Shown one piece after another: positions 1 through 64,000 of a stretch of DNA of 64,000 bases. The stretch's first letter is position 1. Every line of letters begins with the position of its first letter. The translations under genes and the position numbers were made by a program. The notes under the pieces are model-generated. The model did not search any database. It was not told where the DNA came from and saw nothing but the letters and a program-made list of their open reading frames with translations. Where the stretch lies: the NCBI GenBank assembly GCA_038065075.1, contig JBBTRQ010000008.1, positions 11,960 to 75,959 of the forward strand, read 5' to 3'. The DNA is from Patescibacteria group bacterium. Its GTDB lineage: Bacteria; Patescibacteriota; Patescibacteriia; UBA9934; GWF2-40-263.

Positions 1-176
1 TCTTGATGAGAGTCTGCTTCTTGGTCACGCTGAGCATAGGGTCTGATTTCATGGCGTCGTCCGAGTCGTGGGAGCTCAAGCCCGTAACCCAGAGGACGTC
101 CTTATGTATTAACGACCTAACCCTACCTTCGAGGATCCAAAACGTCAAGAAATGTGGAGCTATGAGGTATACTTGA

Positions 177-1400
177 ATGGTTATGCCTATCTCTCATCCC
201 AATCAGACCTTTCCATTGCGAGGCCATCGACACTCGCTTGCCCATGTTGGTGCGTTACCAGCGCTCGCGAGTAATCGCCTCCTGTCGTTTGCGGCCTCGT
301 CGATCGTCGGCGTGTTCTTACCGATTTTTTTGTACGAGTTTTTCGATCTCTCCATCGCCGCCGTCTTGCTGTGGTACGCGATCAACTTTGCGGTGAAGTT
401 CCCCTTCCAGGTTTGGGCGGCGCAGATTTTTTCGCGTACCGGACTCATCGTGAGCATGGTGTTTGGGACGCTCGGGATCATGTTGTTCTACTGGTCGTTT
501 TATTTGCTCGATACGGGAAGTCAGCTTGGTCCCTTCACGCTCATGACGCTCGGGATCGTCGGACTCACGATCGTTTCCTGTTTCTACTGGTCGCCCTTTC
601 ATATCGACTATGCGCAGTTCGCGCCCAAGAACGCTCGCGGCGCTTACCTCGCCCGACTATACGCCGTCCAACAGTTGATCACGGTTGTGGCGCCGATTGT
701 GGCCGCCTGGGTGATTGTCTCGTACGGGTATCACATGAATTTTTTTCTCGGCCTCGTGCTCGCCGGCGCGTCGATCGTGCCGCTCCTATTCTTGCCGACG
801 TTCGAGGTGAAGTACGAATTCGGGTTCTGGGAGAGTTTTCGTCGACTGTTCTCGCGGCGCTTTCGCCCCATGAGTCTCTCGATGATGGCATTTGGCGCCG
901 AGAATATTGTCGGTGTCGTGGTTTGGCCGATTTTTCTCTACGCGATTTTTGAAGGTCAGTATTTGGAGATCGGCGCGTTCGCCGCGATCATTGTGGTGAT
1001 TGGGCTTGCGCTTGAGCTTTTCGTCGGTCGAGAAACGGATCGCTTCTCACCTTCAAAGCTCATCAAGTACGGAACGGGCATCTATGCACTCGGTTGGGTG
1101 TGGAAGGGACTGGTCGAGACGGTCGTGGGTGTGTTTGCGGCGTCGACCTTTCACAACGTGGGCGCCATCATGTTGCGCACGCCGATGGATACGCTCATGT
1201 ACGAACAGGCCGCCGACTCGGGTCATTACATCGACGAGTACACGGTGTTGCGCGAGATTGCGTTGGGCCTGGGACGTGTCGTGATGCTCCTATTCCTCGT
1301 CGTCGTCACGAGCGTGTTCTCCATCGGTGCCTCCTTCTTTGTCGCCGCAGTCGTGTCGCTCGGGATCAACTCATTGGTTGATTACAAGGCGACAGAGTAG
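177..1400 (+). CDS. Polytopic membrane protein, MFS-like transporter candidate
   Basis: 407 aa with about 12 hydrophobic segments and no soluble domains. The 3' end (..NSLVDYKATE*) is partly duplicated at 2608-2634. Confidence 0.45.
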   Translation: MVMPISHPNQTFPLRGHRHSLAHVGALPALASNRLLSFAASSIVGVFLPIFLYEFFDLSIAAVLLWYAINFAVKFPFQVWAAQIFSRTGLIVSMVFGTLGIMLFYWSFYLLDTGSQLGPFTLMTLGIVGLTIVSCFYWSPFHIDYAQFAPKNARGAYLARLYAVQQLITVVAPIVAAWVIVSYGYHMNFFLGLVLAGASIVPLLFLPTFEVKYEFGFWESFRRLFSRRFRPMSLSMMAFGAENIVGVVVWPIFLYAIFEGQYLEIGAFAAIIVVIGLALELFVGRETDRFSPSKLIKYGTGIYALGWVWKGLVETVVGVFAASTFHNVGAIMLRTPMDTLMYEQAADSGHYIDEYTVLREIALGLGRVVMLLFLVVVTSVFSIGASFFVAAVVSLGINSLVDYKATE

Positions 1401-1414
1401 GTTCCTTTTCCTCC

Positions 1415-1669
1415 TTGATTCTGGTATGTTGGAGATGTATGGATATGCAGGATAAAATTATCGAAAAGCTTGTTGAGATGAAAGAGCAGATGAAATCTTT
1501 GGCGACAAAGGATGATCTTCAGATTTTGGAACATCGGGTCATCCAGATGTTTGATAATCAGTCCGAGATTCTCAAACGGCTTGATCAGGAGCGTTTCTTC
1601 ACTTCCGAGCATATACGACGAATCGAGGCTGATGTCGAAATGCTCAAGCGCCACCTCCACCTTGTCTAG
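1415..1669 (+). CDS. Small hypothetical coiled-coil protein (84 aa)
   Basis: ORF with a heptad-like charged pattern, followed by a hairpin plus T-tract. No recognisable motif. Confidence 0.3.
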   Translation: MILVCWRCMDMQDKIIEKLVEMKEQMKSLATKDDLQILEHRVIQMFDNQSEILKRLDQERFFTSEHIRRIEADVEMLKRHLHLV

Positions 1670-1670
1670 A

Positions 1671-1706
1671 AAAACACCCTTGATCGACTCGAGGGTGTTT
1701 TTGTTT
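1671..1706 (+). terminator. Rho-independent terminator
   Basis: acaccct-(10 nt)-agggtgt stem followed by ttttgttt. Confidence 0.55.
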
Positions 1707-1726
1707 GGGGAACAGTCTCTCTTTTT

Positions 1727-2179
1727 ATGAGAGTTCGTTCCATGTTAAGATTTGGTTGTATGCAGGTATCAGAGCCAAAAATTAATGAACTTACTCGAGC
1801 GCTCAAGCGCATCCGCGGCATCCAGGCGGCTTATCTTTTCGGTTCCCAAGCAAAGCAGAGTGCGGGGCGACTATCGGATGTCGATGTAGCCATTCTCATT
1901 GACCGAAAATGTTCTTCAGCCGCTCAACGTGAGGTTGTTCTTACCGCCTTCCAAACCATCACGCGCATTCTTGGTCGTAATGATATCGACCTCATCGAAC
2001 TTGATCGTGCACCAATCATTTTGCGCTACGCGGCGACCGTGCATGGCCGGCCGCTTTTTGTGAAACCAGGACAGGATACCTGTCGCTTACCCTTCCGTAA
2101 CCTACGTGACTTCGAGGATTTTCGACCGTATTTAGAGCGTCGAAGCCGTGCCCTCAAAAATGAATTCTCTCGCGTATGA
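1727..2179 (+). CDS. Nucleotidyltransferase-domain protein, MNT-type antitoxin
   Basis: Motif LFGSQAK..GRLSDVDVAIL (GS-x-DxD minimal nucleotidyltransferase signature). The stop overlaps the start of the downstream HepT gene (ATGA). The true start may be the internal Met near 1760. Confidence 0.65.
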   Translation: MRVRSMLRFGCMQVSEPKINELTRALKRIRGIQAAYLFGSQAKQSAGRLSDVDVAILIDRKCSSAAQREVVLTAFQTITRILGRNDIDLIELDRAPIILRYAATVHGRPLFVKPGQDTCRLPFRNLRDFEDFRPYLERRSRALKNEFSRV

Positions 2180-2595
2180 CCGCCTTTCGTCCGCTCACCA
2201 TTGTAAGGAAGCTCAAAAAACTCGACGAGGTCATTCGTCAGTTAGAAGGGGTCAAAACCTACAAACGCGAGGAGTTTTTGAGTAACAAGGTACTTCAGGC
2301 GGCTACCGAGCGCTTCTTTATTCTCGGCATTGAGATCATCACGGATGTGGGAGATCACCTTCTCACGGAAAAGAAGAACGTCTCGTCGGAGTCTTACGAT
2401 GAAATCATTTCGGCACTTGGCAAAACAAAGCTGGTTCCAGCAGCGCTCTCAAAACGCAACGCCGGCATGGCTAGGTTTCGCAACCTCTTGGTTCATGTGT
2501 ACGATGAGATCGAGCCAAAACTCGTTCACGATTACTTGCAGAAGGCTCCACGAGAATTCCGAGCTTTTGCTAAAGCCTTTGTTAAGCATCTTTAG
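2176..2595 (+). CDS. HepT/DUF86 (HEPN) toxin
   Basis: C-terminal RFRNLLVHVY matches the R-x4-HxY HEPN motif. Translationally coupled to the upstream MNT gene. Confidence 0.65.
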   Translation: MTAFRPLTIVRKLKKLDEVIRQLEGVKTYKREEFLSNKVLQAATERFFILGIEIITDVGDHLLTEKKNVSSESYDEIISALGKTKLVPAALSKRNAGMARFRNLLVHVYDEIEPKLVHDYLQKAPREFRAFAKAFVKHL

Positions 2596-2607
2596 AAGCA
2601 CAAATTT

Positions 2608-2634
2608 CTTGGTCGACTACAAGGCAGTTGAGTG
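2608..2634 (+). repeat. Degenerate copy of the 3' end of the 177-1400 gene
   Basis: ttggtcgactacaaggcagttgagtga resembles ttggttgattacaaggcgacagagtag at 1374-1400. Both end in a stop and both would encode LVDYKA(T/V)E*. Confidence 0.45.
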
Positions 2635-2933
2635 AACGGTCAGTTGTCGCGTCAACAAAAAACAATAATGTCCGATCGGACATTATTGTTTTTGAAGCAA
2701 GGCCAAAAATGAACCGACCGAAAAAGAAACAACCCCACCGTCAGCGAGCTTCCGGGAGGGAAGTTTCTCGCCGACCGCGGGGTCTGTCGTAGAGATGACA
2801 CAGGCTTGAAACGTCTACCGACGACAAACTCATAACCACCCCTAATCCCTCTCTTCGAGAGCCTGAGGGCTCCTCAGAGCCTCGAACGGCCTTGAAAAGG
2901 GGGGGATCGGAAAAAAGGAGAGGGGCCGAAATA

Positions 2934-2962
2934 AAACAGACCCCGTGTGAGGTCTGTTTTCA
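2934..2962. terminator. Bidirectional hairpin terminator
   Basis: aaaacagacc-ccgtgtga-ggtctgtttt is a perfect stem flanked by A-tract and T-tract, sitting just past the stop of the minus-strand DsbA gene. Confidence 0.6.
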
Positions 2963-2971
2963 GATTTCTGT

Positions 2972-3733
2972 TTAGAGCACCGAGTCGATTGCGGCGGCGA
3001 CGGAGGAGAATGGGAGAGCTCCCTTGATGGGGATCGCGTTGCCGTCTGTGTCGATCACGAATGATCCAGGAGTACCGGAGACACCGGCGGCTCCACCGGC
3101 TTGGGCTTGAGCCTCGATCACGTCGTTATACTTTTCTGTGTCGAAGCAGTCCTGCCACTGGGTTGTGTTGAGCCCAAGGTCAGAGGCGAGGGTCGCATAG
3201 AACTCGCTCCCTAAGCTCGACTGATTCGTGAAGAGGGCATCTGCATACTCCCAGAACTTTCCTTGCTCAGAGGCGCACTCAGCGGCGTTGGCGGCAGGGA
3301 CGGCCTCAGCATGAAAGGAGAGTGGGAAGTGGCGGAAGACCCAGCGAACGGAATCGGTATACTCGTCCATGACCTGTAACATCGTTGGGTGGAATCGGCT
3401 GCAGTAGGGACATTGGAAGTCCGAGTATTCGATGATGGTGATGGGCGCGTCCGCGTCTCCACGGATGTGGTCTGCTTCTGTCACGGCAGGAACGCCCGTT
3501 GCGGTTGGGGCTGGAACGGCGGCAGCTGCGGCGGCCACTTGTCCACCGCTTCCTGAATCCTCGGTGTCTGCGGCGGCGAGTCCTTCGACGGAACAATCTC
3601 CGCCCAAGACACAGCTTCCCAAGACAACGAATCCGAGTGTTCCCAGTGCCAAGATCGCGGTGATGAACCCGAGCCAGAAGGCCTGTTTAGAAGGAAGCGA
3701 ATCGAAAAAACTTTTTGTTTGTGGTGAGTCCAT
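2972..3733 (-). CDS. DsbA-like thiol:disulfide oxidoreductase (thioredoxin fold) with N-terminal membrane anchor
   Basis: FQCPYCSRFHP with a CPYC active site and DsbA-like flanks. N-terminal TM helix plus an Ala/Pro-rich linker. Confidence 0.65.
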   Translation of the reverse strand: MDSPQTKSFFDSLPSKQAFWLGFITAILALGTLGFVVLGSCVLGGDCSVEGLAAADTEDSGSGGQVAAAAAAVPAPTATGVPAVTEADHIRGDADAPITIIEYSDFQCPYCSRFHPTMLQVMDEYTDSVRWVFRHFPLSFHAEAVPAANAAECASEQGKFWEYADALFTNQSSLGSEFYATLASDLGLNTTQWQDCFDTEKYNDVIEAQAQAGGAAGVSGTPGSFVIDTDGNAIPIKGALPFSSVAAAIDSVL

Positions 3734-3783
3734 AGGGGTTCAACAAAAGAATTGAGTAAAGGAGCAACAGGATTCTATGGACG

Positions 3784-4161
3784 CTACCAACCGTGTGTGG
3801 CGAAAAGATAGGGAAGAAAAAGATTGTTGGGTGAGGGGCCTGTGCGGGTAAGGTTCACGCGACGGTTGAACCATGTAAGGCCGTGAACGGAGGGGGCAAT
3901 TTTGGGGAAGGTTACGGTCACGAGCACGGCGAGCACGGCGACAAACAGGAGGAGTTTTTGCGCAGGCAGAGCCGTTGCCGATTCACTCCACGACCAAACG
4001 GTTGCCATGGAAATGACCTCGCTTGCACACGCGTCTCCGATGAAGTGCTCGTCAGGCGCAGACGCAAGGCACGTCGTTGATCCACTTCCCACGCTCAATG
4101 AGCCTGCCACAAAAGCGATCAGCACAAGAGGGATAAACAGATGGTGCATGAGAGATCTCAT
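3784..4161 (-). CDS. Small membrane protein (3 predicted TM)
   Basis: Hydrophobic 125-aa ORF adjacent to the DsbA gene. There is no CXXC motif, so no partner role is asserted. Confidence 0.3.
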   Translation of the reverse strand: MRSLMHHLFIPLVLIAFVAGSLSVGSGSTTCLASAPDEHFIGDACASEVISMATVWSWSESATALPAQKLLLFVAVLAVLVTVTFPKIAPSVHGLTWFNRRVNLTRTGPSPNNLFLPYLFATHGW

Positions 4162-4198
4162 AACGTCCCCATCCTATCATAGAGATTGAGACAGAGCG

Positions 4199-5146
4199 AT
4201 GTTATACTTGTGGAATATGACCTCGAAGATCGACAAGCTGATGACCGACTTTCTCGAGTATCTTGAAGTTGAGCGCGGACGCTCTGAGCGTACGATCCGG
4301 AACTACGATTTTTATCTTCGCCGGTTTTCCGACTGGGCGAAGCACCCAGCGCCGGAAAAAATTACCGATGACCTCGTGCACAAGTTTCGCCTGTGGCTCA
4401 ACCGCGGTGTCGAAGGTCGTGAGGCAGCTACGCTCAAGAAGTCGACGCAGAATTATCACCTCATTGCGCTTCGAAGTTTCTTGAAGTACCTCGCCCGCAA
4501 GGATGTCTTGTCGCTCGCCCCTGAAAAGATCGAACTCGCCAAACAAGAAATGCGGCAGGTGGAGTTTTTGGAAGCAGATGAACTTGGTCGTCTGCTCGTT
4601 CAGCCGATGAAGGTCAGCGATGGGCTTGTGGCTTTGCGCGATAAAGCAATTCTTGAATTGCTGTTCTCGACCGGCATGCGCGTGAGCGAGATTTCCAAGC
4701 TGAAGATTGAGTCGATTAATTTATCGCGTGATGAATTTACGGTTCGTGGCAAGGGAAGCAAACTGCGCGTCGTGTTTCTCTCGTCGACCGCAAAGGACGC
4801 GCTCAAAGATTACTTGGGGAAGCGCCGTGACGCTTCGCCGTATCTGTTTGTGGGACATGATCGCGCCAAGAGCGGTCGTGGGCAGTCCGAAGGTCTCACA
4901 CCTCGATCGATCCAACGGCTTGTTGAGCGGTACGCCATGGCCGCGGGTATCACCAAGCACATCACGCCTCACACCCTGCGACATACATTTGCGACAGACT
5001 TACTCCTGGGCGGCGCGGACATCCGCAGTGTCCAGTCATTGCTAGGCCATGCCTCGATCACGACCACACAAATCTACACGCACATCACGAATAAACAGAT
5101 GAAAGAGGTGCACAAGAAGTTCCACGGAAGAAGTCGGCGGAAGTAA
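4199..5146 (+). CDS. xerC: Tyrosine site-specific recombinase, XerC/XerD family
   Basis: C-terminal HTLRHTFAT..GGADIRSVQSLLGHASITTTQIYTHI (R..HxxR..Y catalytic signature). N-terminal core-binding region ERGRSERTIRNY. Alternative starts exist at 4217. Confidence 0.8.
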   Translation: MLYLWNMTSKIDKLMTDFLEYLEVERGRSERTIRNYDFYLRRFSDWAKHPAPEKITDDLVHKFRLWLNRGVEGREAATLKKSTQNYHLIALRSFLKYLARKDVLSLAPEKIELAKQEMRQVEFLEADELGRLLVQPMKVSDGLVALRDKAILELLFSTGMRVSEISKLKIESINLSRDEFTVRGKGSKLRVVFLSSTAKDALKDYLGKRRDASPYLFVGHDRAKSGRGQSEGLTPRSIQRLVERYAMAAGITKHITPHTLRHTFATDLLLGGADIRSVQSLLGHASITTTQIYTHITNKQMKEVHKKFHGRSRRK

Positions 5147-5150
5147 CACA

Positions 5151-5241
5151 GCCTCGTCATTGCGAGGAGCGAAGCGACGAAGCAATCCAAGAGTTCAAAG
5201 ATTGCTTCGCTCCCGTTGGTCGCTCGCAATGACGAGGCTTT
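5151..5241. repeat. Nested-hairpin palindromic element (family copy 1)
   Basis: Outer arms agcctcgtcattgcgag / ctcgcaatgacgaggct. Inner arms gaagcaatc / gattgcttc. Related copies at 43381-43470 and 45650-45745. Confidence 0.7.
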
Positions 5242-5326
5242 GTTATTGACGGGAAGCGTGGAATTCTGTAGTTTTTGTTCGTTCAGTCGACAGTAGACTG
5301 ACACTTCCCACCACAGGAGACCTTCC

Positions 5327-5683
5327 GTGCCTGCTGCTGCTCCCGCCGTGGCCGATTCCCTTCGGCCCACCAGCGTCTTCGTCTACCTCCCCACCCCTCC
5401 CGGCTCCAAGCCGCACCTCCCGAACGCCTTCATCGAGATGTTCCAGCGGGAGCTCGCGACCGAACCCCACTACCGCGGGGAGGTTTCCCAGGAGGAGGCC
5501 AGGACTGAACTTGGACATCACATGGCCCAGTCCGCGGTTCTCGTCCCGGTCAACTCGCAGGAGTTCTCCCCGGAGCGTCAGGCCCTGGACGCGATGCTCG
5601 GGGACAAGCAGATCCTCCTCGCCCGCGACCAGCGTCCCAACCGCGCCCGCGAGCTCTGGGGCATCAAGCTCCGCGCCCACTGA
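5327..5683 (+). CDS. Hypothetical protein, GC-rich ORF
   Basis: 118-aa ORF with strongly G/C-biased third positions compared with its neighbours. No recognisable motif. Confidence 0.3.
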   Translation: MPAAAPAVADSLRPTSVFVYLPTPPGSKPHLPNAFIEMFQRELATEPHYRGEVSQEEARTELGHHMAQSAVLVPVNSQEFSPERQALDAMLGDKQILLARDQRPNRARELWGIKLRAH

Positions 5684-5745
5684 TTCCCTCGCGACCGCCA
5701 CGCCCCGGTCGCATTTTCTTTTCAGATTCGTTATCATCACGTCAT

Positions 5746-5820
5746 GTCCCTGTAGCTCAATGGACAGAGCAGGACTCTTCTAAGGTCTTGATGGGGGTTC
5801 GATTCCCTCCAGGGACACCA
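5746..5820 (+). tRNA. tRNA-Arg (anticodon TCT)
   Basis: Cloverleaf by hand: acceptor GTCCCTG/CAGGGAC, D arm GCTC..GAGC, anticodon loop CTTCTAA, T arm GGGGG-TTCGATT-CCCTC, 3' ACCA. Confidence 0.8.
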
Positions 5821-5944
5821 CAGTCGTCCACAGCTTCTCTTGCCAAGCCCAGAGAATGTCTCTACCTTGTCATTTAGATATGTCGACAAAGGTTGCGATG
5901 TGTCTACGAAAAAACTCCCGAAGTGATCGGGAGTTTTTTCGTGG

Positions 5945-6017
5945 GGTGCCTAGAGGGAGTTGAACCCTCGCTACGAGTTCCACAAACTCGTGTGCTAACC
6001 GTTACACCATAGGCACC
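5945..6017 (-). tRNA. tRNA-His (anticodon GTG)
   Basis: Reverse complement folds with acceptor GGTGCCT/AGGCACC, anticodon stem CGAGT/ACTCG with loop TTGTGGA, and T arm AGGGTTCAACTCCCT. Confidence 0.75.
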
Positions 6018-6097
6018 ATAATCGATGGACGAGGCCGAGTGTAGCGTCTTTTTCTTTTTTGATCAATATACGCCGTTTATGAACAGTTCCGGCAAGG

Positions 6098-6487
6098 TCA
6101 GAAACCTGTCCGTTTCAGGAGATCGCGGTCGAATGTGAGCAGATCGGTACCGGCCAGGCGAGCGGATGTAAGCAGGTACGCATCAACAAAGTGGAGGCCG
6201 TTCAAAAAATCAGTCCAGAGGTACAAGAGTGTATCTTGTTCCTCCACGGTAAGAGCCGGCATCGCAATAAAGGGAAGCAAGGAAGACATAATATCTTCAC
6301 GGGTGTGTTTATAGAAGGATTCCAATACGAAAACCGTTTCTGCCACGACCATCGGCTTTACGATGATAGTTCGTTTTCCTATCGTTGCTTCCCTGAACCA
6401 CTCGATAGCCTTGGCCTTTTGTTGTTCATTGTCACCAACGAGAAATCGAACGAGAACATTTGTATCAAGGAGAGACGTTTTTTCCAT
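6098..6487 (-). CDS. vapC: PIN-domain ribonuclease, VapC-type toxin
   Basis: N-terminus MEKTSLLDTNVLVRFL (PIN acidic motif). Start placed 2 nt after the stop of the upstream antitoxin ORF. Confidence 0.65.
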   Translation of the reverse strand: MEKTSLLDTNVLVRFLVGDNEQQKAKAIEWFREATIGKRTIIVKPMVVAETVFVLESFYKHTREDIMSSLLPFIAMPALTVEEQDTLLYLWTDFLNGLHFVDAYLLTSARLAGTDLLTFDRDLLKRTGF

Positions 6488-6489
6488 AG

Positions 6490-6735
6490 CTACTTCCAAC
6501 GACTCGCCCACATGGCTGTGCGCGCCTTTTCCAATTCCTCGTCCGTGAGCACAACATTCGATTTAAGACTGCCAGCGAGTGATAGGAGATCTTTGATTGG
6601 TTCAAGGATGACCCTCCCTTTCACCTCATCCAATGTGACAAGAAAAGTTGAATCCCTCTGGACGTTCAGGATGTTTCGAATATGTCGGGGAATCGTCACC
6701 TGCCCTTTCTGTGTCATGGCTGTTGTATTGAGCAT
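6490..6735 (-). CDS. vapB: AbrB/SpoVT/MazE-type antitoxin (VapB-like)
   Basis: 81 aa, KGQVTIPRHIRNIL swapped-hairpin motif. Directly upstream of and co-oriented with the PIN gene. Confidence 0.5.
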   Translation of the reverse strand: MLNTTAMTQKGQVTIPRHIRNILNVQRDSTFLVTLDEVKGRVILEPIKDLLSLAGSLKSNVVLTDEELEKARTAMWASRWK

Positions 6736-6853
6736 AAACTTACTTCTTTTAAGAAAGTAATACTTAAATCGTAATGTATTACATTCTTTCAGTCAAGTGA
6801 CATTGGTCATGCGAAAGAAAAACCACGGCTGCGTGCCGTGGAGGGCAAAGGGA

Positions 6854-8140
6854 TCAGAGCTGGCTCTGCCACCAGGTTTCGAGCTGATTGCTGAAGTAGT
6901 CCTTTTCCCAGGCAACGCCGTAGCCCGGGAGGCTCAGGTCACGGATGCCCTCGAAGAGGTCACGTCGATGCGGGAACCAGAGCGGTGCCAGATATCTCAC
7001 AATCTGACGTGCACGGTAGAGGTAGTGGTTGACGCCGTTGCGAGCGAAGAGCGTGTCGACGTATCGCGTGATCGTCGTGACGAGTTGTTCGGCGTTGCCC
7101 GCGATGATCCGGCCGTTGTCCGGGCGATGGAAGCGTCCGATCGTCTTGGTGTCTTGGTAGCGTGAGTCGCTGTCCGGGTTGGGAGGCGAGGAGTCTGGCT
7201 CCTGGAACAGCGGCGCATTCCAGAGCCGCGTGAGCGTGACCAGGTTGAAGTCCTCCGCGTCCTGCGTCGTGGTGAGCTTGAGGATTCCACCCGGCTCGGA
7301 CTGCGTGGCAACGACCACGTACTTCCAGCCGCGGCGATCCGTGCCCAAGCGGCCACGTTCAAGCTTGAGGAGAGTCGACAGCAGGCGCTTGCGGCGGTTC
7401 ACGGCATAGACGTAGAACCGTTTTCCATCGACTTCCACCACGCGGCAGGAGAGGAGCTCTTCCTTGTAAGGCCGGCCAGCGCGGCGGAGTTTCCGCAATC
7501 GAGCCGCCTTGTCCTTGGCCCGCGTGTAGATGTTGACCTTCTCGGCCGTGCCGGCGTTCTCGCCATCCGTTCGTTGTTCGACCAGCACCCAGATGTACTC
7601 GGATTCGTCGGTGAGGAAGAGGCGTTCCCAGGAAAGTCGGTCGATGGTTGCGAGATCGTCAGCCACCCACGCCTCGTCGTCGGCCGTTTCGATGGCGAAG
7701 AGCTGGAGGGCGATGGCGAGTTGACGCAGGGCCTCAACGCGACGTCGCCTCTGCAGGTCGCTGGCGCCAGGGGGCAGGTCGTCCGTCGCCATCATGAGCA
7801 TGGCGATCGGGTTGAGGCAGTTTGCGACCGAGTTGTGCGGATCGAGTCGTCCCGCGAACGGACGCAGGTAGCGGTCGATCACGTGCTCGACCATGTTCTG
7901 TGCCTGCCGGAGGTACTCGGTCATCCGGCGGTAGAACTCGTCCCCTCCGACCGCCGTGGCGACGGCATGCTGGTTTGGACTCTGGAGGACGTAGGCGAAG
8001 TAGAGGGCCTCGACCGAGGAATACCCGCGCGACTTGAAGTCGTCGTAGGTGCGGCGCATGGCCTGGATGATCAGGAATTGCTCGGGGAGACGTCGAAATT
8101 GCAGGGCGTGGTCGGGGATGAACAGCTGGGGATCGGGCAA
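6854..8140 (-). CDS. Hypothetical protein, GC-rich ORF (428 aa)
   Basis: Long ORF with G/C-rich codon usage. Contains an R-x-K-D..K basic patch (TRAKDKAARLRKLRR) but no complete known catalytic signature. Confidence 0.35.
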   Translation of the reverse strand: MPDPQLFIPDHALQFRRLPEQFLIIQAMRRTYDDFKSRGYSSVEALYFAYVLQSPNQHAVATAVGGDEFYRRMTEYLRQAQNMVEHVIDRYLRPFAGRLDPHNSVANCLNPIAMLMMATDDLPPGASDLQRRRRVEALRQLAIALQLFAIETADDEAWVADDLATIDRLSWERLFLTDESEYIWVLVEQRTDGENAGTAEKVNIYTRAKDKAARLRKLRRAGRPYKEELLSCRVVEVDGKRFYVYAVNRRKRLLSTLLKLERGRLGTDRRGWKYVVVATQSEPGGILKLTTTQDAEDFNLVTLTRLWNAPLFQEPDSSPPNPDSDSRYQDTKTIGRFHRPDNGRIIAGNAEQLVTTITRYVDTLFARNGVNHYLYRARQIVRYLAPLWFPHRRDLFEGIRDLSLPGYGVAWEKDYFSNQLETWWQSQL

Positions 8141-8347
8141 GACTTCTCCGAAGGATGGGTCAGGATGATGTATCCAGACCTGATCGATTCAACCAGCCAA
8201 ATACCGAAAAGTCAATAAATTAAGCTATCCCCAGGTCCCTTGACGCTCTTTCCTGGCTCATGTACTCTTTCGACCGTTGTGCCCAGAAGGCCAATACCGT
8301 GACCGGCACGTCTCAACCGGTGTTCCAAAGAAAGAGGCAAGAATCCA

Positions 8348-9013
8348 ATGCGTTCCCTCAAGACCCTCCTGCTCGCCATCTCCGGCTTCCCCGACGCCAG
8401 CTCCGACGACTTCAAGGGCCTGACCACGATCAAGCCCAACGACGTCACCCGTGTGGCCTTCAACAAGAAGGGCTACGACCAGGTCCAGTTCTCCAACGAG
8501 ACCGGCCCGCAGAACGACGGTCTGCTCGACGTGATCGACGCCATCAAGCTGGGCGCCGACCAGGTCGAGGCCGGCGACTGCGCCCTGATCGTCCGCATCG
8601 AGTCGACCCGCGGCATGGACTCCTACACCGCGCAGAAGATCGGCGAGGCCATCGAGGCCTACATGCGCGCCAACAACGTCACCGAGTTCGCCACCGCGGC
8701 GATCGCCGACATCGCCCCGGGCCAGGAGCTCCACGGCAAGTGGAACACGCTCCTCCTCGTGCGCGACTTCGACGGCCAGTGGACCTTCAAGAACCTCCGG
8801 TTCGCGAGCGTCCAGAAGTCGACCGACGGCACCTTCGCCATCCTGTGCGACGGCAAGATCGCCAAGACCGACGGCGACAGCCTGGTCTCGACGCTGCTCG
8901 ACGCCGACAAGCTCAACGAGCTGCTCGACGGCGGCATCGTCAAGCTCGACAACAAGAAGGCGCACCTGGTCCGGCCCCCGGTCGGCCAGGCCTACGGCGC
9001 CAACGTGGCCTAG
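8348..9013 (+). CDS. Hypothetical protein, GC-rich ORF (221 aa)
   Basis: Divergent from the 6854-8140 ORF. Compositionally foreign to the backbone. No recognisable motifs. Confidence 0.35.
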   Translation: MRSLKTLLLAISGFPDASSDDFKGLTTIKPNDVTRVAFNKKGYDQVQFSNETGPQNDGLLDVIDAIKLGADQVEAGDCALIVRIESTRGMDSYTAQKIGEAIEAYMRANNVTEFATAAIADIAPGQELHGKWNTLLLVRDFDGQWTFKNLRFASVQKSTDGTFAILCDGKIAKTDGDSLVSTLLDADKLNELLDGGIVKLDNKKAHLVRPPVGQAYGANVA

Positions 9014-9247
9014 GCCGGCCTCTCGAGCTTCGCTCCACCACGCGTGAGCGCAGCTCAACGACCCCCGTGACTCACGCACCGACTCCCCGAGCGGTGACAT
9101 GAGCACGGGATTTTGATTTGTGGTCATGCAATCTCCCCCTCCTGAATTCAGGAGGGTGAACGTCTGGAGGGGTCTGAAAAGAAAAATCCCCGCGACAAAA
9201 TAAATATCGCCTCGAGTTCGTCGAATGGTGGCATGCGTTCTGAAGGG

Positions 9248-9574
9248 TTAGCCGGTTAGGCCGAGCCCTGCGAGGTAGCACACGGCAGCGATGTTCCCCA
9301 GGAGGGAATGGAGGGTGACGTGGAAGAGGATCCCGACTGACTCCCCCATGTCGTGGTGATTGGGAGTGCTGGTCTCCAGGGCGTAGGCGATGAAGAATGG
9401 GCTCATCATCGTCGGGATGATCGTGAAGATGGCTCCGGTGATCATCCCCAACCACCACTCGACACCGTGGATGTTCAGATGGTAGAGCCAAACGAGGCCA
9501 AACGGCAGAAGTGCGAAGAAGCAGCCGCAGGCCAAGGTAGAGATGGTGATTGCGTACCACTTGAGGTAGTTCAT
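9248..9574 (-). CDS. Small integral membrane protein (108 aa)
   Basis: Three hydrophobic helices. No motif. Confidence 0.3.
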   Translation of the reverse strand: MNYLKWYAITISTLACGCFFALLPFGLVWLYHLNIHGVEWWLGMITGAIFTIIPTMMSPFFIAYALETSTPNHHDMGESVGILFHVTLHSLLGNIAAVCYLAGLGLTG

Positions 9575-9729
9575 GGTTTCCCTTCGAGTCTCGGCCTGCC
9601 GTCAGGCGGCGCGAGGGGTTGGGGGTTTCACGGACGGAATCTGCACGAAGCAGGGATCGAGCGTATCGAACAGAGATGTTTCTGTCAATCCGGTCGTTGG
9701 GGTACACTGGGCGCAACAGACTCTCCACT

Positions 9730-12384
9730 ATGCCTACACAAACTCGACCCACCTTTCTCATCCTCGACGGCAACGCGCTCTTGCACCGCGCCTGGCACGC
9801 CATTCCCCCGCTGACCACAAAAGACGGTTTGGTTGTGAACGCCGCCTATGGGTTCGCGATGATTCTCGAGAAGATGATCGAGACGCAGAAGCCCGAGTAC
9901 ATGGCCGTGGCGTGGGACGTGGAGGGCGGCACATTTCGGGATGAGATTTTCGCCGCCTACAAAGCGCAGCGCGAGAAGAAGGAACAGGAGCTCTACGACC
10001 AGATTCCGATCATCCAAAAAATTCTCGCCGCATTTGGGATTCCTTCGATTGAAGCGCCTGGATACGAGGCCGACGACATTATCGGCACGCTCTCGAAACG
10101 GGCGGCGGATCAGGGATTGCGAGCACTGATCGTCACGGGCGACCTCGACAGTCTCCAGTTGGTCGACGAAAACGTGCAGGTACTATTTTTTCAAAAAGGG
10201 ATTAGCGAGACAAAACTCTACGACGTCGAGGCGGTGAAGGAGCGTTATGGGCTTACAGTAGATCAACTCATCGATTACAAAGCCCTGCGTGGAGATCCAA
10301 GCGATAACATTCCCGGAGTGGCTGGTATCGGTGAAAAAACCGCGACGACCTTGTTGCAGAAGTATCACTCGATCGACGGGATCTACAAACACCTCGAGCA
10401 GATTGAGGAGAAGTACGCCAAAAAACTTCGGGGCCAAGAAAAGACCGTCGAGATCGCGCTCAAGCTCGTGACGATCGTGCGCGACATGAAGTTTCCGTTC
10501 ACGTTTGAAGAGGCCAAGCGCGGCGCGCCCGATTACGAGAAACTTCTTCCCCTCTATAAGGATCTCGAGTTTCGTACGCTGTTGAAAAAACATGGCGAGC
10601 CGATGAGTGATGATGGTGGCCGTGGTGGTGTCCAAGGTGGTAGCCCCAGGCTTCAGCCTGGGTCCGAGAAGGTTGTCACTCGAGTTCAAATTGTCCGAAC
10701 GATCGAGCAGATCCAGCCCAGGCTGAAGCCTGGGGCTACCATCGCCGTTCTCATTGCGGAGCAACCCGCAGATCTTTTCGGGGCGACTACCGCCGCGGTG
10801 GGAATTTACGACGGAAAGAACACCGTCGTTCTCCCCAACCCGTCACGCGAGGCGCTCGCGTCTGTCGCAGGCATCCTAGCGAAGGCTGATCGAGTCATCA
10901 CTCACGATCTCAAACATCTCATGCACCAGCTTGGGAGCGTTGTCGATCGCCCGGCGTTCGACACCATGATTGCGTCGTATCTCCTTGCCTCAGGTTCTCG
11001 AGCACATGATTTACCTGGCGCCATGCATGGGTTCCTCGGTCGGTCGGTGGAAGTGCCAGCGACGTTTGCGAAAGAAAAAGATTACGAGCGGTTTGGACAA
11101 GTTGTCGCGGCTCTTCCGGAGCTTGCACAAAGAATGGAGAAAGAACTCGAGAAGGCGGGATCCACGAAGGTCTTCGGGGAGATTGAAATGCCACTTATTC
11201 CCGTCCTCTATCACATGGAGGTCGAAGGGATTGAGCTTGATACCAAGAGCCTCGAAGTTTTTTCCGCGAGTCTCAAAAAGCGTATCGACGAACTTACCAA
11301 GAAGATCACTAAGCTCGCCGGCGTCGAGTTTAATCTCAACTCCCCTTCCCAACTTGCGGACGTCTTGTTTGTGACCATGGGACTCTCAACCAAAGGCATC
11401 AAGAAAACAAAAACAGGATTCTCTACCGCCGCGCCAGAACTCGAGAAACTGTGGGACGCTCATGAGATCATTCCCCTGCTCTCCGAGTATCGCGAGCTGA
11501 CGAAGTTGCAGTCGACCTATGTGGAGGCCCTTCCCAAACTCGTTGCCAAGGACGGTCGTGTGCATACCAGTTTCAATCAAACCGTTGCGGCCACGGGGCG
11601 TTTATCTTCGTCGGATCCGAACTTGCAGAACATTCCGATCAAGACAGATCTTGGTCGTGAGATTCGCAAGGCGTTTGTCGCGCCACGCGGAAAAATTCTC
11701 GTTGCGGCCGACTACAGTCAGATCGAATTGCGGCTCGCCGCGGTGATCGCAAAAGACAGACCGTTCATCCAGGCGTTTCAGGAAGGGGCGGACATTCATA
11801 CCCGCACAGCGGCTGAGGTATGGGATGTGAGTGAGGAGAAGGTTACAAAGGAACAACGTCGCGCGGCCAAAGCGATAAACTTCGGGATTCTCTACGGCAT
11901 GGGGCCACGGTCGCTCTCGCGATCGACTGGACTTTCAATGGAAGAAGCAAAACATTTTATCGAGCGTTACTTTGAGATCCACCACGCGATCCGTGACTAT
12001 CTCGACCAAACAAAATTGAAGGCGCACACGGACGGCTATGTTGAAACGATGTTTGGTCGACGACGGTATCTCCCCGAGATTCAGTCGGGCGTGCCGATGC
12101 TGGTTGCGAGTGCGGAGCGCATGGCGATCAACATGCCGGTGCAAGGGACGGCCGCGGATATCATGAAAATGGCGATGCTGCGCGTGGACGGTTGGCTTAC
12201 GCAAAGCCAGTGGCCGGCAAAGATGCTTTTGCAGGTGCATGACGAGCTGGTGCTGGAAGTCGACAAGGCGGCGATGGAACCGGTCGTGGCGGGAGTCAAA
12301 GAAATGATGGAGAGCGTGGCGAGCTTTGAGGTGTCGCTGGTTGTGGACATCGAAGTGGGAAAAAACTGGGGGGAGATGAAATAG
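9730..12384 (+). CDS. polA: DNA polymerase I
   Basis: 5'-3' exonuclease region FLILDGNALLHRAWHA and LIDYKALRGDPSDNIPGVAGIGEKTA. Polymerase motifs RRAAKAINFGILYGMG and LLQVHDELVLE. Start taken at Met 9730 rather than the upstream ORF-track start. Confidence 0.9.
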   Translation: MPTQTRPTFLILDGNALLHRAWHAIPPLTTKDGLVVNAAYGFAMILEKMIETQKPEYMAVAWDVEGGTFRDEIFAAYKAQREKKEQELYDQIPIIQKILAAFGIPSIEAPGYEADDIIGTLSKRAADQGLRALIVTGDLDSLQLVDENVQVLFFQKGISETKLYDVEAVKERYGLTVDQLIDYKALRGDPSDNIPGVAGIGEKTATTLLQKYHSIDGIYKHLEQIEEKYAKKLRGQEKTVEIALKLVTIVRDMKFPFTFEEAKRGAPDYEKLLPLYKDLEFRTLLKKHGEPMSDDGGRGGVQGGSPRLQPGSEKVVTRVQIVRTIEQIQPRLKPGATIAVLIAEQPADLFGATTAAVGIYDGKNTVVLPNPSREALASVAGILAKADRVITHDLKHLMHQLGSVVDRPAFDTMIASYLLASGSRAHDLPGAMHGFLGRSVEVPATFAKEKDYERFGQVVAALPELAQRMEKELEKAGSTKVFGEIEMPLIPVLYHMEVEGIELDTKSLEVFSASLKKRIDELTKKITKLAGVEFNLNSPSQLADVLFVTMGLSTKGIKKTKTGFSTAAPELEKLWDAHEIIPLLSEYRELTKLQSTYVEALPKLVAKDGRVHTSFNQTVAATGRLSSSDPNLQNIPIKTDLGREIRKAFVAPRGKILVAADYSQIELRLAAVIAKDRPFIQAFQEGADIHTRTAAEVWDVSEEKVTKEQRRAAKAINFGILYGMGPRSLSRSTGLSMEEAKHFIERYFEIHHAIRDYLDQTKLKAHTDGYVETMFGRRRYLPEIQSGVPMLVASAERMAINMPVQGTAADIMKMAMLRVDGWLTQSQWPAKMLLQVHDELVLEVDKAAMEPVVAGVKEMMESVASFEVSLVVDIEVGKNWGEMK
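10639..10740. repeat. Miniature palindromic element inserted in frame inside polA
   Basis: Perfect 24-bp terminal inverted repeats: GGTAGCCCCAGGCTTCAGCCTGGG at 10639-10662 and CCCAGGCTGAAGCCTGGGGCTACC at 10717-10740. Each arm also contains an internal hairpin. Total 102 bp, equal to 34 codons, so the polA reading frame is preserved. Confidence 0.7.
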
Positions 12385-12385
12385 A

Positions 12386-12426
12386 AAAAACCGCCTGTGC
12401 GAGCGATGCTCGGCAGGCGGTTCTGC
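12386..12426. terminator. Bidirectional terminator between polA and the convergent gene
   Basis: aaaaaaCCGCCTG..CAGGCGGttctg hairpin immediately after the polA stop. Confidence 0.5.
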
Positions 12427-12427
12427 G

Positions 12428-13033
12428 TTACGCCGCGTCGGGCGGCGGTGCGTCCGTGTAGTACTTGGCGATGGCTCGCGTGATCATGGCTTCGTCGGCT
12501 GCCCGGGCCTCGACGAGATAGCCGGTCAAGAACTTCACGTCGTCGAACGCGAAGATGTTCGTGAGGTCGACCATTGCGACCCACAGGACGCGGTCGTTCC
12601 CAGTGCCCGCGAGAGAGAACGCGATCAGCTGATGCTTGACCGCAACCTCCTTGGGAACCAGCCGCACCACCTCTGGATCGATCTCGAGCTTGTCCAGGTC
12701 GACCACTGGAGAGTTGCGCAGGCGCTCAAGGATTTCCAGAACGGGGAAGCGCCGATGCTCCCCGTCAGGCATGCGTGGCGCGGGGTTGTCAGCTCTGGCG
12801 TCCAGAGCCTCGACAGCGACTCGGTTCGCTTCGAGCTCCTTGCGCATCTCCAGCTCGCTTGCGTCCAGTGCCGCAATGAGCGCGTTCATGATCGGCATCA
12901 GCGCTCTGATACCGGCGTTCAAGTGCGGGTAGGACGTCACACCAGCCAGCTCCCGGTTGAGCCGCGCAAGCGTGTAGAGCTTGCTGATGACCTCTCCCCA
13001 CTTTTCTATCAAGACAGCGATTCTGTCAGTCAT
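12428..13033 (-). CDS. Stand-alone T2SS-E N-terminal (GspE_N-like) domain protein
   Basis: C-terminal half DPEVVRLVPKEVAVKHQLIAF..DRVLWVAMVDLTNIFAFDDVKFLTGYLVEARAADEAMITRAIAKYY matches the GspE/PilB N-terminal domain pattern. There is no ATPase domain. Moderately GC-rich. Confidence 0.5.
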   Translation of the reverse strand: MTDRIAVLIEKWGEVISKLYTLARLNRELAGVTSYPHLNAGIRALMPIMNALIAALDASELEMRKELEANRVAVEALDARADNPAPRMPDGEHRRFPVLEILERLRNSPVVDLDKLEIDPEVVRLVPKEVAVKHQLIAFSLAGTGNDRVLWVAMVDLTNIFAFDDVKFLTGYLVEARAADEAMITRAIAKYYTDAPPPDAA

Positions 13034-13131
13034 GAACTAACACCTCCATTCCAGCCACATCCAATCATAATGCTCGATTCTTGGCAATGGACGTGGAGGT
13101 TATTTTGACACTGGGGTAACATGCCTCCACT

Positions 13132-14103
13132 ATGCTCATCTTTGTTTACGGCGAAGACGGCTTCCAAGCGAGGGAGAAGGTGCGGCAGCTCGTCGAGGCT
13201 TTTCGCGAAAAGTTCGATCCCACCGGTCTCAACGTGGCGCAGTTTCAAGGCGATAAAAAAGTGGACATCGGCGAAGTGCTGGGCGCCGTGCACGCCTCTC
13301 CTTTTTTGGGTCAGAAGCGTTTGGTGGTGATTGAGGGTTTGCTGGAGGCAACCAAGAAGGGCGAGATGGCGGTGTGGGCCGACGGATTCAAAAGAACGCC
13401 TGACTCGACGATTGTGATTTTTCATGAGTCGATCGACGCAAAGATGCTGGAGAAAAAGCCGCTCTTCCAAGAGCTTGCACACCAGGGGCAGACGCCCCGC
13501 TATGACTTCCCGCTCCTGCAAGGGACTGCGCTCAATGCCTGGGTGCAGGCGCGGATGAAGGAGCGCGGCGGAAGAATCGAACCCTCGGCGCTGCGAGCGC
13601 TCGTCCTGCGCGTGGGCGCGGACTTATGGCAAATGGACAATGAGATCGGGAAGCTCGTCGCGTATGCGGGAGACCAACCGATCACGGTCGCGACCGTGGA
13701 CGAGTTGGTGAGTGTGAGCTTTGAGGGAAAGATTTTTTCACTCATCGATGCGGTCTCGCAACGTCGACCCACCGAGGCGATTCGACTGTTACAAGAAGAA
13801 CGCTGGAGTGGCGCCAACGACCACTACTTGATGACGATGCTGGGGCGGCAAGTGCGAATCCTTTTGGGCGCACGCGCCATGCTCGATGAGAATCCCCGGG
13901 CGACAAAAGAAGAATTCGCCAACACACTCGACATCCATCCGTTCGTCGCCCAAAAGGCGCTCGCTCAGGCGCGTGGCTTTTCGCTCGAGCACCTCAAGGC
14001 AGTACACGAGTTGTTGTTTGAATTCGACGTTCAGATGAAATCAGGCGGTATCGATGCCGACTTGGCCGTCGACCTCACGACGGTGAAACTGACGCAGAAA
14101 TAA
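13132..14103 (+). CDS. holA: DNA polymerase III delta subunit
   Basis: N-terminus LIFVYGEDGFQAREKV with AAA-lid-like architecture. Typical size of 323 aa. Confidence 0.6.
   Translation: MLIFVYGEDGFQAREKVRQLVEAFREKFDPTGLNVAQFQGDKKVDIGEVLGAVHASPFLGQKRLVVIEGLLEATKKGEMAVWADGFKRTPDSTIVIFHESIDAKMLEKKPLFQELAHQGQTPRYDFPLLQGTALNAWVQARMKERGGRIEPSALRALVLRVGADLWQMDNEIGKLVAYAGDQPITVATVDELVSVSFEGKIFSLIDAVSQRRPTEAIRLLQEERWSGANDHYLMTMLGRQVRILLGARAMLDENPRATKEEFANTLDIHPFVAQKALAQARGFSLEHLKAVHELLFEFDVQMKSGGIDADLAVDLTTVKLTQK
14035..14103 (+). repeat. 69-bp direct repeat, copy A (3' end of holA)
   Basis: atgaaatcaggcggtatcgatgccgacttggccgtcgacctcacgacggtgaaactgacgcagaaataa is identical to 17059-17127. Confidence 0.85.
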
Positions 14104-14137
14104 AACAGACCCTTCCGGATCCGTTTTTTCATGCCTT

Positions 14138-15478
14138 CTACAATTCAGGGCTCCATGTTTCTTCATGAGGCGTTGGTTTGTATCGTAGGCGTGCTCCATT
14201 TTTTTGAATAGATTTTAGTGCATCGATTAAGCGATCGATATCCTCCTTCGTATTGAAGATGCCGATACTTGCACGAACCGCTCCGTAGGAGGCTAGACGG
14301 TCTCCACCCTTGATTCGTTCCTCGATTTTTTTCTGGTCTTCATCACCTATCGCAAACCAACGGCGAACAAGACGGTGATTGCAGATCGTGCCTGCACGCG
14401 TTTCAATCCCGTATTCGTGATCGAGGATTGCGGCGAGCAGAGCATGATGATATCCCTTGAGGGTAAAGGGAAATGTCCCGATACGATCTCCCGAAAGAAA
14501 CTTTTCAAGTGGCACATGCAGAGTCAGATCCGGAATCGCCGCCAACCGTTTTGCTGTGTATTCAACGAGTTCTTTCTCGTGGCCTAGAATCGTTTTCCAA
14601 CCCATCGACATCATTCCACGACAACTTTCAGCGAGAGCAACGATCCCTGTTACGTTCCATGTTCCCGTTTGGTGGCGTTCTGTACTCGGGGCCCAGACGA
14701 TGTCTTTTTCAGAGATCATATCAATCGACCCGCCTCCGGGATCAACGGGCGAACGATCAAGGAGATCCTTTGGCAAGACAAGCACGCCTAATCCAAACGG
14801 CGAATAGATTTTGTGTGCCGAGAAGGCTAACGCGTCAATTCCCTGCTCTGTCATGTTGATCGGCCTATGTGGTGCGAGCTGTGCCGCATCCACGAAGAGT
14901 CGTGCTCCAGACGTATGAGCGATTTCAGACAAGCGTTTAATGTCCGGGACGTAGCCCGTCAGATTTGAGGCACCGGTGATCACGATCCACTTCAAGTTTT
15001 TTTCATGGAGCTTAGCTTTTTTTAGTAGGTCATTCATGTCGATCGATCCATCGCTAAATGCGGCCACCTCAACTATTTTTGCTTTTGTGTTGTACCGCCA
15101 CGGGAGGTTGTTCGAAGTATGTTCGATGCATGAGGTTAAAATGACGTCTTTTTCATTGAGAGTCATGAGTCGTGCAATGAGGTTGATCGCCGTACTTGTG
15201 TTTGAGGAAAAGAGCAATGTTTGTTCAGAAGATACACCCAGGAACTGACGAATGGTTGAGAGAGCCTTTTCGGTTGTTTCTACAGTTGCATTTGCATGAG
15301 GCCCAGCTCCACGGTGGAGTGCTCCATACGAATCGAAGAACGCGTGCAAGGCATCGACCGTCTGCACAAAGGGAGGAGTTGTTGCTGCATTGTTCAATTT
15401 TACTACCCTCACGCGCCCCCCGGTTAAGAGCTCGGTAAATGTATTCGATCCGGTAGTGATCGGCAGGACTTTTTCCAT
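14138..15478 (-). CDS. Class V aminotransferase / cysteine desulfurase-family PLP enzyme
   Basis: ALAFSAHKIYSPFGLGVLV (PLP-lysine SxHK motif). 446 aa, fold-type I size. Confidence 0.6.
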   Translation of the reverse strand: MEKVLPITTGSNTFTELLTGGRVRVVKLNNAATTPPFVQTVDALHAFFDSYGALHRGAGPHANATVETTEKALSTIRQFLGVSSEQTLLFSSNTSTAINLIARLMTLNEKDVILTSCIEHTSNNLPWRYNTKAKIVEVAAFSDGSIDMNDLLKKAKLHEKNLKWIVITGASNLTGYVPDIKRLSEIAHTSGARLFVDAAQLAPHRPINMTEQGIDALAFSAHKIYSPFGLGVLVLPKDLLDRSPVDPGGGSIDMISEKDIVWAPSTERHQTGTWNVTGIVALAESCRGMMSMGWKTILGHEKELVEYTAKRLAAIPDLTLHVPLEKFLSGDRIGTFPFTLKGYHHALLAAILDHEYGIETRAGTICNHRLVRRWFAIGDEDQKKIEERIKGGDRLASYGAVRASIGIFNTKEDIDRLIDALKSIQKNGARLRYKPTPHEETWSPEL

Positions 15479-15482
15479 AGAG

Positions 15483-16190
15483 TTATTTTTTTGTGGCTAA
15501 GAGGAGAACGGTGTTCCATTTGGAAAACAGACGTTTCACGGTGCATCCAGCGTTTCGTATCCACTTCTCTTGATCCTCTATCGTTGCCAAGTTGTTTAGG
15601 TACATATGGTGATGTGCCCAATCACGAAGCATTGCACGAGTAGTCGCGTGCTCGACTAGATGGTGGTAGTGGTAGGCACTCTTTTCAGCGGCATCAATTT
15701 TGTTGTCGCGTGTCATGAGATCACCAAAAAGGAATATCCCGCCGGGCTTCAGAAGGTGGGCGATTTTTCTAAACAAGCGACGCTTACCAAGATGAGATAG
15801 ATGATGGATGCCTATGACAGAAACCACTACGTCGCAAGATCCATGGAGGCGGATCTTAGAAAAGTCACCAAGACGATACTTGATCCGGTGTGCTCCTAAG
15901 CGCTTTTTGGCGTGTGCGAGCATGGTCGACGAAAAGTCCACAACCTCGAATTCGGCGTTTGGAAATGCTGAGCGAATGAGAGACGCTGTGAGGCCTGTGC
16001 CAACTCCAAGCTCCAGGACATGAATTGACTGATTTGGACGGAAACGACGACGAAGGGTCCTTATGAGCGATTCGTGCATTTCTTTATGAAAAGGTATTGC
16101 AGATACGATGCCCCGATCGTATTTTCCCTTCGTGTAGTAGTGATAATTCAGGTCAGTTGGGAGGGCTGGTTGTTTTTCTTGTTTATTCAT
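15483..16190 (-). CDS. Class I SAM-dependent methyltransferase
   Basis: VLELGVGTGLTASLI motif I followed by an acidic residue at the end of beta-2 (EVVDFS). Confidence 0.6.
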   Translation of the reverse strand: MNKQEKQPALPTDLNYHYYTKGKYDRGIVSAIPFHKEMHESLIRTLRRRFRPNQSIHVLELGVGTGLTASLIRSAFPNAEFEVVDFSSTMLAHAKKRLGAHRIKYRLGDFSKIRLHGSCDVVVSVIGIHHLSHLGKRRLFRKIAHLLKPGGIFLFGDLMTRDNKIDAAEKSAYHYHHLVEHATTRAMLRDWAHHHMYLNNLATIEDQEKWIRNAGCTVKRLFSKWNTVLLLATKK

Positions 16191-16315
16191 AGCAAGGAAT
16201 ATTAGTCTAAAATTGTGAAATAGTCAATGATTCTAGTCATTTAGGATTGACAAATTGGCTAATCTAAAATAGAATATGAATATGATAAAATATTGTCGAA
16301 TCTTTTTGACGACAT

Positions 16316-17050
16316 ATGAGTGCAAAAGACTCTCTCGTTTCACTTGGATTATCAGTGCAAGAAGCTGATATTTACGTCGCCTTACTCAAACAAGGCGGAG
16401 CTTCTGCGAGTGTGCTTGCGCAGGACATCGGCATGAAACGCACTACGGTGTATGCGATCCTAAGGAATCTCACCGAAAAGGGGTTCTCTTCTGTATATTT
16501 TCGGCGCGGCAAGCGTGTTTTTCATGCTCAGAAACCACATAAAGTCGCCTCATTGGTAGAACAAAAACTGAAAAGCTTCAACGAGGCAATCCCTTTTTTA
16601 GAATCCATGGATCGATCCCAGGTCCAAAAACTGGGCCTTCGCTTTATTGAAAGTAAAAAGGAACTCGAAAGTTTCTATAATGAGGTCTTGATTGACCAGA
16701 AGAACAGGGGGTACCGTATTATCGGGAGCACTCCATCGTGGGAAGGCATCGACCCTGACTATTTTGTGAAATTCCGTGAGAAACGAGCTAAAGCAAATAT
16801 TCAAACAAGGCTACTCCTCACGGCCGAATCTAAGGAAGAAAGTCCGACCGATAAAGAGCTTCTTCGTCAGGTTCGCTTCCTACCAAAGCGTTATGACTTC
16901 AGGAGCACTTTAGACATCTTTGATGATAAGGTTCTTATCGTGAGTCCAGAGCTATCTTCTCTTGCTGTAATTGTTGCTGTGCCGGCAATGGTAGATATTT
17001 TCAATTCAATCTTTGAGATGCTTTGGGAGAATGTTGGGAGCAGTGAATAG
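16316..17050 (+). CDS. TrmB-family transcriptional regulator
   Basis: N-terminal LSVQEADIYVALLKQGGASASVLAQDIGMKRTTVYAILRNLTEKGF (wHTH of TrmB type) plus a C-terminal ligand-domain-sized region. Confidence 0.5.
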   Translation: MSAKDSLVSLGLSVQEADIYVALLKQGGASASVLAQDIGMKRTTVYAILRNLTEKGFSSVYFRRGKRVFHAQKPHKVASLVEQKLKSFNEAIPFLESMDRSQVQKLGLRFIESKKELESFYNEVLIDQKNRGYRIIGSTPSWEGIDPDYFVKFREKRAKANIQTRLLLTAESKEESPTDKELLRQVRFLPKRYDFRSTLDIFDDKVLIVSPELSSLAVIVAVPAMVDIFNSIFEMLWENVGSSE

Positions 17051-17058
17051 ATATCAGC

Positions 17059-17127
17059 ATGAAATCAGGCGGTATCGATGCCGACTTGGCCGTCGACCTC
17101 ACGACGGTGAAACTGACGCAGAAATAA
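17059..17127 (+). repeat. 69-bp direct repeat, copy B
   Basis: Exact duplicate of the last 69 bp of holA including its stop. It abuts the 5' end of the RNase P RNA. Confidence 0.85.
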
Positions 17128-17460
17128 GAAGAGGGGCATCACAAGGATGCCCCAGGGACAAAGGTTGATGGGAGGAGGTCCATTGGCACCGTGCGTTGAC
17201 CAACCGGGCCGCAGGGGCGACCCTTTTCGACAAACATGAGGCGTACCTCGTAGTTTGTCGGAAGGACTAGGTCCTGGCCGACGCTTCACGACTTTCGCCG
17301 ACGCACTTAGGACGATGCTGTAAAACAGGTTTACAGCGAGGGTTGAAAACGGGAGTAAATCCGCTTTCGTCCGACCTGGGTTTTGCCCCAAGCCACACCC
17401 TTCTTATTTGACACCGGACTTTGGACACGGTGTCCCGAGCCGCCGGACTCCTCTTCCCAT
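17128..17460 (+). ncRNA. rnpB: RNase P RNA
   Basis: 5' GAAGAGG pairs with 3' CCUCUUC (P1). GGAGGAGGUCCAUUGGCACCGUGC resembles the conserved GAGGAAAGUCC(A/G).GC..CACGGUGC P4/P5 region. A 3' CCGGACU segment is complementary to the 5' AGGUCC (P4). GUAAAUCC element present. Confidence 0.6.
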
Positions 17461-17492
17461 AAGGAACGAAAACAGTATAGCACACTTGCTGT

Positions 17493-18257
17493 TTAAGGTT
17501 TGCCGATCTTCCAAAGATTTTCAAAAAGGTTTAGCTGTCCCTGAACGAGGTCGGCGTTTTTGATGCGAATGGCAGTCACGGGTTGAGTGGGAGTGGAGAA
17601 GATCATGTTTACGATCACTCCTGCCTCCGGATATATACGCACGCCAGACGGATTCTCGATGTCGTCTGGTAGGTAGCGGATGTCATAGAGGTCCAGTTGG
17701 TCGGCGAGATCCCTTTGGAGCATCTCGCGATGTGACTCGTATGAGATCATTTTGATGTGAATCCCCTGTGTGCGGATCGCCTTGTGGTAACGATCCCAGA
17801 TTTTTCGCATGGTGAGCTCCATGAACTCCTCACCGCCGGTTCCAAGAATGTAGGACGCTCCGCCTCTGGGGATTTTTCGGATCTGCTCGGTGAGGAGATT
17901 CAAGTAGGCTTCATTTCCCTCGTAGACCGTAATTTCTTGGATGGGGTGAACCGAAAGACTTGAAACCGCGCGGGCAATTTCTGTTGCAATCCTTTGTTTT
18001 TCTTCAAATTCTTGAACAACCACGCTAGGATCAGCAACGCTAAACTGCTTTTTTCCTTTGATTTGGCTCTCGAGGACGTACTTTTTCTCGATTAGATGCT
18101 CGAGAGAGGTATACACGACGTTTCGGTGGAGACCGGTTTTTTTGATGAGTGGTCCACTGGTCGACGTCCCAAGAAAGACCAGCTCAACATAAACCTGGCT
18201 CTCATGGTCAGTGAGGCCGAGCGATAAAAGGCTTAACCTTAAGGCTTTTTTGTCCAT
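17493..18257 (-). CDS. TrmB-family transcriptional regulator (second paralog)
   Basis: N-terminal LGLTDHESQVYVELVFLGTSTSGPLIKKTGLHRNVVYTSLEHLIEKKY wHTH. Convergent on rnpB from the other side. Confidence 0.5.
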   Translation of the reverse strand: MDKKALRLSLLSLGLTDHESQVYVELVFLGTSTSGPLIKKTGLHRNVVYTSLEHLIEKKYVLESQIKGKKQFSVADPSVVVQEFEEKQRIATEIARAVSSLSVHPIQEITVYEGNEAYLNLLTEQIRKIPRGGASYILGTGGEEFMELTMRKIWDRYHKAIRTQGIHIKMISYESHREMLQRDLADQLDLYDIRYLPDDIENPSGVRIYPEAGVIVNMIFSTPTQPVTAIRIKNADLVQGQLNLFENLWKIGKP

Positions 18258-18375
18258 AACTTTATTCTATCACCTTTTTGGGTTGACAACAAGTAGATAA
18301 TGTGGTAGAGTGTTGGGTCGAGTGAGGGATGTCCCCTTGCGAGATGCATTGCCAGACCACGAATCGGAGAATGAC

Positions 18376-18984
18376 ATGCGCATCCTGGTCATCGACGACA
18401 AGCAGAACCACCGTGATTCGGCCACGGAAACCCTGAAGGGGCATGAGGTCTCCGTCGCCTCCTCGTACGACGAGGCGACCAGGCTCATGGAGCCGGCGTA
18501 CGACGAGGCGATCGAGGAGAAGCACCTGCGCGATGCGGGGGTCACGAAGCAGAACCCCGCCTTCGTGAACACGGATGAGGGCAAGGAAAGGTGGAAGGCC
18601 TACTGGGCTGCCCGCAAGAGCGCGCACAGCGCAGCGGAAATCCCCTTCCCGTTCGAGGTGGTTCTCACCGACATGATGATGCCGATGGGGGACTGGAACA
18701 CCCTGCGGGATGCATGCGATCCGTCGCAGCAAATCCCTTACGGGTTCGTCCTCGCCCTCCGGGCGGCGCAGCGCGGTGCCAAGTGGGTAGCAATGGTGAC
18801 GGACACCAATCACCACAAGGGTGCCATGAGCGCGGCGATCGACTGCATCGGTGACTCCTACTACTCCGGCAAGGAGGCCGACTTCCAGATCAACGGCGCG
18901 AAGGTCCGCTTCGTTCACGCCCCGTTCTGCGAGGATGGGATCAGCAAGGACTGGGGAAGAGTTCTCGCTGATCTCGTGAAGTGA
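18376..18984 (+). CDS. Stand-alone receiver (REC)-like domain protein with large insertion, GC-rich
   Basis: MRILVIDD (beta-1 acidic pair) and VVLTDMMMPMGDW (phospho-acceptor Asp context), separated by an approximately 60-aa insert. No output domain. Confidence 0.4.
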   Translation: MRILVIDDKQNHRDSATETLKGHEVSVASSYDEATRLMEPAYDEAIEEKHLRDAGVTKQNPAFVNTDEGKERWKAYWAARKSAHSAAEIPFPFEVVLTDMMMPMGDWNTLRDACDPSQQIPYGFVLALRAAQRGAKWVAMVTDTNHHKGAMSAAIDCIGDSYYSGKEADFQINGAKVRFVHAPFCEDGISKDWGRVLADLVK

Positions 18985-19166
18985 GGTAGAAGGCCCTAGA
19001 CCAGGGGAAACAATACTGGTCACGCTGAACGATGGCCGTTCAACACGACCCGTCCATAACTCCCCCGCCCGAGGGTAATCAAATATCGGGCACCCCTTTG
19101 AGGAGAGAGATTAAAACTGTCTATTCAAAGGAGCAAAAAACAGACCCTTTCAGGTCCGTTTTTTGT

Positions 19167-19436
19167 TTACGCCTTTTTGAGGGCGTTTACCTTTTTCATG
19201 AGTCGCGACTTGTAGCGTGAAACGGTATTGAGCTTCAGCAGGTTCTTCTGTACCGCTTTGTCGAGCTTCTTGCCGACGAGTCGAGCCACTTCGGCGGCTT
19301 CGTCTACCTTTTTAGCGGTGACAGCCTTGCGAAGTTTCACGCGTAGAGAATGAATCTCAGCGAGCGCTACCTTGTTTCGTTCGGCGTGAGTCTTATTTTG
19401 TCGAAGCGCTTTTTTAGCATTTCGTAGATTTGGCAT
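19167..19436 (-). CDS. rpsT: 30S ribosomal protein S20
   Basis: MPNLRNAKKALRQNKTHAERNK..; typical length and composition. Confidence 0.85.
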   Translation of the reverse strand: MPNLRNAKKALRQNKTHAERNKVALAEIHSLRVKLRKAVTAKKVDEAAEVARLVGKKLDKAVQKNLLKLNTVSRYKSRLMKKVNALKKA

Positions 19437-19474
19437 ATTGGTCGCAAGTATAACGGAATTGTTCGGGGTGTCAA

Positions 19475-20626
19475 CTATTCCTCACCTTTTGGGAATTCAA
19501 GCTCAAGTGGCTCAAGGATCTTTCCGGCAGAACCTTCCGTTATTCTATAAATGTCCTTGTCGATCTTTTTGAGTTCCTGCGAGGAGCTTGTGTATGTGCG
19601 TACAGTGGTCTCAAGCTGTTTTCCCAGCCTGTTGTGATGATCCTCGTAAGCCTTCATGTGGCGTATGAGATTCTCGGCCTGTTTTTGGATGTCCTTCACG
19701 GAGTCCTCGATCTGCAGTGCTTTGAGTCCCAAGAGGACGGTCTGAAGATAGGCAAAGAAGGACGTGGGCGAGACGATCATGACACCCTTTTCAAAAGCGT
19801 ACTCGATGAGATTTCGTGTGTTTACCTTCACGGCACCGACATTTTGTGTGATGAGATTATGGTAGACCCCCTCGGCTGGAACGAACATGAATGCGAAATT
19901 CGTTGTTCCCATTTGAGGTTTGACGTACTTGGACGTCTCATCAATTCTGAGCTTGACGTCTGCCTTGAACTCCTTCTCAAGAAGTTCACGTCTTTCCGCG
20001 TCTGTCTCTTGTGAGATTCGGTTGTAGTTCTCAAGAGAAAATTTTGCGTCGATGGGTATGAGCAAATCTTTTACAAAGAGAACCGCGTCAGGGATGAGAG
20101 CCTGACCCGTTGTCTCGTCGACGCCTAGCGGGTACTGCATCTGGTAGCCGTTTGGGGAAAGAACCTGCCCAAGGAGTGACTCGAGCCAGTACTCGCCAAG
20201 GATCCCTCGTTGTTTTGGATTCTTGAGGATGTTTTCGAGGCTTTGGAGCTGTTCAGAGAAGTTGAGAACCTGTTTGTTTGTCTCATCAAGTTTTGTGAGA
20301 CGCTCGGTAACATCACGAAAGACGCCAAATGAGTGCTGGAAGTGTTTTTGGAGTGCCGAGGATGAATCCTGCAAGTTCTTAATCATGCGATCATGCATGA
20401 GATCCAGTTTTCCCTCCACTTCTTTTCGTTGAGAGCTGGTTGAGTCCTGAATTTCTCGGCGGAGGTCATTGATGAGAGACAGGAGTTGAGTGTTTGCTTG
20501 ATCAGAAGTTGGGAGCCGTCTACGCAAAGCGAAAAAAATACCAAGTCCCGCCAGGAGTACTACTAATAGGATGAGAACAAGGAAAATTTCATTGCTCATA
20601 TTCTTTGACGGCGAGTTTCCGTTCAA
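19475..20626 (-). CDS. rmuC: DNA recombination protein RmuC
   Basis: N-terminal TM helix, long coiled coil and a C-terminal RmuC-like nuclease-fold region (..FAFMFVPAEGVYHNLI..). Confidence 0.55.
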   Translation of the reverse strand: MNGNSPSKNMSNEIFLVLILLVVLLAGLGIFFALRRRLPTSDQANTQLLSLINDLRREIQDSTSSQRKEVEGKLDLMHDRMIKNLQDSSSALQKHFQHSFGVFRDVTERLTKLDETNKQVLNFSEQLQSLENILKNPKQRGILGEYWLESLLGQVLSPNGYQMQYPLGVDETTGQALIPDAVLFVKDLLIPIDAKFSLENYNRISQETDAERRELLEKEFKADVKLRIDETSKYVKPQMGTTNFAFMFVPAEGVYHNLITQNVGAVKVNTRNLIEYAFEKGVMIVSPTSFFAYLQTVLLGLKALQIEDSVKDIQKQAENLIRHMKAYEDHHNRLGKQLETTVRTYTSSSQELKKIDKDIYRITEGSAGKILEPLELEFPKGEE

Positions 20627-20691
20627 GTACGATTATGTCGCTCTGACTACAGTATAGCATGAATTTCCACCTCCGTTTTACGACACATAAT

Positions 20692-20767
20692 GTCCCCGTA
20701 GCTCAACTGGATAGAGCTACAGCGTCCTAAGCTGGAGATGGGGGTTCAAGTCCCTCCGGGGACACCA
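20692..20767 (+). tRNA. tRNA-Arg (anticodon CCT)
   Basis: Acceptor GTCCCCG/CGGGGAC, D arm GCTC..GAGC, anticodon loop GTCCTAA, T arm GGGGG-TTCAAGT-CCCTC, ACCA. Confidence 0.75.
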
Positions 20768-20788
20768 AAACGTTTCACGTGAAACAAT

Positions 20789-21457
20789 GTGAGTTCAGGA
20801 TCCATTGAAAATCCAGGTTTCCTCATTGACCTTGACGGACTCCTCATAAACTCTGAGGCGCTTTCAATGATTGCGTTTGAGAAGCTATGCGGAAGTCTTG
20901 GTTGCCAGTTTACACAGGGCTACCACGCATCTATTCGAGGCAAAAGAAAGTCGCAGTGGGCGCAGGAGTTTGTTAATGAGTTTTCGCTCAAGGAATCTGC
21001 ACAGCAAGTGGCTGATCTTCACACAGAGCTTCTTCTTGGTGAGATGGATAGATCCGTCAGCCTTATGCCCGGCGCAAGTATGATGCTTTCATGGATCGGA
21101 CAAAACAGGTACTCCTCAGCGCTTGTGACAAGCTCAGATAGGGATTACGCGACGACCTACCTGAACAGGCTTGGCATTGCAAAATTCTTTCAGCAAATCG
21201 TGTCGGCCGAGGATGTAGCAAACGGTAAGCCAGACCCAGAGCCTTATATTGTTGGTGCACAAAGAATAGAAAAGAATCCAAAAAGTTGTATTGTCCTAGA
21301 GGATTCTGTTAATGGGGTTCTGGCAGGAAAAGCTTCAGGAGCTGTCGTAATCGCGGTCCCTTCTACGGATTCCGACAGGGAACAGATGGGTAATTCCGAT
21401 TACGTTGTTTCATCACTCATTGAGGCCCTCGAAATAGTTAAGGGAATGGGCCTGTAG
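20789..21457 (+). CDS. HAD-superfamily hydrolase, subfamily IA
   Basis: Motif [13 protein letters not shown] (DxDG.L). Motif IV ..[16 protein letters not shown]. Its last 10 nt overlap tRNA-Ala. Confidence 0.6.
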
Positions 21458-21523
21458 CTCAGTTGGTAGAGCGCCGCATTCGCATTGCGGAGGTCAGGGG
21501 TTCGAATCCCCTCAGGTCCACCA
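21448..21523 (+). tRNA. tRNA-Ala (anticodon CGC)
   Basis: Acceptor GGGCCTG/CAGGTCC with the G3:U70 alanine identity pair. Anticodon loop TTCGCAT. T arm GGGG-TTCGAAT-CCCC. ACCA. Confidence 0.85.
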
Positions 21524-21525
21524 CA

Positions 21526-21556
21526 AAATATCCGACGCTGGTCGGATATTTTGTTT
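21526..21556 (+). terminator. Rho-independent terminator
   Basis: atatccgac-gctg-gtcggatat stem followed by tttgttt. Confidence 0.6.
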
Positions 21557-21756
21557 CACGTGAAACATCCGAAAAGTCTGTTTTTTGTCAGACAAAGATA
21601 TTTTGTAGCGTTTGGCAACACTGGGGTAGACAAAAAATGAATTTTGTGGATAACTCATCATAAAACCTAAGAAATGAGGAATTTTGCAGTTTTTTTTGCT
21701 ATTTTCTTCGCTGGTGGATATATTTTTTCTCTAATTTTAGCTAAATAATGGCTTGA

Positions 21757-21785
21757 CTACATTTAGTATTCATGATAGACTATCC
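21757..21785 (+). promoter_or_regulatory. Candidate sigma-70-like promoter for the surface-protein cluster
   Basis: TTGACT-17 nt-TAGACT in an AT-rich intergenic region upstream of 21804. Confidence 0.25.
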
Positions 21786-21803
21786 ATGTAAGGGTTAAGA
21801 CCT

Positions 21804-22709
21804 ATGCGAAGCCGTATCGTCACCTTTGCGCTTGTGGGGTTTTTTATATCCGCTCCTTTTGCTCAGGCAGCAATGAGCTCCACAAACTTTGAAATCCGGT
21901 GGGACACGATCAGCACCGGAGGTTCGGATACCGCATCGTCAGGAAGCTACTTACTTCGGGATGCCGTTGAGCCGGCAGTTGCTGGCTCGTCATCAAGCTC
22001 TTCCTACCAACTAGCCCAGGGTTACAGGTCGGGGGTGGATGACCAGATCATTACATTCGAGGTCCTTACGCAGACGACAGTCTCAGCACGGGCCGCAACG
22101 GCATTGTCCGGACTCACGGTCACCGCTAGCACGAGTGGGATCAGCGTGGATTCTCTCATTGCGCTCGTTCAGAACGTTGGTGCCTCGCAGGTCACGGCTA
22201 TCGGTAAAGTTGCCTCCCTAGGAGCCGGAACAATCACGGTTGACGCCTGGAAGGATGGAGGGACAGCTCCTACGATCGATGGGACGAATGACCATGTCTA
22301 CCCGCTCACGAGTACTTCCGTTGGTTTTGGAGAGCTTTCCGCGTCGTCGGTGTCCACGGCCATTATCGCGTTTGAGGTAAATGCCGCAAACGACAATGGG
22401 TACACCGTACAGGTCTTCGATGATGGGAACCTTCGCACAACGGGATATGACATCGATGATGTCACAGATGGAAGTGTAACCGCGGGCTCAGAGGAGTACG
22501 GAGCGCGTTCATCTGACACAACGCTCACTAGCTCGACGTTTGATACGGCTGATACAGCACTTTCAACCACCTTTCAGGACGTGGCGACAGAAAGCCTCAC
22601 AAGTTTCGAGAGTCGAAACTTTCTCACACTCAAGGCGGCAATGAGTTCCTTAAGTGGGAGCGTGGCTTACTCACAGATACTCTCTTTGATCGTTTCGGCA
22701 AACTACTAA
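21804..22709 (+). CDS. Secreted Ser/Thr-rich protein
   Basis: Signal peptide (FALVGFFISAPFAQA), low-complexity S/T tracts. First gene of the surface cluster. Confidence 0.45.
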   Translation: MRSRIVTFALVGFFISAPFAQAAMSSTNFEIRWDTISTGGSDTASSGSYLLRDAVEPAVAGSSSSSSYQLAQGYRSGVDDQIITFEVLTQTTVSARAATALSGLTVTASTSGISVDSLIALVQNVGASQVTAIGKVASLGAGTITVDAWKDGGTAPTIDGTNDHVYPLTSTSVGFGELSASSVSTAIIAFEVNAANDNGYTVQVFDDGNLRTTGYDIDDVTDGSVTAGSEEYGARSSDTTLTSSTFDTADTALSTTFQDVATESLTSFESRNFLTLKAAMSSLSGSVAYSQILSLIVSANY

Positions 22710-22710
22710 T

Positions 22711-23637
22711 ATGGCTAGGCGATGGTCTCTCACAATCTGTGTGCTCGCTCTGGCGCTGAGTCCTTCGATTGGGCAGATGGCTTCTCTTTCACCCAGCATC
22801 GTTGAGATCGCTTCCTCGCGCGCAGAAGTGGCTGAATCAGCTTTTACCATTTTCAACACGGGCGCGGGCGAGCAGGTGTACTTTCTTGACCTTTTGGCTT
22901 TCGGGCCTAGTGGTGAGGACGGAACGCCTTTGTTCACTCCAGAGGAAACTTCTCAAAGTGAGTTCCTCTCCTGGATCGTTTTTCCAGCGCGTGAGGTGCT
23001 CGTCCCAGCTGTTTCAAAAGTGGAGGTTCCGTTCCGCGTTGTCGTCCCAGACGATGTCGCCGCGGGAAGCTACTACGGGGCGATCACCGTCTCAACCTCG
23101 CCAACAGATGTTGTTGTCTCAAACGGGGCGACCATCGAGGCTAAGACCGCCATCTTGGTTTTCTTGACCATCGAGGGTGAGACGGTAGAGAAGCTCGAGA
23201 TTTTGGATTTTTTTCTCGAGCGAGACGATGCTTCGCACACCTTTGGCCTGTTCAGTTATCGACTGCAGAACCAGGGGAATGTCCATCTGACTCCGTCAGG
23301 AGATGTCCGTATTCGTGGCATGTTCGGTCAAACAGTTCGAGTCTTGAATGCAAACCAGGCAGAGGGTCGGGTTCTTCCGGACTCGACGCGTACTTTCACC
23401 GTCTCCTATCAGTCGGTGGGGGGTAACTGGATCGCGCGTGCCGGCGATCAACTTAGACACCTCGCCTTTGGCCCCATGACAGCTGAGCTTTCGCTGACAT
23501 ATGGAACCGACGGTCTCATTCAAACATCCTGGCCTTTGTGGGCGATCCCCTATGAGCTTATGAATCTGCTGCTACTCATCGCCGTCGTTATTGGAGGAGC
23601 CTTCGTTCTTGCTTTCTTGAGAAAAAGGAAAGGCTAA
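22711..23637 (+). CDS. Cell-surface protein with signal peptide and C-terminal TM anchor plus basic tail
   Basis: N-terminal signal, beta-rich body, C-terminal LLLIAVVIGGAFVLAFLRKRKG. This architecture resembles the membrane-anchored partners of Gram-positive surface complexes. Confidence 0.4.
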   Translation: MARRWSLTICVLALALSPSIGQMASLSPSIVEIASSRAEVAESAFTIFNTGAGEQVYFLDLLAFGPSGEDGTPLFTPEETSQSEFLSWIVFPAREVLVPAVSKVEVPFRVVVPDDVAAGSYYGAITVSTSPTDVVVSNGATIEAKTAILVFLTIEGETVEKLEILDFFLERDDASHTFGLFSYRLQNQGNVHLTPSGDVRIRGMFGQTVRVLNANQAEGRVLPDSTRTFTVSYQSVGGNWIARAGDQLRHLAFGPMTAELSLTYGTDGLIQTSWPLWAIPYELMNLLLLIAVVIGGAFVLAFLRKRKG

Positions 23638-23649
23638 ACAAATCCATGT

Positions 23650-26600
23650 GTGTGTACATACAGGAGGATGATTCAAACACTGACACTAGCCGCCGTTGTT
23701 GCAACCGCGGCTGTTGTCGGTGCTTGGAATGTTTCCGCCGCGACGGTTACCAGCGCGAATGACTATCCTTCGACGTTGCAGACCTCGCAGGCCGCCAATC
23801 ATCGGGTGCTCTTTACAACACCAACAGGTATCTCTCTTGGCTCGACGATCACGCTCACATTTGCCTCGTCTTTCGACACGTCGACGATTACCGAGGATGA
23901 TGTCGATATTGCCGATGATGGCGTGGATCTGACTACGGCATCGACCTGTGCCGGCTCAGAACAAGCCTCCGTGGCGATTACCTCTGACGTCGTGACGATC
24001 ACGGTTTGTGCAGGGGATGGCGGAGCCATTGCCGCGACGAGCTCGGTGGCCGTCGAAATCGGAACCAACGCAACGAGTTCGGGAACAGGAGCAAACCAGA
24101 TCACGAACCCCTCATCGACAGGAAACTACTATGTGTCGATCGCCGGATCGTTTGGGGATTCAGGTTCGATCATTCTCCCGATCGGCGGCGACGATTCCAT
24201 CAGTGTTACCGCGACGGTGCCTTCATCGGGCGGGGGAGGAGAATCAGGAGGCGGTGGAGGCGGCGGTGCTCCAGCGGACACAACTGCTCCGATAATTTCT
24301 AGCATTGTCGTTTCAGCCGTGACAACCTCTTCCGCGACTGTGAGCTGGACGACGAGCGAGGCCGCGACTCGCCTGCTCGATTATGGCCTCACGACCAGCT
24401 TTGAGTTGGGAACCGCGACAGAGTCGGGGTACTACACGAGTCACTCCGTGAGCCTTTCAGGCCTCTTTGAGGGAGCGACGTATTACTTCCGTATTCGAGC
24501 GGCAGACTCAACGGGGAACACAGCCACGTCCTCTACCCAGACGTTCACGACGAGCGACGAGACGGATCCCGTTATCTCTGACATCGAGGTGATCGACATC
24601 ACAACCACCTCCGCGCGCGTGACCTGGGAGACAGACGAGTCAGCCGACAGTACCGTTTCCTACGGACTCTCGACGGCGTATGGCGATACGCAGACCGATT
24701 CGAGTCTTACGACTTCACACTCGATCCTGCTCACCGACCTCACAGCCGGAAAGACATACCATTTCCAAGTCTTGTCCACGGACGCGTCATCCAACCAGGC
24801 GTTCTCCAGCGATCAGACGTTCACGACCGATGAGGATGATCCACCAGGGAATGTGTCGAGCTTGTCGATCGTGGAAGGGGACGCGCAACTGACGCTCTCT
24901 TGGACGAATCCAACCGACAGCGACCTCGCGGGCATTCGCGTGCTGCGATGTCTGGGGGGGTACCCGACGGAACCCACGGACTCTTCATGCACGATCGTGT
25001 CGACGAGTTTGACGACCAGTCTCTCGCAGACGGGGCTTTCCAATGGAACAACGTATTACTTTGGCGTGTTTGCGTACGATTCAGCAGGGCAGTTTGCTTC
25101 TGGAGCTTTGGTGCAGGGTGCGCCACAGGCTCCAGAAGAAGAGGTGCCCTCAGAAGAGGAGCCCGCAGAGGAAGAACCCTCTGACGAAGAGCCGGGTGGG
25201 GAAGAAGAAATCCCCACCGAGACAGAAGAGCCAGGTTTGGGCGAAGTCCCTCCACCGGAATCGGCGGCTGAAGAACCAACCTCCTTGGGTGCGGAGGAAG
25301 GGGATTTGAGCGACGTCGATGTCCTTTATCTGGTTGCAGACGAGACGATTGAACTCACGACCACCAGCTCCGGTGTGGTCGAAGTCACTCCCACAAGTGA
25401 CGTGAGAATCGTCGTGCCTGCAGATGCGGTGCTCGCAGACGTTGAGACAGTTACGCTCACCATTGGCGAAGACACCTACCTCATGCGTCTTGATGACGCC
25501 CTCGATCTTTATTACGCGGATCTTACGATTCCTGACGTGCTTACCCTCCTCCAGGTGTACGTGCTTGTCACCTACGAGGATGGTTCAACAGATTCCGTTT
25601 CTTCCTACCTGCGTGTCGTATCCCCTGGATACGTGTACCAGGTCGTCGATGGGGAAGAAGCGGTCGTGAGTTCCGCAAGGGTTACGCTCTTTGAGGATGT
25701 GGAAGGTGAATGGGTTGTGTGGGATGGGTCCCCATATGATCAGTTCAACCCCACAGAGGTCGGACAAGACGGAACCTTTGTCTGGTATGTCCCAAACGGA
25801 ACATATCAGGTATCCGTCTCTGCTGATGGATTTGAGACCACGACAAGTGGAACACTCACCATCGACAACGCGATCGTGAACCCTCGCGTCCGTCTCACAG
25901 CCAGTGAGGAGGAAGAAGAGGAGATCGCGCCAACACCGACAGAGGAAGTGTCAGAGGAGACTCCGACAGCAGAGTCCTCGACACTGGCCGAAACGTTCTT
26001 TAACGCGCTCCCCATTGCGGGAGTGCGGGAAACCTTGGAAGCTATTCGCGAACTTCCAGGGGTGGAAGAGGCGACGCAGATCTCCACACCTGCTCTTGCA
26101 ATCACGGCAGGAGCAAGCGTGGTCGTTCTCTCGGTTGCCTTCGACTTCCTCCCATTCCTTCAATATTTTTTCACCGCGCCGGTTCTCTTTTTCTGGCGCC
26201 GACGAAGGAAGGGGTATGGGGTCGTCTACAACGCCATTGCCAAGACTGCGATCGACTTGGCCGTGGTTCGTCTCTTCCAAATTGATCCTGCCAATCCGTC
26301 TGCTCGCGGGCGTCTCGTCAAAAGCCGTGTTACAGACAGAGGGGGTCGGTATTTTTTCCTGGTTCAACCTGGGATGTATCGCCTCACCGTGACAAAACCG
26401 GCGTTTCAGTTCCCGACGCAGTACATGAAAGAGGAAAAGACGGACGGATCCTATCTGGACGTCTATCACGGTGAGTCCATTGAAGTCACATCAGATAACG
26501 CGGTCATCACCGCAAACATTCCTCTTGATCCTTCTCAAGCGACGAAGTACCACGAACCGGCTTGGATCCTGCGTCGAAAGTTCCTCCGCGGACTTCAACA

Positions 26601-27030
26601 CACCGTGGCGATTATCGGAGTGGTGATGGCGATCGCCTTTGCGGTCATTCGACCAACCGCCTTTACGGTGGTCATGGTTGCCGTGCAGATCCTGGTCTAT
26701 CTGCTTGCGCGTCGATTGGCCAAACCGCACAAGCCCATCAGTTGGGGCATTGTCTACAGCAAGGACACAGGTCGACCGCTGTCTCGTGTGGTCGCTCGTA
26801 TCTTCGAGCCAAAGTACAACAAGCTCTTGGAGACTCAAGTGACAGACAGCAAAGGTCACTACGCGTTCATGCTGGGTCCAAATCAGTATTACGCGACGTT
26901 CGACAAGATAGGATTCAAACAAAAACAAATTGATCCCATCGATTATTCAGCCGAGCAGGAGCCCAAGGGGTTCTCCGAAGAGGTTCCTCTGGAGTCAGAG
27001 AATCAATCGTTGGCTGGAGAGAAGACATAA
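23650..27030 (+). CDS. Giant surface protein: Fn3-like repeats, acidic linker, two TM segments, CarboxypepD_reg-like domains
   Basis: Repeated ..TVSWTT.E.A...L.YGLTT..G..Y.F..RA.D..GN..S..QTFTT modules (Fn3-like). EEE/PEE acidic linker. Hydrophobic helices near residues 820-860 and 980-1010. G.Y.L.V.K.GF motifs. Confidence 0.5.
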   Translation: MCTYRRMIQTLTLAAVVATAAVVGAWNVSAATVTSANDYPSTLQTSQAANHRVLFTTPTGISLGSTITLTFASSFDTSTITEDDVDIADDGVDLTTASTCAGSEQASVAITSDVVTITVCAGDGGAIAATSSVAVEIGTNATSSGTGANQITNPSSTGNYYVSIAGSFGDSGSIILPIGGDDSISVTATVPSSGGGGESGGGGGGGAPADTTAPIISSIVVSAVTTSSATVSWTTSEAATRLLDYGLTTSFELGTATESGYYTSHSVSLSGLFEGATYYFRIRAADSTGNTATSSTQTFTTSDETDPVISDIEVIDITTTSARVTWETDESADSTVSYGLSTAYGDTQTDSSLTTSHSILLTDLTAGKTYHFQVLSTDASSNQAFSSDQTFTTDEDDPPGNVSSLSIVEGDAQLTLSWTNPTDSDLAGIRVLRCLGGYPTEPTDSSCTIVSTSLTTSLSQTGLSNGTTYYFGVFAYDSAGQFASGALVQGAPQAPEEEVPSEEEPAEEEPSDEEPGGEEEIPTETEEPGLGEVPPPESAAEEPTSLGAEEGDLSDVDVLYLVADETIELTTTSSGVVEVTPTSDVRIVVPADAVLADVETVTLTIGEDTYLMRLDDALDLYYADLTIPDVLTLLQVYVLVTYEDGSTDSVSSYLRVVSPGYVYQVVDGEEAVVSSARVTLFEDVEGEWVVWDGSPYDQFNPTEVGQDGTFVWYVPNGTYQVSVSADGFETTTSGTLTIDNAIVNPRVRLTASEEEEEEIAPTPTEEVSEETPTAESSTLAETFFNALPIAGVRETLEAIRELPGVEEATQISTPALAITAGASVVVLSVAFDFLPFLQYFFTAPVLFFWRRRRKGYGVVYNAIAKTAIDLAVVRLFQIDPANPSARGRLVKSRVTDRGGRYFFLVQPGMYRLTVTKPAFQFPTQYMKEEKTDGSYLDVYHGESIEVTSDNAVITANIPLDPSQATKYHEPAWILRRKFLRGLQHTVAIIGVVMAIAFAVIRPTAFTVVMVAVQILVYLLARRLAKPHKPISWGIVYSKDTGRPLSRVVARIFEPKYNKLLETQVTDSKGHYAFMLGPNQYYATFDKIGFKQKQIDPIDYSAEQEPKGFSEEVPLESENQSLAGEKT

Positions 27031-27032
27031 TT

Positions 27033-28781
27033 ATGTATCGATCCTGGAGGAAACAACTCGGGTTCCTAGTCGTCATGGCGATGACATTCGTCAGCCTGGT
27101 TCCTGTTGTCCAGGCGGCGAGTGCACCAAATATCGTCACCTATCAGGGACGTATCTTGAACGCGAACGGTGTCCCTGTTTCAGATTCAAGCTTGAGCATG
27201 ATTTTTGAACTGTATACGGCGGTTACCGGTGGAACGTGTGTGTGGTCGAACTCGTCGGCGACCTGTGCCTCGGCAACAGCTCGCACCGTCACACTCACAA
27301 CAGGACTGTTCACGGAGAACCTCGGAGATACGGGTTCATCCTATGCCGCGATCGCTGACTCCGTCTTCGGTGACAACGCCGCTCTTTACTTGCAAGTGAC
27401 CATTGGCGGCGAGCTTCTGTCTCCTCGCAAACAGATCACGGCCGCTCCCTACGCCCTCAATGCCGATACGCTCGACGGCATCGACTCGACCGTCTTGCAA
27501 CTTTTTGAAACAGGTTCGAGCCGCACATTTGAAGATGATGCACCGGTCATCATCGGTTCCAATGCGGCGTTCACCTACGGATCCGGCGCCACGGGCGACC
27601 TGCGCATTGACGATGAATTGGAAGTCATGGGCGATGGGTACATTGATAATGATCTTGTGGTTGGAGCTTCCACCTCCAGCACCGAGACGATTGCCAATGT
27701 TGCCTTCAGTTTGTCCGGGAACGATTTGTTCGTCGCGAGCGACTTAGGCGTTGAAGGGACGGTGTACGTGGATGGAGCGCTCGACCTGGTCGGCACGGCC
27801 ACCGTTGGCGATCTCGCCTGCACGGACTGTATTGCGGCGGCTGAAGTGTCGGACATCTACGTTTTTAATTCTGGCGATGTGATTACGGGGGAGATCACAA
27901 TGAATGACGGGACAGCCGACTCGCCAAAGTTGACCTTCGCGCCGGCGACCGGAACCAGCTGGGAGCTATACGCGGATGATACGACGGATGATTTTCAACT
28001 TGTTGTGAACACGGCTTCCACCGAGACGTTTGATTTTATCAATGGCGGTGCAGGAGTTCTGGACGTGACGCTTGATGGCGACCTCACCATCACCGGCGAC
28101 GACCTCACCATGGGTACCAACACGAGCGGTTTCTTCCTGGTCGCCGACGGGACAAACTATAACCCCGTCGCCCTTTCCGGAGACGCCACGCTTGCGTCCA
28201 CGGGCGCGCTCACGATCGCCGCGAACTCCGTCGCGCTTTCAACCGACACCACTGGCAACTACGTGGCCACGCTCGCGGACGGGGGTGGCGGCGACTTTAC
28301 GGTGTCGGGCTCCGGATCGGAGGGAGCGGCAGTCACCATCGCGCTTGCCGCCGATGCCTGGGATTTTGCCGATTTTGAGGACACATTGGATTTGGACGCG
28401 GCAACGGATATCAATTTGGGCGCCAACCTCTTTTCGATCGACTTGGATTCCACGGGCGACTTCGCCATACGCGATGGCACAACCAACGTCGCGCTGTTTG
28501 AGGACGACTCTACGATCGATATAACTTTTCCGGCTACGGCCTTTCTGACGATCGACGCCGCCACGACCGCCAACAGCAATACGACCGGTGTAATTGATTT
28601 GAACGTCAGCGCGGCTGATGCGGCCGTAGACGCGCTTAACATCGCGCTCGTGCAAAACAATGGCGCGACCGGCGGGACGCAGGCGACGGGAGTGGAGTTG
28701 ACCCTGGAGGGCAACGATGCCGACGGGGACATGTTCGGGATGCGTGTTACAACCACCGCCCCGACCAACGCCGCCGCCTGA
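27033..28781 (+). CDS. Giant secreted repeat protein, N-terminal part (ends at an in-frame TGA)
   Basis: Signal peptide, then long T/G/D/A-rich beta-solenoid-like repeats. In the same frame as 28995-32705, with no other stop between them. Confidence 0.5.
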   Translation: MYRSWRKQLGFLVVMAMTFVSLVPVVQAASAPNIVTYQGRILNANGVPVSDSSLSMIFELYTAVTGGTCVWSNSSATCASATARTVTLTTGLFTENLGDTGSSYAAIADSVFGDNAALYLQVTIGGELLSPRKQITAAPYALNADTLDGIDSTVLQLFETGSSRTFEDDAPVIIGSNAAFTYGSGATGDLRIDDELEVMGDGYIDNDLVVGASTSSTETIANVAFSLSGNDLFVASDLGVEGTVYVDGALDLVGTATVGDLACTDCIAAAEVSDIYVFNSGDVITGEITMNDGTADSPKLTFAPATGTSWELYADDTTDDFQLVVNTASTETFDFINGGAGVLDVTLDGDLTITGDDLTMGTNTSGFFLVADGTNYNPVALSGDATLASTGALTIAANSVALSTDTTGNYVATLADGGGGDFTVSGSGSEGAAVTIALAADAWDFADFEDTLDLDAATDINLGANLFSIDLDSTGDFAIRDGTTNVALFEDDSTIDITFPATAFLTIDAATTANSNTTGVIDLNVSAADAAVDALNIALVQNNGATGGTQATGVELTLEGNDADGDMFGMRVTTTAPTNAAA

Positions 28782-28994
28782 ACCTACGACGCTCTGCTCG
28801 TCCTCACCAACAACGAGAACACGGCCGGCGCGGTAACGGACGCGATCCGCATCACCTCTGGCGCAGGTACCGTCGGATCGATCACCACCGGACTGGATTT
28901 TGACACGACTGACATCACCACGGACATCGAGTTTCAAAACGGTGCGACGCTCGCCAACGACACGGACAGCAACCTGGCGTTTGTCGAAAACAGT

Positions 28995-31900
28995 TTGACT
29001 CTGAACCTGGATTTTTCCGAAGTCGCCTCCACGATTCAGCTTGAAACAGGTTCGGACTTTGACATTGACGGCTCCGCGAACGGGGAGGACGCCATTGAGA
29101 TAAACGCTTCTGCCGGCGGCATTAACATCCTGGCCTCCGATGCGGCTGATGGCGAGGATATCGACATCATCGCCACGGGTTCCTCGGTGCACATCTCCTC
29201 CACGCAGGCCGCGACCGACGCCATCGTGTTGGACACTTCGACCGAAGCCTCGGGCATCATTTTGATCGCCGGGGACAACGAAGTGGACGGGCCGGGTGCG
29301 AACGGCAATGACATTGCCCTGCGCGCGGAGGATGATGTCATCATTTCCCCCACGGCCGGAGGGCAAGTCATCATTGACGCGGCAACGGATGTGGACTCGA
29401 CGTTGACCAGCCAAGGCGTGCTACAACTGCAAGTGGACACGTCCACCAACGCGAACAATGGATTCGTGATTGATTATCAATCGGTGGCCGATGCGGGCGT
29501 GGACAATTTGTTCGCGCAGTCGATCCTGCTTGCCATCGACAACGACGCGAGCGCGACGGACACCGTTGTGGGACTGTATATTTCCTCGTCCAATTTGGAC
29601 GTGAGCGGTGCGGGGACAGGCATCCGTATTGAGAAAGCGGAGACGACGGCAACCGGTGACGCAGACATGTCGGTCGGACTGCATCTGGTCAACATCGATA
29701 CGGACGCGGATGCCGGTGGCGGTGGTGATCAAGCCTCGGACATCAGCAATGGCATCTACTTTGAATCCACGCCAGGCACGACCGGCGGATTTGTCTACGG
29801 ACTCAATTTTGATAACGCGGACATCACCACGGCGGAGATCGTTTTTGAAAATGGGGACACGCTTGCCAACCAAACCGATGGCACGTTTACGTTTGGACGC
29901 GATACCGATGCCGCCATTACGCTTTTGGCTGCGGATTCCTCCGGCGCGACCAACCTCACGATCGATACGACCGGCGCGGGCGCCATGACGCTTGGCTCTA
30001 GCGACGTTACATCCATCACGCTCACTACCGATAACGGCGCGGCCGCAGACGTGGGCATCACCGGCGGACTGACCGTCACTTCTGGGGCAACGCATAATTC
30101 GTTTACCGTCACTTCGTCGGCTGATGGGGAAACGGGCGCCGTGGTAACCGCGAACAGTTTGACCACCGGCAAGGGAGCGTCCATTACCTCTACGTCCACG
30201 GCGTTTACGTCCGGAACGCTTTTGGACGTCGATTACGACGCCAGCGGATCGCTGTCAGCCAAGTCGATCTCGTTCGCCGAGATCACGGGCGTTCGCGAGA
30301 ACACCGCAACGGTTGGGACATTGAGCGACAACTATGATCTCGCCAGATTCGTTCGCTCCAGCACGCAAAACGGAACCGGGGGAACGTTCAGCTCTATAGG
30401 ATCCGTGCTGTATGTAGAGAACGCCGTGGCTGCAACGGCTGGAAGTATCACCGATACAACCAATGGAATCGAAGTGGTGATGGACGCGGATGGCACGGGC
30501 CACGGGGCGATCATTACTATGGGAACCGTGGGTGCCCCCGCGGCAAACGGCGTGAACAATCAAGGTCTCGTGATCGATGTCAATGAGGCGGCAACGGCAG
30601 ACGCCGTGTTCTTGATTCGTTCCGATGCCGATGGCACACCTGACACGGAGTTTCGCATCGATAACGACGGAGATTTTCAATACGATGGCACAAGTTCGAC
30701 ACCCGCGTCCGACTTGGCGGAAGTCTATCCGTCCGATCAAGCGCTTGCGCCAGGAGACCTTGTGGCGCTGGATTCGTCCGGAGGATTGAAGATCGTCAAA
30801 ACGACGACGCCATTTCAAGGAGGTTTGTTTGGCGCGATTTCCACAAAACCGGCCATCAGAATGGGAGCTGAAGTTATAGGGTATGACGTCGCTCTGGTTG
30901 GACGTGTTCCGCTGAACGTCTCCGGCGAGGCCGGGAAGATCGCCGTGGGAGATCCGCTCACAGCGAGCGCGACCGTCGGCCATGCCATGAAGGCCACGCA
31001 CTCCGGCATGATCGTGGGTTACGCGCTTGAAGCGTTTGAGCAATCCGGAACCGGTGTCATCAACGCGTTTATCGATGTCGGTTGGTTTGCGGGAAATGTG
31101 ATTGGTACGGACGGTCGCTCTACGATCGTAACCGATACCGTTGTCGTTGCGCCGTTGGGAACGGCGACGATGAGCGCCCAGACGTTTGATTCCTACGGCC
31201 TTGCGTTGCGCGGCTCTGCATGGAACGGGAACGAGGCCTCCGCGGTCGCGATGATGCTTCAAAACGTCGTCACCTCGCAAGACGATTATCGGTTGAGCGT
31301 CCGTAACACAACCGAAACAGAAGTCGCTTTCATCACCAATGAGGGAACGATGAAGATCGCCGGCGATATGGTCATTGGTGGACGACTGTATCCATCCGAC
31401 CGTGGCACGACGCAAACAGAAAAATACATTTACTACGATGGCTCTTCAGGAGCCGCCGGAGATTTCATGCGCACCAACGCGAAAGGTTGGTCCACGGGGT
31501 CGTATGACTTTGCCGAGATGTTCCCGTCTGACCAAGAACTCACCTCGGGTGATGTGGTGGTGTTTGCCGGCTCTGGCGAGACGGTCGTTCGTGCGACCGG
31601 CGGGACGGGTGAGCAACTTGCGGGTATCGTCTCAACCCGACCAGGATTCCTGGCGGGCGAAAACGTAGCTGGGGCGTATCCAATCGCCCTGGCTGGTCGC
31701 GTGCCCACAAAGGTGAGCACACAAAACGGTTCCATCATTGTAGGCGATCCACTCACCGCCTCGACCACGGCAGGAGTCGCCATGAAAGCAAGCGAGGCTG
31801 GGCAAATTATCGGGTACGCGCTTGAGAGCTACACGGGTGATGAATCAGATAATCTCATTCTTGCGTATGTGAACGTTGGATATTGGTCCGGTGGTCCTCA

Positions 31901-32705
31901 AACGATCATGATCATGCAAAACGTGGCAAGCGAGGCTCCCGCGAGCACGCAGAACTACACGGCGCTCAACATGAGCGGAAACATTTTCATGGCGACGAAT
32001 TCGATTCTCTCGATCGGACGGCTTGAGGGCATCGGCGCGCTATGGTCGATCGAATCGGACGGAACGATCAAGACGCAGGGCGAACTCAAGACCGTCACGT
32101 TGTCCTACCAAGGGGTCAACGTCGAGACTGTCGCCGTCACGTCCCCGGAGAGTGTCATCACTCTTACCGGCACATCGACGCTCGTCGACGGAAAGGCGGA
32201 AGTACGATTCGAAGACATCATGCCCGAGTTTAATGATGTGATCTCGGCGATCGCGCCGATCCGCGTGATCGTCACGCCCTCGGGGCCAGTCTCGTTGTAC
32301 GTTTCAGAAAAAGATCAGAACCATTTCGTTGTCGAGCGCTTCGTCGGCTCAACCGATGTCGAGTTTGACTGGATGGTGACGGGATATCGTAAGGGGTTTG
32401 AACCGGAAGAAGAGGAGGAAGATGTCGTCGAGGAAGAGACGCAACAAACCAGTGTCATCCCGCCTGCCCACCAAAGCCTTGGCGTCGGTGGGAGCGAAAC
32501 GAGCGAAGCGAGTGAAGTCGAGGGATCTCCAGTTGTTGATGCCGAGTCTGAAGAAGAACAACCAGAACCCGTCGTAGAAGAAGAACCCGCATCTCCGGAG
32601 AGTCCGGACGAAACCCTTATCGATTCCGCGACCCAGGATGATGGCGGCCAAGCGGCCGAGCCGTCCAATGTCGTAATCGAAGAACCATCGACGCTAGAGC
32701 CCTAA
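28995..32705 (+). CDS. Giant secreted repeat protein, continuation
   Basis: Same frame as 27033-28781. Contains two tandem approximately 130-aa repeats, DLAEVYPSDQ..GDLVALD..VGRVPLNVSGEAGKIAVGDPLTAS and FAEMFPSDQ..GDVVVFAG..AGRVPTKVSTQNGSIIVGDPLTAS, and an acidic C-terminus. Confidence 0.5.
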   Translation: MTLNLDFSEVASTIQLETGSDFDIDGSANGEDAIEINASAGGINILASDAADGEDIDIIATGSSVHISSTQAATDAIVLDTSTEASGIILIAGDNEVDGPGANGNDIALRAEDDVIISPTAGGQVIIDAATDVDSTLTSQGVLQLQVDTSTNANNGFVIDYQSVADAGVDNLFAQSILLAIDNDASATDTVVGLYISSSNLDVSGAGTGIRIEKAETTATGDADMSVGLHLVNIDTDADAGGGGDQASDISNGIYFESTPGTTGGFVYGLNFDNADITTAEIVFENGDTLANQTDGTFTFGRDTDAAITLLAADSSGATNLTIDTTGAGAMTLGSSDVTSITLTTDNGAAADVGITGGLTVTSGATHNSFTVTSSADGETGAVVTANSLTTGKGASITSTSTAFTSGTLLDVDYDASGSLSAKSISFAEITGVRENTATVGTLSDNYDLARFVRSSTQNGTGGTFSSIGSVLYVENAVAATAGSITDTTNGIEVVMDADGTGHGAIITMGTVGAPAANGVNNQGLVIDVNEAATADAVFLIRSDADGTPDTEFRIDNDGDFQYDGTSSTPASDLAEVYPSDQALAPGDLVALDSSGGLKIVKTTTPFQGGLFGAISTKPAIRMGAEVIGYDVALVGRVPLNVSGEAGKIAVGDPLTASATVGHAMKATHSGMIVGYALEAFEQSGTGVINAFIDVGWFAGNVIGTDGRSTIVTDTVVVAPLGTATMSAQTFDSYGLALRGSAWNGNEASAVAMMLQNVVTSQDDYRLSVRNTTETEVAFITNEGTMKIAGDMVIGGRLYPSDRGTTQTEKYIYYDGSSGAAGDFMRTNAKGWSTGSYDFAEMFPSDQELTSGDVVVFAGSGETVVRATGGTGEQLAGIVSTRPGFLAGENVAGAYPIALAGRVPTKVSTQNGSIIVGDPLTASTTAGVAMKASEAGQIIGYALESYTGDESDNLILAYVNVGYWSGGPQTIMIMQNVASEAPASTQNYTALNMSGNIFMATNSILSIGRLEGIGALWSIESDGTIKTQGELKTVTLSYQGVNVETVAVTSPESVITLTGTSTLVDGKAEVRFEDIMPEFNDVISAIAPIRVIVTPSGPVSLYVSEKDQNHFVVERFVGSTDVEFDWMVTGYRKGFEPEEEEEDVVEEETQQTSVIPPAHQSLGVGGSETSEASEVEGSPVVDAESEEEQPEPVVEEEPASPESPDETLIDSATQDDGGQAAEPSNVVIEEPSTLEP

Positions 32706-33026
32706 CCGCTAATCGTCGAAACGCTCATTCAACACACTTCTCCGGACCTTTCCCTTCTTCTCATTTGAGGAGGACGGTGCTGGTCCGCACACGGGTTCCA
32801 TGCTTGCCCTGTGGCCTACGCAAGGCGTGAGGTGACAACCAAACCCCCTGCAACGTGACAGGAAAGACATTTATGATGAGGCGATGTTGCTATTGCCCGA
32901 TCATGAATGCGGTCTCAAGTGCAGACCTACCCACCTTCGCCGAGGCTTCGGCGGGTGGGGCACAATTGAATAGCAAAAGCCCGCGGGACCCCACACCTGC
33001 GGCTTTTGCGTTATAATGGGTGAACT

Positions 33027-35381
33027 ATGCACAAAGGAGGTCATTTACTTTCTGCTACGCGCGCGCTCCTCTTGATTCTGCTTTTTTTGGTTCCGTTATT
33101 TTTCTTGCCGTTCACCCTGGAACCGCTGGAGTTTAACAAACAAACACTTGTCCTCATCCTAACCTGCGCCGCGGCTCTGTGCTGGCTCGCCAGCATGCTT
33201 CTTGGGCGCGAAGTGAAGATTCGTTTGGGATGGGTGAATGTGCTCCCGTGGTTTTTTGTTGCCGCTTTTTTGGTGCCGGCGTTTTATTCTGTCGCGCCTT
33301 ATCTCTCTTGGTTCGGCGCGCATCGTGGGGAGTACACATCTGTCTTAACCGTGCTTGCCGTCGCGATTCTTTTTTATCTGATTGCCAACACAGCAAGTGA
33401 GAGATCCACGCACAAGCGCATCCATGTGGTTTTGCTGGTGAGTAGCAGTCTTGTTGCACTGTTCCCTCTGCTGTCGCTATTTGGCGTGAACATCTTTTCT
33501 TCATTTGCGCTCAATACCGTCGGGACGATGAGCGGCTTTGTGACGTTTCTTGTTACGCTAAACGTCTTTTTTCTCGCGGCGTATCTTTCCCATCATGCGC
33601 ATGACTCCCTTTTGTATGAAGGTCTCACGGGGGTCATTCAGCGAATTTTGTGCCTGTTCCTCTTGCTCGCGACGATCTTCTTTCTCCTGGTTCTTGATGA
33701 TCCTTCGCTGTGGGCGCTATTCGCTGTCTCCTTCGCCGTGTTGTTCACGTTTGTTATCTTTAGAGCGAAGGACTTTCTCCACCATGGTCGGCTCATTCTT
33801 CCGGGCATTTTGTTCCTCGGGAGTCTGGCGTTTTGGTTTGTCTTGCCCGGGCTCTCGTTTGTGTCGGTTCCTCTGGAAGTCACCCCCAACGCGAGTGGCT
33901 CTATGACCGTCGCCTCGCATGCGCTGGGCGCGTATTCGAGTAGTTGGGGATCGGGTCCTGGCACATACCAGTTTGATTACAGCCAGTTTCACGACCTGAG
34001 TCTCAACCAAACCGATTTTTGGGATACGCGTTTTGATCGTGCTTCCAGCTTTGTGCTCACCCTCGTGCCCACGATCGGCGTGTTTGGCGTGACCAGCTTG
34101 GGGTTGTTCGTCCTGCTGTTATTCATCCGCTCCATCGTCCAAGTTTTGCGTCCACCTTCGCGCGAGCTCTGGCTGGAGAGTTTTGTGCATATCGCTCCGT
34201 GGCTGACGCTTGTAGTGAGCGCGTTTCTTGTCCCGTGGAACATGACGCTGATTGTGACTTTTGGAATTTTTTCAGGCCTTCTTGCCTCGCAAGTGATGCG
34301 TCAGGAGTGGTCCAAGTCGTTTGCGAAAGCTCCGGGCGCCAAGCTCATTGTCGCATCGGTGTTCGTGGTGTTGTCACTTGGTTTCCTTGTGGGAATTTTC
34401 GTGACCTCACAGCGCTACGCGGCAGAGGTCGCGTTTAGCCGCGCTGTTGAACTTGATCGAGAGGGTGGTGATCTCCAAGAAATCGTCGCGCTTCTTGATC
34501 GAGCCAGCACACTCAACGCCTTCCACGATACGTACGTGCGCAACTTAGGTGAAGCCCTTCTCCTGCGCGTGGATGAGGAGCTTTCCGGTGTGAGCTCGCT
34601 TGATACGCTTACCGACGAGTCAGCTGTATACGTTCAGTCGCTCACGGCCGCGAGTGTGAATGCGGTCGCGCGCGCGACGGAACTCTCGCCCAACAATGTG
34701 TTGAACTGGCTTTCGCGCGGGTTGGTCTATCGAGAATTGATTCCTGTTTTGGGAGAGGCCAGCGCGTTTGCGGTCGCGAGCTATCAGCGCGCGACGGAAC
34801 TCGAACCGTTGAGTCCGTCAAATTGGACAGAGCTTGGGATCACCTATCTTGCCGCGGCGGAACAGGCGCGACCTCTGACAGCCAGTACGGACGCGACAAC
34901 CGCGCAGGGCGCGCAAACACAGCTTACGACTCTGCTCGCGAGCGCTCAGGCCTCTTTTGAAAAAGCCGTTGAACTCAAACCCAATTATGCGCCCGCGCAT
35001 TTCCAGCTTGCCGTCACGTATGAACGGCAGGGACGCATGAATGACGCGATCGGCAAAATGGAGAGCGTCGCGCAATACAACCAGCTGGATGTCGGCGTGT
35101 TTTTCCAGCTCGGCATGTTGTACTTACAGCGTGATGGCATGGGGGACATGGATCGGGCACGAACGGCGTTTGAACACGCGGTGAAACTCGCCCCGGGATA
35201 CGCCAACGCACATTGGTTCCTCGCGTCGATCTATGAAGTTGAAGGCGATATAGCCGCGGCAGTTCGAGAAGTCGAGGCGGTGCTTGAACTAAACCCAAGC
35301 AATGACATTGTCGAAGCACGATTAGAGCGATTACTGACAGGCCAGATTTCAACCGAGATCCCAGAGGCGATTGAGGAGTAG
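33027..35381 (+). CDS. O-antigen-ligase-like polytopic membrane protein fused to C-terminal TPR repeats
   Basis: About 10 N-terminal TM helices followed by TPR-like A..F.LA..Y...G....A modules. Confidence 0.5.
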   Translation: MHKGGHLLSATRALLLILLFLVPLFFLPFTLEPLEFNKQTLVLILTCAAALCWLASMLLGREVKIRLGWVNVLPWFFVAAFLVPAFYSVAPYLSWFGAHRGEYTSVLTVLAVAILFYLIANTASERSTHKRIHVVLLVSSSLVALFPLLSLFGVNIFSSFALNTVGTMSGFVTFLVTLNVFFLAAYLSHHAHDSLLYEGLTGVIQRILCLFLLLATIFFLLVLDDPSLWALFAVSFAVLFTFVIFRAKDFLHHGRLILPGILFLGSLAFWFVLPGLSFVSVPLEVTPNASGSMTVASHALGAYSSSWGSGPGTYQFDYSQFHDLSLNQTDFWDTRFDRASSFVLTLVPTIGVFGVTSLGLFVLLLFIRSIVQVLRPPSRELWLESFVHIAPWLTLVVSAFLVPWNMTLIVTFGIFSGLLASQVMRQEWSKSFAKAPGAKLIVASVFVVLSLGFLVGIFVTSQRYAAEVAFSRAVELDREGGDLQEIVALLDRASTLNAFHDTYVRNLGEALLLRVDEELSGVSSLDTLTDESAVYVQSLTAASVNAVARATELSPNNVLNWLSRGLVYRELIPVLGEASAFAVASYQRATELEPLSPSNWTELGITYLAAAEQARPLTASTDATTAQGAQTQLTTLLASAQASFEKAVELKPNYAPAHFQLAVTYERQGRMNDAIGKMESVAQYNQLDVGVFFQLGMLYLQRDGMGDMDRARTAFEHAVKLAPGYANAHWFLASIYEVEGDIAAAVREVEAVLELNPSNDIVEARLERLLTGQISTEIPEAIEE

Positions 35382-35413
35382 GAAACATTGTCGAAAATGC
35401 CCTGCAATATGCA

Positions 35414-36013
35414 GGGGGCACATAAGTGCCGATCGGACCTAATATGCCCCCCAAAAAAGAACAAAAGGCTCTAAACGAACATTCTCGTACGGCGGAGCTA
35501 CTGGTCGAATTGGTTGATGATCTCGATCTTATTTTTACTTTCGGCTACCAACCTTTTGCCGTGATGAAATACGGAATGTCCGGTATTCGAGAAATGCGGG
35601 AGGCTCGAAAAAGGAGACGGGAGCGGGAGACCCTCCGTCGGCTCAAGGAAAAGAAACTGATCCAGATCGAAAAGCGGGCCGGTGATATCTATGTAGCCCT
35701 CACAGAAACTGGAGCAAAAGAATATCTGCGGCTGAAGGTACTTGATGCGGATTTGTATGAAGATGACCGTGAGTGTTTGGTTGTTTTTGATATTCCGGAG
35801 TCAAAACGAAAACTAAGAAAGTCACTTCGGGAGTTTTTATCAAACGCCGGGTTCATACCAATTCAAAAAAGCGTTTGGATTTCAAAGTTTGATGCCGGCA
35901 AAGCTATCAGTAAACTGCTGACGGTAAAAGGTTCAAAGCATTGGGTGAGGATTTTTGAAGTTCGAGAACAGTAGAAGCCCCACATAGGGTCCGATCGGCA
36001 CCTATGTGCCCCC
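35414..36013. mobile_element. 600-bp unit bounded by 26-bp inverted repeats, carrying one wHTH/Cas2-like gene
   Basis: IR-L GGGGGCACATAAGTGCCGATCGGACC (35414-35439). IR-R GGTCCGATCGGCACCTATGTGCCCCCC (35988-36013). One mismatch between the arms. The single gene lies exactly between them. Confidence 0.5.
35444..35974 (+). CDS. Winged-helix plus Cas2/VapD-like domain protein
   Basis: C-terminal VVFDIPESKRKLRKSLREFLSNAGFIPIQKSVWIS follows the Cas2 pattern (YDI..R..R..L...G.RIQ.SVF). N-terminal basic wHTH-like region. Paralog at 57860-58459. Confidence 0.45.
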   Translation: MPPKKEQKALNEHSRTAELLVELVDDLDLIFTFGYQPFAVMKYGMSGIREMREARKRRRERETLRRLKEKKLIQIEKRAGDIYVALTETGAKEYLRLKVLDADLYEDDRECLVVFDIPESKRKLRKSLREFLSNAGFIPIQKSVWISKFDAGKAISKLLTVKGSKHWVRIFEVREQ

Positions 36014-36084
36014 CGATTGTTTTTGAGTCGGCTGATGTTAGTTCGCGTTCAAACAAAACTCCCCGTCAGCGACGAGGAGTTTTG

Positions 36085-36160
36085 TGGTGGACCCTAGCGG
36101 GATCGAACCGCTGACCTTCTCCATGCCATGGAGACGCGCTACCAGCTGCGCTAAGGGCCC
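36085..36160 (-). tRNA. tRNA-Ala (anticodon GGC)
   Basis: Reverse complement GGGCCCT..AGGGTCC acceptor with G3:U70. Anticodon stem TCTCC/GGAGA with loop ATGGCAT. T arm GCGG-TTCGATC-CCGC. CCA encoded. Confidence 0.85.
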
Positions 36161-36259
36161 ATGAAGTTCGAGCAAAAGTCTATCAGTTCAGTGATGGGAA
36201 ATCAAGAATCCTTTGGTCATACAATAATAAAAGGAGCCGGGGGGCTCCTCGTGGGGGCG

Positions 36260-36778
36260 CTAGCTGGTGAGCGCCATCAAGACGCTGTCGGGGATGGTGA
36301 TCCCCTCGACCTTCGCGATCTCCGCGGCGAGCTCGATGAGCTCGGCCTGGAGGTTGTGCCCCCGGACGATCGAGACGAACTCGTCGGGGTTGTACTCATC
36401 GTCCTGGCTCAGGAACCAGTTCGCGGCGAAGAGAAGCATCTCCTCTTCCACCGGGCGGGTGAGGGTGCGGTCCAGACCGCTGAGGTCGTCGAAGACCTCC
36501 AGGACGGTGACGTCCCCACCGTGACCTTGGAAGGTGTAGTCGCCCCGCAAGGCGGGGATCTGGCCGTACAGGCCGGTGATGTCACCGCGCAGGTGGCTGG
36601 CATCACCCACGAGATCCTCGTGGACGTGGCCGTCCAGCGCGGAGAGGTTGCCGGTCAGGTTGGTGAGCGGTCCGGTGAGCGTCGAGACGTCACCGTGGCA
36701 GTCCTTCGCATCCCCCCACACACCCGCCGTCCCTTCGAGGTTCTGGGCGTTGATGAGGGTGGTTACATTGGGTCGCAT
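36260..36778 (-). CDS. Hypothetical protein with L-x-G heptad repeats, GC-rich island
   Basis: LTGPLTN/LTGNLSA/LVGDASH/LRGDITG/LYGQIPA tandem 7-residue repeats. No known domain. Confidence 0.35.
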   Translation of the reverse strand: MRPNVTTLINAQNLEGTAGVWGDAKDCHGDVSTLTGPLTNLTGNLSALDGHVHEDLVGDASHLRGDITGLYGQIPALRGDYTFQGHGGDVTVLEVFDDLSGLDRTLTRPVEEEMLLFAANWFLSQDDEYNPDEFVSIVRGHNLQAELIELAAEIAKVEGITIPDSVLMALTS

Positions 36779-36802
36779 CTCTTCTCATCCTTTCTCCGGG
36801 GT

Positions 36803-37621
36803 CTACGAACAAGTTCCCGGTTTCCACGATCCCTTGTTGAAGCGCATGGAGCGCTGGGTGCCGTCGTGGTCGATGACGATGTAGCAGTTTCCCAGTCGCG
36901 GGAGGCGGCTGTAGTTCTCGCATTGGTTCCACGCGCCACCGATGAGTTGCATCGGCAGAGCGTAGCCTTCTTGGCACCCGACCGCGTAGCAACCGTCGGG
37001 TTCGGGTCCGCCGCTCTTGCCGTGCAGGAGCGCGAAGCCCGTGCACGCGGGCGTTCCCCCGTCTTCCTGCGGGAGCGTGCGTTCGCGAGCGGGTACGGGA
37101 ATGGGTGTGGGCGCCGGTGTCGGCGTTGGCTCTGGAGACGGGGCGGGTGTCGGCGTCGGTTCGACGACGTCATCCTCCACCGCGATGTGCGCTGGACCAA
37201 ACGGATCGCGCTCCGGTCGGTCATCGGAGTCGAACTCCTCTTCGTCCGTCTCGTCCAAGGCCGTCGCTGGAGCGGCTTGCTGTGTCTGGTCTTGGATCGC
37301 GCGGCGCAGGAGATCGACCAAATCCCTGTCCCTGGTGATGATGACTGTGTTGCCGGTCACCTCGTCCGTGATAACGGCTCCTTCCTCACTCACCAGGAGC
37401 GTGGAGGAGTCGTCGTCTTCGGGCGCGTCCTCGACGGTTTGACGGCTGACGATCTGCACCGCCTTCGAGGGGAGCGTGAGCGCGGCGGCAAGGATGAGGA
37501 TGACGCCAAAGGTCTGGACGATGCCCTGCAGCCACCGCCTGTTGATCCGGATGCTGGCCATGAAGATCGAGGCGCCGATCCCCGCGACCAAGAAGTTCGT
37601 CGCAAACAGGAAGGGATCCAT
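36803..37621 (-). CDS. Membrane-anchored protein with Pro/Thr linker and Cys-rich C-terminal domain, GC-rich island
   Basis: N-terminal TM pair, a PTPAPSPEPTPTPAPTP linker, and a C-terminal region with 7 Cys. Start taken at Met 37621. Confidence 0.35.
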   Translation of the reverse strand: MDPFLFATNFLVAGIGASIFMASIRINRRWLQGIVQTFGVILILAAALTLPSKAVQIVSRQTVEDAPEDDDSSTLLVSEEGAVITDEVTGNTVIITRDRDLVDLLRRAIQDQTQQAAPATALDETDEEEFDSDDRPERDPFGPAHIAVEDDVVEPTPTPAPSPEPTPTPAPTPIPVPARERTLPQEDGGTPACTGFALLHGKSGGPEPDGCYAVGCQEGYALPMQLIGGAWNQCENYSRLPRLGNCYIVIDHDGTQRSMRFNKGSWKPGTCS

Positions 37622-37728
37622 GATGTCTCCTATTCGTTCCGGACAGGCGAGCATGACGCTCGTCAACCCGGGAAAATACCCCTCGCTTGCGAGCGAGGGG
37701 AGGAACCGACGCGATGCCGGTTACGTGT

Positions 37729-39144
37729 TCAAGGAGCGGGGGTCTCGTCGCCCTGATCGTGAGCGAGCTGCGCGCGCATTTCTTCAAGCTGACGCGCCTG
37801 CTCGTCCACCTCGCGGCGGAGTTCCGAGCGGGTCTCGGAAAGCTCGCGGGAGAGCGAGCCGACTTGGCCGCCGACACGACGATCGAGCGCCTGGATCGAC
37901 TCCCGACTCTCCACGGCCAGAGACGCGTAGTTGTCGCGCTCCTGCGTGAGGTCCACGATCTCCGCGTCCTTCTCGGCCAGCACCGGGACGAGTCGCGCCA
38001 GTGTCCGAGCGTGGCTCTGGAGGCTCTGCGTGTGCTCGGCGATGACCTCATCCTGTGCCGCATCGCGCTCCAGGGAAGCGGTGCGGATCTGCCCGTCGGC
38101 TCGCATGAGGAAGGCCGCCACGACGCCGATGAGCGCCATGCACAACACGAGGATGATCCACAGCTCCCCCTGCAGTCCGCGAACGTCCTGCGCATGGATC
38201 TTGGCTGCCGGCTGGGGTTCCTGATGGAGGGCAGTGCCGGCGATCGGGGTGCGATTGCGCGTACCCTTGCGTCGAGCCGGTGGAACCACCCGGATTGGGA
38301 CGAAGTCGGCCTTGTCGGCCGCGTCCTGGAGGGCGTTGAGCATCTCGACCTCTTTCGCAATGAGCAACGGCTCGGGCGGCGGCGGGCCATCGTGAGCGAG
38401 GTCTATCTCCCATTCGTCCAAGACGAGGTCGGGAACCTCGTCGAGCTCGTCCACGGCTACGTCGTAGCGCTCCATGGCTTCGCGCAGTACACGCGCATCA
38501 AGATCCTCGGGCGACTCGGGTTCTGGCGGTGCGATCGTCGCCTCTGCCGCTGTGCGATTGACCTGCTCGGACAGTTGCTTGATCGCCCACCGGTTGTGGG
38601 CGGCGGCGATGTGCTCGATGGCGCTCTTGAACAGATGCGGCTCTGGCTCGACAGTGCCGCCCAGGACGCGCAGCAGAACTTGCCAGTCGCGTCCGTTGAC
38701 CTGTTCGCAGCGCTCCATGATCGTTACGGCGGTCCGGCCGAGATCCTCTTCGTTGAAGGGCGCGCTCGAAAGATCGACGAAGGCGAGATTCTTCCGCACG
38801 AACTCGAGCTGGCCTTCCAGCGTCCGCAGGCTCTCGATCTCGTGATCGACGACGCACACGTCTTCGATCTTGAGACCCGTGCCGGTCGTGCCTCGCCGCG
38901 TGCGTACCACGCGACTGGTCGCGAGGGCATCGGCGCGCGCCCGGGCTTCCTCATCGGCGCGCGCGATGTCCTCGTTGCGGTCGCGCGGGACGAGCCGAAT
39001 CGGCGTGGGGGGAGCAGCTTCCCGGTCATCGATCGTCTCCGCGTCAGGCGGAGCGGTGGCGGCGTTGGTGTGCAGACGAAGGGGCGCCCCGTCAGCGGGG
39101 TCGTTGGCATCGTTGCTCATGCGGTCTCCTGTGTACGGAACCAT
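37729..39144 (-). CDS. Hypothetical single-pass membrane protein with C-terminal coiled coil, GC-rich island
   Basis: Internal TM helix LWIILVLCMALIGVVAAFLM and a long Glu/Arg/Leu-rich C-terminal region. AAGGAGA ribosome-binding site before Met 39144. Confidence 0.35.
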   Translation of the reverse strand: MVPYTGDRMSNDANDPADGAPLRLHTNAATAPPDAETIDDREAAPPTPIRLVPRDRNEDIARADEEARARADALATSRVVRTRRGTTGTGLKIEDVCVVDHEIESLRTLEGQLEFVRKNLAFVDLSSAPFNEEDLGRTAVTIMERCEQVNGRDWQVLLRVLGGTVEPEPHLFKSAIEHIAAAHNRWAIKQLSEQVNRTAAEATIAPPEPESPEDLDARVLREAMERYDVAVDELDEVPDLVLDEWEIDLAHDGPPPPEPLLIAKEVEMLNALQDAADKADFVPIRVVPPARRKGTRNRTPIAGTALHQEPQPAAKIHAQDVRGLQGELWIILVLCMALIGVVAAFLMRADGQIRTASLERDAAQDEVIAEHTQSLQSHARTLARLVPVLAEKDAEIVDLTQERDNYASLAVESRESIQALDRRVGGQVGSLSRELSETRSELRREVDEQARQLEEMRAQLAHDQGDETPAP

Positions 39145-39349
39145 GGCCGTCTCCTTTCTCATCTTAGGATTTTCTGTCCTTTTAGGGAAAGGGACAGGGA
39201 GTTAAACTCCCATAATATAAAGCGGTTGTCAACGGATGTGCTCAAATGCAGGATTCAGGAGGATATTGACAAAATGTCAACGGCCGAGTATCTTTTTCGG
39301 GTTCTGGCTCCGTGGCAACCAGCACGTTCCTTCCACATCCCGCCACATC

Positions 39350-40393
39350 CTCATGGAGCATCCGATGCCGACCGAGACCACCGACAACGGCGCCAAGAGC
39401 GTCTTCGTCTTCCCCAGCCGTCCCGAGGACGCCGTCGTCCACCTCGTCATCAACGTCAGGGGGATGCAGGGCGATGGCCTGCTCCTGAGCGCCTCGACGA
39501 TCCCCGGCAGTCAGACCTGGGAGCACGACGAGGTCGAGCAGATCTTCCGCGACTCCCGCACCGTGCCCATCAAGGGCGTGTACGTCCTGGAGACCAACAA
39601 CGACGGCACGAACTTCGTCATCACCCCCGAGGGGGTGGATCAGGACGACCGCCGCGCGCTCGTCTGGACGCTGTCCAAGCGGCTCGACCGCTTCCTCATC
39701 GACCTCATCAAGGCCCTGCGGGCCTTCCCGTCCGCCGAGGTCATCGACCAGGCCGCGCGGGAGGGCGTGGCCCGCATCAACATGGGCAGCCTCGAGCGCG
39801 ACCCGATGGGCACCACCCCGGTCGTCGACGCCCGCAACGTGGTCGTCGAGGGCGTGAAGTGCGTGCACTGCGGGTTCGGCATCGAGAGCGCGCTCGGCCA
39901 GTTCCCGGGCCGCCTCCTCCTCATCGCCGCCATCGACGACGACAGCACCACGGTCGGCAACCTCAAGTTCATCGTCCGCGAGCGCGACGGCCAGCCCGTC
40001 GTGCTGGTGGGCTACCTCGGCGACAAGAACGCCTTCGCCGCCTTCCTCAACGGGGAGCTGGCCCAGCGCGTCCGCGCGGCGATCCAGGCCGTGGCCGTCG
40101 AGGTCGTGACCGAGATCCTCGTCCGCGCCGAGAACGGGCGTCGGCAGTTCGAGCGGATGGTCGATTCCGTCCAGGCCACCTACGGCATCGACCCCGAGGT
40201 CGTCGTCCAGCGCGTCAACGAGCTGGAGGCCGAGGCCCGCGCCCAGCGCACCCCGCCCGAGGACAAGGTCGACGACTACGACGGCAACGAGGACGACCTC
40301 CTCGACGAGGAGCCCGCCGGCGACCCCGCCCCCGAGTCGGCCGCCCCCGCGGAGCCCGCCCCGGCCCCCGTGGAGGCCGGGGCCTCCACCTGA
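39350..40393 (+). CDS. Hypothetical protein, GC-rich island
   Basis: 348-aa ORF divergent from the 37729-39144 gene. Acidic Pro/Ala-rich tail. No known motif. Confidence 0.35.
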   Translation, partial: LMEHPMPTETTDNGAKSVFVFPSRPEDAVVHLVINVRGMQGDGLLLSASTIPGSQTWEHDEVEQIFRDSRTVPIKGVYVLETNNDGTNFVITPEGVDQDDRRALVWTLSKRLDRFLIDLIKALRAFPSAEVIDQAAREGVARINMGSLERDPMGTTPVVDARNVVVEGVKCVHCGFGIESALGQFPGRLLLIAAIDDDSTTVGNLKFIVRERDGQPVVLVGYLGDKNAFAAFLNGELAQRVRAAIQAVAVEVVTEILVRAENGRRQFERMVDSVQATYGIDPEVVVQRVNELEAEARAQRTPPEDKVDDYDGNEDDLLDEEPAGDPAPESAAPAEPAPAPVEAGAST

Positions 40394-40533
40394 TCGACCC
40401 CGTCGATCGCACGCACCCCTGATTCACCGAGTCTGACTCGAAGGATCGGGGGTTTTACATTTCCGGCAAAATCCTTTATTCTTGCAGTTACCTTGGCGGT
40501 GGCAGCCAGGCATTCAATTCAACCCTTGCCACA

Positions 40534-40830
40534 TTGGAGAGACCAATGGAGCCCGGAAGCGACGCCCCGATCATCGAGGAGCCCGGAACCGAGAGCCCCC
40601 CGCCCGCGCAGGAGCCCGCGCCCGCCGGCGACCCCGCCTCCGAGTCGGCCGTCGCGCCGCCCGAAGGCGACGCCCCGGCGCAGGAGTCCGCGCCCGCCGC
40701 CCAGAGCGACGGCGGCGAGGCCCCCGGCGAGGAGGCCCACGAGGACGGCGACGACGACGACGAGGAGCCCGACGGCGACGACGACGACGAGGACGAGGAC
40801 GCCCCGCCCACCGAGGAGAGCCAGGGCTAG
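40534..40830 (+). CDS. Highly acidic low-complexity protein, GC-rich island
   Basis: 98 aa dominated by E/D/P/A. May not be a genuine gene. Confidence 0.2.
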   Translation: MERPMEPGSDAPIIEEPGTESPPPAQEPAPAGDPASESAVAPPEGDAPAQESAPAAQSDGGEAPGEEAHEDGDDDDEEPDGDDDDEDEDAPPTEESQG

Positions 40831-41017
40831 ACACGCCCCGGCCAAGTACATCCAGAACCCCAACGGCGAGGTCACTCGCATCACCAGCGCTTGCTGGACG
40901 CACCCCCGAAATTCCGTCACGGAGTCTCGGGGGATTTACTTTTTTAGACATCGCGACTTTTTGTCGCTATACTCGCCACTGATTCATCGCAGGCTAAAAT
41001 CTTTGACACGCGCTCAA

Positions 41018-41074
41018 ATGGTAGCCGCAGGCTTCAGCCTGCGTCCGAACGCGGGCTAAAGCCCGCGGCTACCC
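41018..41074. repeat. Short sibling of the polA-internal palindromic element
   Basis: GGTAGCCGCAGGCTTCAGCCTGCG..tccgaac..GCGGCTACC shares its terminal motif and the internal tccgaac with the element at 10639-10740. Confidence 0.65.
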
Positions 41075-41089
41075 AGAGCGGCTACCACT

Positions 41090-42172
41090 ATGCTACAAGT
41101 TGGAATCGTTGGGCTCCCCAACGTCGGCAAGTCCACCCTTTTCAAGACACTCACAAAAAAGCAGGTCGACTGCGCGAATTTTCCGTTCTGCACGATCGAA
41201 CCAAACGTGGGTGTGGTGGAGGTACCCGATGAGCGGGTTGACGAGCTCGCTCGAATGTCAAAGTCTGAGAAGATCATCAAAACAGCCGTTGAGTTCGTCG
41301 ATATCGCCGGGCTCGTGAAGGGGGCACATAAAGGAGAGGGACTGGGCAACAAGTTTCTTGCCAACATCCGAGAGGTCGACATGATCGTCCATGTGGTGCG
41401 AGCGTTTGAGGATGGGAACGTCGTGCACGTTGAGGGCAACATCGACCCGGCTCGCGATGTGGAGACGATCGAGATTGAATTGGCCATGGCAGATATCAGC
41501 ACGGTCGAGAAACGACTCGACGGCGTGCGCGGCAAGATGAAGGCAGGGAAGACGAAGGACCTCGAACTTGAAGAAGCGGCGCTCGCCAAATGGTTTGCCG
41601 TGCTTGAGCAGGGGAAGATGGCGAACACGGTTGAGCTGACCGATGAGGAGCGTGAGGTGGTGCGGGACGTGAGTCTGCTCACCAACAAGCCGATCTTGTA
41701 CGTCCTCAATGTCGCTGAAGGTCAAACTCCGACCCCCCTCCTTTTGAAGGAGGGGTTGGGGGTGGTTACGAGTGAGCAGCTTCCGATTTCGATCAAGCTC
41801 GAATCAGAGATCATGGAGATGGCGCCGGAGGATCAGCAACTTTTCCTTGAGGAACTCGGTCTCAAACAATCAGGTCTGGATCGCCTCATCGCCAAATGTT
41901 ACGAGTTACTCAATCTGATTACGTTCCTCACGACCGGTGAAAAAGAAACCCGCGCATGGACGATCACGCGCGGGACCAAGGCGCCGCAGGCCGCGGGCGT
42001 CATTCACACAGATTTTGAAAAAGGATTCATTCGCGCTGAGGTCATTAGCTATGAGGATTTCGTCGCCCATGGCGGCGAGGCTGGCGCACGCGACAACGGG
42101 AAATTGCGGGTGGAAGGGAAGGACTACGTCATGCAAGACGGCGATGTGAGTCATTTTCGGGTGAGTACGTAG
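41090..42172 (+). CDS. ychF: Ribosome-binding ATPase YchF
   Basis: [15 protein letters not shown]-loop, [11 protein letters not shown]2 motif, [11 protein letters not shown]-terminal TGS domain. Confidence 0.85.
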
Positions 42173-43374
42173 ATGTCGCGAGCCACGAGTTGGTCCTCGC
42201 GATAGTACAGATAGGTGTCGAGGACTTTGTAACCGAGTTTCTCGAGGAGTGGCTTCAAAGGAAGGCGGTGCCAGTCACCGTCTTCTTGCCCGCCATAGCC
42301 CGTCGGTCGGCGACGGGTTGATTTGTAGGCTGGGAACGCGACGACGGCGCGGCTGGTTGGTTTCAAGAGTGACGCGAGCGACTCGAATGACTCGCCAAAA
42401 ACAGGCATGAGCTCCGACTCAAGCTGACGACTCTCTCGATCATCGACGGCTTTGAATCGAGGATTGCCCAGGAAGACTTCGGTGACAAGGAGGTCAATGC
42501 TAACCACCCCCGACCCCTCCTTCAAAAGGAGGGGAGCATTCGCAGCGGTAGAGACAAGTAAATTTATCTTAGGTGGCGTGAGTCCAAACGCGGCGACGAG
42601 CCAGTTCATGTTTTTCTTGGTGTCGGCGACGGCCTTCTCCGAGATGTCGCTTCCAATGATTTCTGCACATCCCATGAGAGCGCCTTCCATGAGTACCGTT
42701 CCCGATCCACAAAACGGATCGAGCAACACGGCACCACGAGGATCGATTCCAGAAAGATTGATCATCATGCGAGCGAGCTTGGGGGGAAGCATGCCGGACC
42801 TGGCATCGCGCGCGGGGCGGCCGTAATCACGGTCTGACCAGGCTTTGAAATTTTGGATGGCTTCCGTTTGTCCGATGAGGATGTTGTTCTCGCACACGAG
42901 GAGCACGTACTCGCCGCCGGACTCGAGCAGGCCATTGGTTTCAACGATCGCCGAAGACAGGCGCGGCTCCTTGCCTTTCACGTACCGCACAGGTCGACCG
43001 ACTTCTTTGAGACGTTTTTTTACCTCAAGTCCCAACTGGTCCAGGTCGCGCTCGAGAAACCGGGTCGCTTTTTTGTTGCCCAGGTCATAGACGCTCAATC
43101 CAAAACTGATTTTGTTTTTGCCCGCCGCGCCGCTGGCGAGGCTCGCAACTAAATCGGCGGCCTCGATTTTATTCCACGCCTTGAGCTCACCAGCAACGCG
43201 GCCAACTTTCACGATGCCGCCCAGGCGCTCCTGGAGCTCGCCCAAGTTCCGGTCGATGGGTTCAATCACGACCACAGACTCGGAAACAAAAACAGGACGG
43301 TACTCGCGACCCAGTACGGCCTTTAGTTCCGCGATCGAAAGTTCAGGATGAGATCCGAGGATGAAGTAGATCAT
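42151..43374 (-). CDS. THUMP-domain RNA methyltransferase (class I SAM MTase)
   Basis: LDPFCGSGTVLMEGALMG motif I plus an N-terminal THUMP-like region. Start set at MIYFILG to exclude the palindromic repeat that the longest ORF reads through. Confidence 0.55.
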   Translation of the reverse strand: MIYFILGSHPELSIAELKAVLGREYRPVFVSESVVVIEPIDRNLGELQERLGGIVKVGRVAGELKAWNKIEAADLVASLASGAAGKNKISFGLSVYDLGNKKATRFLERDLDQLGLEVKKRLKEVGRPVRYVKGKEPRLSSAIVETNGLLESGGEYVLLVCENNILIGQTEAIQNFKAWSDRDYGRPARDARSGMLPPKLARMMINLSGIDPRGAVLLDPFCGSGTVLMEGALMGCAEIIGSDISEKAVADTKKNMNWLVAAFGLTPPKINLLVSTAANAPLLLKEGSGVVSIDLLVTEVFLGNPRFKAVDDRESRQLESELMPVFGESFESLASLLKPTSRAVVAFPAYKSTRRRPTGYGGQEDGDWHRLPLKPLLEKLGYKVLDTYLYYREDQLVARDIYVLTRK

Positions 43375-43380
43375 AGAAAA

Positions 43381-43470
43381 ACGTTCTCCCGTCATTGCGA
43401 GCGACCGAAGGAAGTGAAGCAATCTTCGAAGATTGCTTCGTCGGCCTGCGGCCTCCTCGCAATGACGAGA
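43381..43470. repeat. Nested-hairpin palindromic element (family copy 2)
   Basis: cgtcattgcgag..gaagcaatcttcgaagattgcttc..ctcgcaatgacg. Confidence 0.7.
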
Positions 43471-43592
43471 TGAGTACATCCTCTCAAATATTGACCTTTT
43501 TTACAAAGGACGCTAGGATTCGACCGCTAATATTTAACTGTCCATGATCCAGTTTATCTGGGTCGTCCCGAGCAAAACGGGACCAGTACTCT

Positions 43593-44105
43593 ATGAAGGA
43601 ATACGAACTCCTTTACATTGTGGGCACGCAGTTTACCGATCAGGAAATTGCAGGCATCCAGTCCAAATTGGACGATCTGCTGACCCAGGCCGGCGCAAAG
43701 GTTTTGAAAACGCAGAACCTCGGCAAGATCAAACTCGCGTACCCCATTAAGAAGATCCGCCATGGATCATATGTGCTCTCGTACTTTGACGCGGAGCCTT
43801 CCGTGATCACAGACATCAACCGACGGTTGGGTCTGGCAGAAGAGATCCTGCGTCACACGCTTCTGGAGCGTCCCTCTGGCGCCCTTGAGCGCACCTTCGA
43901 ACTCACCTCTTACGTGGCTCCTCTTTCCGAGGAAGCCAAGACAGAGCGTGAAGTGAAACACGCCCCGGTGAGGACATTCAAGAAGGCCGAGCCACAGCTC
44001 CCATCTCCGACGCCTATTTCGGTAGGAGACTCATCCATGAGCATGGAGGAGCTCGATCAGAAGCTCGACAAGATTCTTGAGGGCGACATCGCTGAAAACA
44101 TTTAA
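43593..44105 (+). CDS. rpsF: 30S ribosomal protein S6 with C-terminal extension
   Basis: MKEYELLYIVGTQFTDQEIAGIQSKLDDLL.. is a typical S6 N-terminus. Confidence 0.8.
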   Translation: MKEYELLYIVGTQFTDQEIAGIQSKLDDLLTQAGAKVLKTQNLGKIKLAYPIKKIRHGSYVLSYFDAEPSVITDINRRLGLAEEILRHTLLERPSGALERTFELTSYVAPLSEEAKTEREVKHAPVRTFKKAEPQLPSPTPISVGDSSMSMEELDQKLDKILEGDIAENI

Positions 44106-44116
44106 TCTCATCGTGT

Positions 44117-44587
44117 ATGTACTCGCTTAATCGTGCCACGATCATCGGCAACCTCACGCGAGATCCGGAAATGCGTAAGACGCAAACGGGACAGAGCGTC
44201 TGCTCGTTCTCCGTGGCGACAAACCGCAACTGGACCGGACAAGACGGTACCAAGCAGGAGGCCTCGGACTTCCACAACGTCGTGGCCTGGGGCAAGCTCG
44301 CGGAAATCTGCGGGCAGTACCTTACCAAGGGTCGCAAGGTGTACGTCGACGGCCGCATGCAAACGCGCGACTGGGAAGGCCAAGATGGCGTGCGCCGCTA
44401 CCGCACAGAGATCGTCACAGAGAATATGATCATCTTGGATCGCCCTGCTGGCGGAGCTCCATCGGGAAATTACGGTGGAGGCAAACCGTTTAGTCCACCC
44501 GCGTTCACGCCCCCCGCTCCACCCGTACAAGAGGATCACGCACCAAATCCAGATGACGAGATTAAGATCGAAGACATTCCGTTTTAA
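44117..44587 (+). CDS. ssb: Single-stranded DNA-binding protein
   Basis: LNRATIIGNLTRDPEMRKTQTG..FHNVVAWGKLAE..YLTKGRKVYVDGRMQTRDWE OB fold. C-terminal acidic tail DIPF. Confidence 0.85.
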   Translation: MYSLNRATIIGNLTRDPEMRKTQTGQSVCSFSVATNRNWTGQDGTKQEASDFHNVVAWGKLAEICGQYLTKGRKVYVDGRMQTRDWEGQDGVRRYRTEIVTENMIILDRPAGGAPSGNYGGGKPFSPPAFTPPAPPVQEDHAPNPDDEIKIEDIPF

Positions 44588-44613
44588 CCTGCCTGTAGTG
44601 AGTTTATCGAACT

Positions 44614-44844
44614 ATGGAAAAAACAAACCCAGCTGTCCAGAAGAAGAAGCAATGCTACTTCTGCTACAACAACATTCAATACGTCGACTATAAGGACGTG
44701 AACATCCTGCGCCGATTCCTTTCTTCCTTCGCGAAGATTGTCGCGCGCAAGCGTTCCAAAGTCTGCATGTTCCACCAGCGCGGACTCACAAGCGCCATCA
44801 AGCGCGCGCGCGTCATGGCGATTCTGCCGTTTGTCCAGCGCTAG
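44614..44844 (+). CDS. rpsR: 30S ribosomal protein S18
   Basis: KKKQCYFC..IQYVDYKDVNILRRFLS..GKIVARKRSKVC is the S18 signature. Confidence 0.85.
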   Translation: MEKTNPAVQKKKQCYFCYNNIQYVDYKDVNILRRFLSSFAKIVARKRSKVCMFHQRGLTSAIKRARVMAILPFVQR

Positions 44845-44846
44845 GC

Positions 44847-45644
44847 ATGCTGTCCCGTGAAGATATTCTCCGACGCCTTGCCATGTGGCAGGATGTCGAA
44901 CACAAGATCCACGCGTTTTTTCAAGCGCGTGGTTTTGTTTCTGTGCGCACTCCGCTTGTCGTGCAAGCCCCTGGCATGGAACCCAACCTTGATCCACTCG
45001 AGGTCTCAGTCAACAAGCAACCTCACGCCCTTATCACGAGCCCTGAATATTCGATGAAGAAGCTCATGGGCGCGGGAATGGAAAAGATCTACACGCTCAC
45101 ACCGGTCTTTCGAAATTTTGAGGACGGAAAACTAAACACGCCGGAGTTCACCATGCTTGAGTGGTACGCCCCAGGGACGTATGAAGATCTGATGTCGAAA
45201 ACGGAGGAGCTGTTACAGTTCGTGTTAGAAGATAGGTCCGATTGGTCCCAACTGACCTATGATCAAGCCGCGGTAGACCAGTTCGGTGATCCGCACACGG
45301 ACGCAAAACGTTTTTTCGTCACGCGCTATCCAAAAGAACAGGCCTCGCTCGCCCGGCTCTCTGATGACGGCTCGTATGCCGAACGCTTTGAAGCCTTCGG
45401 GGACGGCATGGAACTCTGCAATGGATTTTGCGAGTTGCTCGATCCAGTCGAACAAAGGCGTCGATTCCAACTTGAACAAGAGGAGCGACGTGGGCTGGGC
45501 AAGACGGTTTTCCCGATCGATGAGTCATTCCTGGAGGCACTCGGGAGGATCAAAGGACCTATCTACGGGAACGCCTTGGGAGTTGACCGACTGGTGATGC
45601 TCAAGTACGCTATCGCCAACATTCGCGATATACATCTCTTTTGA
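44847..45644 (+). CDS. epmA: EF-P beta-lysine ligase-like class II aaRS paralog (EpmA/GenX-like)
   Basis: Class II motif 2 FRNFEDGKLNTPEFTMLEWY and motif 3 GVDRLVMLKY. Adjacent to efp. Confidence 0.6.
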   Translation: MLSREDILRRLAMWQDVEHKIHAFFQARGFVSVRTPLVVQAPGMEPNLDPLEVSVNKQPHALITSPEYSMKKLMGAGMEKIYTLTPVFRNFEDGKLNTPEFTMLEWYAPGTYEDLMSKTEELLQFVLEDRSDWSQLTYDQAAVDQFGDPHTDAKRFFVTRYPKEQASLARLSDDGSYAERFEAFGDGMELCNGFCELLDPVEQRRRFQLEQEERRGLGKTVFPIDESFLEALGRIKGPIYGNALGVDRLVMLKYAIANIRDIHLF

Positions 45645-45649
45645 ATTTT

Positions 45650-45745
45650 CATTTGTGTCATCCCGAGCGAGCGAAGCGAGCCGAGGGATCTCGAATTTGA
45701 GATCCCTCCACTCGGCCGTCGAACGGCCTCGGTCGGGATGACAGG
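45650..45745. repeat. Nested-hairpin palindromic element (family copy 3, variant arms)
   Basis: tgtcatcccgagcgagcgaagcgagccgagggatctcgaatttgagatccctc..cggtcgggatgaca. Confidence 0.65.
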
Positions 45746-45752
45746 ACAAACT

Positions 45753-46319
45753 ATGGCATCACCAAACGACATTAAGAAAGGCACCGTCATCAATCGCGAC
45801 GGAGAACTCTGGTTCGTGATTGAGTTTCAGCGCGTGGCTCCAGGGAAGGGAAGTTCCTTTGTCCGTACACGCATGAAGCACATCACCAATGGAAAGGTGA
45901 AGGAAGAAAACTTTAAGTCAGCGGAGAACCTCACGTTTGAGGACGTGCAGTACAAGAAGATGCAGTACCTCTACAATGACGGGAACCTTTATACGTTCAT
46001 GGACAACCAGACGTACGAACAGCTCTCGATTGCCAAAGGTGATATCGAAGATGCCATTCCGTACATGAAAGAGGGACTGGAAGTGAAGGTCGTCATTCAC
46101 AACGACCTGGCTCTCACGATTGAACTCCCACAAAAGATTCAGTACACGGTCGGCTACACTGAGCCGGCGGTGAAAGGGGACACGGCCTCCGGCAACGTCC
46201 TCAAGGACGCGGAAATGGACAACGGTCTCAAGGTTCGCGTGCCTGTGTTCATTGCCTCCGGCGACGAGATCCTTGTGAACACCGACACCGGCGCCTACAG
46301 CGAGCGCGTAACGAAGTAG
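45753..46319 (+). CDS. efp: Elongation factor P
   Basis: MASPNDIKKGTVINRDGELWFVIEFQRVAPGKGSSFVRTRMKHITNGK. The conserved KPGKG loop is present as PGKGS. Confidence 0.85.
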   Translation: MASPNDIKKGTVINRDGELWFVIEFQRVAPGKGSSFVRTRMKHITNGKVKEENFKSAENLTFEDVQYKKMQYLYNDGNLYTFMDNQTYEQLSIAKGDIEDAIPYMKEGLEVKVVIHNDLALTIELPQKIQYTVGYTEPAVKGDTASGNVLKDAEMDNGLKVRVPVFIASGDEILVNTDTGAYSERVTK

Positions 46320-46369
46320 AAATGAAAAGGCCTCTGGCGAGTACGCCGGAGGCTTTTGTATTCGTGGCC

Positions 46370-47071
46370 TCAGCACAGACGCCGGGGCATGAAGTGGGGA
46401 CGCAAGTCGATCGCGGGCGAAGGCCGGGTCGGTGCGATGCACACACGAGCCAGGTCGACAGCCAGGTGGAAGAAGTCGTGCCAGAACGGCAGGGGTTTGG
46501 GAGCGGCCAGGCGTTCACGCAGAGCCGCCCGTTGCGCGGCCAGGCGCTTCTCGTGGAGTCGGCGCTGGTCGTCCTTCCATGCCTCGACGAGCTCGAGGAG
46601 TCTGTGACCGCAGAAGTTGATGATGTCGAACTTCTCGATCTTGGCCGTGATGGCGTGGACGCGCACGCCCAGGAGGTTCTCCGCACCGAAGTCGCGGAAT
46701 CGACGAACGATCGCCTTGATCGCCTCGGCGACTCGACGACCTACGGCGACGAGATCGGCATTGCGTCGGTGAGAACCGATCACCTCGACGTAGAGGCGGA
46801 TGCCGCGGGTCACGGTCGTGAGGCTTCGCAGGGCGAAGGCGAAGATCTTGGTCCGGTGCTTGGGGCGCAGGGTGAGCTGAATCCCCAGATCCGGGCGACC
46901 CCCGCCGGGCGAGACGATGAGATCGAGGAGGTCCTCGATGTCCTCGTGCCCGCGATGCGGCGTACGACGGTGATCGACTCCGAGTTCTGTGAGGCCGTCC
47001 GAGACAGCCTGTTCCAGCACGAGCCCAGCTTTGTACGTTCTGCTTCCGCGATCACTCACGAGACCCTCCAT
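46370..47071 (-). CDS. Hypothetical protein, GC-rich ORF between efp and recA
   Basis: Approximately 233-aa ORF (start at MEGLV). G/C-rich, basic. No secure motif. Confidence 0.3.
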   Translation of the reverse strand: MEGLVSDRGSRTYKAGLVLEQAVSDGLTELGVDHRRTPHRGHEDIEDLLDLIVSPGGGRPDLGIQLTLRPKHRTKIFAFALRSLTTVTRGIRLYVEVIGSHRRNADLVAVGRRVAEAIKAIVRRFRDFGAENLLGVRVHAITAKIEKFDIINFCGHRLLELVEAWKDDQRRLHEKRLAAQRAALRERLAAPKPLPFWHDFFHLAVDLARVCIAPTRPSPAIDLRPHFMPRRLC

Positions 47072-47150
47072 GTCATCGAGTAAAGCACCACAGCCAGCAT
47101 AGCGGCTCAGCCAGCAGAAAGCAAAAACAGGGGACGACCCCTGCTTTACT

Positions 47151-48233
47151 TTACTCAACGTCTGGTTCTGTTCCCGTCTCTGTTTCTACACTTTCCAGGG
47201 CATCTTCTACTTGAGGAGTGAGGATAGCTTTCTCGATGGCTGAGCGGATTTCTTTTTGAAGTTTGGGATCGGCTTTCAATGTGGCCTTGGCATTCTCTCG
47301 TCCAAGCCCGAGTTTTAGCTCGCCGTAGTAGTAGTTGCTCCCGCTCTTTTTGACGACCCCATAGGGGACACCAAGATCGAGTAGATCACCACAGATAGAA
47401 ATTCCTTCGTTGTACATGATGTCGAACTCGCAGGTGCGGAACGGGGGAGCCACTTTGTTTTTTACGATCTTTGCCTTGGTGCGGTTGCCGATGATCTGTT
47501 CGCCTTGTTTGATCTGCGCGGCGCGGCGGACTTCGATGCGCACGGATGCGTAGAATTTGAGCGCGTTGCCGCCTGGGGTTGTTTCAGGATTGCCGAACAC
47601 GACGCCGATCTTCATGCGGATCTGGTTGATGAACACGACGGTCGTTTTGGATTTACTCACGATCGCGGCGAGTTTGCGCAAAGCCTGGCTCATGAGGCGC
47701 GCTTGCAGACCCATGTGAGAGTCTCCCATGTCGCCTTCGATTTCCGCCTTTGGTGTGAGCGCCGCCACCGAATCGATGACGATCACGTCCACCGCATTGG
47801 AGCGCACCAGTGTTTCGACGATTTCCAGAGCCTGCTCTCCGTTGTCCGGTTGTGAGATGAAGAGCTCATCGATGTTCACGCCGATTTTTTGCGCGTACTC
47901 CGGATCAAGCGCGTGCTCAGCGTCGACGAACGCGGCGAGCCCTCCCAGCTTCTGCACCTCGGCGACGATGTGCTGAGCGAGGGTCGTCTTTCCCGACGAC
48001 TCAGGTCCGTAGATTTCGATGATGCGGCCGCGTGGAACTCCCATGACGCCCAAGGCGAGATCCAGCGAGAGACAGCCTGTTGAAACAGCCTCCACTTGCA
48101 TGGTCTTTGCTTCGCCCAGGCGCATGATTGAGCCTTCGCCAAAGCGTTGTTTAATTTGCGAAATGGCGTCTAGCGCCGCCCGAGATCGGGCATCCGTTTC
48201 AACCTCCTTGGTGATTTGTTTGGCCATAGTCAT
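47151..48233 (-). CDS. recA: Recombinase RecA
   Basis: [17 protein letters not shown] (Walker A), L1/L2 loop regions, [11 protein letters not shown]. Confidence 0.9.
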
Positions 48234-48251
48234 TGGTTAGTAGAGGGTAGC

Positions 48252-48683
48252 TTAACAGAGCTTTTTAGAAGCGGCTAGAAGCTGTTTGTCAAAGGTGAGG
48301 ATGGGAGCGCCAGTTACGATTGAGCGCGAAAGGAGAAGCCAGTCGGTGAGGGACATCTTTGGAATAAATTTCTGTTGAGTTGCCAACGTGATGGCGTCGT
48401 TCATCCAGGAAATGGGAGTATCAACAGGAAAGACGTTCTGGTCGATAAGGAAGGTTTCCATGAAGGATCGAATCGATGCTTGCTGGTCTCTATAGAGAAG
48501 GACGGTCAGGATTTCCTGGATGACATGGTCAAGGAGGACGAATGAACTTCCATTACGGTTTAAGTCCTCGACGAGATTTTTTGCTTTCGTGTGTAGAGAG
48601 TCCTCCTCATTGATGAATCCAATATAAATGTTTGCATCAATCAGGTACGGAGTCGCGGCCGATGCCATACGCGATTTCGTCAA
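48252..48683 (-). CDS. PIN-domain toxin (VapC-like)
   Basis: PYLIDANIYIGFINEEDSLH N-terminal PIN motif. 143 aa. Confidence 0.55.
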   Translation of the reverse strand: MTKSRMASAATPYLIDANIYIGFINEEDSLHTKAKNLVEDLNRNGSSFVLLDHVIQEILTVLLYRDQQASIRSFMETFLIDQNVFPVDTPISWMNDAITLATQQKFIPKMSLTDWLLLSRSIVTGAPILTFDKQLLAASKKLC

Positions 48684-48921
48684 TTTTTTGAGTTAAGTCT
48701 GGACCTCCAGAAAATTGGTGCTTCGCCGCTTCCTCCCAGAAGATCCCGGGGTATCCCTGTTTCAGTTCTTGTTTCTGTGCCGACCATGGCGTGAACACGC
48801 CTATGGGTTTGCCATGTTTCATAATGACATACTGTTTAAATGCCTTTCCTGTAACGAGCGTCGCGAAGTTGCGGAGGAAGTCGCGCACCGAAATAGGTTC
48901 GGTTCTAATTTTAGAAGCCAT
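48637..48921 (-). CDS. Phd/YefM-family antitoxin candidate
   Basis: 94-aa ORF immediately upstream of and overlapping the PIN gene, with a Phd-like ..VIMKHGKPIGVF.. pattern. Confidence 0.4.
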   Translation of the reverse strand: MASKIRTEPISVRDFLRNFATLVTGKAFKQYVIMKHGKPIGVFTPWSAQKQELKQGYPGIFWEEAAKHQFSGGPDLTQKIDEIAYGIGRDSVPD

Positions 48922-49084
48922 AGAAAGAGGGGATCATGACTTACCTTTCTATCAAACCAGATTGTCAGATTTTTGTCAAACAATTGTCAGACACTGAGCT
49001 TGTGGTTCGACGGTGCTCACCACGATGAGCCTGTCGAATCGTCGAAGTGAGGATAAGAAAATCGACCCAAGCAAGGGTCGAGGG

Positions 49085-49688
49085 TCACCGGAGTTCTTTG
49101 GGGAGCGTTGAGCCAACGCTCATGAGTTGGTTCTTGCTCAACTGTACGACCTGCCACTGCCCGTGGGTGACGCGGTAGGGGATGTCCAGCGCCTGTAAGA
49201 GCACATGCATGGCACCTGCGTGGCTCACCACCGCTACCATGGGCGTGGTTCCCTCCTTGCGCGTACCGGCGGAAGATGTCCTTCATGGCTTCCAGCATGC
49301 GATAGCGCACTAGTGCGCGCGATTCCCCACCAACGTCTGTGCAGTCGAAGCCAGGGTCGCGTGTGTCGTGATGCAGTTGAGGATAGCGTGTGCGAACTGT
49401 CCCTTTGCGTAGCCCCTCTAGCGCCCCCATATGGAACTCCCGCAGGCGGGAGTCCGTACGCAGGCTTGTCCTCTGGTCATGCGCGATGGGGTTGGCCGTG
49501 TGCACGGCGCGGATAAGGTCCGAGCTCCACACGGCCGTAAGTGACAGCTCGCGTGCGCGGGCAACCAGTGCGTGGACGTATCCTCGGCTTTCAGCGGAGA
49601 GCGGGATATCCAAGTGCCCTTGCAGGCGTCCTTGCGTGTTCCAGTCCGTGGGCAAGTGTCGAAACAGTGCCAGGCGGATGCGCTTCAT
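49085..49688 (-). pseudogene. Histidine-phosphatase (phosphoglycerate-mutase family) gene with internal frameshift
   Basis: N-terminal LFRHLPTDWNTQGRLQGHLDIPLS (RHG catalytic motif) is in one frame. The expected C-terminal VAVVSHAGAMHVLLQALDIPY is in another frame, starting near 49265. Confidence 0.5.
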
Positions 49689-49794
49689 GGTTCCTCCAGT
49701 CTCGTCTGGCGCAACCGTAACGGATGGGTACGTAACGGTCAAGACGCGCGTCACGCTTGCCCTGCGTTCGCGCCGGGGCGTAGCATGGTGGCAT

Positions 49795-50757
49795 ATGGGC
49801 AACACCAGACGTCGCCTTCAATCATTATTTCCCGCTTCGGGACTTGTCGTATTCACTGCCTGCGCGGGGATGCCACCGGGAACCTCGCCGCTCACCGATC
49901 AAGAGCGAGAAGAGGTGGATGCGGTCATTGATGAGTTGGAGGTGGAGATGCCCATGGTAGAGGGGCTGTTGGGCACTGCTGATCCGCTTTTTAATCTTGA
50001 AGGGCAGCCGACCGCCGATAATCATCTTCTTATTGTGGGCGTGGGCGAGGTATTGTTGGATATCGAAGGGATGGTTGAGGCTGACCGTGTCGTCGTGCGC
50101 CAGTTTGAGGAACAACCTCAGGGCATCGAGGCTGTTGCGCGCGGTTCGCGCACGCAGAGCACGCAGGCCGATGACTACATCATCCTCACCCTTTCGTCCG
50201 AGGGCGAACTGGTGCTCACCCCAAGCCTTCTCATGCATGAGGGGACACACTATTTTTTCGGTGCGCACGACTCGACATTTCTAGACTCACACGACCCATC
50301 TATGTCTACGCAAGAGAGCCTCGTCCTTGCCCTGGAGTATCGTGACGCGCCCTACACAGTGGCGCATCTCTACAATGTGGCTGAGACGGCCTATGACGTG
50401 GGCGCGCGGCTTGAGGAGGAAACGCGCGAACTCGCGCAGATGGAGACGTTCACGGGGAGTGACACCGCGGCGTTGCACAACCGTCAACAACGATTTGATT
50501 ACCTGAGTGGATTTTTGCGGTTGGGCCAGGAGGGATGGGCGCAACAGCTTGCTCAAATCCTTTGGTCATCCCAAGCCTCGACGCTGGAGCGGTTTGGAGT
50601 CACGCAGGAGGAGCTTGAAACAACGCTGCGCGCGTCGGATGGATTGTATGAATCCCATCGTGAGGCTGCGCATGAGGCGCTGGAGTTTTGGCAAGAGACA
50701 TTTCCGGAGTTCAGCGAGGAGGCCGGGCGAGAGCGGCGCAGGGAGTTTGGGCGATGA
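49795..50757 (+). CDS. Putative lipoprotein, GC-rich
   Basis: Signal with lipobox-like LVVFTAC. No other motif. Confidence 0.35.
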   Translation: MGNTRRRLQSLFPASGLVVFTACAGMPPGTSPLTDQEREEVDAVIDELEVEMPMVEGLLGTADPLFNLEGQPTADNHLLIVGVGEVLLDIEGMVEADRVVVRQFEEQPQGIEAVARGSRTQSTQADDYIILTLSSEGELVLTPSLLMHEGTHYFFGAHDSTFLDSHDPSMSTQESLVLALEYRDAPYTVAHLYNVAETAYDVGARLEEETRELAQMETFTGSDTAALHNRQQRFDYLSGFLRLGQEGWAQQLAQILWSSQASTLERFGVTQEELETTLRASDGLYESHREAAHEALEFWQETFPEFSEEAGRERRREFGR

Positions 50758-50804
50758 AAAAAGACCCCAGAGGGTCTTCAGGCGAGTAGGGCGATGACGA
50801 AATC

Positions 50805-51110
50805 TCATCGCATGAGGGGGGTGTCCATCTGCTGGCGTCTGGCTTCCAGCTCTGGCGTGTCCAGCGACGCGATGAACCGCTGTCCATCGTCCCGCCAGCG
50901 CGTGAGCGTGGCAAGGCGCGAGTCTCGCCACAGCTTGAGCAGGCGCGTGAGCGTTTCGCGATCGCGGCCATCCTTGCGGTTGTGCAGGATGAACTGCCAG
51001 AGGATCTCCTGTCCGCACACACACCGGCTCTCGCCGCGGCGCAACTCGTGGTAGTCCCAGGCCTTGGGATCCGGCGCCATCGCCTGCGCGATGCGCACCA
51101 CGTGGTGCAC
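50805..51110 (-). CDS. Small hypothetical protein
   Basis: 101 aa with a CxC pair. GC-rich. Confidence 0.25.
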   Translation of the reverse strand: MHHVVRIAQAMAPDPKAWDYHELRRGESRCVCGQEILWQFILHNRKDGRDRETLTRLLKLWRDSRLATLTRWRDDGQRFIASLDTPELEARRQQMDTPLMR

Positions 51111-51165
51111 TGACGGGTTGACTATTCAGAGGTCTCTCAAAGAAAAAGAGACCCGAGGAGGGGTC

Positions 51166-51708
51166 TCAAGCGAGAAAGGCGAGCGCGGTGCCGACGATGA
51201 ACGGCAGGCACAGCGCGGCCAGGAGCGGCCATGGCGTCTTGGCGCTGGCCTGGCGGCCGAGCTTGCGCGTGCCCAGCGTCACGTAGACGACCAGCGTGCC
51301 GGCGATGGCACCTGAGGTGAGGAGGGCCATGCGTGAGGCGGCGATGAGGAGGATGAACTCCGCCGTGCAGAGCAGCAGAACCATGAAGCCTGCACACCGG
51401 CGAACCACCAGTGTACGACCAGGTGGGGATGCAGAAAGTGCGACCATCATTCCTCCGAGCGCCAGGATGGCGTGCGGGAAGATGAGTGTCGTTGGCCTCA
51501 TCTGCATCACGCACACGTCCGCCATTCCCACCCCCATCCCGCAGACGAGCAGGAGCTCGAGGAGCTTCCCATCGAGCACTCGCTCCCCCAGTACCTCGAT
51601 GACGGTGTGGTGGTAGGGGAGGTGGTTCGGGGCGAGGAGGTAGACGAGCCCCACCAATGCCAGGACGGCCAGCGGGACGGCGATGAGGATCTGGGCGGCG
51701 AAGAGCAT
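51166..51708 (-). CDS. Integral membrane protein (5-6 TM)
   Basis: Hydrophobic throughout. GC-rich. Confidence 0.35.
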   Translation of the reverse strand: MLFAAQILIAVPLAVLALVGLVYLLAPNHLPYHHTVIEVLGERVLDGKLLELLLVCGMGVGMADVCVMQMRPTTLIFPHAILALGGMMVALSASPPGRTLVVRRCAGFMVLLLCTAEFILLIAASRMALLTSGAIAGTLVVYVTLGTRKLGRQASAKTPWPLLAALCLPFIVGTALAFLA

Positions 51709-51844
51709 GGAACTTCTCCCTGGGGTGGATTCCCATCAGGCCTCGAAGATGCCCTCGAGGTCTCGTGGAAAGGCCGGTGCGAGGTTTGCGTTCCCCGCAT
51801 CGGCGAGATGTGTTCTCCTGCGGCGAGGAGTGTTGCCGGCTGGA

Positions 51845-52399
51845 TTACTCGCGGTAGACGTGCTCGATCAAGCTCGCCGCACGCAGCGAGATCTTGCCGG
51901 CCTGCACGAGCTCGTCGACGTGCCAGCCTTGCGCGTCGCGGGCGCACCAGTTTGCGTCCCAGCGCTTGCGCCAGCCGTCGAAGTCGATTCCCGGCTTGGG
52001 GATCACGTGGGTGATCGGCAGTGGGTGCTCCATGAGCCAGAGCGAGGCCGAGGCCTCGCTGCAGTGCACGCCCCACCGTACTGCGGGGCGCTTTGAGAGC
52101 CAGAGAGCCTCCGCGTGCTGAAGCGCGGTTGGACAGTCGTTGGCCAACCATTCGTACCGGCCGTCCTTGAACTCGACCTTGATCGGACTTCTTCCCGTCC
52201 GAACAATGGACAGGGACTCGGTCGAGATCCTGGCCGCGATGCGGCTCAAAGTCACGGCTCCCTCCATGCTGGCCGGCCTCACTGGCACGTCCGCCAGCAG
52301 GCGGTGGCGCCCCAGCGTGAAGCTGCCGGTGCCGTCGCCCCTGTACACCAGCGCCATTCTCTCGATTTCGCTGCCCATCCAGATCTCGCTTGGTGGCAT
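51845..52399 (-). CDS. Hypothetical protein
   Basis: 184-aa ORF. GC-rich. No motif. Confidence 0.3.
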   Translation of the reverse strand: MPPSEIWMGSEIERMALVYRGDGTGSFTLGRHRLLADVPVRPASMEGAVTLSRIAARISTESLSIVRTGRSPIKVEFKDGRYEWLANDCPTALQHAEALWLSKRPAVRWGVHCSEASASLWLMEHPLPITHVIPKPGIDFDGWRKRWDANWCARDAQGWHVDELVQAGKISLRAASLIEHVYRE

Positions 52400-52501
52400 C
52401 GGAGTCTCCTTATCTTGTTGATTCCCGGAGCGTTTTCACCGTTCCAAGACGAAAAAAAATACCACGAAAGTGGTATTTGGTCAAGTCTTTATTAGATGAA
52501 T

Positions 52502-53191
52502 TCACTCCAATCGGCTCAATATTCGATCCTCTCCCAGTACGACCCGTCGGTATTCGGTCGTCGATTTGGAGTAGCGTTTTTGAGACTCGATGGCGATCAC
52601 GTTGAGGCCTCGCTCCAGCGCCACGTCCACCTCAAATGTTCCATCTTGCGAGAGGAGTACATCCATCCCGTTCACTTGCACCTGGCTTCCTGTCTGTGCC
52701 TGGCCTGTGACGGTGATGAGAGCCTCCTGCGTTTGAATACCATCTGCCGGGGCAAAGACAAGAAGCTCCGGTGGCGAAAGAATGGCGCGCACTTGAAGTC
52801 CGAGGTATCCAACAATCATGAGTCCGATGAGGCTGAGTGAAAAAACTTTCACCAGCCGGCTGGCGACGAGAAATTGGAACGCTCTGGCACGCGCGCGAGG
52901 GAGCCGCGCGTTTTTTGTGAAGTCGCAGGTTCCGCACTCGCTCTCGAATTGTTCCACGAAGTAGCCCGTGTCGCCCCCTAAAGCTCGGACGTACACCTTC
53001 AGATAGTTACGCGCATAGATGGGGTCGGGGAGTTTGGCATAGTTCCCCATCTCGAAGGCCTGGAGAAAAGACTTTTGGATTTTTGTTTTGGCCGCCATTT
53101 CCGACAACGTTAACCCAGCGGATTTCCGAATCGCCTTGAGCTTTTCCCCCAAGGACTCGCTGTAGTCGAATTTTCGGATGACAAATGCCAT
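52502..53191 (-). CDS. RodZ-like protein (XRE-type HTH plus single TM)
   Basis: N-terminal LGEKLKAIRKSAGLTLSEMAAKTKI HTH, central TM, C-terminal domain. Confidence 0.45.
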   Translation of the reverse strand: MAFVIRKFDYSESLGEKLKAIRKSAGLTLSEMAAKTKIQKSFLQAFEMGNYAKLPDPIYARNYLKVYVRALGGDTGYFVEQFESECGTCDFTKNARLPRARARAFQFLVASRLVKVFSLSLIGLMIVGYLGLQVRAILSPPELLVFAPADGIQTQEALITVTGQAQTGSQVQVNGMDVLLSQDGTFEVDVALERGLNVIAIESQKRYSKSTTEYRRVVLGEDRILSRLE

Positions 53192-53205
53192 AGGGTGGCT
53201 CCATC

Positions 53206-55611
53206 TTATGTTTTGTCCTTGTCTTCTTCAAGCCAGCCGTCATCGACGCTCTCTTCCCAATCAACCGGCTCGTCGTGTGTTTCTGCAGACTCGCCCAGGC
53301 TCTGGCGGGCAGGAAAGCCTGGGGCTACCTCAGTATCTTCTACAGATTCTTCCTCCTCCTTCATATCTCGAGCATACGCTTCATCGTAATCGTTCTGTGC
53401 GGTTGGGGTGCCTTCAGTCATGTTTCGCTCTGGTGGCCAAGAGTCGACCAAGATCTCGCGCGGCTTGGCTCCTGATCCTGGCCCCACGACGCCGACTTCC
53501 TCCATCATGTCGATGATACGCGCGGCACGAGCGTAACCCAGTCTCAACCTGCGTTGGAGAAACGAGGTCGAGGCTTTGCCGGACTCGAGTACCACCTGGA
53601 TTGCCTCCTCAAGCATGTCATCCCCATCGCCAGACGCGCTATCAAACACCGTGCCGGCCTTCGTGATTTCCGTTACCGCCATGTTGTAATCGGGTTCACC
53701 GCGACGGCGTAGATATCGAACCACTTCTTCTATTTCGTCCGTGGAGATGAACGCCCCTTGTAACCGTTTTGGTTTGGCAACTTCGGCGGAGGTGAAGAGC
53801 ATGTCTCCACGGCCCAGAAGTTTTTCGGCCCCCGATTGGTCGAGGATGGTACGAGAGTCTGTTTGTGACGCGACCGCAAACGCGATGCGTCCAGGAACGT
53901 TGGCCTTGATAAGACCCGTGATCACGTCCACGCTGGGTCGCTGGGTCGCGAGTACAAGATGAATACCCACGGCGCGTGCCATCTGAGCGATACGCACAAT
54001 ACTCGCTTCCACTTCACGTCCACTGGCGCTCATGAGATCGGCGAGCTCGTCGATAATGATTACAATGCGCGGCATGCGCTCCTGGGATTTTTCGTTGTAC
54101 CCCTCGATGTTTCTGGCGCCAACTTTCGAAAGCAGATCAAGCCGTCGTTCCATTTCTCGAACCGTCCACTTGAGGGCGTTCACGGTGTCGTCCACGCTCA
54201 CAATCGGCGGCACTAAGAGGTGCGGGATGCCGTTGTAGGCGGTGAGTTCCACGCGTTTGGGATCCACCAAGATGAGTTTCAAATCGTCCGGTCCGTTTTG
54301 GTAGAGCCATGAGACGATCATGGTGTTGAGACAAACGGATTTTCCAGAGCCTGTTGCGCCGGCCACCAAGAGGTGGGGCATTTTCTCAAGCGCGATCGAG
54401 TAGCAGGAACCGGAAACGTCTTTTCCAAGCGGGATGGCGAGCGAGGACTTGCCGATGGCCGTTTGGAACTCCGGTGTTTCGATGACGTCGCGCAGAGTGA
54501 CGGTCGCGACCTTGTGGTTTGGCACCTCAATGCCCACGAGTGATTGGCCTGGGATAGGAGCCTCCATACGCAGAGGGTGCGCGGCGAGGGCAAGGGCAAG
54601 ATCATTTTGCAAACTTACGATGCGGGAGAGCTTCACCCCTTGGGAAGGTCGCAGAGTGAACTGCGTGACTGTTGGCCCCACGGAGGTCTTGCCCATCTCA
54701 ACGTTGATGCCAAATTCCTCGAATGTCTTTTCGATGATTTCTTTGTTGCGTTCGATGTCTCCTGATTGAGCCTTTGAGTTGGAGCGCGCGAGGAGCTTGA
54801 GGGGAATGGCGATCTCGCGACGCTCATGGGAGATGAGCGCGACCTCTTCGCGCACAGGTGTTGCAACGGGTTTGGATTTGAATGCAGGTTCTTCTTCGTG
54901 AGCCTCAGACGGGTCCAATTCGACCAATAGGTCGGATGTTTGATCCAGTTCTTCCTCAATCTCATCCACTTCATCTCCCTCGCCCCCCTCATCTACCTCA
55001 CGGTGCAACCACGCCCCGAACCATCCCGTGAGATGCGAGTGAGCTCCCGTGAGAGATCGCAATGACGTATTAAATGTCAGCAGAACTGAAACCAACAGAA
55101 GCGCGGCCGTGCTGACGACAGATCCCCAATACCCTAAGAAGGCGGAGAGGAGCGTCGCTAAGAATTGCCCGAGGTAGCCGCCCGCAAGGGTCAGATCCGT
55201 GGTGAACGGCTCCGGCCGGTTGACGATAAAGAGGTTCAGGAGGGCGTTAAATGAGAGAAAGAAAAACAGGAGGCCAAGATAATTCCATGTGGAGAGACGC
55301 CCGCGATCGGGATAGGCGAGGGTCGCGCCAAGGATGATGAGGACGATGGGGACGAGGTAGCGATCCAGGCCAAAAAAAGACGAGAGAGCAGAATTGATCC
55401 AAATGCCCACGGACCCGGCGATGTGAAAATAGGAAAGGAAGATCAACGCCGCGGCGGCAAAGAAGAAAATCACATAAATACCGCGCTTGGCCTCAGGATT
55501 GAGGGAGAGGCTTTTGTACGATTCCGATCTTGGGTTCGGTTTCGAAGAAGAACGCTTCTTTTTTCGTGCCATAGTTGTGAGCATTTTATCACAATTGACA
55601 GAAAGGCTCAT
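53206..55611 (-). CDS. ftsK: DNA translocase FtsK/SpoIIIE
   Basis: N-terminal TM helices. HLLVAGATGSGKSVCLNTMI Walker A. C-terminal gamma (winged-helix) region. Confidence 0.85.
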   Translation of the reverse strand: MSLSVNCDKMLTTMARKKKRSSSKPNPRSESYKSLSLNPEAKRGIYVIFFFAAAALIFLSYFHIAGSVGIWINSALSSFFGLDRYLVPIVLIILGATLAYPDRGRLSTWNYLGLLFFFLSFNALLNLFIVNRPEPFTTDLTLAGGYLGQFLATLLSAFLGYWGSVVSTAALLLVSVLLTFNTSLRSLTGAHSHLTGWFGAWLHREVDEGGEGDEVDEIEEELDQTSDLLVELDPSEAHEEEPAFKSKPVATPVREEVALISHERREIAIPLKLLARSNSKAQSGDIERNKEIIEKTFEEFGINVEMGKTSVGPTVTQFTLRPSQGVKLSRIVSLQNDLALALAAHPLRMEAPIPGQSLVGIEVPNHKVATVTLRDVIETPEFQTAIGKSSLAIPLGKDVSGSCYSIALEKMPHLLVAGATGSGKSVCLNTMIVSWLYQNGPDDLKLILVDPKRVELTAYNGIPHLLVPPIVSVDDTVNALKWTVREMERRLDLLSKVGARNIEGYNEKSQERMPRIVIIIDELADLMSASGREVEASIVRIAQMARAVGIHLVLATQRPSVDVITGLIKANVPGRIAFAVASQTDSRTILDQSGAEKLLGRGDMLFTSAEVAKPKRLQGAFISTDEIEEVVRYLRRRGEPDYNMAVTEITKAGTVFDSASGDGDDMLEEAIQVVLESGKASTSFLQRRLRLGYARAARIIDMMEEVGVVGPGSGAKPREILVDSWPPERNMTEGTPTAQNDYDEAYARDMKEEEESVEDTEVAPGFPARQSLGESAETHDEPVDWEESVDDGWLEEDKDKT

Positions 55612-55670
55612 TTCTGGTAATTTTTGCGGTCGTTTCTGACGACACCAACCTTTTCCTGGAGGAAGGCGAC

Positions 55671-57032
55671 ATGCAGAAGCAAACGCCTCTGATGGCTAAC
55701 TGCTCGCAGTGCTCGCGGTCCTTTCCGATCCGCGCGCAGATGCAGGTCAGCGGCGTGTCGCTTCCCATGCTCGTCGTCCTCCCCCAGGTCGACAGCGTGG
55801 AAGCGGCACTCGAACAGGCCACCTGTCAGGTGTGCCTGAACAAGACCGGCCCGGCCGACCGCGGGCTCCACCAGGTTCTCAAGAACCTCGGCCTCAAGGA
55901 CGAAGACGAAGCGCCGGCTCTCCGCGAAGCGGCCGTCACCGTCCGTCCGGCTCTCGAGGTGCCGGCAAGGACCGGCTCGGCCGTGGTCATCTCCACGCGT
56001 CCACGCGAGGTCACGGTCGTTGACCCCCTCATGGGGACGTCGATCGAGAGGCCACGCCTCGCGCTCCCCGCCCGTGATCGCGGCCCGCGCCGTGATGACC
56101 GGCGCTCGCCACCCAGCGAGTCGCGTCTCCCGCGCTCCCTGCACCAGCCCGATCGCCACAAGCCCCTGCCCAAGGTCGAGCACCTCACCGGCGCGATCGG
56201 GCAGACCGCCGCCAACGCCGCCGTGCTCGAGGTCGCCATGAAGGCGGCCAAAGTGCGCGACGAGGCCAAGCGGCTCGAGCGTGAGGAGAAGTTCAACAAG
56301 CTCCTCTTCTGGCTCAAGCTCTCGCTCGCTCGCATCCGCAAGAACGCGGCGACGACCGAGGTCTGGAATTTCGTCGAGACCTTCAAGCGCAAGCTCAGCG
56401 AGGCGGCCAGCCTCGACTCGAACCAGCGCGGCAAGAAGGGTCTCCTCGCGGAGCTCGGAACCAGCGTGGAGGGACTCGAGGCGCTCTGCCACGAGTTCTA
56501 CTCCGGCAAGGAACCGCTCCAGCCCCGGCGACCGATCGAGGTCGTCACGCTCGACGCGTTCGAGGGAGGCCGTCGTCCCGAGACGTGGGACAAGAAGGGT
56601 GGGCGCAAGCCCGCCTTCTACCAGCTCAAGGTCGTTCGGACCAAGAACTCTCTCCCCGTCCCCAACCCGCCACTCCCCAACGGCGACGAAGACCAGCGCC
56701 CGCGGATCGTCTACCCCGAAGGGCAGGAGTTCGGCTCCGACTACACGGTCGAACACAGCCAGTGTCTCGCTGGCGTCGAAGGTCAGATCGACCAGATCTT
56801 CGACGAGGTCGCCGGCCTGTACATGCGATGGCTTGCCATCGTTCATGACAGGATCGGCATCGGGGTCGAGCTCGCCAAGTTCGACCTCTCCGCCCGTCTC
56901 CCCGCCTTCTTCCATGACCTCAAGCAGGTTCTCGCGGAGGAGGCGGCAGAGCTGGCGGCAGAGGAAGCCGCCGCCCCGACCACCGAGCCGACCACCATCA
57001 CCACCTCGCCGGAACTCCCGGCCACGACGTAA
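55671..57032 (+). CDS. Hypothetical protein with N-terminal CxxC..CxxC pair, strongly GC-rich
   Basis: CSQCS..CQVC zinc-ribbon-like start. Long Arg/Pro/Glu-rich body. No match to a known enzyme motif. Confidence 0.35.
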   Translation: MQKQTPLMANCSQCSRSFPIRAQMQVSGVSLPMLVVLPQVDSVEAALEQATCQVCLNKTGPADRGLHQVLKNLGLKDEDEAPALREAAVTVRPALEVPARTGSAVVISTRPREVTVVDPLMGTSIERPRLALPARDRGPRRDDRRSPPSESRLPRSLHQPDRHKPLPKVEHLTGAIGQTAANAAVLEVAMKAAKVRDEAKRLEREEKFNKLLFWLKLSLARIRKNAATTEVWNFVETFKRKLSEAASLDSNQRGKKGLLAELGTSVEGLEALCHEFYSGKEPLQPRRPIEVVTLDAFEGGRRPETWDKKGGRKPAFYQLKVVRTKNSLPVPNPPLPNGDEDQRPRIVYPEGQEFGSDYTVEHSQCLAGVEGQIDQIFDEVAGLYMRWLAIVHDRIGIGVELAKFDLSARLPAFFHDLKQVLAEEAAELAAEEAAAPTTEPTTITTSPELPATT

Positions 57033-57353
57033 CACGTGGGTCCACGACCCACCTTTTCACTTGTTCACGAGCTTCTCGTGGACAGATGAGACCGTTCACT
57101 CTTGATCTTTGTCCCAAATCTGCGATAAACTTCAAAAGTTCCCGAACCTAAGGCTGCGAAGTTGCGGTACGACAAAACCAGGTCTAAATCGCGAGCATAG
57201 GTCATTCGCCGCAAGGCTGAGTGACCAAAATCTCTCTCCTCTGCTCAAACGTTCTGATCCGGGTTCCTGTCGTGACCCTTCTCCGCAGCCTCAGCTTCGG
57301 GAGCTTTTTGATTTTGGAGAGAGAAAATCCAGCCCGTTGAGGCTGGATTTTAT

Positions 57354-57860
57354 TCAAGTTTCGGAAAAACCTAACTTGAGCAATGTGTCGCGTGCGTCTT
57401 CTAATTGGTCGGCTTTCACAAGGACATAATCTTTTGAGTAGGTTGAGACAATCAGGATATTCATGCCGCTATCGGCAATAGCCTGGCTGATCCTCGCGAG
57501 GAAACCGACGCAGTAGAATGGAATGGCTACATTGAGTGCAATGAGTCGATAGTCGTCTTTGTTGCGTTCGATAAGATCGAGGGTCGTAACGTTTTCAGAT
57601 TGTGTCACCACGGTGATCTCGTCTCCATCTTTCGTTACCATGAAGTGATTTTCATCTGGCCAACTCTTGACCTTGGCGTACACGAACATCCCGTCTTCGA
57701 TGCTAAAAGAGCTTGCGTGGATGATGTCATTAAGTTGCTGTCTCATAGTCGTTTTACTGAGATTGAGCTTACGGAGAAAGTCTACCACTGAGAGCTCAAT
57801 ACAAGGAACTGTCCGCAATTCAGTTGATGACTTTTTTAGACCGGGGTACAAAAAAGTCAT
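57354..57860 (-). CDS. ACT-domain protein
   Basis: C-terminal ..GFLARISQAIADSGMNILIVSTYSKDYVLV.. beta-alpha-beta-beta ACT pattern. Start taken at MTFLYPG, overlapping the upstream gene's stop (TGATGA). Confidence 0.45.
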   Translation of the reverse strand: MTFLYPGLKKSSTELRTVPCIELSVVDFLRKLNLSKTTMRQQLNDIIHASSFSIEDGMFVYAKVKSWPDENHFMVTKDGDEITVVTQSENVTTLDLIERNKDDYRLIALNVAIPFYCVGFLARISQAIADSGMNILIVSTYSKDYVLVKADQLEDARDTLLKLGFSET

Positions 57861-58459
57861 CACTGCTGTCTCGCGAGGAATACCTCTACCCACGTTTGGA
57901 TCTTCGCTGATTTTACGAAGTCCCGGACATCATCGATGACATCAAGATCTGACTTCCAGACACTCTTTTGGACTTGCGTGAAACCAGCCTTCTTAAGAAA
58001 GGCTCGAAATGAATTTCGACCACGTCTAGCATCGACGGGAAAATCAAATAACACCAAACAGATGAAACCATCAGGGAGTTTCGGACGTTCCTTCATGGTT
58101 TCTTTCCTAAGTTTCACCTGACCTTCCTTTGACAACTCGACAAACAAACGACCTTCCACCTTTTTTGTCTGAATGAGCTTTTTCCGCCGTAGGTAAGCAA
58201 GTCGGTTTCGGTAGGCACTCGCCGCTCTTTCACGTTCCTCTGCGAGCGTGTGCTCGCCCTCATAGCGGTGTGGCTGTCGTCTTGCCCACTGTTCGAACAA
58301 TTCAGAGGCTTCTCGAGCCTCGTCCTCGAGCAACTCAAGGAAGTCGCTGATTTTGTGGTTTATGCTTCTTTCTTCTCTGTTCATAAATGCTGAAATTAAT
58401 CGACCGGGGTCTAAAAAAGTCATCGTGAGAAAGTGCTGCGGGAGCCACTTCAAAAACAA
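57860..58459 (-). CDS. Winged-helix plus Cas2/VapD-like domain protein (second paralog)
   Basis: ICLVLFDFPVDARRGRNSFRAFLKKAGFTQVQKSVWKS parallels 35444-35974. Translationally coupled to the ACT gene. Confidence 0.45.
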   Translation of the reverse strand: MFLKWLPQHFLTMTFLDPGRLISAFMNREERSINHKISDFLELLEDEAREASELFEQWARRQPHRYEGEHTLAEERERAASAYRNRLAYLRRKKLIQTKKVEGRLFVELSKEGQVKLRKETMKERPKLPDGFICLVLFDFPVDARRGRNSFRAFLKKAGFTQVQKSVWKSDLDVIDDVRDFVKSAKIQTWVEVFLARQQ

Positions 58460-58547
58460 AATCCCCCTAACACAAGTACATGTGAGAGGGGGAGGACATA
58501 GTCATTTAATCAGGAAATGAGCCCGCCGTCAATTTGTGGATATCTCC

Positions 58548-58576
58548 TTGACGCGAGGAAAGACGCGTGCTACGAT
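58548..58576 (+). promoter_or_regulatory. Candidate promoter for rpoBC
   Basis: TTGACG-17 nt-TACGAT roughly 200 nt upstream of rpoB. Confidence 0.35.
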
Positions 58577-58766
58577 CGCCCTGCATTTACGTTGGGTTTA
58601 GCTAAATTTAGCGAAACTTGACAACCCCTGGCCTCGTCTGCGGCAGAACGGTCAACCAGGAAAGGGGCACATAAAGAGAAACGCTTGGATAACCCCCCTT
58701 CTCTGATGGTGCGCACCCCCCTTATTAACGAGCTATAAAAGGACTTTCCTCCCAGGGAAAGGTTTT

Positions 58767-61700
58767 TTGTTTTTTAAGCCACCTATGCCTATTTTCCGCC
58801 GCACGCCCGTAAAGACCCGCGAACGCAAGCTGTTTGCCAACGCCGTGGGAGACGCGATGGACGTGCCAGACCTCATTGAGGTTCAGCGCCGTTCCTACCG
58901 CTGGTTTTACGAAGAGGGAATCAAGGAGCTTTTTCAAGAGGTCACGCCGATCACCGATTTCATCGGCCGTGACTTGGAGCTCTACTTTGATGACTATTAT
59001 CTCGACGAGCCAAAGTTCGACGAAAAGACCTCGCGCGAGAAGAACGTCACCTTTGAGGCGCCATTGCGCGTGAAGACTCGCCTGGTGAACTTGCGCACCA
59101 AGGACGTGAAGGAACAGGAGATCTATCTGGGCGATCTCCCGATCATGACCCCACGCGGAACCTTCCTCATCAACGGTGTGGAGCGTGTGGTTGTTTCTCA
59201 GCTCGTGCGTTCCGCCGGAGCGTTTTTTACCGCGGACGTTTACCGCGGCCGCCGCTATTACGGCGCCAAGATCATTCCAAACCGCGGAGCCTGGCTCGAG
59301 TTTGAGACGGATCCCAAGAACGTCATTTGGGTAAAGATTGATCGCAAGCGCAAAGTGCCCGTGACGGCGCTCTTGCGTGCGTTCGGGGTTCCAGACGATG
59401 AGTCGATCATCGATTTCTTTAAGGACATCGATATCCACCCGATGAACCACTACATCGAGTCCACGATCAACAAAGATATTTCCAAGAATGAAGACGAGGG
59501 TCTCATCGAGGTCTACAAGCGTATCCGTCCAGGCGACCGCGCCACGGCCGACAACGCCAAGAGTCTTATTCACTCGATGTTCTTCAACTTCGACCGGTAC
59601 GACCTCGGAAAAGTCGGTCGATACAAATTCAATTTGCGTTTTGACCAGGACATCGACAGCGAGTTGGTCGCCAAGGAAGAAAACCGCATTATCCGCAAGG
59701 AAGACTTGGTCATGATCATTCGTGAGATCATCAAGCTCAACATCGAACAGGGAGAACCAGACGACGTCGATCACCTTGGCAACCGCCGCGTGCGCGCCGT
59801 GGGTGAGCTCATCCAGGGACGTTTCCGCGTGGGACTTGCCCGCATGGAGCGCATCGTGCGCGACCGCATGTCCACCCGCGACATCGAGACCCTGACTCCA
59901 GGTCGACTCATCAATGCGCGTCCCGTGATCGGCGCGATTCGCGAGTTCTTCATGTCCTCTCAGCTTTCACAGTTCATGGACCAGACCAACCCTCTGGCCG
60001 AGCTTGAACACAAGCGCCGCCTCTCCGCGATGGGTCCAGGAGGACTCTCCCGTGAGCGCGCCGGATTCGAAGTCCGCGACGTGCACCCAACTCACTACGG
60101 CCGCATCTGTCCGATCGCGACACCGGAAGGTCCAAACATCGGACTCATCGGCCACCTCGCCTCCTACGCCATCATCAACGATTACGGGTTCATTGAAACG
60201 CCGTACCGCAAAGTCGTGAAGGAGGTGAAAAACGGCAAGACCTTGAGCCGCGTGACGAATGAGATTGAGTTTATCAATGCATTTAAGGAAGAGCGTTCTG
60301 TGACCGTCCCAGCGACCATCCCTATTGATAAGGACGGATACTTTGTCGAAGCATTCGTCGGAGGTCGTAAGTACGGAGAGCCAAAAGTTATCGGCCAAGA
60401 CGAAGTCGACTACATGGACGTTTCTTCCAAACAGATTGTGTCGATCGGCACCGCGCTCATTCCGTTTTTGGAGCACGATGACGCCACGCGCGCGCTCATG
60501 GGTACGAACATGCAACGCCAGGCCGTGCCAACCATCAAGCCTGACGCGCCGATTTGCGGCACCGGAAGTGAGAAGCGTGCCGCGCGCGATTCCGGACACG
60601 TGGTCGTCGCCGAGCAGTCTGGAGAGATCAGCCGCGTGGAGGGAGACGTGGTCGAGATCACCGATGACCACGGCAACAAGGCGGAATACGAACTCAAGAA
60701 ATTCTTGCGCTCCAACAATTCCACCTCCATCAACCAGCGCCCGGTCGTAAACCGTGGACAGAAGATCGTGAAGGGCGATGTGATCGCCGACTCCTCCGCC
60801 GTTGACCACGGGGAACTTGCTCTGGGACAAAACTGTCTGGTCGCCTTCATGGCGTGGGATGGCTACAACTACGAGGACGCCGTCATTTTGAGCGAGCGTC
60901 TCGTCCAAGACGATCGTTTCACGTCCGTCCACATCGAGCACTACACCATGGACGTGCGTGATACCAAGCTTGGTCCTGAAGTGGTGACAAGCGATATTCC
61001 AAACGTGTCTGAAGATAAACTCGGCAACCTCGATTCCGAAGGCGTGATTCGTGTCGGTGCAGAAGTGAAGTCCGGTGACATCTTGGTAGGAAAGATCACG
61101 CCAAAAGGTGAGACCGAACTTTCCGCGGAGGAAAAACTTCTGCGCGCGATCTTCGGAGAGAAGGCTCGCGACGTGCGCGATTCCTCGCTCTATCTTGAGC
61201 ACGGCGAGCACGGCAAAGTCGTGGCCGTGACCGTGTTCTCCCGAGAGGAAGGCGACAAGCTTTCTCCGGGCGTCATCAAGTCCATTCAAGTCACCATCGC
61301 GGACCTTCGCAAAATTCAGGTGGGAGACAAAGTCGCCGGACGTCACGGAAACAAGGGTGTCATCTCCAAGGTCGTGCCTGTTGCGGACATGCCATTTTTG
61401 CCAGACGGAACACCGGTGGACATCATCCTCACCCCGCTGGGTATTGTCTCGCGCATGAACCTCGGACAAATTCTTGAGGTGCACATGGGTCTTGCCGCTA
61501 ACGCGCTTGGCTACAACGTGAACACGCCGGTCCTCAATGGTGTGCCGGAAAAAACAATCTACGACGAGCTTGAACGCGCGGGCTTCCCACGAAGCGGTCA
61601 GGTCACCCTCTTTGACGGCCGCTCTGGAGACGCGTTTGAGAACCTCGTGACCGTGGGCTACATGTACATCCTCAAGCTCTCGCACATGGTCGAGGACAAG

Positions 61701-62045
61701 ATGCATCAACGCTCTATTGGTCCCTACTCGCTCATCACTCAGCAACCGCTGGGAGGAAAAGCGCAGTTCGGCGGACAACGGTTCGGAGAAATGGAAGTGT
61801 GGGCGCTTGAAGCCTACGGCGCGGCGCATATGCTCCAGGAAATTCTCACGATCAAGTCCGATGACGTGCCGGGTCGCTCCAAAGCTTACGAGTCCATCAT
61901 CAAGGGCGATCCGATCCGCAAAGTGAACATCCCAGAATCATTCAACGTTCTCGTGCGCGAACTCAAGGGTCTGTGCTTGGACGTGGAGCTTCTCAAAGAC
62001 GGGCAGAAGGTCGACCTGCCAGGCGAAAAGAAAACGAAAAAGTAA
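58767..62045 (+). CDS. rpoB: DNA-directed RNA polymerase subunit beta
   Basis: Rif-region and catalytic motifs, for example [12 protein letters not shown] and [27 protein letters not shown]. Start possibly at Met 58785. Confidence 0.95.
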
Positions 62046-62048
62046 TCT

Positions 62049-64000
<1,952 letters not shown>

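Follow-up and report, generated by a model that had tools for sequence, protein, structure and literature searches.

Probable GTAG-type REP sequences in frame within polA and upstream of ychF in a Candidatus Uhrbacteria genome

Two palindromic units in polA and upstream of ychF

The window analyzed here is a 64,000-nucleotide stretch of contig JBBTRQ010000008.1 (assembly GCA_038065075.1), from a member of Candidatus Uhrbacteria within the Patescibacteria. It contains two palindromic units, one inside polA and one shortly upstream of ychF (Table 1). The product of polA matches the Pfam domains 5_3_exonuc_N, 5_3_exonuc, and DNA_pol_A, and the palindromic stretch lies between its nuclease and polymerase portions. 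We take the downstream gene to be ychF on the basis of the label given by the initial annotation and of a recognized N-terminal P-loop motif.

Table 1. Features of the two loci, in window coordinates
Feature	Position	Strand	Remarks
polA, DNA polymerase I, 884 aa	9730..12384	+	ORF identical to P0001, 'DNA polymerase I [Patescibacteria group bacterium]'
Left putative REP unit, polA	10639..10662	+	GTAG tag at 10640-10643, 7-bp stem, TTCA loop; PolA residues 304-311, GSPRLQPG
Native polA codons between arms	10663..10716	+	54 nt, residues 312-329, SEKVVTRVQIVRTIEQIQ; outside the repeat
Right putative REP unit, polA	10717..10740	-	Exact inverted copy of the left unit; residues 330-337, PRLKPGAT
Two overlapping sigma-70-like promoter matches	40945..41000	+	10/12 and 9/12 hexamer matches; consensus matches only
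Left putative REP unit, ychF leader	41020..41043	+	Sequence, folding
Right putative REP unit, ychF leader	41050..41073	-	Read directly from the sequence
ychF, presumed GTPase/ATPase, 360 aa	41090..42172	+	ORF and translation; ATG 17 nt past the dimer

The polA unit comprises 102 bases (10639-10740) that start with GGTAGCCCCAGGCTTCAGCCTGGG and end in its exact reverse complement. Complementarity between the two arms reaches 25 nucleotides (10638-10662 and 10717-10741), with all 25 positions matched. The perfect inverted arms proposed by the initial annotation are therefore confirmed, and 100 shuffles of the window that preserved dinucleotide composition produced no match to the arm pattern. As the same annotation had stated, the reading frame continues through the palindrome, and residues 304 to 337 of PolA read GSPRLQPG-SEKVVTRVQIVRTIEQIQ-PRLKPGAT.

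The second unit had been described as a sibling copy at 41018-41074; such a unit is present and is slightly shorter (41020-41073). Its arms are GGTAGCCGCAGGCTTCAGCCTGCG and, on the reverse strand, GGTAGCCGCGGGCTTTAGCCCGCG, separated by 6 nucleotides. Because promoter-like matches lie upstream and the ychF start codon downstream, this dimer is probably located in the 5' untranslated leader of ychF. The pair is extragenic, and the part that it has in common with the polA unit is limited to the arms, the spacers being unrelated.

The repeated unit is a 24-nucleotide hairpin

Each arm alone folds into a 7-bp stem with a 4-nucleotide loop (-13 to -14 kcal/mol), in agreement with the original description of arms that fold on themselves. 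As RNA, each whole unit forms a long hairpin, with a folding energy of -65.8 kcal/mol (z = -9.4) for the polA unit and -43.6 kcal/mol (z = -8.6) for the ychF-leader unit. The 24-nucleotide arm begins with the unpaired tag GGTAGC(C) and continues as a hairpin with a GC-rich stem of 6 to 7 bp and a TTYA loop. All four arms in the window start with GGTAGCC, and the GTAG lies outside the stem; across the family, conservation of the GTAG head is built into the search pattern, in which it was fixed, and is not an independent observation. Partner arms do show variants of the tag, such as TGTAG and GATAG. Outside the 24 nucleotides, only a pyrimidine at positions -1 and +1 is conserved among the 177 distinct copies in the matches listed, so the internal 'tccgaac' that had been noted in both units is not a family feature.

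The right unit of the ychF-leader dimer differs from the left at three positions. Two of these, at positions 10 and 21, compensate each other within the stem of that unit, giving GCGGGC/GCCCGC versus GCAGGC/GCCTGC, and the third is in the loop. A search of the window against Rfam 15 at the gathering score found tRNAs only and no family for either hairpin unit. At a permissive E-value, the ychF-leader unit returned weak matches to generic hairpins (miRNA precursors) that are far below threshold. A full-text literature search with the arm sequence returned no paper.

The polA interior is native sequence

The 54 nucleotides that separate the two arms in polA belong to the gene itself and not to the repeat. 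They align with the pattern xxKxxVxIVxxxx in all polA orthologues, including those without arms, and they encode the strand and helix with which the exonuclease-like domain begins. In an AlphaFold model of PolA (mean pLDDT 79), the left-arm residues 304-311 fall within an interdomain linker (residues 290-316 at pLDDT <50), and the right-arm residues 330-337 form a loop that runs into a strand at 337-349. The interior residues 312-329, by which this domain opens, are modeled as a strand (319-321) and a short helix. The protein is 19 residues longer than its closest orthologue (884 versus 865 aa), which does not agree with the 34-residue insertion initially proposed.

Presence, decay, and absence among polA orthologues

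Many Uhrbacteria lineages have arms at these polA sites, whether intact, decayed, or single, but the closest relatives have none. The left unit is found at the matching site in L003, L004, L005, and L006, and orthologous right arms, which carry compensatory stem variants, are found in L003, L004, L005, and L007. L003 and L004 match this genome in the position of both arms and in the exact span of 102 bp, which is kept between polA genes that are only about 74% identical. By comparison, L006 (protein P0017) has the left arm only, L007 (protein P0007) has an intact right arm and a decayed partner, and L001 has no arms. Arm peptides or their relics occur in approximately 20 of 120 polA orthologues.

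In a polA tree, the arms are patchily distributed, and the present genome is nested among arm-less relatives, so simple vertical inheritance requires either several losses or re-acquisition. The arms and interior of this genome resemble those of L004 more than those of L001, which is otherwise its closest relative. In the near-identical assembly L154, polA is split by two single-nucleotide deletions. These are about 220 nucleotides upstream of the arms, so the repeat is not the cause of the split gene.

The same arm in other genes and genomes

The same arm variant is found in frame in ORFs that match the Pfam families of Tgt, PheT, DnaG, TruB, and an APH-family kinase. It is also in frame in an ORF for a RadA-like ATPase (Pfam), whose identity as RadA comes from named homologues; the contig that bears it and the orthologues belong to Candidatus Uhrbacteria. 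Few Uhrbacteria copies were seen, and a striking share of them are inside essential informational genes.

Reference genomes from more than 20 phyla contain at least 119 stretches with the exact arm pattern, against a calculated chance expectation of approximately 4, and the exact variant of the window occurs in 27 metagenome stretches. Among the matches listed, stem positions 8 and 23 form Watson-Crick pairs in 175 of 187 copies (105 expected with independent columns), a set in which 32 copies of the window's own variant, including those from the exact-match scan, inflate C-G at this pair. Positions 10 and 21 do so in 177 of 187 (125 expected). The free stem positions alternate among G-C, C-G, and A-T pairs.

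Neighboring copies among the matches listed are mostly convergent, with tags outward: 33 such pairs were counted, against 10, 10, and 6 in the other three arrangements, and this count leaves out 19 overlapping self-matches in which the palindromic core is recognized on both strands. Spacers in the listed pairs range from 0 to about 290 nucleotides, most being 0 to 55 nucleotides, and their sequences are unrelated. Locus L140 carries an array in which two stem types alternate in orientation with a period of 68 nucleotides. Among the matches listed, the SCN18 bin has 7 loci and Gemmataceae CALDUY has 4. The present genome has 4 arms in approximately 74 kb: all of them lie within the 64 kb of the window, and the adjoining 10 kb read from its contig has none. 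This is far below the densities of classical REPs.

Association with RAYT genes

Within the family, genes for REP-associated tyrosine transposases (RAYTs) are flanked by the same repeats. Y1_Tnp genes with REPs on both sides are found in five loci (L078, L038, L156, L158, and L159). Two proteins pass the NCBIfam model NF047646 (REP-associated tyrosine transposase; cut-off 80 bits), namely those encoded at L078:677-1147 (98.8 bits) and L054:4553-5005 (96.8 bits). RAYTs were located by a search for the HUH...Y motif and by tblastn; those accompanied by the same 24-nucleotide REP are only 29-36% identical to the protein of L078. Clustering of all neighboring ORFs from the 119 genome loci was uninformative, since the recurrent families were generic ones such as ABC ATPases.

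No RAYT gene was found in the Uhrbacteria DNA searched, which comprises the window, a further 10 kb of its contig (L155), seven polA loci, and 27 metagenome loci. Among the 120 best RAYT relatives that are named, none is from Patescibacteria. Active mobilization within this lineage is consequently only putative.

Interpretation

The arms are very probably copies of a GTAG-type REP, and the polA and ychF units are very probably dimers of these with their heads outward; the polA arms would be inserted, nearly neutral passengers. Both units in the window consist of GC-rich 24-nucleotide stem-loops with an unpaired GTAG, arranged as inverted pairs with the tags outward. REPs are typically extragenic, as is the ychF pair, whereas the polA pair is in-frame coding sequence; since intragenic REPs are a documented minority, the location in polA does not exclude membership. 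The two units would be 'head-head' dimers that differ in their spacer, which is 54 nucleotides of native codons in one and 6 nucleotides in the other.

A RAYT, a transposase of the Y1/HUH type, would recognize REP hairpins in single-stranded DNA, cut them, and rejoin them, if the E. coli TnpA-REP is a guide. The arms may have entered polA through mobilization of this type or through allelic recombination. One lies in the disordered linker between domains, the other in the loop that comes first in the exonuclease-like domain. Their frames are free of stop codons, so the arms are tolerated and translated as GSPRLQPG and PRLKPGAT. They might be carried at little selective cost, and the perfect identity of the two polA arms is suggestive of recent acquisition, exchange, or conversion rather than of function.

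Alternatively, the paired hairpins could be selected cis-acting structures. In polA, the -66 kcal/mol mRNA stem between the nuclease and polymerase domains might serve, for example, as a translation pause or as a recombination or processing signal, and in ychF, a stem in the 5' UTR might affect mRNA stability or the start of translation. The constant 102-bp span across diverged lineages and the compensatory changes that keep the stems in orthologous polA arms could indicate selection on structure, and they count against the passenger reading. The complete complementarity of the polA arms, the low folding z scores of both units, the position of the ychF dimer between promoter-like sites and the ATG, and reported effects of REPs on mRNA stability and termination (PMC3733652) are also consistent with a cis-acting role. 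However, the units are not confined to these loci but turn up in numerous unrelated genes, between genes, and across many phyla, as well as on either side of transposase genes. They are missing from most polA orthologues, including the nearest, several others retain only decayed relics, and no Rfam family was matched. Moreover, compensatory variants are a property of the whole family and so give no evidence of selection at these loci in particular. We consider a cis-acting function unlikely.

The initial annotation had instead viewed the 102 bp as one miniature element, such as a MITE or a REPIN with 24-bp terminal inverted repeats, that inserted whole into polA and added 34 residues. This fits with the identical arm-to-arm span in three polA lineages, and the entire segment in this genome is nearer to that of L004 than to that of L001. 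Unrelated genomes likewise contain dimers of 102 to 103 bp with a 54- to 55-nucleotide spacer (two in L038 and others in L057 and L070), and in L038 arms and spacer have been copied together, as expected of a true REPIN. However, the polA interior is present in every orthologue, with or without arms, as a strand and short helix, and the excess over the closest orthologue falls well short of 34 residues. In addition, single arms exist (L006 and L007), the ychF copy has only the arms in common, and no target-site duplication is visible, the flanks showing a pyrimidine preference only. A one-piece insertion is therefore very improbable, and the repeated unit is the 24-nucleotide hairpin. Nor do the units represent a MITE derived from an insertion sequence with a DDE transposase, because neither is flanked by a direct repeat and the interior is host sequence. 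Finally, a coincidence of codon choice in a conserved PolI linker accounts for nothing more than variable linker length, and it can be dismissed given the shuffles, the hundreds of copies elsewhere, and the different, shorter linker of the closest orthologues.

If the arms are REPs, a broader hypothesis can be framed. A nearly invariant 24-nucleotide REP and its RAYT might be common to more than 20 phyla, including ultra-small Patescibacteria, and in the latter might repeatedly have colonized permissive linkers of informational genes (PolA, RadA, DnaG, PheT, TruB, and Tgt); pairs that bracket native codons could then act as breakpoints for the exchange of cassettes between alleles, or as template-switching seeds for de novo formation of the partner arm. 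We offer this as speculation and consider it rather unlikely. If true, it would run counter to the view that REP/RAYT systems are lineage-specific, lie outside genes, and pass vertically.

REPs would also be of interest in bacteria of the candidate phyla radiation because their genomes are very small and repeats are thought to be scarce in them. Across many lineages, the Uhrbacteria copies keep to the same linker sites, where arms have been gained, lost, and degraded and segments possibly exchanged. The occurrence of the same 24-nucleotide sequence with divergent RAYTs across more than 20 phyla bears on the evolution of REP-RAYT recognition and on horizontal movement. In practical terms, the peptides GSPRLQPG, PRLKPGAT, and VAPGFSLG in metagenomic data would be signatures of a REP and not of protein function, and the arms are likely trouble spots for assembly and alignment.

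Comparison with known systems

The arms resemble the GTAG REPs described by Di Nocera, De Gregorio and Rocco (2013, BMC Genomics 14:522; PMC3733652). These have an unpaired GTAG at one end of a 6- to 9-bp stem-loop, form tag-outward dimers whose partners are 1 to 5 or 20 to 100 bp apart, fall into sub-families through complementary stem changes, and flank RAYT genes. The survey recognizes 24 GTAG families and does not cover Patescibacteria, whereas the host here is Candidatus Uhrbacteria. A literature search found no paper that connects REPs or RAYTs with Patescibacteria or with the candidate phyla radiation.

REPIN-RAYT systems (Bertels and Rainey 2011; PMC3116915) are similar in that two inverted REPs can form one long hairpin and in that, elsewhere in the present family, the repeats lie on both sides of a gene for a Y1/HUH transposase that satisfies the NCBIfam RAYT model. 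The E. coli transposase TnpA-REP has been established to recognize, cut, and rejoin REP hairpins (Messing et al. 2012; PMC3479197). A REPIN, however, has a spacer of its own that is copied along with it, whereas the polA spacer consists of host codons and is unlike the one in the ychF leader, so these units do not qualify as REPINs. Copy number in this genome also appears to be very low, and no RAYT was found in the Uhrbacteria DNA searched. Furthermore, REPIN-RAYT systems are described as lineage-specific and vertically inherited, whereas here one 24-nucleotide REP comes from many phyla and accompanies RAYTs that are only 29-36% identical to that of L078.

The BIMEs of enterobacteria, in which REPs alternate in orientation at regular spacing, have a counterpart in the L140 array. 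In contrast, the window has two isolated dimers only, one of which is inside a gene.

The likeness to Rickettsia palindromic elements (RPEs) that was pointed out initially holds for behavior and not for sequence family. RPEs too are in-frame palindromes in housekeeping genes at surface or linker sites, with hosts that include dnaE, uvrB, and truB (PMC3733652). According to the same source, the short RPEs, such as RPE-4 and RPE-6, are tagged with CGTC and RPE-1 is much longer; the present arms, with GTAG in place of CGTC, belong to a separate sequence family and not to RPE-1 to RPE-8. RPEs are also single compact inserts in obligate intracellular alphaproteobacteria, whereas here two units bracket native codons.

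The closest precedent for the polA pair is in PolI itself. The 2013 survey already catalogues in-frame REPs in replication and repair genes, PolI among them, and the dimer that it reports in R. palustris PolI (RPE_4821) covers residues 338-367, which is comparable in placement to the arms described here (PMC3733652). That insert is compact and of the CGTC type, whereas the GTAG units here straddle 18 native codons. The initial view that such behavior in a replication gene would be notable thus holds for the host, which is new, and for the repeat family, which may be, but not for the phenomenon, and the polA finding is best regarded as an extension of that catalogue.

Palindromic arms in polA and upstream of ychF

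The 24-nucleotide arms in polA and in the ychF leader (Table) are real palindromic repeats, far beyond chance. They supply all four matches to the arm pattern in the 64-kb window, shuffled window sequence contains no match, and the units fold strongly, so the palindromic unit that the initial annotation saw in polA, with its exact arms, is confirmed. Each of the four arms folds by itself into a 7-bp stem with a 4-nt loop, and the whole polA and ychF units form long hairpins (folding z-scores of -9.4 and -8.6). The complementarity of the polA arms reaches 25 nt, 54 nt separate them, and the stretch encodes PolA residues 304-337. Two promoter-like sites lie upstream of the ychF-leader unit. Only these four arms are found in ~74 kb of the genome (the window plus 10 kb more of its contig).

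Table. Coordinates of repeat units, their host genes and related features (window positions unless a locus is named)
Feature	Position	Strand	Details
polA repeat stretch	10639-10740		102 bases; first 24 bases GGTAGCCCCAGGCTTCAGCCTGGG, the exact reverse complement of the last 24
polA	9730-12384	+	884 codons; contains the 102-base stretch in frame
ychF-leader unit	41020-41073		arms GGTAGCCGCAGGCTTCAGCCTGCG and, on the other strand, GGTAGCCGCGGGCTTTAGCCCGCG, 6 nt apart
ychF	41090-42172		ATG 17 nt past the end of the REP unit
102-103-bp dimers	10639-10740; L003:5159-5260; L004:6833-6934; L038:592-693, 835-936; L057:6894-6995; L070:1308-1410		L003, L004, polA loci; L038, L057, L070, loci from other genomes
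BIME-like array	L140:8291-8587		eight REP units in alternating orientation, 68-nt period
Second repeat family	5155-5234; 43390-43467		~80 nt
Related inverted repeat	45656-45743		
In-frame host Tgt			Pfam; dimer encoding GSPRLQPGFDPQDIPELKPGSTF
In-frame host PheT			Pfam
In-frame host APH-family kinase			Pfam; other open frame gives VAPGFSLG
In-frame host DnaG			Pfam
In-frame host TruB			Pfam
In-frame host RadA-like ATPase			Pfam finds only zinc ribbon and AAA/KaiC ATPase; RadA identity from named homologues

The window also contains a second palindromic family, unrelated to the REP (the GTAG-tagged hairpin repeat). Its ends are CGTCATTGCGAG...CTCGCAATGACG and its inner pair is GAAGCAATC/GATTGCTTC. 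The second copy is read through by an N-terminal extension (..SSRHCEEAAGRRSNLRRLLHFLRSLAMT..) of the minus-strand ORF 42151-43479, the true start of which is probably the ATG at ~43374 (MIYFILG).

Native codons between the polA arms

The window lies within contig CAYHTY010000005.1 of GCA_964359885.1. A Patescibacteria MAG protein named DNA polymerase I has the same sequence as the window PolA, whose nearest named relatives belong to Candidatus Uhrbacteria. All orthologues (30 aligned, then 120 inspected), even those with no trace of an arm, contain a segment, xxKxxVxIVxxxx, that corresponds to the 18 residues between the arms (SEKVVTRVQIVRTIEQIQ). Neither arm is present in the closest orthologues (85-90% identical), which at 865 aa are shorter by 19 aa, not 34 aa. 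In an AlphaFold model (mean pLDDT 79), the left arm (residues 304-311) falls within a linker of pLDDT below 50 (290-316), a strand (319-321) plus a short helix make up the interior, and the right arm (330-337) lies in the loop entering strand 337-349. Because the interior has a counterpart in all orthologues and is modelled as strand and helix, and the length difference is only 19 aa, the 102 bases are not one inserted element. Instead, two 24-nt units bracket native polA codons. Of the in-frame palindromic repeat that the initial annotation proposed, the in-frame reading and the ychF sibling stand, whereas the 102-bp, 34-aa unit is replaced by a 24-nt arm and a PolA that is 19 aa longer.

At residues ~338-347 (window 10741-10770), Uhrbacteria PolA has LIAEQ in the place expected for DxE, the first 3'-5' exonuclease motif. 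A Pfam exonuclease domain is unlisted for most orthologues, and the middle domain probably has no catalytic activity. A further locus (L154; ENA ERZ2470813 NODE_460), otherwise identical to the window across the first 1.67 kb of polA, carries two single-base deletions 11 nt apart (window 10409 and 10420) that yield two called genes, 5'-nuclease and polymerase. These deletions reflect sequencing error or strain variation; the REP pair is ruled out as the cause of the split because they lie ~220 nt upstream of it.

Variation among polA orthologues

Two polA loci (L003 and L004, proteins 83% and 74% identical) carry both arms at identical positions, spanning exactly 102 bp. L006 has the left arm only, L007 has a decayed left arm, L005 holds an additional nested 30-nt hairpin in its left-arm loop, and L001 and L002 have no arms. 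Differences between lineages are paired changes that preserve an arm's own stem (CCCAGGC/GCCTGGG, CGCGGGC/GCCCGCG and CGCAGGC/GCCTGCG), and the two arms of the L004 pair and of the ychF pair differ from each other in the same compensatory manner. Because each arm keeps its own stem even when its partner differs, the conserved entity is the individual hairpin, and not only the arm-arm duplex.

Arm peptides or relics occur in ~20 of the 120 PolA orthologues, as GSPRLQPG, GSRGLQPA or GSRRLQPA for the left arm, PRLKPGAT or RRLKPAAT for the right, and decayed forms such as ELEPRLQSLAV; the arms of P0008, P0018 and P0050 have loop insertions. In L005:3705-3836 (P0008), and also for P0018, P0050 and P0266, at least ~30 nt of extra hairpin-forming DNA is nested in an in-frame arm loop and lengthens the encoded linker, for example, GSRGL[PADAEALAGR]QPA.

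It is conceivable that the cell uses the arm-arm stem in the polA mRNA, which is very stable (-66 kcal/mol), or the stem in the ychF leader. However, the nearest relatives manage without arms and decayed copies are common, so this explanation is not favoured.

On a neighbour-joining PolA tree with the arm region masked, arm presence is patchy, and the window genome is nested in an arm-less clade. In a sliding comparison, DNA identity of window polA to L001 is 83-98% on either side, but only 33-56% over residues 289-343. L004 matches 11 of the 18 interior residues, and L001 matches 3 of 14. Because identity to L001 drops only within the segment and the interior is nearer to L004, the arm-bounded segment looks like the product of an exchange between alleles, or of replacement within the arm-less clade. 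The K-G-S-T codons of the arm-less L001 allele (10859-10984; AAGGGTTCGACC) line up with the final 15 nt of the right arm (AAGCCTGGGGCTACC; window 10717-10740), and GTAGCC forms the next native codons. The right arm may have formed partly in situ, for example, through template switching that used the left arm, and not by insertion.

Identity and distribution of the repeat

Scanning a single genome for each species (596 Gb, both strands) with the pattern GGTAGCCNCNGGCTTNAGCCNGNG, which has 19 fixed bases, revealed at least 119 stretches, and ~4 are calculated to occur by chance. Among the matches listed, the sequence is present in more than 20 phyla; sources include Planctomycetota, Acidobacteriota, Nitrospirota, Ignavibacteria, Chlorobi, Omnitrophota, Desulfobaccales, Elusimicrobiota, Verrucomicrobiota, Cloacimonadota, Aerophobetes, a cyanobacterium, a Patescibacteria MAG and others. 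The commonest pair geometry among these matches is that of the window, with GGTAGCC heads outward (33 convergent pairs versus 10, 10 and 6, leaving out 19 overlapping both-strand self-matches of the palindromic core), and spacers range from 0 to ~290 nt without shared sequence.

The free stem positions are Watson-Crick paired in 175 and 177 of 187 copies (105 and 125 expected under independent columns) and switch between G-C, C-G and A-T, with the C-G class at pair 8-23 inflated by 32 copies that have the window's own variant, among them those from the exact-match scan. The loop reads either TTCA or TTTA. Conservation beyond the 24-nt unit is limited to a pyrimidine at -1 and +1, so the tccgaac that the initial annotation considered shared is not a family feature.

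Spacers of 54-55 nt (giving a 102-103-bp dimer) are seen repeatedly, in polA orthologues as well as in unrelated genomes, without common spacer sequence, which could reflect chance or a preferred geometry. Twelve predicted viral contigs (IMG/VR; L160-L171) contain the exact arm pattern.

Comparison of neighbours across the loci listed found no gene family recurring beside REP copies. A motif search and tblastn located Y1 transposase genes in three loci from other genomes (L078, L054 and L038). The L078 and L054 proteins pass the NCBIfam model for REP-associated tyrosine transposases (RAYTs) with 98.8 and 96.8 bits (cut-off 80), and also Pfam Y1_Tnp. Arrays of the same REP units lie on both sides of the L078 and L038 genes, and three more transposase relatives (Ignavibacteria, WOR-3 and a JGI metagenome) have REPs on both sides. 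The L140 array combines two stem types, CCCAGGC and CCCCGCC. The GTAG tag, the hairpin, head-outward dimers and REP-flanked RAYT genes define GTAG-type REPs (PMC3733652), and on these features the arm is a GTAG-type REP.

Two RAYT proteins are only 29-36% identical to that of L078, yet both occur with what is essentially the same 24-nt REP (L078, L038, L054; alignment A2). The REP is far more conserved than its presumed transposase.

On single-stranded DNA, the E. coli protein TnpA-REP recognises a hairpin with its GTAG tag, and by analogy a RAYT would recognise these features here. No RAYT was found in the Uhrbacteria DNA covered, namely the window and a further 10 kb of its contig, the polA loci, and 27 metagenome loci, and none of the top 120 relatives found with the RAYT profile is a named Patescibacteria protein. 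Because Uhrbacteria DNA yielded no RAYT and only four arms occur in ~74 kb, the polA arms might be relics of an old insertion, might have been re-imported by allelic recombination, or might still be mobile.

In-frame copies in other genes

A metagenome scan with the window's exact arm found 27 stretches, several of which have an arm or dimer in frame inside a long ORF (Table). The contig with RadA and its orthologues are from Candidatus Uhrbacteria. Many RadA orthologues have the arm at the same linker between zinc ribbon and ATPase, in an orientation that differs by lineage. Because the same arm is in frame in several genes, and at the same RadA linker in many orthologues, the repeat recurrently resides in frame within permissive linkers of Uhrbacteria informational genes, which is not a peculiarity of polA. 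Linker peptides of RadA orthologues P0241-P0264 are PRLKPGAT or RRLKPAAT versus VAPGFSQG or VAAGFSLR, corresponding to opposite orientations and frames. This implies that the site was hit repeatedly or that one or the other half of a dimer survived.

Comparison with known REPs

GTAG- and CGTC-tagged REPs have been described in more than 80 species by Di Nocera et al. 2013 (PMC3733652). Head-head dimers in that survey are spaced by 1-5 or 20-100 bp, stems vary in a complementary manner between sub-families, and REPs border RAYT genes. Their supplementary table includes a REP dimer in R. palustris PolI (residues 338-367), at a position along the protein similar to that of the window PolA arms. 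In-frame REPs in PolI are therefore an already known phenomenon, and the novelty that had been claimed for the polA repeat is not upheld. Our literature search found no paper that ties Patescibacteria or the candidate phyla radiation to REPs or RAYTs. What is new is the host group, the very widely shared REP sequence and the placement of two units on either side of native codons. The interest lies mainly in conservation of a REP across phyla and in its residence inside essential genes of a reduced genome.

Follow-up and report, generated by a model that had tools for sequence, protein, structure and literature searches.

A duplicated holA 3′ end brackets a three-gene cassette in a probable recombination hot spot of an Uhrbacteria genome

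The locus lies in a groundwater Uhrbacteria (CPR) genome, within a 64-kb stretch of DNA that is referred to here as the window. The holA gene (13132–14103, + strand) encodes an intact delta subunit of DNA polymerase III of 323 residues, with the Pfam domains DNA_pol3_delta and DNA_pol3_delta_C (the latter at 4e-23 over residues 199–319), and NCBI lists a 100% identical protein as “DNA polymerase III subunit delta”. In the conserved synteny polA-holA-> <-rpsT-RmuC it converges on rpsT (ribosomal protein S20; 19167–19436, − strand; tblastn and Pfam Ribosomal_S20p), the right anchor of the variable region. The terminal 69 bp of holA, TAA stop included (copy A, 14035–14103, +), recur with 69/69 identity at 17059–17127 (copy B, +), and in a repeat search this direct repeat was by far the longest exact repeat of the window. 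Copy B opens with an in-frame ATG and represents the displaced 3′ end of holA, still joined to its native downstream neighbour. The hairpin and T-run after holA (termA, 14102–14129; predicted fold −4.3 kcal/mol) is 25/28 identical to termR (19137–19164), the native bidirectional terminator that adjoins rpsT and is found in every relative directly before the rpsT stop. TermA is a paralogous copy of this holA/rpsT terminator and also matches the post-holA hairpin of L004, L006, L015, L045, L048 and L055; lying right after copy A, it had been overlooked in the first reading of the sequence. The high-GC gene at 18376–18984 (+), whose translation starts MRILVIDDK, encodes a CheY-like receiver-domain protein with weak PDB matches to response regulators; it was rejected as a recombinase, having no recombinase match in Pfam, NCBIfam or PHROG.

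Three genes lie between the two copies. The first (14138–15478, −) encodes a class-V PLP enzyme of 446 residues, SufS/Csd-like (Pfam Aminotran_5, 1.9e-77), which scores 2e-74 against the NCBIfam SufS family, yet under the family cutoff, and has homologs of 60–90% identity across Patescibacteria. The product of the second (15483–16190, −) is a class-I SAM-dependent methyltransferase of 235 residues (Pfam Methyltransf_25/11/12); in P0096 methyltransferase and aminotransferase are fused in one protein. The third gene (16316–17050, +), for the 244-residue TrmB-family regulator TrmB1 (Pfam TrmB, 2.6e-13), is divergent from this pair in every homologous cassette, and the AT-rich divergent promoter region (16191–16315, GC about 0.37) holds predicted promoter-like sites on the + strand (16247–16275, 11/12 match) and the − strand (16227–16199). 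The original prediction of a perfect 69-bp duplication of the holA 3′ end bracketing three genes is confirmed by the identity of the copies and by the gene calls with their Pfam matches. The same cassette is present at other loci in other Patescibacteria, where the three genes do recur together. Between cassettes in different contexts the homology comprises exactly the three genes (14144–17035), and it stops before the 8-nt joint ATATCAGC (17051–17058) that separates the TrmB1 stop from copy B and is the sole novel, non-native joint. Repeats of the holA end occur only at cassette-bearing loci.

RNase P RNA had been proposed to begin immediately after copy B. None of the Rfam RNase P models matched this region at the gathering threshold, on 801 nt at E≤10 or in a 316-nt search listing matches down to 9.6 bits; the homologs of the region were not matched either. 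The gap is filled by an unclassified structured RNA gene of about 340 nt (17128–17467, −) with seven homologs and no Rfam hit. Its alignment contains 94 consensus pairs, 20 of them with compensatory changes, and 94% of cells are paired, compared with 35–48% when the alignment is slid; none of 500 shuffles reached the observed covariation, and invariant G-U pairs fix the minus strand. The predicted extended −10 promoter, TGTGCTATACT (17474–17484, −), aligns with TGATATAAT in L017 and TGGTATAAT in L014. The intrinsic terminator (17133–17153, −; 8-bp stem with 6 GC pairs, tail TCTTCTTATT) is kept in all homologs and its U-tract enters copy B. From the positions of promoter and terminator the RNA therefore ends next to copy B and does not begin there. 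On the covariation and search results it is a well-supported structured RNA, but not one that can be recognised as RNase P. It does share with RNase P RNA (RF00010, RF00011) a size of about 330 nt, a motif, GAGGAGUCCGG, resembling CR-I (GAGGAAAGUCCGG), and a possible stem-hairpin-pseudoknot order that recalls P2-P3-P4, and CPR lineages are known to have divergent RNase P RNAs (PMC8172020). In contrast to RNase P RNA, it has no covariance-model match even with listing to about 10 bits, lacks a recognisable CR-V or P4 3′ strand, is missing from the locus in close relatives, has been lost by deletion in L026, and lies within a variable island on the strand opposite to the one originally implied. 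This unclassified RNA is the most novel by-product of the analysis. A second TrmB-family regulator, TrmB2 (17493–18257, −; 254 residues; Pfam TrmB, 5e-9), forms part of the same, apparently older, RNA-side block, and its orthologs come after the RNA in L045 (78%) and L054 (84%). Two other assemblies carry 10 one-bp deletions in TrmB2.

Empty sites are visible in L053 and L054, the latter having the closest full-length holA (78% aa). There holA ends ...ACGCAGAAATAA|GAAGAGGGGCAC and runs straight into the RNA gene, followed by TrmB; this junction, ...CAGAAATAA|GAAGAGGGGCAC, is that of copy B with the RNA gene in the window, CAGAAATAA|GAAGAGGGGCA. Because the empty sites share the copy B junction, the cassette is best seen as an insertion that regenerated the holA end and displaced the native end to the far side, the topology at a gene terminus that the original prediction had put forward. 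The expected empty site, holA followed directly by rnpB, was found in part: holA is uninterrupted, though the RNA after it is not recognised as rnpB. L013, L014 and L017 likewise have holA and the RNA without the cassette, and the RNA adjoins a holA 3′ end in all lineages.

The layout is common to two other species, L045 and L048, and on these comparisons is not a recent event. L045 has the order holA-terminator-aminotransferase-methyltransferase-TrmB1-copy B-...-RNA-TrmB2, colinear with the window and about 75% identical in nucleotides across holA and cassette alike, and L048 has holA-terminator-aminotransferase (90% aa) in the same layout. Copy B of L045 retains 42–49 nt at 90–93% identity to copy A and is truncated on the left side; the ATG, part of the left half and the stop codon are gone, and a 680-nt insertion separates it from the RNA. 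L045 also carries a second insertion, nested at this junction and flanked by a holA-end duplication of ~20 nt. Copy A of L045 and L048 ends CAGTAA or CAGTAG plus terminator, like insert-free relatives, whereas the end is CAGAAATAA in copy B and at the empty sites, and copy A of the window now has the B-type end. Since these ends differ, copies A and B started as different alleles. The RNAs of L045 and L054 are 95.8% identical and their holA genes 79.6%. The cassette is 84% and 82% identical to those of L040 and L049, both at other loci, compared with 80% for L045 at the holA locus.

The gap between holA and rpsT is a recombination hot spot with mosaic histories, and we favour, at a probability of roughly 0.55, an insertion-duplication in this hot spot over an active integrative element. 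A homology-driven event, Campbell-type or one-ended and maintained by gene conversion, explains the locus best. Across this Uhrbacteria clade the content of the short gap between the two convergent genes is variable, and in one ancestral state holA would lead directly to the structured-RNA gene, with TrmB2, a terminator and rpsT beyond it. A module conserved in Patescibacteria, made up of TrmB regulator, SAM methyltransferase and SufS-like PLP enzyme, would have entered at the holA/RNA junction on DNA that also bore the terminal ~70 bp of a sister holA and the holA/rpsT terminator. A left end that copies the chromosome's own terminator, as termA does, would be expected if the incoming DNA was a piece of sister chromosome and not an element with its own attP. 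Joining may have occurred by recombination in the holA homology, either through one crossover with a circular molecule as intermediate (Campbell-type) or through the entry of linear DNA with one homologous and one illegitimate end, leaving on the left an intact holA with its own terminator and on the right the displaced native end still on the RNA gene's terminator. As part of the conserved C-terminal domain is encoded by the 69 bp, only events that regenerate holA would survive. The resulting layout would then have been inherited, and also swapped by homologous recombination among related species. Because the copies have diverged in L045 and L048, which have the same layout, their 69/69 identity in the window species would result from recent homogenisation over the whole length, by gene conversion or homologous exchange.

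In Campbell-type insertion-duplication, for example by an integrating plasmid or circle that carries a chromosomal gene fragment, a single homologous crossover brackets the insert with two copies of exactly the homologous segment carried, and a dedicated recombinase is unneeded. The direct repeats also allow the insert to be lost precisely, in keeping with its patchy distribution among relatives. In contrast to such systems, a circular intermediate has not been observed for the cassette, and a length of 69 bp falls near the bottom of the range in which RecA-dependent recombination is efficient, short though not prohibitive. It also counts against the favoured route that Campbell-type recombination, one-ended recombination and a recombinase in trans all give one topology, that no relative shows a precursor holA-terminator-cassette lacking copy B, and that the L040, L049 and L045 cassette identities misfit simple vertical descent of a single insertion. 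At ~20 nt, the duplication of L045 is shorter than ordinary homologous recombination requires, which hints at a more site-directed process unless a later deletion shortened the relic.

A possible but clearly less probable alternative reverses the polarity: holA-terminator-cassette would have been resident, and a block of holA 3′ fragment, RNA, TrmB2, receiver gene, terminator and rpsT would have arrived from a sister haplotype, anchored on the right by rpsT/RmuC homology and joined illegitimately on the left after TrmB1. The single illegitimate joint at 17051–17058 would suffice and would account for both repeat pairs, the holA ends and termA/termR; the RNA block, always joined to a holA 3′ end, clearly moves between lineages, as the L045/L054 identities indicate. 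Homology-facilitated illegitimate recombination during natural transformation combines one homologous anchor with one illegitimate joint, and CPR bacteria are believed to be capable of DNA uptake. Stray partial gene copies arise at such joints, and the holA-rpsT locus is likewise mosaic between lineages; no microhomology was demonstrated at 17051–17058. Against this polarity, its precursor, holA-terminator-cassette-rpsT without copy B, is unseen in relatives, whereas the other precursor, holA-RNA without the cassette, is seen in all five genomes named above.

Slightly less likely again is the remnant of a site-specific integrative element, CIME-like or mobilised in trans, with the 69-bp copies as attL/attR; integration at the holA 3′ end would then have been catalysed by a tyrosine or serine recombinase whose gene lies elsewhere or has been lost since. 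Integrative elements and genomic islands insert at the 3′ ends of tRNA, tmRNA and protein genes and regenerate the gene, and their integrase-less derivatives are known as CIMEs. The likeness is close, with an insert flanked by a gene-3′-end direct repeat, the intact gene on one side, the displaced end on the other and empty sites in relatives, and the nested insertions of L045, each with a duplicated holA end, resemble tandem att arrays. The only nearby candidate enzyme, an Xer-like tyrosine recombinase encoded 9 kb upstream of the island, belongs however to the conserved backbone and is also present in island-free L051. Gene calls and Pfam, NCBIfam, PHROG and PDB searches revealed no recombinase in the island or adjoining DNA, and excisionase and other mobility genes are likewise absent. 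The cargo belongs to the housekeeping type, and its copies at other loci have no flanking repeats >10 nt, a cassette without the repeat being what the original prediction itself had named as telling against site-specific integration. Nor does an att/integrase mechanism agree with a left end that copies the host's own terminator, or with an old structure, inherited across species, in which the repeats have diverged and the cassette is as diverged as its flanks (about 75% nt). Searches for the cassette in viruses, phages and plasmids found no copies, and contigs encoding an identical holA (5 contigs) or TrmB1 (9 contigs) have no alternative junctions.

It is improbable that selection keeps copy B identical for a function, for instance as a 22-codon ORF or as the flank or read-through stretch downstream of the RNA gene, where it would be antisense to holA mRNA. 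The perfect identity in spite of an old origin, the U-tract extending into copy B and the in-frame ATG would agree with such a role, but the eroded L045 copy, 680 nt from its RNA, would not, and complementarity between RNA and repeat is at chance (longest common word 7 nt vs a shuffled mean of 7.4). An assembly artefact, whether a duplicated or a collapsed repeat, can in practice be excluded: short-k assemblies do break exactly within the repeat (L059 corresponds to window 14074–17088), but long contigs from three independent assemblies match each other at 99.9% and carry both copies, and four additional short contigs back the joint of TrmB1 to copy B. The 8-nt joint is reproduced in L059–L061, with L061 running from TrmB1 through 54 nt of copy B, the repeat and cassette are reproduced in at least seven independent samples, and L045, a different species, has the same architecture.

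The last 69 bp of holA, stop codon included, occur a second time as a direct repeat, at 14035–14103 (copy A) and 17059–17127 (copy B), with all 69 positions identical, just as the original prediction had stated. In a repeat search this was the longest exact repeat of the 64-kb window by a wide margin, and no other gene-end duplication was found within it. The product of holA (323 aa) is covered by the Pfam domain DNA_pol3_delta_C over residues 199–319, and a 100% identical protein carries the NCBI name DNA polymerase III subunit delta. Both copies are present in two further independent assemblies, ERZ1300416 and ERZ2470813, at 99.9% identity over 21 kb, and the contig of GCA_964359885.1 is essentially identical to the window. 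The joint between TrmB1, the last gene before copy B, and copy B itself is covered by four short contigs from additional samples, and a short-k contig, L059, ends exactly within the repeat, as would be expected. All contigs encoding an identical holA (5) or an identical TrmB1 (9) have the occupied arrangement. Since independent contigs carry both copies and the short contigs run over the joint, the repeat is real and the assembly artefact that had been feared can be ruled out. The occupied junction reads GAATAGATATCAGC then the 69-mer; an empty site would read TTCGACGTTCAG, the 69-mer and GAAGAGGGGC, and a circle, if formed, GAATAGATATCAGC, the 69-mer and AACAGACCC. Between the copies are the three genes of the cassette, as described: a SufS-like class-V PLP enzyme, scoring under the family cutoff and referred to here as the aminotransferase (14138–15478, minus strand), a class-I SAM methyltransferase (15483–16190, minus strand) and the TrmB regulator TrmB1 (16316–17050, plus strand).

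Its relatives place the source bacterium in Candidatus Uhrbacteria (Patescibacteria/CPR). The gene order polA-holA followed by the oppositely directed rpsT-RmuC is kept across Patescibacteria, and the content of the gap between holA and rpsT differs among relatives with holA identities of 67–78%. In type 1 (L004, L006, L015/16 and L051/52) a hairpin, 'AACAGACC...GGTCTGTTTTT', comes after the holA stop, with the rpsT stop immediately behind it. In type 2 (L013, L014, L017, L053 and L054) the holA stop is followed directly by an RNA gene, usually with a TrmB and other genes beyond it, and then by the same terminator and rpsT. Other variants have PIN or toxin–antitoxin genes (L005 and L053) or a deletion relic (L026). 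The closest full-length holA is that of L054 (78% at the amino acid level), in which TrmB2, the second TrmB regulator, located beyond the RNA gene in the window (17493–18257, minus strand), is 84% identical. In both L053 and L054 the holA/RNA junction, '...ACGCAGAAATAA' running straight into 'GAAGAGGGGCAC...', is that seen between copy B and the RNA in the window. L053 and L054 are therefore genuine empty sites: the cassette was inserted where holA meets the RNA gene, and copy B is the original end of holA, displaced by it. The attL/attR topology that had been proposed, with the gene end regenerated and an unoccupied site in relatives, is thereby borne out. On the other side of holA, a 201-aa MshEN-domain gene (12428–13033, minus strand) is inserted between polA and holA (12385–13131), where in most relatives (L005, L006, L015, L051 and L053) holA starts within a few bases of polA; L013 has a 40%-identical homologue in the same place, and no repeat was found flanking this gene.

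The age of the insertion can be judged from L045, a contig from a different species that is colinear with the window over 3.6 kb at about 75% nucleotide identity. Its order, holA, terminator, aminotransferase, methyltransferase, TrmB1, copy B and, after further sequence, RNA and TrmB2, is that of the window, and the amino acid identities are 75.5% for holA, 80% for the aminotransferase, 72% for the methyltransferase, 87% for TrmB1 and 78% for TrmB2. Since divergence is as great in the cassette as in the sequence on either side, the 69/69 identity points to recent homogenisation, by gene conversion or recent homologous exchange, and not to recent integration. Holding holA, terminator and aminotransferase in the same succession, L048 has an aminotransferase that is 90% identical. 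Copy B of L045, degraded at its left, spans just 42–49 nt and matches copy A at 90–93% identity. The copy A of both L045 and L048 closes with 'CAGTAA' or 'CAGTAG' and then the terminator, as in type 1, whereas copy B of L045 and the empty sites end in 'CAGAAATAA', so the two copies were of different alleles at the outset. Copy A of the window now has the B-type end, and holA has thereby gained one more Lys codon at its C terminus. Over 48 aligned positions the two copies of the window show no difference, compared with 9–12 between orthologous copies. With 7 differences from copy A and 11 from L054, copy B of L045 is also nearer to the former. The RNAs of L045, which is occupied, and L054, which is empty, are 95.8% identical whereas their holA sequences are 79.6% identical, a contrast that is consistent with frequent homologous exchange at the locus. 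The locus is thus a recombination mosaic with a break in its history near the holA stop codon. Two of the three near-identical assemblies, L002 and L003, show a cluster within TrmB2 (17736–18226) of one SNP and ten 1-bp deletions, the majority of them in homopolymers, and have in addition two 1-bp deletions that split polA; the cause may be either that TrmB2 is decaying in the populations concerned or that coverage was too low for an error-free assembly.

A second layer of repetition, which had escaped the original prediction, involves the hairpin that follows copy A (termA, 14102–14129, AAAACAGACCCTTCCGGATCCGTTTTTT). It is identical at 25 of 28 positions to termR, the native terminator beside rpsT (19137–19164), and is a paralogue of the native bidirectional holA/rpsT terminator. 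Copy A together with termA (14035–14129) reproduces the contiguous unit of holA end and terminator found in L004, L015, L051 and L055; this is the type-1 unit, and copy B matches type 2, so that both holA ends lie in a native-looking context. The sole truly novel joint is the 8-nt stretch that separates copy B from the stop of TrmB1 (17051–17058). A terminator of this kind and a single novel joint would be expected of incoming DNA that came from a sister chromosome, and not of an element with a dedicated attP. The termA/termR pair brackets the entire 5-kb island, the variable region between holA and rpsT, and the two terminators of L045 are likewise closer to each other than to those of the window. 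Just before the rpsT terminator of the window (19050–19110) there is also a conserved motif of ~45 nt (CCCGAGGGTAATCAnATATCGGGCA...GAGGAG), here without an ORF, which in L045 (5950–6001 and 6588–6630 of the reverse complement) is positioned upstream of small high-GC ORFs and may be a portable promoter/RBS module. Elsewhere in the window a 30-nt hairpin-forming sequence, TGGTAGCCCCAGGCTTCAGCCTGGGTCCGA, occurs twice with 93% identity (10638–10667 and 41019–41048), one copy being inside polA.

The best-supported explanation of the locus is a homology-driven insertion-duplication, either Campbell-type or by one-ended recombination, combined with gene conversion. The duplicated segment is chromosomal sequence, the insert ends with further host-derived sequence in termA, and signs of homologous exchange and gene conversion are present at the locus. 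The incoming DNA would have comprised the holA 3′ end of a sister chromosome, its terminator and the cassette. The exchange would have fallen in the terminal ~70 bp of holA, with one crossover if the intermediate was circular, or with one homologous and one illegitimate end if the DNA was linear. Such an event would regenerate holA and leave the native end joined to the RNA terminator; because the duplicated segment belongs to the C-terminal domain of holA, only events that regenerate the gene would be viable. Precise loss could then occur through the direct repeats, recombination between copies A and B giving type 2 and between termA and termR giving type 1, and loss by this route could explain the patchy states among close relatives. 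Events of this kind are known, and the locus adds a new example. It indicates that streamlined CPR genomes, although they lack most of the classical machinery of mobile elements, are able to acquire, retain and probably lose accessory modules at one fixed hot spot, flanked by two essential genes that converge, with a need only for short homology to a gene end, and that a short relic repeat can be kept identical by concerted evolution. A perfect direct repeat around cargo is, on its own, not evidence of recent or of site-specific integration.

A site-specific origin, with the recombinase acting in trans, retains some probability. The topology is the classical one, an att-type direct repeat derived from the target gene end surrounding the insert and an unoccupied target site being present in L053 and L054, and in L045 that junction has received another, nested insertion with a holA-end duplication of ~20 nt, a length insufficient for ordinary homologous recombination unless a later deletion has shortened it. 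This nested insertion (3684–4430 of the reverse complement) is ~680 nt of high GC with a 159-aa ORF weakly matching phrog_420, and is bounded by copy B and by a third occurrence of the holA end, ~20 nt long ('AAAACTGACGCAAAAATAA', 15/21 identical), that abuts the RNA. Against this, the island, which encodes the SufS-like enzyme, the methyltransferase, the two TrmB regulators and a CheY-like receiver protein, contains no encoded or linked integrase, none of its ORFs matching a recombinase in Pfam, NCBIfam or PHROGs. An Xer-like recombinase 9 kb upstream (4199–5146) belongs to the conserved backbone and is also found in L051, which is without the island. The site-specific reading originally put forward thus holds for the topology and the empty sites, but the insertion is old, common to several species and integrase-free, with host-derived sequence at both ends. 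Less well supported than homology-driven insertion is the reverse polarity, where the RNA block would be the incoming piece, as the precursor that this requires was not observed among the relatives. It is improbable, in our estimation, that the holA stop/RNA-terminator junction is a reusable docking site for integrase-less cassettes, duplicating the holA end each time (69 bp, and about 20 bp in the nested case of L045) by an undescribed site-directed mechanism, and that the RNA of ~340 nt is at the same time a new class of large structured CPR RNA, with a possible link to the hot spot, and not RNase P in degenerate form. The recurrent use of this junction and the covariation-supported unclassified RNA are nevertheless the leads worth following. 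A transposon or IS with target-site duplication is excluded by the length of the duplication (69 bp, against the usual 2–14 bp), the lack of inverted repeats at the cassette ends and the lack of a transposase; RNA-guided targeting by complementarity between RNA and repeat that is no better than chance; and a recombinase hidden in the unannotated island gene by the CheY-like receiver domain that this gene encodes.

The arrangement of the divergent TrmB gene and the methyltransferase–aminotransferase pair is a conserved module across Patescibacteria (60–90% amino acid identity) and sits at several unrelated loci (L040–42, L043/44, L046/47 and L049). The nucleotide homology of these cassettes to the window extends over exactly the three genes (14144–17035). 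At the loci tested (L040–43, L046 and L049) the flanks are unrelated and no flanking direct repeat of more than 10 nt was found, the same test recovering the 69-mer in the window, so the putative att site is not carried wherever the cassette occurs. Across 13 loci, holA-end repeats were limited to those with the cassette at holA. The three genes, whose co-occurrence elsewhere the original prediction had proposed to check, do occur together at other loci, but at those tested no such repeats accompany them. A methyltransferase–aminotransferase fusion of 679 aa, P0096, supports the view that the two cargo enzymes are functionally linked. At its different locus in L041 the cassette adjoins an IS256-type transposase (8–922), the only case of a transposase beside it. 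The GC content of the cassette (0.44–0.51) differs from that of holA (0.57–0.60), but low GC is not diagnostic of foreign origin, rpsT/RmuC and TrmB2 being equally low. A phage or plasmid origin of cassette or RNA was rejected after searches of viral contigs, a phage collection and PLSDB gave no match.

The gap beyond copy B (17128–17492) is strongly structured (z = −3.6 and −4.1) and contains an RNA gene of ~340 nt (17128–17467, minus strand). The invariant G-U pairs, the conserved extended −10 promoter, TGATATAAT in L017, TGGTATAAT in L014 and TGTGCTATACT in the window (17474–17484), and the conserved hairpin-plus-U terminator (17153–17133) place the gene on the minus strand, and it therefore ends at copy B and does not begin there as had been predicted. 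A search with an nhmmer profile located the RNA in six other lineages (L013 5514–6060, L014 6318–6668, L017 1500–1862, L045 1897–2253, L053 6458–6806 and L054 1580–1937), in every case directly after a holA 3′ end. In a six-sequence alignment 20 of the 94 consensus pairs have compensatory changes, 94% of cells are paired compared with 35–48% when the partners are slid, and none of 500 shuffles reached the observed covariation. The RNA thus has the promoter, terminator, conserved blocks and covarying helices of an independent structured ncRNA gene.

The RNA had been taken for that of RNase P, a label for which neither Rfam searches nor manual threading gave support. Rfam at gathering thresholds gave only tRNAs in the window, none of the Rfam 15 families matches the RNA, and the RNase P models did not match 16900–17700 (801 nt) at E ≤ 10, the 316-nt core among matches listed down to 9.6 bits, or four homologous loci at E ≤ 5. 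The RNAs of RNase P in CPR bacteria can be very divergent and score very low (Lui et al., PMC8172020), for which reason the lack of a cmscan match does not amount to absolute proof. RNase P RNA is essential and would be expected in every genome of the clade; the absence of the RNA at this locus in the close relatives L004, L006, L015 and L051 would therefore also speak against RNase P, as would its position within a variable island. The conserved core of RNase P includes the P4 pseudoknot formed with CR-I (GAGGAAAGUCC) and CR-V (ACAGAAnnnGGCUUA). The sequence 'GAGGAGUCCGG' is present in the RNA, but without the conserved A's and within a nested terminal stem, and no recognisable CR-V-like sequence or P4 3′ strand was found. 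A possible 5-bp pseudoknot of GAAGG with C(C/U)UU(U/C) is maintained in 6/6 sequences, its support consisting of G-C to G-U changes only. In L026 the RNA is gone from the locus; a supposed remnant of its 5′ end proved on alignment to be a 104-nt remnant of the C-terminal part of TrmB2. Given the divergence of CPR RNase P RNAs, a degenerate RNase P is kept as an option of low probability, and the RNA may be described as an unclassified structured RNA, either a new class or an extremely divergent RNase P. It may matter more than the insertion itself, as either a divergent RNase P or a new accessory RNA would extend the sparse catalogue of CPR ncRNAs. In L013 the apical part of one conserved hairpin of the RNA holds an insertion of ~180 nt (about 5765–5948), and comparable large extensions of helices are known from the structural RNAs of CPR bacteria.

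Follow-up and report, generated by a model that had tools for sequence, protein, structure and literature searches.

A gene for a Cas2-fold, PaaX-like protein lying between two copies of its private palindrome in a Patescibacteria genome: a candidate self-repressing cassette

The locus

The window, i.e. the whole 64-kb stretch of DNA analysed here, comes from a Patescibacteria group bacterium and carries, between a TPR protein gene and a tRNA-Ala gene, a small gene bracketed by two quasi-palindromes. This unit (unit A) and the neighbouring tRNA gene are organised as follows:

35414..35452, plus strand: upstream site U, a 39-bp quasi-palindrome made of GGGGGCACATAAGTGCCGA and TCGGACCTAATATGCCCCCC, with its centre between 35432 and 35433
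35444..35974, plus strand: unit A gene, 176 aa, ATG at 35444, stop at 35974
35976..36014, plus strand: downstream site D, a quasi-palindrome made of GCCCCACATAGGGTCCGA and TCGGCACCTATGTGCCCCCC, with its centre between 35994 and 35995
36085-36160, minus strand: tRNA-Ala(GGC), its 3' end 71 bp from the unit A repeat

Site U is symmetrical at 15 of 20 positions and contains in its right arm, 11 nt past the centre, the ATG of the gene, the ORF having an alternative GTG start at 35426. Site D begins 2 nt past the stop codon, and the centres of the two sites are 562 bp apart.

The initial annotation described 26-bp terminal inverted repeats with one mismatch around this gene, about 70 bp from tRNA-Ala(GGC) and outside any CRISPR context. 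The repeat is real: a pattern search of the window finds GGGGGCACATARGTGCCGATCGGACC at 35414-35439 (plus strand) and 35988-36013 (minus strand) alone, no match is expected in 100 shuffles of the window even with up to three mismatches, and a repeat search extends the pair to 33 nt with 88% identity. The distance to the tRNA gene is also correct, and neither Tandem Repeats Finder nor Rfam reveals a CRISPR array in the 64-kb window. However, the repeats are not terminal inverted repeats of the transposon type. Indeed, both arms contain CCGATCGG, and each 26-nt repeat is the outer arm of a quasi-palindrome of about 39 bp centred on this core; therefore, the two sites are both direct and inverted repeats of each other. 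No target-site duplication is visible at unit A, and no further copy of its repeat, even with up to three mismatches, was found in these 64 kb of the genome.

The same window also contains a diverged second unit (unit B, 57825-58424) and a palindrome without any adjacent gene of the family:

58388..58424, minus strand: upstream site of unit B, reading GATGACTTTTTTAGACC-CC-GGTCGATTAATTTCAGCA on the minus strand and ending 3 nt before the ATG (58384)
57860..58384, minus strand: unit B gene, a 174-aa paralogue (PF20803, 45.4 bits)
57825..57862, minus strand: downstream site of unit B, reading TGATGACTTTTTTGTACC-CC-GGTCTAAAAAAGTCATCA on the minus strand and overlapping the TGA stop
2658..2693, no strand assigned: solo perfect palindrome made of AAAAACAATAATGTCCGA and TCGGACATTATTGTTTTT, with CCGATCGG at its centre

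The unit B protein shares 35% identity with that of unit A. The outer arms of its two sites are identical as reverse complements (17/17), differ from those of unit A, and have no other copy in the 64 kb.

A truncated PaaX-type protein with a Cas2-like domain

A protein identical to the 176 aa of unit A is present in NCBI, and the other contigs that encode it are identical to the window, so that no strain-level polymorphism is seen among them. Its best Pfam match is PF20803, the 'PaaX central Cas2-like domain' (PaaX_M), which covers residues 111-174 with 57.4 bits (E=1.6e-15; gathering score 24). TIGR01573 (cas2) matches with 31.3 bits (cut-off 24.5), PF09827 (Cas2) reaches 23.1 bits, slightly below its threshold of 23.8, and TIGR02277, the PaaX equivalog, stays far below its cut-off of 264.55 with 15.5 bits. 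PF07848 gives no match, nor does PF08223, the C-terminal effector domain (phenylacetyl-CoA), the protein ending at residue 176. The name 'CRISPR-associated endonuclease Cas2' used in NCBI stems from the score with TIGR01573 and probably misnames the protein.

In the N-terminal half, matches to winged-helix profiles (ArsR/MarR/AspA, DUF6293_C) are weak. In the AlphaFold model, this half is a winged helix (residues ~15-101) with a helix at 54-69 and a wing at 73-86, the helix-wing-helix spanning 54-101, whereas residues 109-174, which carry the motif VVFDIPE...QKSVW, adopt the beta-alpha-beta-beta-alpha-beta arrangement of a ferredoxin-like fold. Foldseek ranks E. coli PaaX (8a39) first, with both domains covered over 120 alignment columns, followed by about 20 Cas2 chains with a probability of ~1.0 and target-normalised TM-scores of 0.5-0.6. 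The Cas2-like C-terminal domain and the N-terminal winged helix that had been proposed from the sequence alone are both borne out by these results.

No recombinase, HUH or transposase domain was detected in the unit A protein with Pfam, NCBIfam and PADLOC, including the catalytic domains of serine and tyrosine recombinases, and the HUH motif is absent from the family alignment. The PADLOC matches are limited to generic Cas2 and winged-helix profiles. Of the 148 top family representatives, 134 carry the FD[IV]PE motif and 138 its wider form, x-D-[IVLT]-[PS]-[ED]. This conservation seems to exceed what a pure dimerisation domain would need and therefore argues against reading the protein as a repressor and nothing else.

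Private palindromes bracket the genes of a large family

The family comprises 6620 cluster representatives at 50% identity, typically of about 180 aa. A locus-specific palindrome of 38-40 bp, present in two copies, brackets the gene in 67 of 80 family loci but in none of 50 neighbouring genes, and palindromes are about 40 times denser at the gene ends than elsewhere in the loci. The core of the bracketing palindromes reads CGATCG or CCATGG. Their arms are private to each gene; for example, six paralogues from one metagenome-assembled genome (DAIPKT01) all differ. The initial annotation considered the unit as a possibly undescribed class. Its architecture is known, being that of the N-terminal two thirds of PaaX (PF20803, 8a39), but we found no description of a gene bracketed by two private 38-40-bp palindromes in the literature, full text included, and the gene family, which is large, is apparently undescribed.

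A strong palindrome lies near the start in 25 loci and near the stop in 40. The lower perfection of the upstream copy is expected if this copy also carries expression signals. A promoter can be read in the upstream copy of several AT-rich members, such as TTGACG-N17-TATAAT (L033) or TTGCCA-N17-TATAAT (L081), whereas the downstream copies of these members lack a good -10 element. The ATG is located exactly 11 nt past the centre in 6 of the 47 loci in which site anatomy was scored, all from the Uhrbacteria-like subfamily to which unit A belongs, and most other members of this subfamily start 10-12 nt past the centre. A fixed promoter geometry was nevertheless rejected, since a -10-like hexamer at the fixed offset of +17 is found in only 5 of 47 upstream sites and the scan found no sigma-70-like promoter upstream of the unit A ATG. 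The downstream site is not the operator of the next gene either, as this gene runs in the same direction in 23 loci but is convergent in 20.

Over the 47 loci, the sites display a bipartite anatomy. The central 8 bp are near-invariant; the positions 5-9 from the centre are weakly symmetrical (0.53-0.81); the positions 10-17 are strongly symmetrical (0.70-0.94) and similar between the two copies of a locus (identity of 0.70-0.96, with a peak of 0.96 at position 14) but poorly conserved across loci (0.0-0.7 bits in the CGATCG class). Beyond 20 positions on either side of the centre, identity drops to background. Such a pattern would be predicted for a dimeric protein making spaced contacts rather than for a hairpin.

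The two sites of a locus are direct repeats in 29 loci and inverted repeats in 18, and the identity between arms, out of 32 positions, averages 24.3 within a site, 24.3 in direct and 23.2 in inverted comparison. Several loci have sites that are each perfectly symmetrical, 'spacer' positions included, although the two sites differ from each other. This is the case of L061, where symmetry reaches 16/16 in both sites for a between-site identity of 11/16. A PaaX-type operator would not need such symmetry, which points to a hairpin or cruciform potential or to some symmetrising DNA process. The idea that the sites are hybrids, with outer arms from an old chromosomal site and inner arms from the element, fits unit A (14/16 for the outer arms, 8/16 for the inner ones), but the arm identities show that it is not general.

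Since each site could fold into a hairpin of 14-23 bp, the palindromes might act as RNA, i.e. as 5' and 3' stem-loops or as a long-range 5'-3' duplex that would stabilise or terminate the mRNA or direct its processing, the Cas2-like domain perhaps being the RNase. Some Cas2 proteins have been reported as RNases, and some copies, such as the solo palindrome at 2658-2693 and the downstream site of L013, resemble bidirectional terminators with A and T runs. However, G:T and A:C mismatches amount to 34 and 44 in upstream sites and to 39 and 30 in downstream sites, without any sense-strand excess, and most mismatches are transversions. The symmetry is lowest beside the 'loop' (positions 5-9) and highest further out, the reverse of what a selected hairpin would display. 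Furthermore, in many downstream sites the stem is preceded by T runs and followed by A runs, or such runs are absent (L061, L079), and the terminator scan did not call the downstream site of unit A. A role as RNA hairpin or terminator is very improbable and was rejected on the lack of G:U bias, the wrong symmetry profile and the inconsistent T tracts.

Gain, loss and inversion of the units

Relatives that keep the TPR gene/tRNA-Ala neighbourhood but lack the gene lack the palindrome as well. As far as sequence comparison goes, these empty sites show that the gene comes and goes together with both of its palindromes. The palindrome goes with the gene rather than with a structure flanking the tRNA gene, a possibility named in the initial annotation. 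In three orthologue groups, the unit is inverted in place between conserved flanks from one species to another; between L055 and L068, the homology of the flanks reaches the edge of the palindrome, which marks the inversion breakpoint. By contrast with these flips, the unit A orthologues (the window, L001-L004, L085 and L086) are all co-linear, in one orientation. The position of orthologues is preserved until the neighbouring protein has diverged to about 55-65% identity. More generally, the units are placed between genes of any orientation and abut them, and a tRNA gene is found within about 150 bp in about 10 of 60 loci. No near-identical units were found in differing contexts, and no homologue of the family in IMG/VR viral contigs, PLSDB plasmids or GenBank phages.

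Presence/absence polymorphism in related lineages, a 26-nt inverted repeat bounding a 600-bp unit, and the vicinity of a tRNA gene are all features that a conventional MITE- or IS-like element would display; such an element would be moved in trans through its terminal inverted repeats, with the Cas2-like gene as a passenger. As in insertion sequences, the upstream repeat also overlaps the expression signals of the enclosed gene. This reading is scarcely credible and already largely refuted. The family lacks a target duplication (over the 47 loci, the longest word common to the outer flanks averages 4.23, for a null value of 4.10 +/- 0.14), a transposase domain and multiple identical copies, none being found in the 64 kb for unit A; each end is a complete palindrome; the two ends are more often in direct than in inverted relation; and these ends are tied to one gene family, as seen from the comparison with neighbouring genes. 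The ends differ from one family member to the next, and a single transposase could therefore not serve them all. Therefore, the movement by a trans-acting transposase suggested in the initial annotation is not retained. Among the traces of mobility that it proposed to look for, empty sites exist, but neither a further copy of the repeat in the 64 kb nor a target duplication was found. The broader suggestion of a minimal selfish element is supported to some extent by gain and loss as a unit, in-place flips, insertion in any orientation and solo palindromes, but not by ends of the MITE/IS type.

Solo palindromes and arrays

The solo palindrome of the window follows an MNT/HepT pair and lies between convergent genes, separating HepT from a 253-aa ORF (2972-3733). 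Its inner 20-mer recurs in 26 metagenome contigs, mainly as a solo site. Likewise, at least five different flanking contexts have in common ACGAACAATAATGTCCGATCGGACATTATTGTTC, an identical stretch of 34 bp from a single perfect palindrome (36 bp in three of them). Besides the one solo palindrome of the 64-kb window, 2-3 candidates centred on CGATCG or CCATGG were counted in about 250 kb of flanking DNA, unit windows excluded. More complex arrangements include a tandem array of five palindromes (L104), whose repeat unit has no Rfam match and a fold with almost no covariation, and three sites bracketing two successive genes (L093).

The neighbours of solo sites (PrgI, SHMT/Ham1, TrmB/MiaA, MFS) share no common function. 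Several of these sites lie at convergent gene ends, between SHMT and Ham1, between TrmB and MiaA and, in the window, between HepT and the 253-aa ORF. Such places are not operator positions, which counts against a purely self-repressive role. The solo palindromes may be derived from cassettes.

A self-repressing cassette as the preferred reading

We propose that unit A is a self-contained, self-repressing cassette, in which a 'mini-PaaX' dimer would bind the palindromes that flank its own gene, and give this reading a probability of about one half. E. coli PaaX consists of a winged helix and a dimerisation domain, recognises the operator TGATTC-N27-GAATCA, a 39-bp palindrome, and represses its own promoter by steric hindrance (PMC9493321). 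As the sites of the family match the geometry of this operator, a mini-PaaX acting as a self-repressor is the best reading.

The 176-aa protein would be a truncated PaaX-type DNA-binding protein. By analogy with PaaX and Cas2, two subunits would pair through the Cas2-like domain, and the dimer would space its winged helices about three helical turns apart. It would bind the 38-40-bp palindrome through the invariant core (CGATCG in unit A) and two outer blocks, specific to each cassette, located 10-17 bp from the centre. The start codon and the likely promoter region lie under one copy of the palindrome, and a dimer bound there would silence the gene as PaaX does at its own promoter, Px. The second copy, past the stop, might provide a further binding site that forms a loop with the first or serves as a roadblock, which is the weakest step of the proposal; in the roadblock variant, the downstream site would seal the gene off from neighbours of either orientation. 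Since each paralogue has its own palindrome, several cassettes could coexist in one genome without cross-talk. Furthermore, because they are long and near-identical palindromes, U and D would also be recombination substrates. The comparisons between relatives show that, over evolution, such cassettes are gained or lost whole and invert in place, with a breakpoint at the palindrome edge in one case.

Besides the solo sites and the conserved acidic motif, the failure of the scan to find a sigma-70-like promoter at unit A counts against self-repression. No cellular role is obvious for a regulator without recognisable targets besides the two ends of its gene, and the gain, loss and inversion of the units exceed what repression alone explains.

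A palindrome-recombining enzyme and an addiction module as alternatives

These last observations are those on which a possible, if unlikely, alternative is built. The winged helix would recognise the palindromes, perhaps extruded as hairpins or cruciforms, and the Cas2-fold domain would nick or recombine them, leading to inversion, excision as a circle, re-insertion at solo sites and the spread of solo copies. As is the case for many insertion sequences, repression of its own gene at the upstream site would be secondary. Such an enzyme would resemble REP/RAYT systems, Hin/hix and integron-type cassettes in function but would be based on the Cas2 fold. It would account for the presence or absence of gene and palindromes as one at the TPR/tRNA-Ala site, for the three in-place inversions with flank homology up to the palindrome edge between L055 and L068, for the units abutting genes of any orientation, for the solo palindromes and the L104 and L093 arrangements, for the perfect symmetry that some sites have independently of their partner, for the conserved Cas2-type acidic motif and for the proximity of tRNA genes in some loci.

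However, the protein carries none of the recombinase, HUH or transposase domains searched for, and we know of no case of strand exchange by a Cas2-fold protein. Near-identical copies elsewhere are lacking, the sites of units A and B are not repeated in the 64 kb, orthologues are stably syntenic, solo palindromes are, in the DNA scanned, too rare for a REP-like abundance, and the collections of viral, phage and plasmid sequences that were searched contain no homologue. In addition, the four arms display no general attB x attP hybrid or duplication signature, and inversion between 40-bp inverted repeats could be passive. The general claim that CPR bacteria carry autonomous cassettes that have gone unrecognised, in which a winged-helix/Cas2-fold protein recognises and cuts or recombines its own 40-bp palindromes, is unlikely to hold.

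An addiction or defence module is mechanistically the same as the self-repressing cassette, with a specific biological role in addition: a putative toxic nuclease related to Cas2 and VapD would be repressed by its own fused winged helix via the two flanking operators, and the cassette would persist because its loss or deregulation is harmful, or would abort infection. VapD toxins are homologues of Cas2, the protein still has the Asp motif of the catalytic type, the only detectable candidate binding sites are the ends of the gene itself, the many diverged paralogues per genome recall toxin-antitoxin families, and the solo site at 2658-2693 adjoins an MNT/HepT pair. We nevertheless consider this role improbable, as no antitoxin partner and no sign of a labile domain were found, the PADLOC matches are generic, and recognised defence genes are not enriched among the sampled neighbours of the units.

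Significance

The automatic names 'CRISPR-associated endonuclease Cas2' and 'PaaX' given to the genes of this family both do not apply. The family is common in genome-reduced CPR bacteria, in which few regulators are known, and the palindrome-bracketed gene provides a simple signature that can be scanned for. If the cassettes are self-repressing, the family would be a natural source of numerous orthogonal repressor/operator pairs. If the cassettes recombine, they would represent a new kind of self-recombining element with a new activity of the Cas2 fold, i.e. a Cas2-fold functional analogue of REP/RAYT or Hin/hix. A free-living Cas2-type protein acting on palindromic repeats outside CRISPR would also bear on the origin of the association between Cas2 and CRISPR repeats. 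Under either reading, the palindromes mark points of rearrangement (inversion, gain, loss) in CPR genomes.

Comparison with known systems

PaaX from E. coli and Pseudomonas (PDB 8a39; PF07848, PF20803 and PF08223), a repressor that responds to phenylacetyl-CoA, is the best match by fold and Pfam, its N-terminal winged helix preceding a dimerisation domain of the Cas2-like type, and the family sites are similar in size and bipartite symmetry to its operator of about 39 bp with spaced half-sites. However, the unit A protein lacks the C-terminal effector-binding domain (176 aa instead of ~305-316 aa), no paa genes are found near unit A, the family site has an invariant central core and two copies of it bracket the gene, and the mini-PaaX family is expanded in CPR bacteria, with many paralogues having private sites.

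The likeness to Cas2 (TIGR01573, PF09827) and VapD resides in the fold and in the signature hydrophobic-D-[IT]-[PS]-[DE]...R...L...G...Q.SV[FW]. Cas2 is also dimeric and works beside partly palindromic repeats of 28-40 bp. In unit A, by contrast, the domain is fused to a winged helix, and the repeats lie about 560 bp apart, one on either side of the gene, in a window in which no CRISPR array was found.

Like REP-associated tyrosine transposases (RAYT), the family consists of single-copy, vertically inherited genes flanked by their own class of extragenic palindromes, with several gene/palindrome classes per genome and solo palindromes in intergenic DNA. However, its protein is not an HUH/Y1 enzyme, and in the DNA scanned its solo copies are few, none being found in 64 kb for units A and B, whereas REP palindromes number tens to hundreds per genome.

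Finally, the invertible segments of the Hin/hix type (the H segment of Salmonella, the G segment of phage Mu) are also segments of about 0.6-1 kb located between two quasi-palindromic sites, and encode a protein of about 180-190 aa with a DNA-binding domain. Units in opposite orientations between matching flanks are seen, when species are compared, in three orthologue groups of the family but not in that of unit A. Unlike the Hin/hix segments, the family has no serine-recombinase domain and its inversion is seen only between species, and its sites are often fully symmetrical or in direct orientation.

A winged-helix and Cas2-like protein between two palindromes

Unit A consists of a single gene bracketed by two sites and lies close to a tRNA gene:

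35414-35452: upstream site, whose right arm holds the ATG, 11 nt past the centre
35444-35974, plus strand: ORF of 176 aa from ATG to stop, the only one between the arms
35976-36014: downstream site, beginning 2 nt past the stop
36085-36160, minus strand: tRNA-Ala(GGC), 71 bp from the repeat

The encoded protein matches the Pfam family PF20803, 'PaaX protein central Cas2-like domain' (57.4 bits, residues 111-174), and displays sub-threshold Pfam matches to a winged-helix family and to Cas2. In its AlphaFold model (pLDDT 73), a beta-alpha-beta-beta-alpha-beta domain comes after a helix-wing-helix; searched with Foldseek, the model retrieves first E. coli PaaX (8a39, both domains) and then many Cas2 chains. 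The residues F115, D116, P118, E119, R125, Q141, S143 and V144, which are invariant in the family alignment, correspond to the Cas2 signature; FD[IV]PE is found in 134 of the 148 best representatives and the wider x-D-[IVLT]-[PS]-[ED] in 138. The initial annotation was therefore right in recognizing a winged helix and a Cas2-like domain. This is also the known N-terminal architecture of PaaX, but the effector domain of PaaX is absent and the PaaX equivalog model scores only 15.5 against a cut-off of 264. NCBI holds an identical protein under the name 'MAG: CRISPR-associated endonuclease Cas2 [Patescibacteria group bacterium]', because it passes the cut-off of the NCBIfam cas2 model TIGR01573 (31.3 vs 24.5 bits). 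As neither Tandem Repeats Finder nor Rfam detects a CRISPR array in the window, this label probably misnames the whole family.

Among 1.84 billion cluster representatives, a profile search picked out 6620 members at E<=1e-3, of which 5198 remain at E<=1e-10; lengths in the top 150 range from 139 to 239 aa. Viral, plasmid and phage collections yielded no relatives.

The sequence GGGGGCACATAAGTGCCGATCGGACC at 35414-35439 recurs at 35988-36013 as its reverse complement with one A/G difference, and a repeat search extends this inverted pair to 33 nt. The two arms are the sole matches to GGGGGCACATAAGTGCCGATCGGACC in the 64-kb window, allowing up to 3 mismatches (0 expected from 100 shuffles), which confirms the repeat initially reported. 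Its description as terminal inverted repeats stands only in part: the repeat is real, but each copy forms the outer arm of a ~39-bp quasi-palindrome with CCGATCGG at its centre. No sigma-70-like promoter was seen at unit A.

Palindromes bracket genes throughout the family

A scan using one genome per species provided 80 family loci. All sequences compared are metagenome assemblies; the titles that name a lineage mostly designate CPR groups, and some TPA_asm bin titles designate Gammaproteobacteria, Saccharibacteria or Puniceicoccaceae, labels taken here as given. The bracket is specific to the family, as a bracketing repeat (score of at least 16) surrounds 67/80 family genes vs 0/50 neighbouring genes (median scores 23.75 vs 9.5) and the density of strong palindromes is ~40-fold higher at the gene ends than in the rest of the loci. 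A full-text literature search of incomplete coverage found no description of this arrangement, which is absence of evidence only.

In 27 loci both sites have the central hexamer CGATCG, and in 18 they have CCATGG; CGGCCG, CGTACG, CTATAG and asymmetric hybrids also occur. Core type agrees only partially with the protein tree and has therefore switched several times. Nine assemblies supply two to six each of the 80 loci, and wherever the sites are readable every paralogue carries different arms, as do the six paralogues of DAIPKT01. The orthologues of unit A (63-87% protein identity) occupy the same place, between the gene of a 790-aa TPR protein and tRNA-Ala, and each has its own pair of palindromes, with a CGATCG core (CCGATCGG or ACGATCGG), a common inner motif CAC-R-N-W-AG and differing outer arms; one of these palindromes is perfect over 44 bp. 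The window itself carries a second, diverged member, unit B, flanked by an ACT-domain gene and a divergent rpoB-like gene (reading frame from 58767). Its 38-bp palindromes, with an ACC-CC-GGT centre, are unlike those of unit A in sequence:

57860-58384, minus strand: unit B gene, 174 aa, 35% identical to the unit A protein
58388-58424 and 57825-57862, minus strand: unit B sites, outer arms 17/17 identical

Site anatomy and candidate mechanism

Among the 47 loci in which site anatomy was scored, the central 8 bp are almost invariant, symmetry is only 0.53-0.81 at positions 5-9 from the centre, and at positions 10-17 it reaches 0.70-0.94, with an identity between the two copies of 0.70-0.96 (peak of 0.96 at position 14); these outer positions carry little information across loci, and identity falls to background level beyond +/-20. 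On the sense strand, G:T mismatches are not in excess over A:C and most mismatches are transversions. The whole profile fits a symmetric protein making spaced contacts better than it fits an RNA hairpin, and a role as RNA hairpins is largely excluded. The geometry matches that of E. coli PaaX, a protein that binds the 39-bp sequence TGATTC-N27-GAATCA and shuts down its own promoter through steric hindrance (PMC9493321).

Of the two copies, the upstream one forms the poorer palindrome. In most members of the unit A subfamily, the ATG lies 10-12 nt past the centre (exactly 11 nt in 6/47 scored loci). In several AT-rich members the upstream copy is promoter-like, with TTGACG or TTGCCA at the core and TATAAT 17 nt on, and the downstream copy has no -10 element; this pattern is not general (5/47 loci).

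The best-supported mechanism, to which we give a probability of about one half, is the conservative one, in which a PaaX-type dimer would bind the two palindromes at the ends of its own gene. Negative autoregulation would then come from the upstream copy, the downstream copy could act as a second operator through looping or as a roadblock, and private sites would let many such cassettes coexist. Unit A should not be classed as a Cas2, a true PaaX, a MITE, a RAYT or an invertase, since it lacks defining features of each; it is best classed as a putative autoregulator, a truncated PaaX-like protein with an operator at either end of its gene.

Gain, loss and inversion of the unit

More distant relatives possessing the TPR gene and tRNA-Ala have neither the family gene nor such a palindrome: L115 displays the synteny of L003, a locus with the unit, minus the unit, and L116 and L117 likewise lack it. 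The concern that the repeat might be a conserved tRNA-flanking structure is thereby answered: the repeat belongs to the family gene, not to the tRNA.

The unit can also be inverted relative to its surroundings. L068 encodes a protein 80-83% identical to those of L055 and L033, with a co-linear unit (81-83% nt identity), and the flank adjoining the downstream site in L055 is reversed and adjoins the upstream site in L068, the homology reaching the palindrome edge. Both flanks are reversed between L025 and L082 (64% aa identity) and between L008 and L013 (39%); most other orthologue groups, including that of the window, are co-linear. The palindromes abut neighbouring genes; of these, 23 on the downstream side are co-oriented and 20 convergent, and 29 on the upstream side are co-oriented and 12 divergent.

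A MITE-like unit, as first proposed, is largely excluded: no target duplication was found at family units, and the 64 kb contain no extra sites of unit A or of unit B. The two sites match better in direct orientation at 29 loci and in inverted orientation at 18. Averaged over loci, arm identity is the same whether arms are compared within a site, directly or in inverted relation, hence no uniform history of duplication or hybrid sites. Some loci (L061) carry two perfect palindromes unlike each other, others (L056) near-identical direct copies of poor symmetry.

Solo palindromes and arrays

Sites of this kind also occur without an adjoining family gene, rarely in all the DNA scanned. One lies in the window, where it follows a nucleotidyltransferase/HepT (MNT-HEPN) toxin-antitoxin pair (1727-2595) and is flanked by convergent genes:

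2658-2693: solo perfect palindrome of 36 bp, centre CCGATCGG, A5/T5 ends

It resembles the sites of another family member, L012, and its inner 20-mer recurs in 26 metagenome contigs, where most occurrences are solo perfect palindromes (32-50 bp) whose intergenic surroundings are unrelated. L093 combines a full unit with a third palindrome copy after the next gene, so that the copies at 3215, 3852 and 6597 enclose first the family gene and then a DUF3160 gene, a site-gene-site-gene-site layout reminiscent of a cassette array. L104 carries at 1644-2460 a five-fold tandem array of 145-168 bp units, each opening with the 44-bp palindrome CGATGCAGTTTTAATGTCCGATCGGACATTAAAACTGCATCG followed by ~100 nt of conserved sequence; the repeat unit has no Rfam match and almost no covariation, and its palindrome also stands upstream of the family gene in L112, another contig of that sample.

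The solo palindromes located where convergent genes end, the perfect symmetry seen in some sites, the DNA-level dynamics and the conserved acidic Cas2 motif all go beyond the needs of a simple operator. They are the points in favour of an enzymatic protein that would nick or recombine its own palindromes, much as in REP/RAYT or Hin/hix systems, a reading which we nevertheless consider rather unlikely.

tRNA genes and the surroundings of unit A

A tRNA gene lies within ~150 bp of the unit in ~10/60 family loci scanned (among them L024, L026, L028, L046, L049, L051, L058, L059 and L064), and one paralogue group is always located between tRNA-Arg(GCG) and tRNA-Ser(GCT). This exceeds what the tRNA density of such genomes would lead one to expect.

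Directly after tRNA-Ala, the G+C content of the window rises to 0.61-0.69 over 36200-41000, vs ~0.48-0.58 around, and neither of the first two genes called in it (172 and 272 aa) matches a Pfam family. This stretch may be an acquired island, because relatives differ in the region downstream of the tRNA. At its end (41020-41073) lies a large imperfect G+C-rich hairpin with 25-nt arms and a 4-nt loop, unrelated in sequence to the family palindromes.

tRNA-Ala(GGC) is encoded by the minus strand in the window, L001 and L117, but by the plus strand in L002, L003 and L115; its gene has thus changed orientation repeatedly among relatives, independently of the presence of the unit. Just upstream of the intact tRNA-Ala of L002, positions 4711-4800 (= L005) hold a fragment resembling the 5' part of a tRNA (GGGTGGTTAGCTCAGTTGGTA), then a G+C-rich 68-bp quasi-palindrome, which together could be the scar of an integration or rearrangement.
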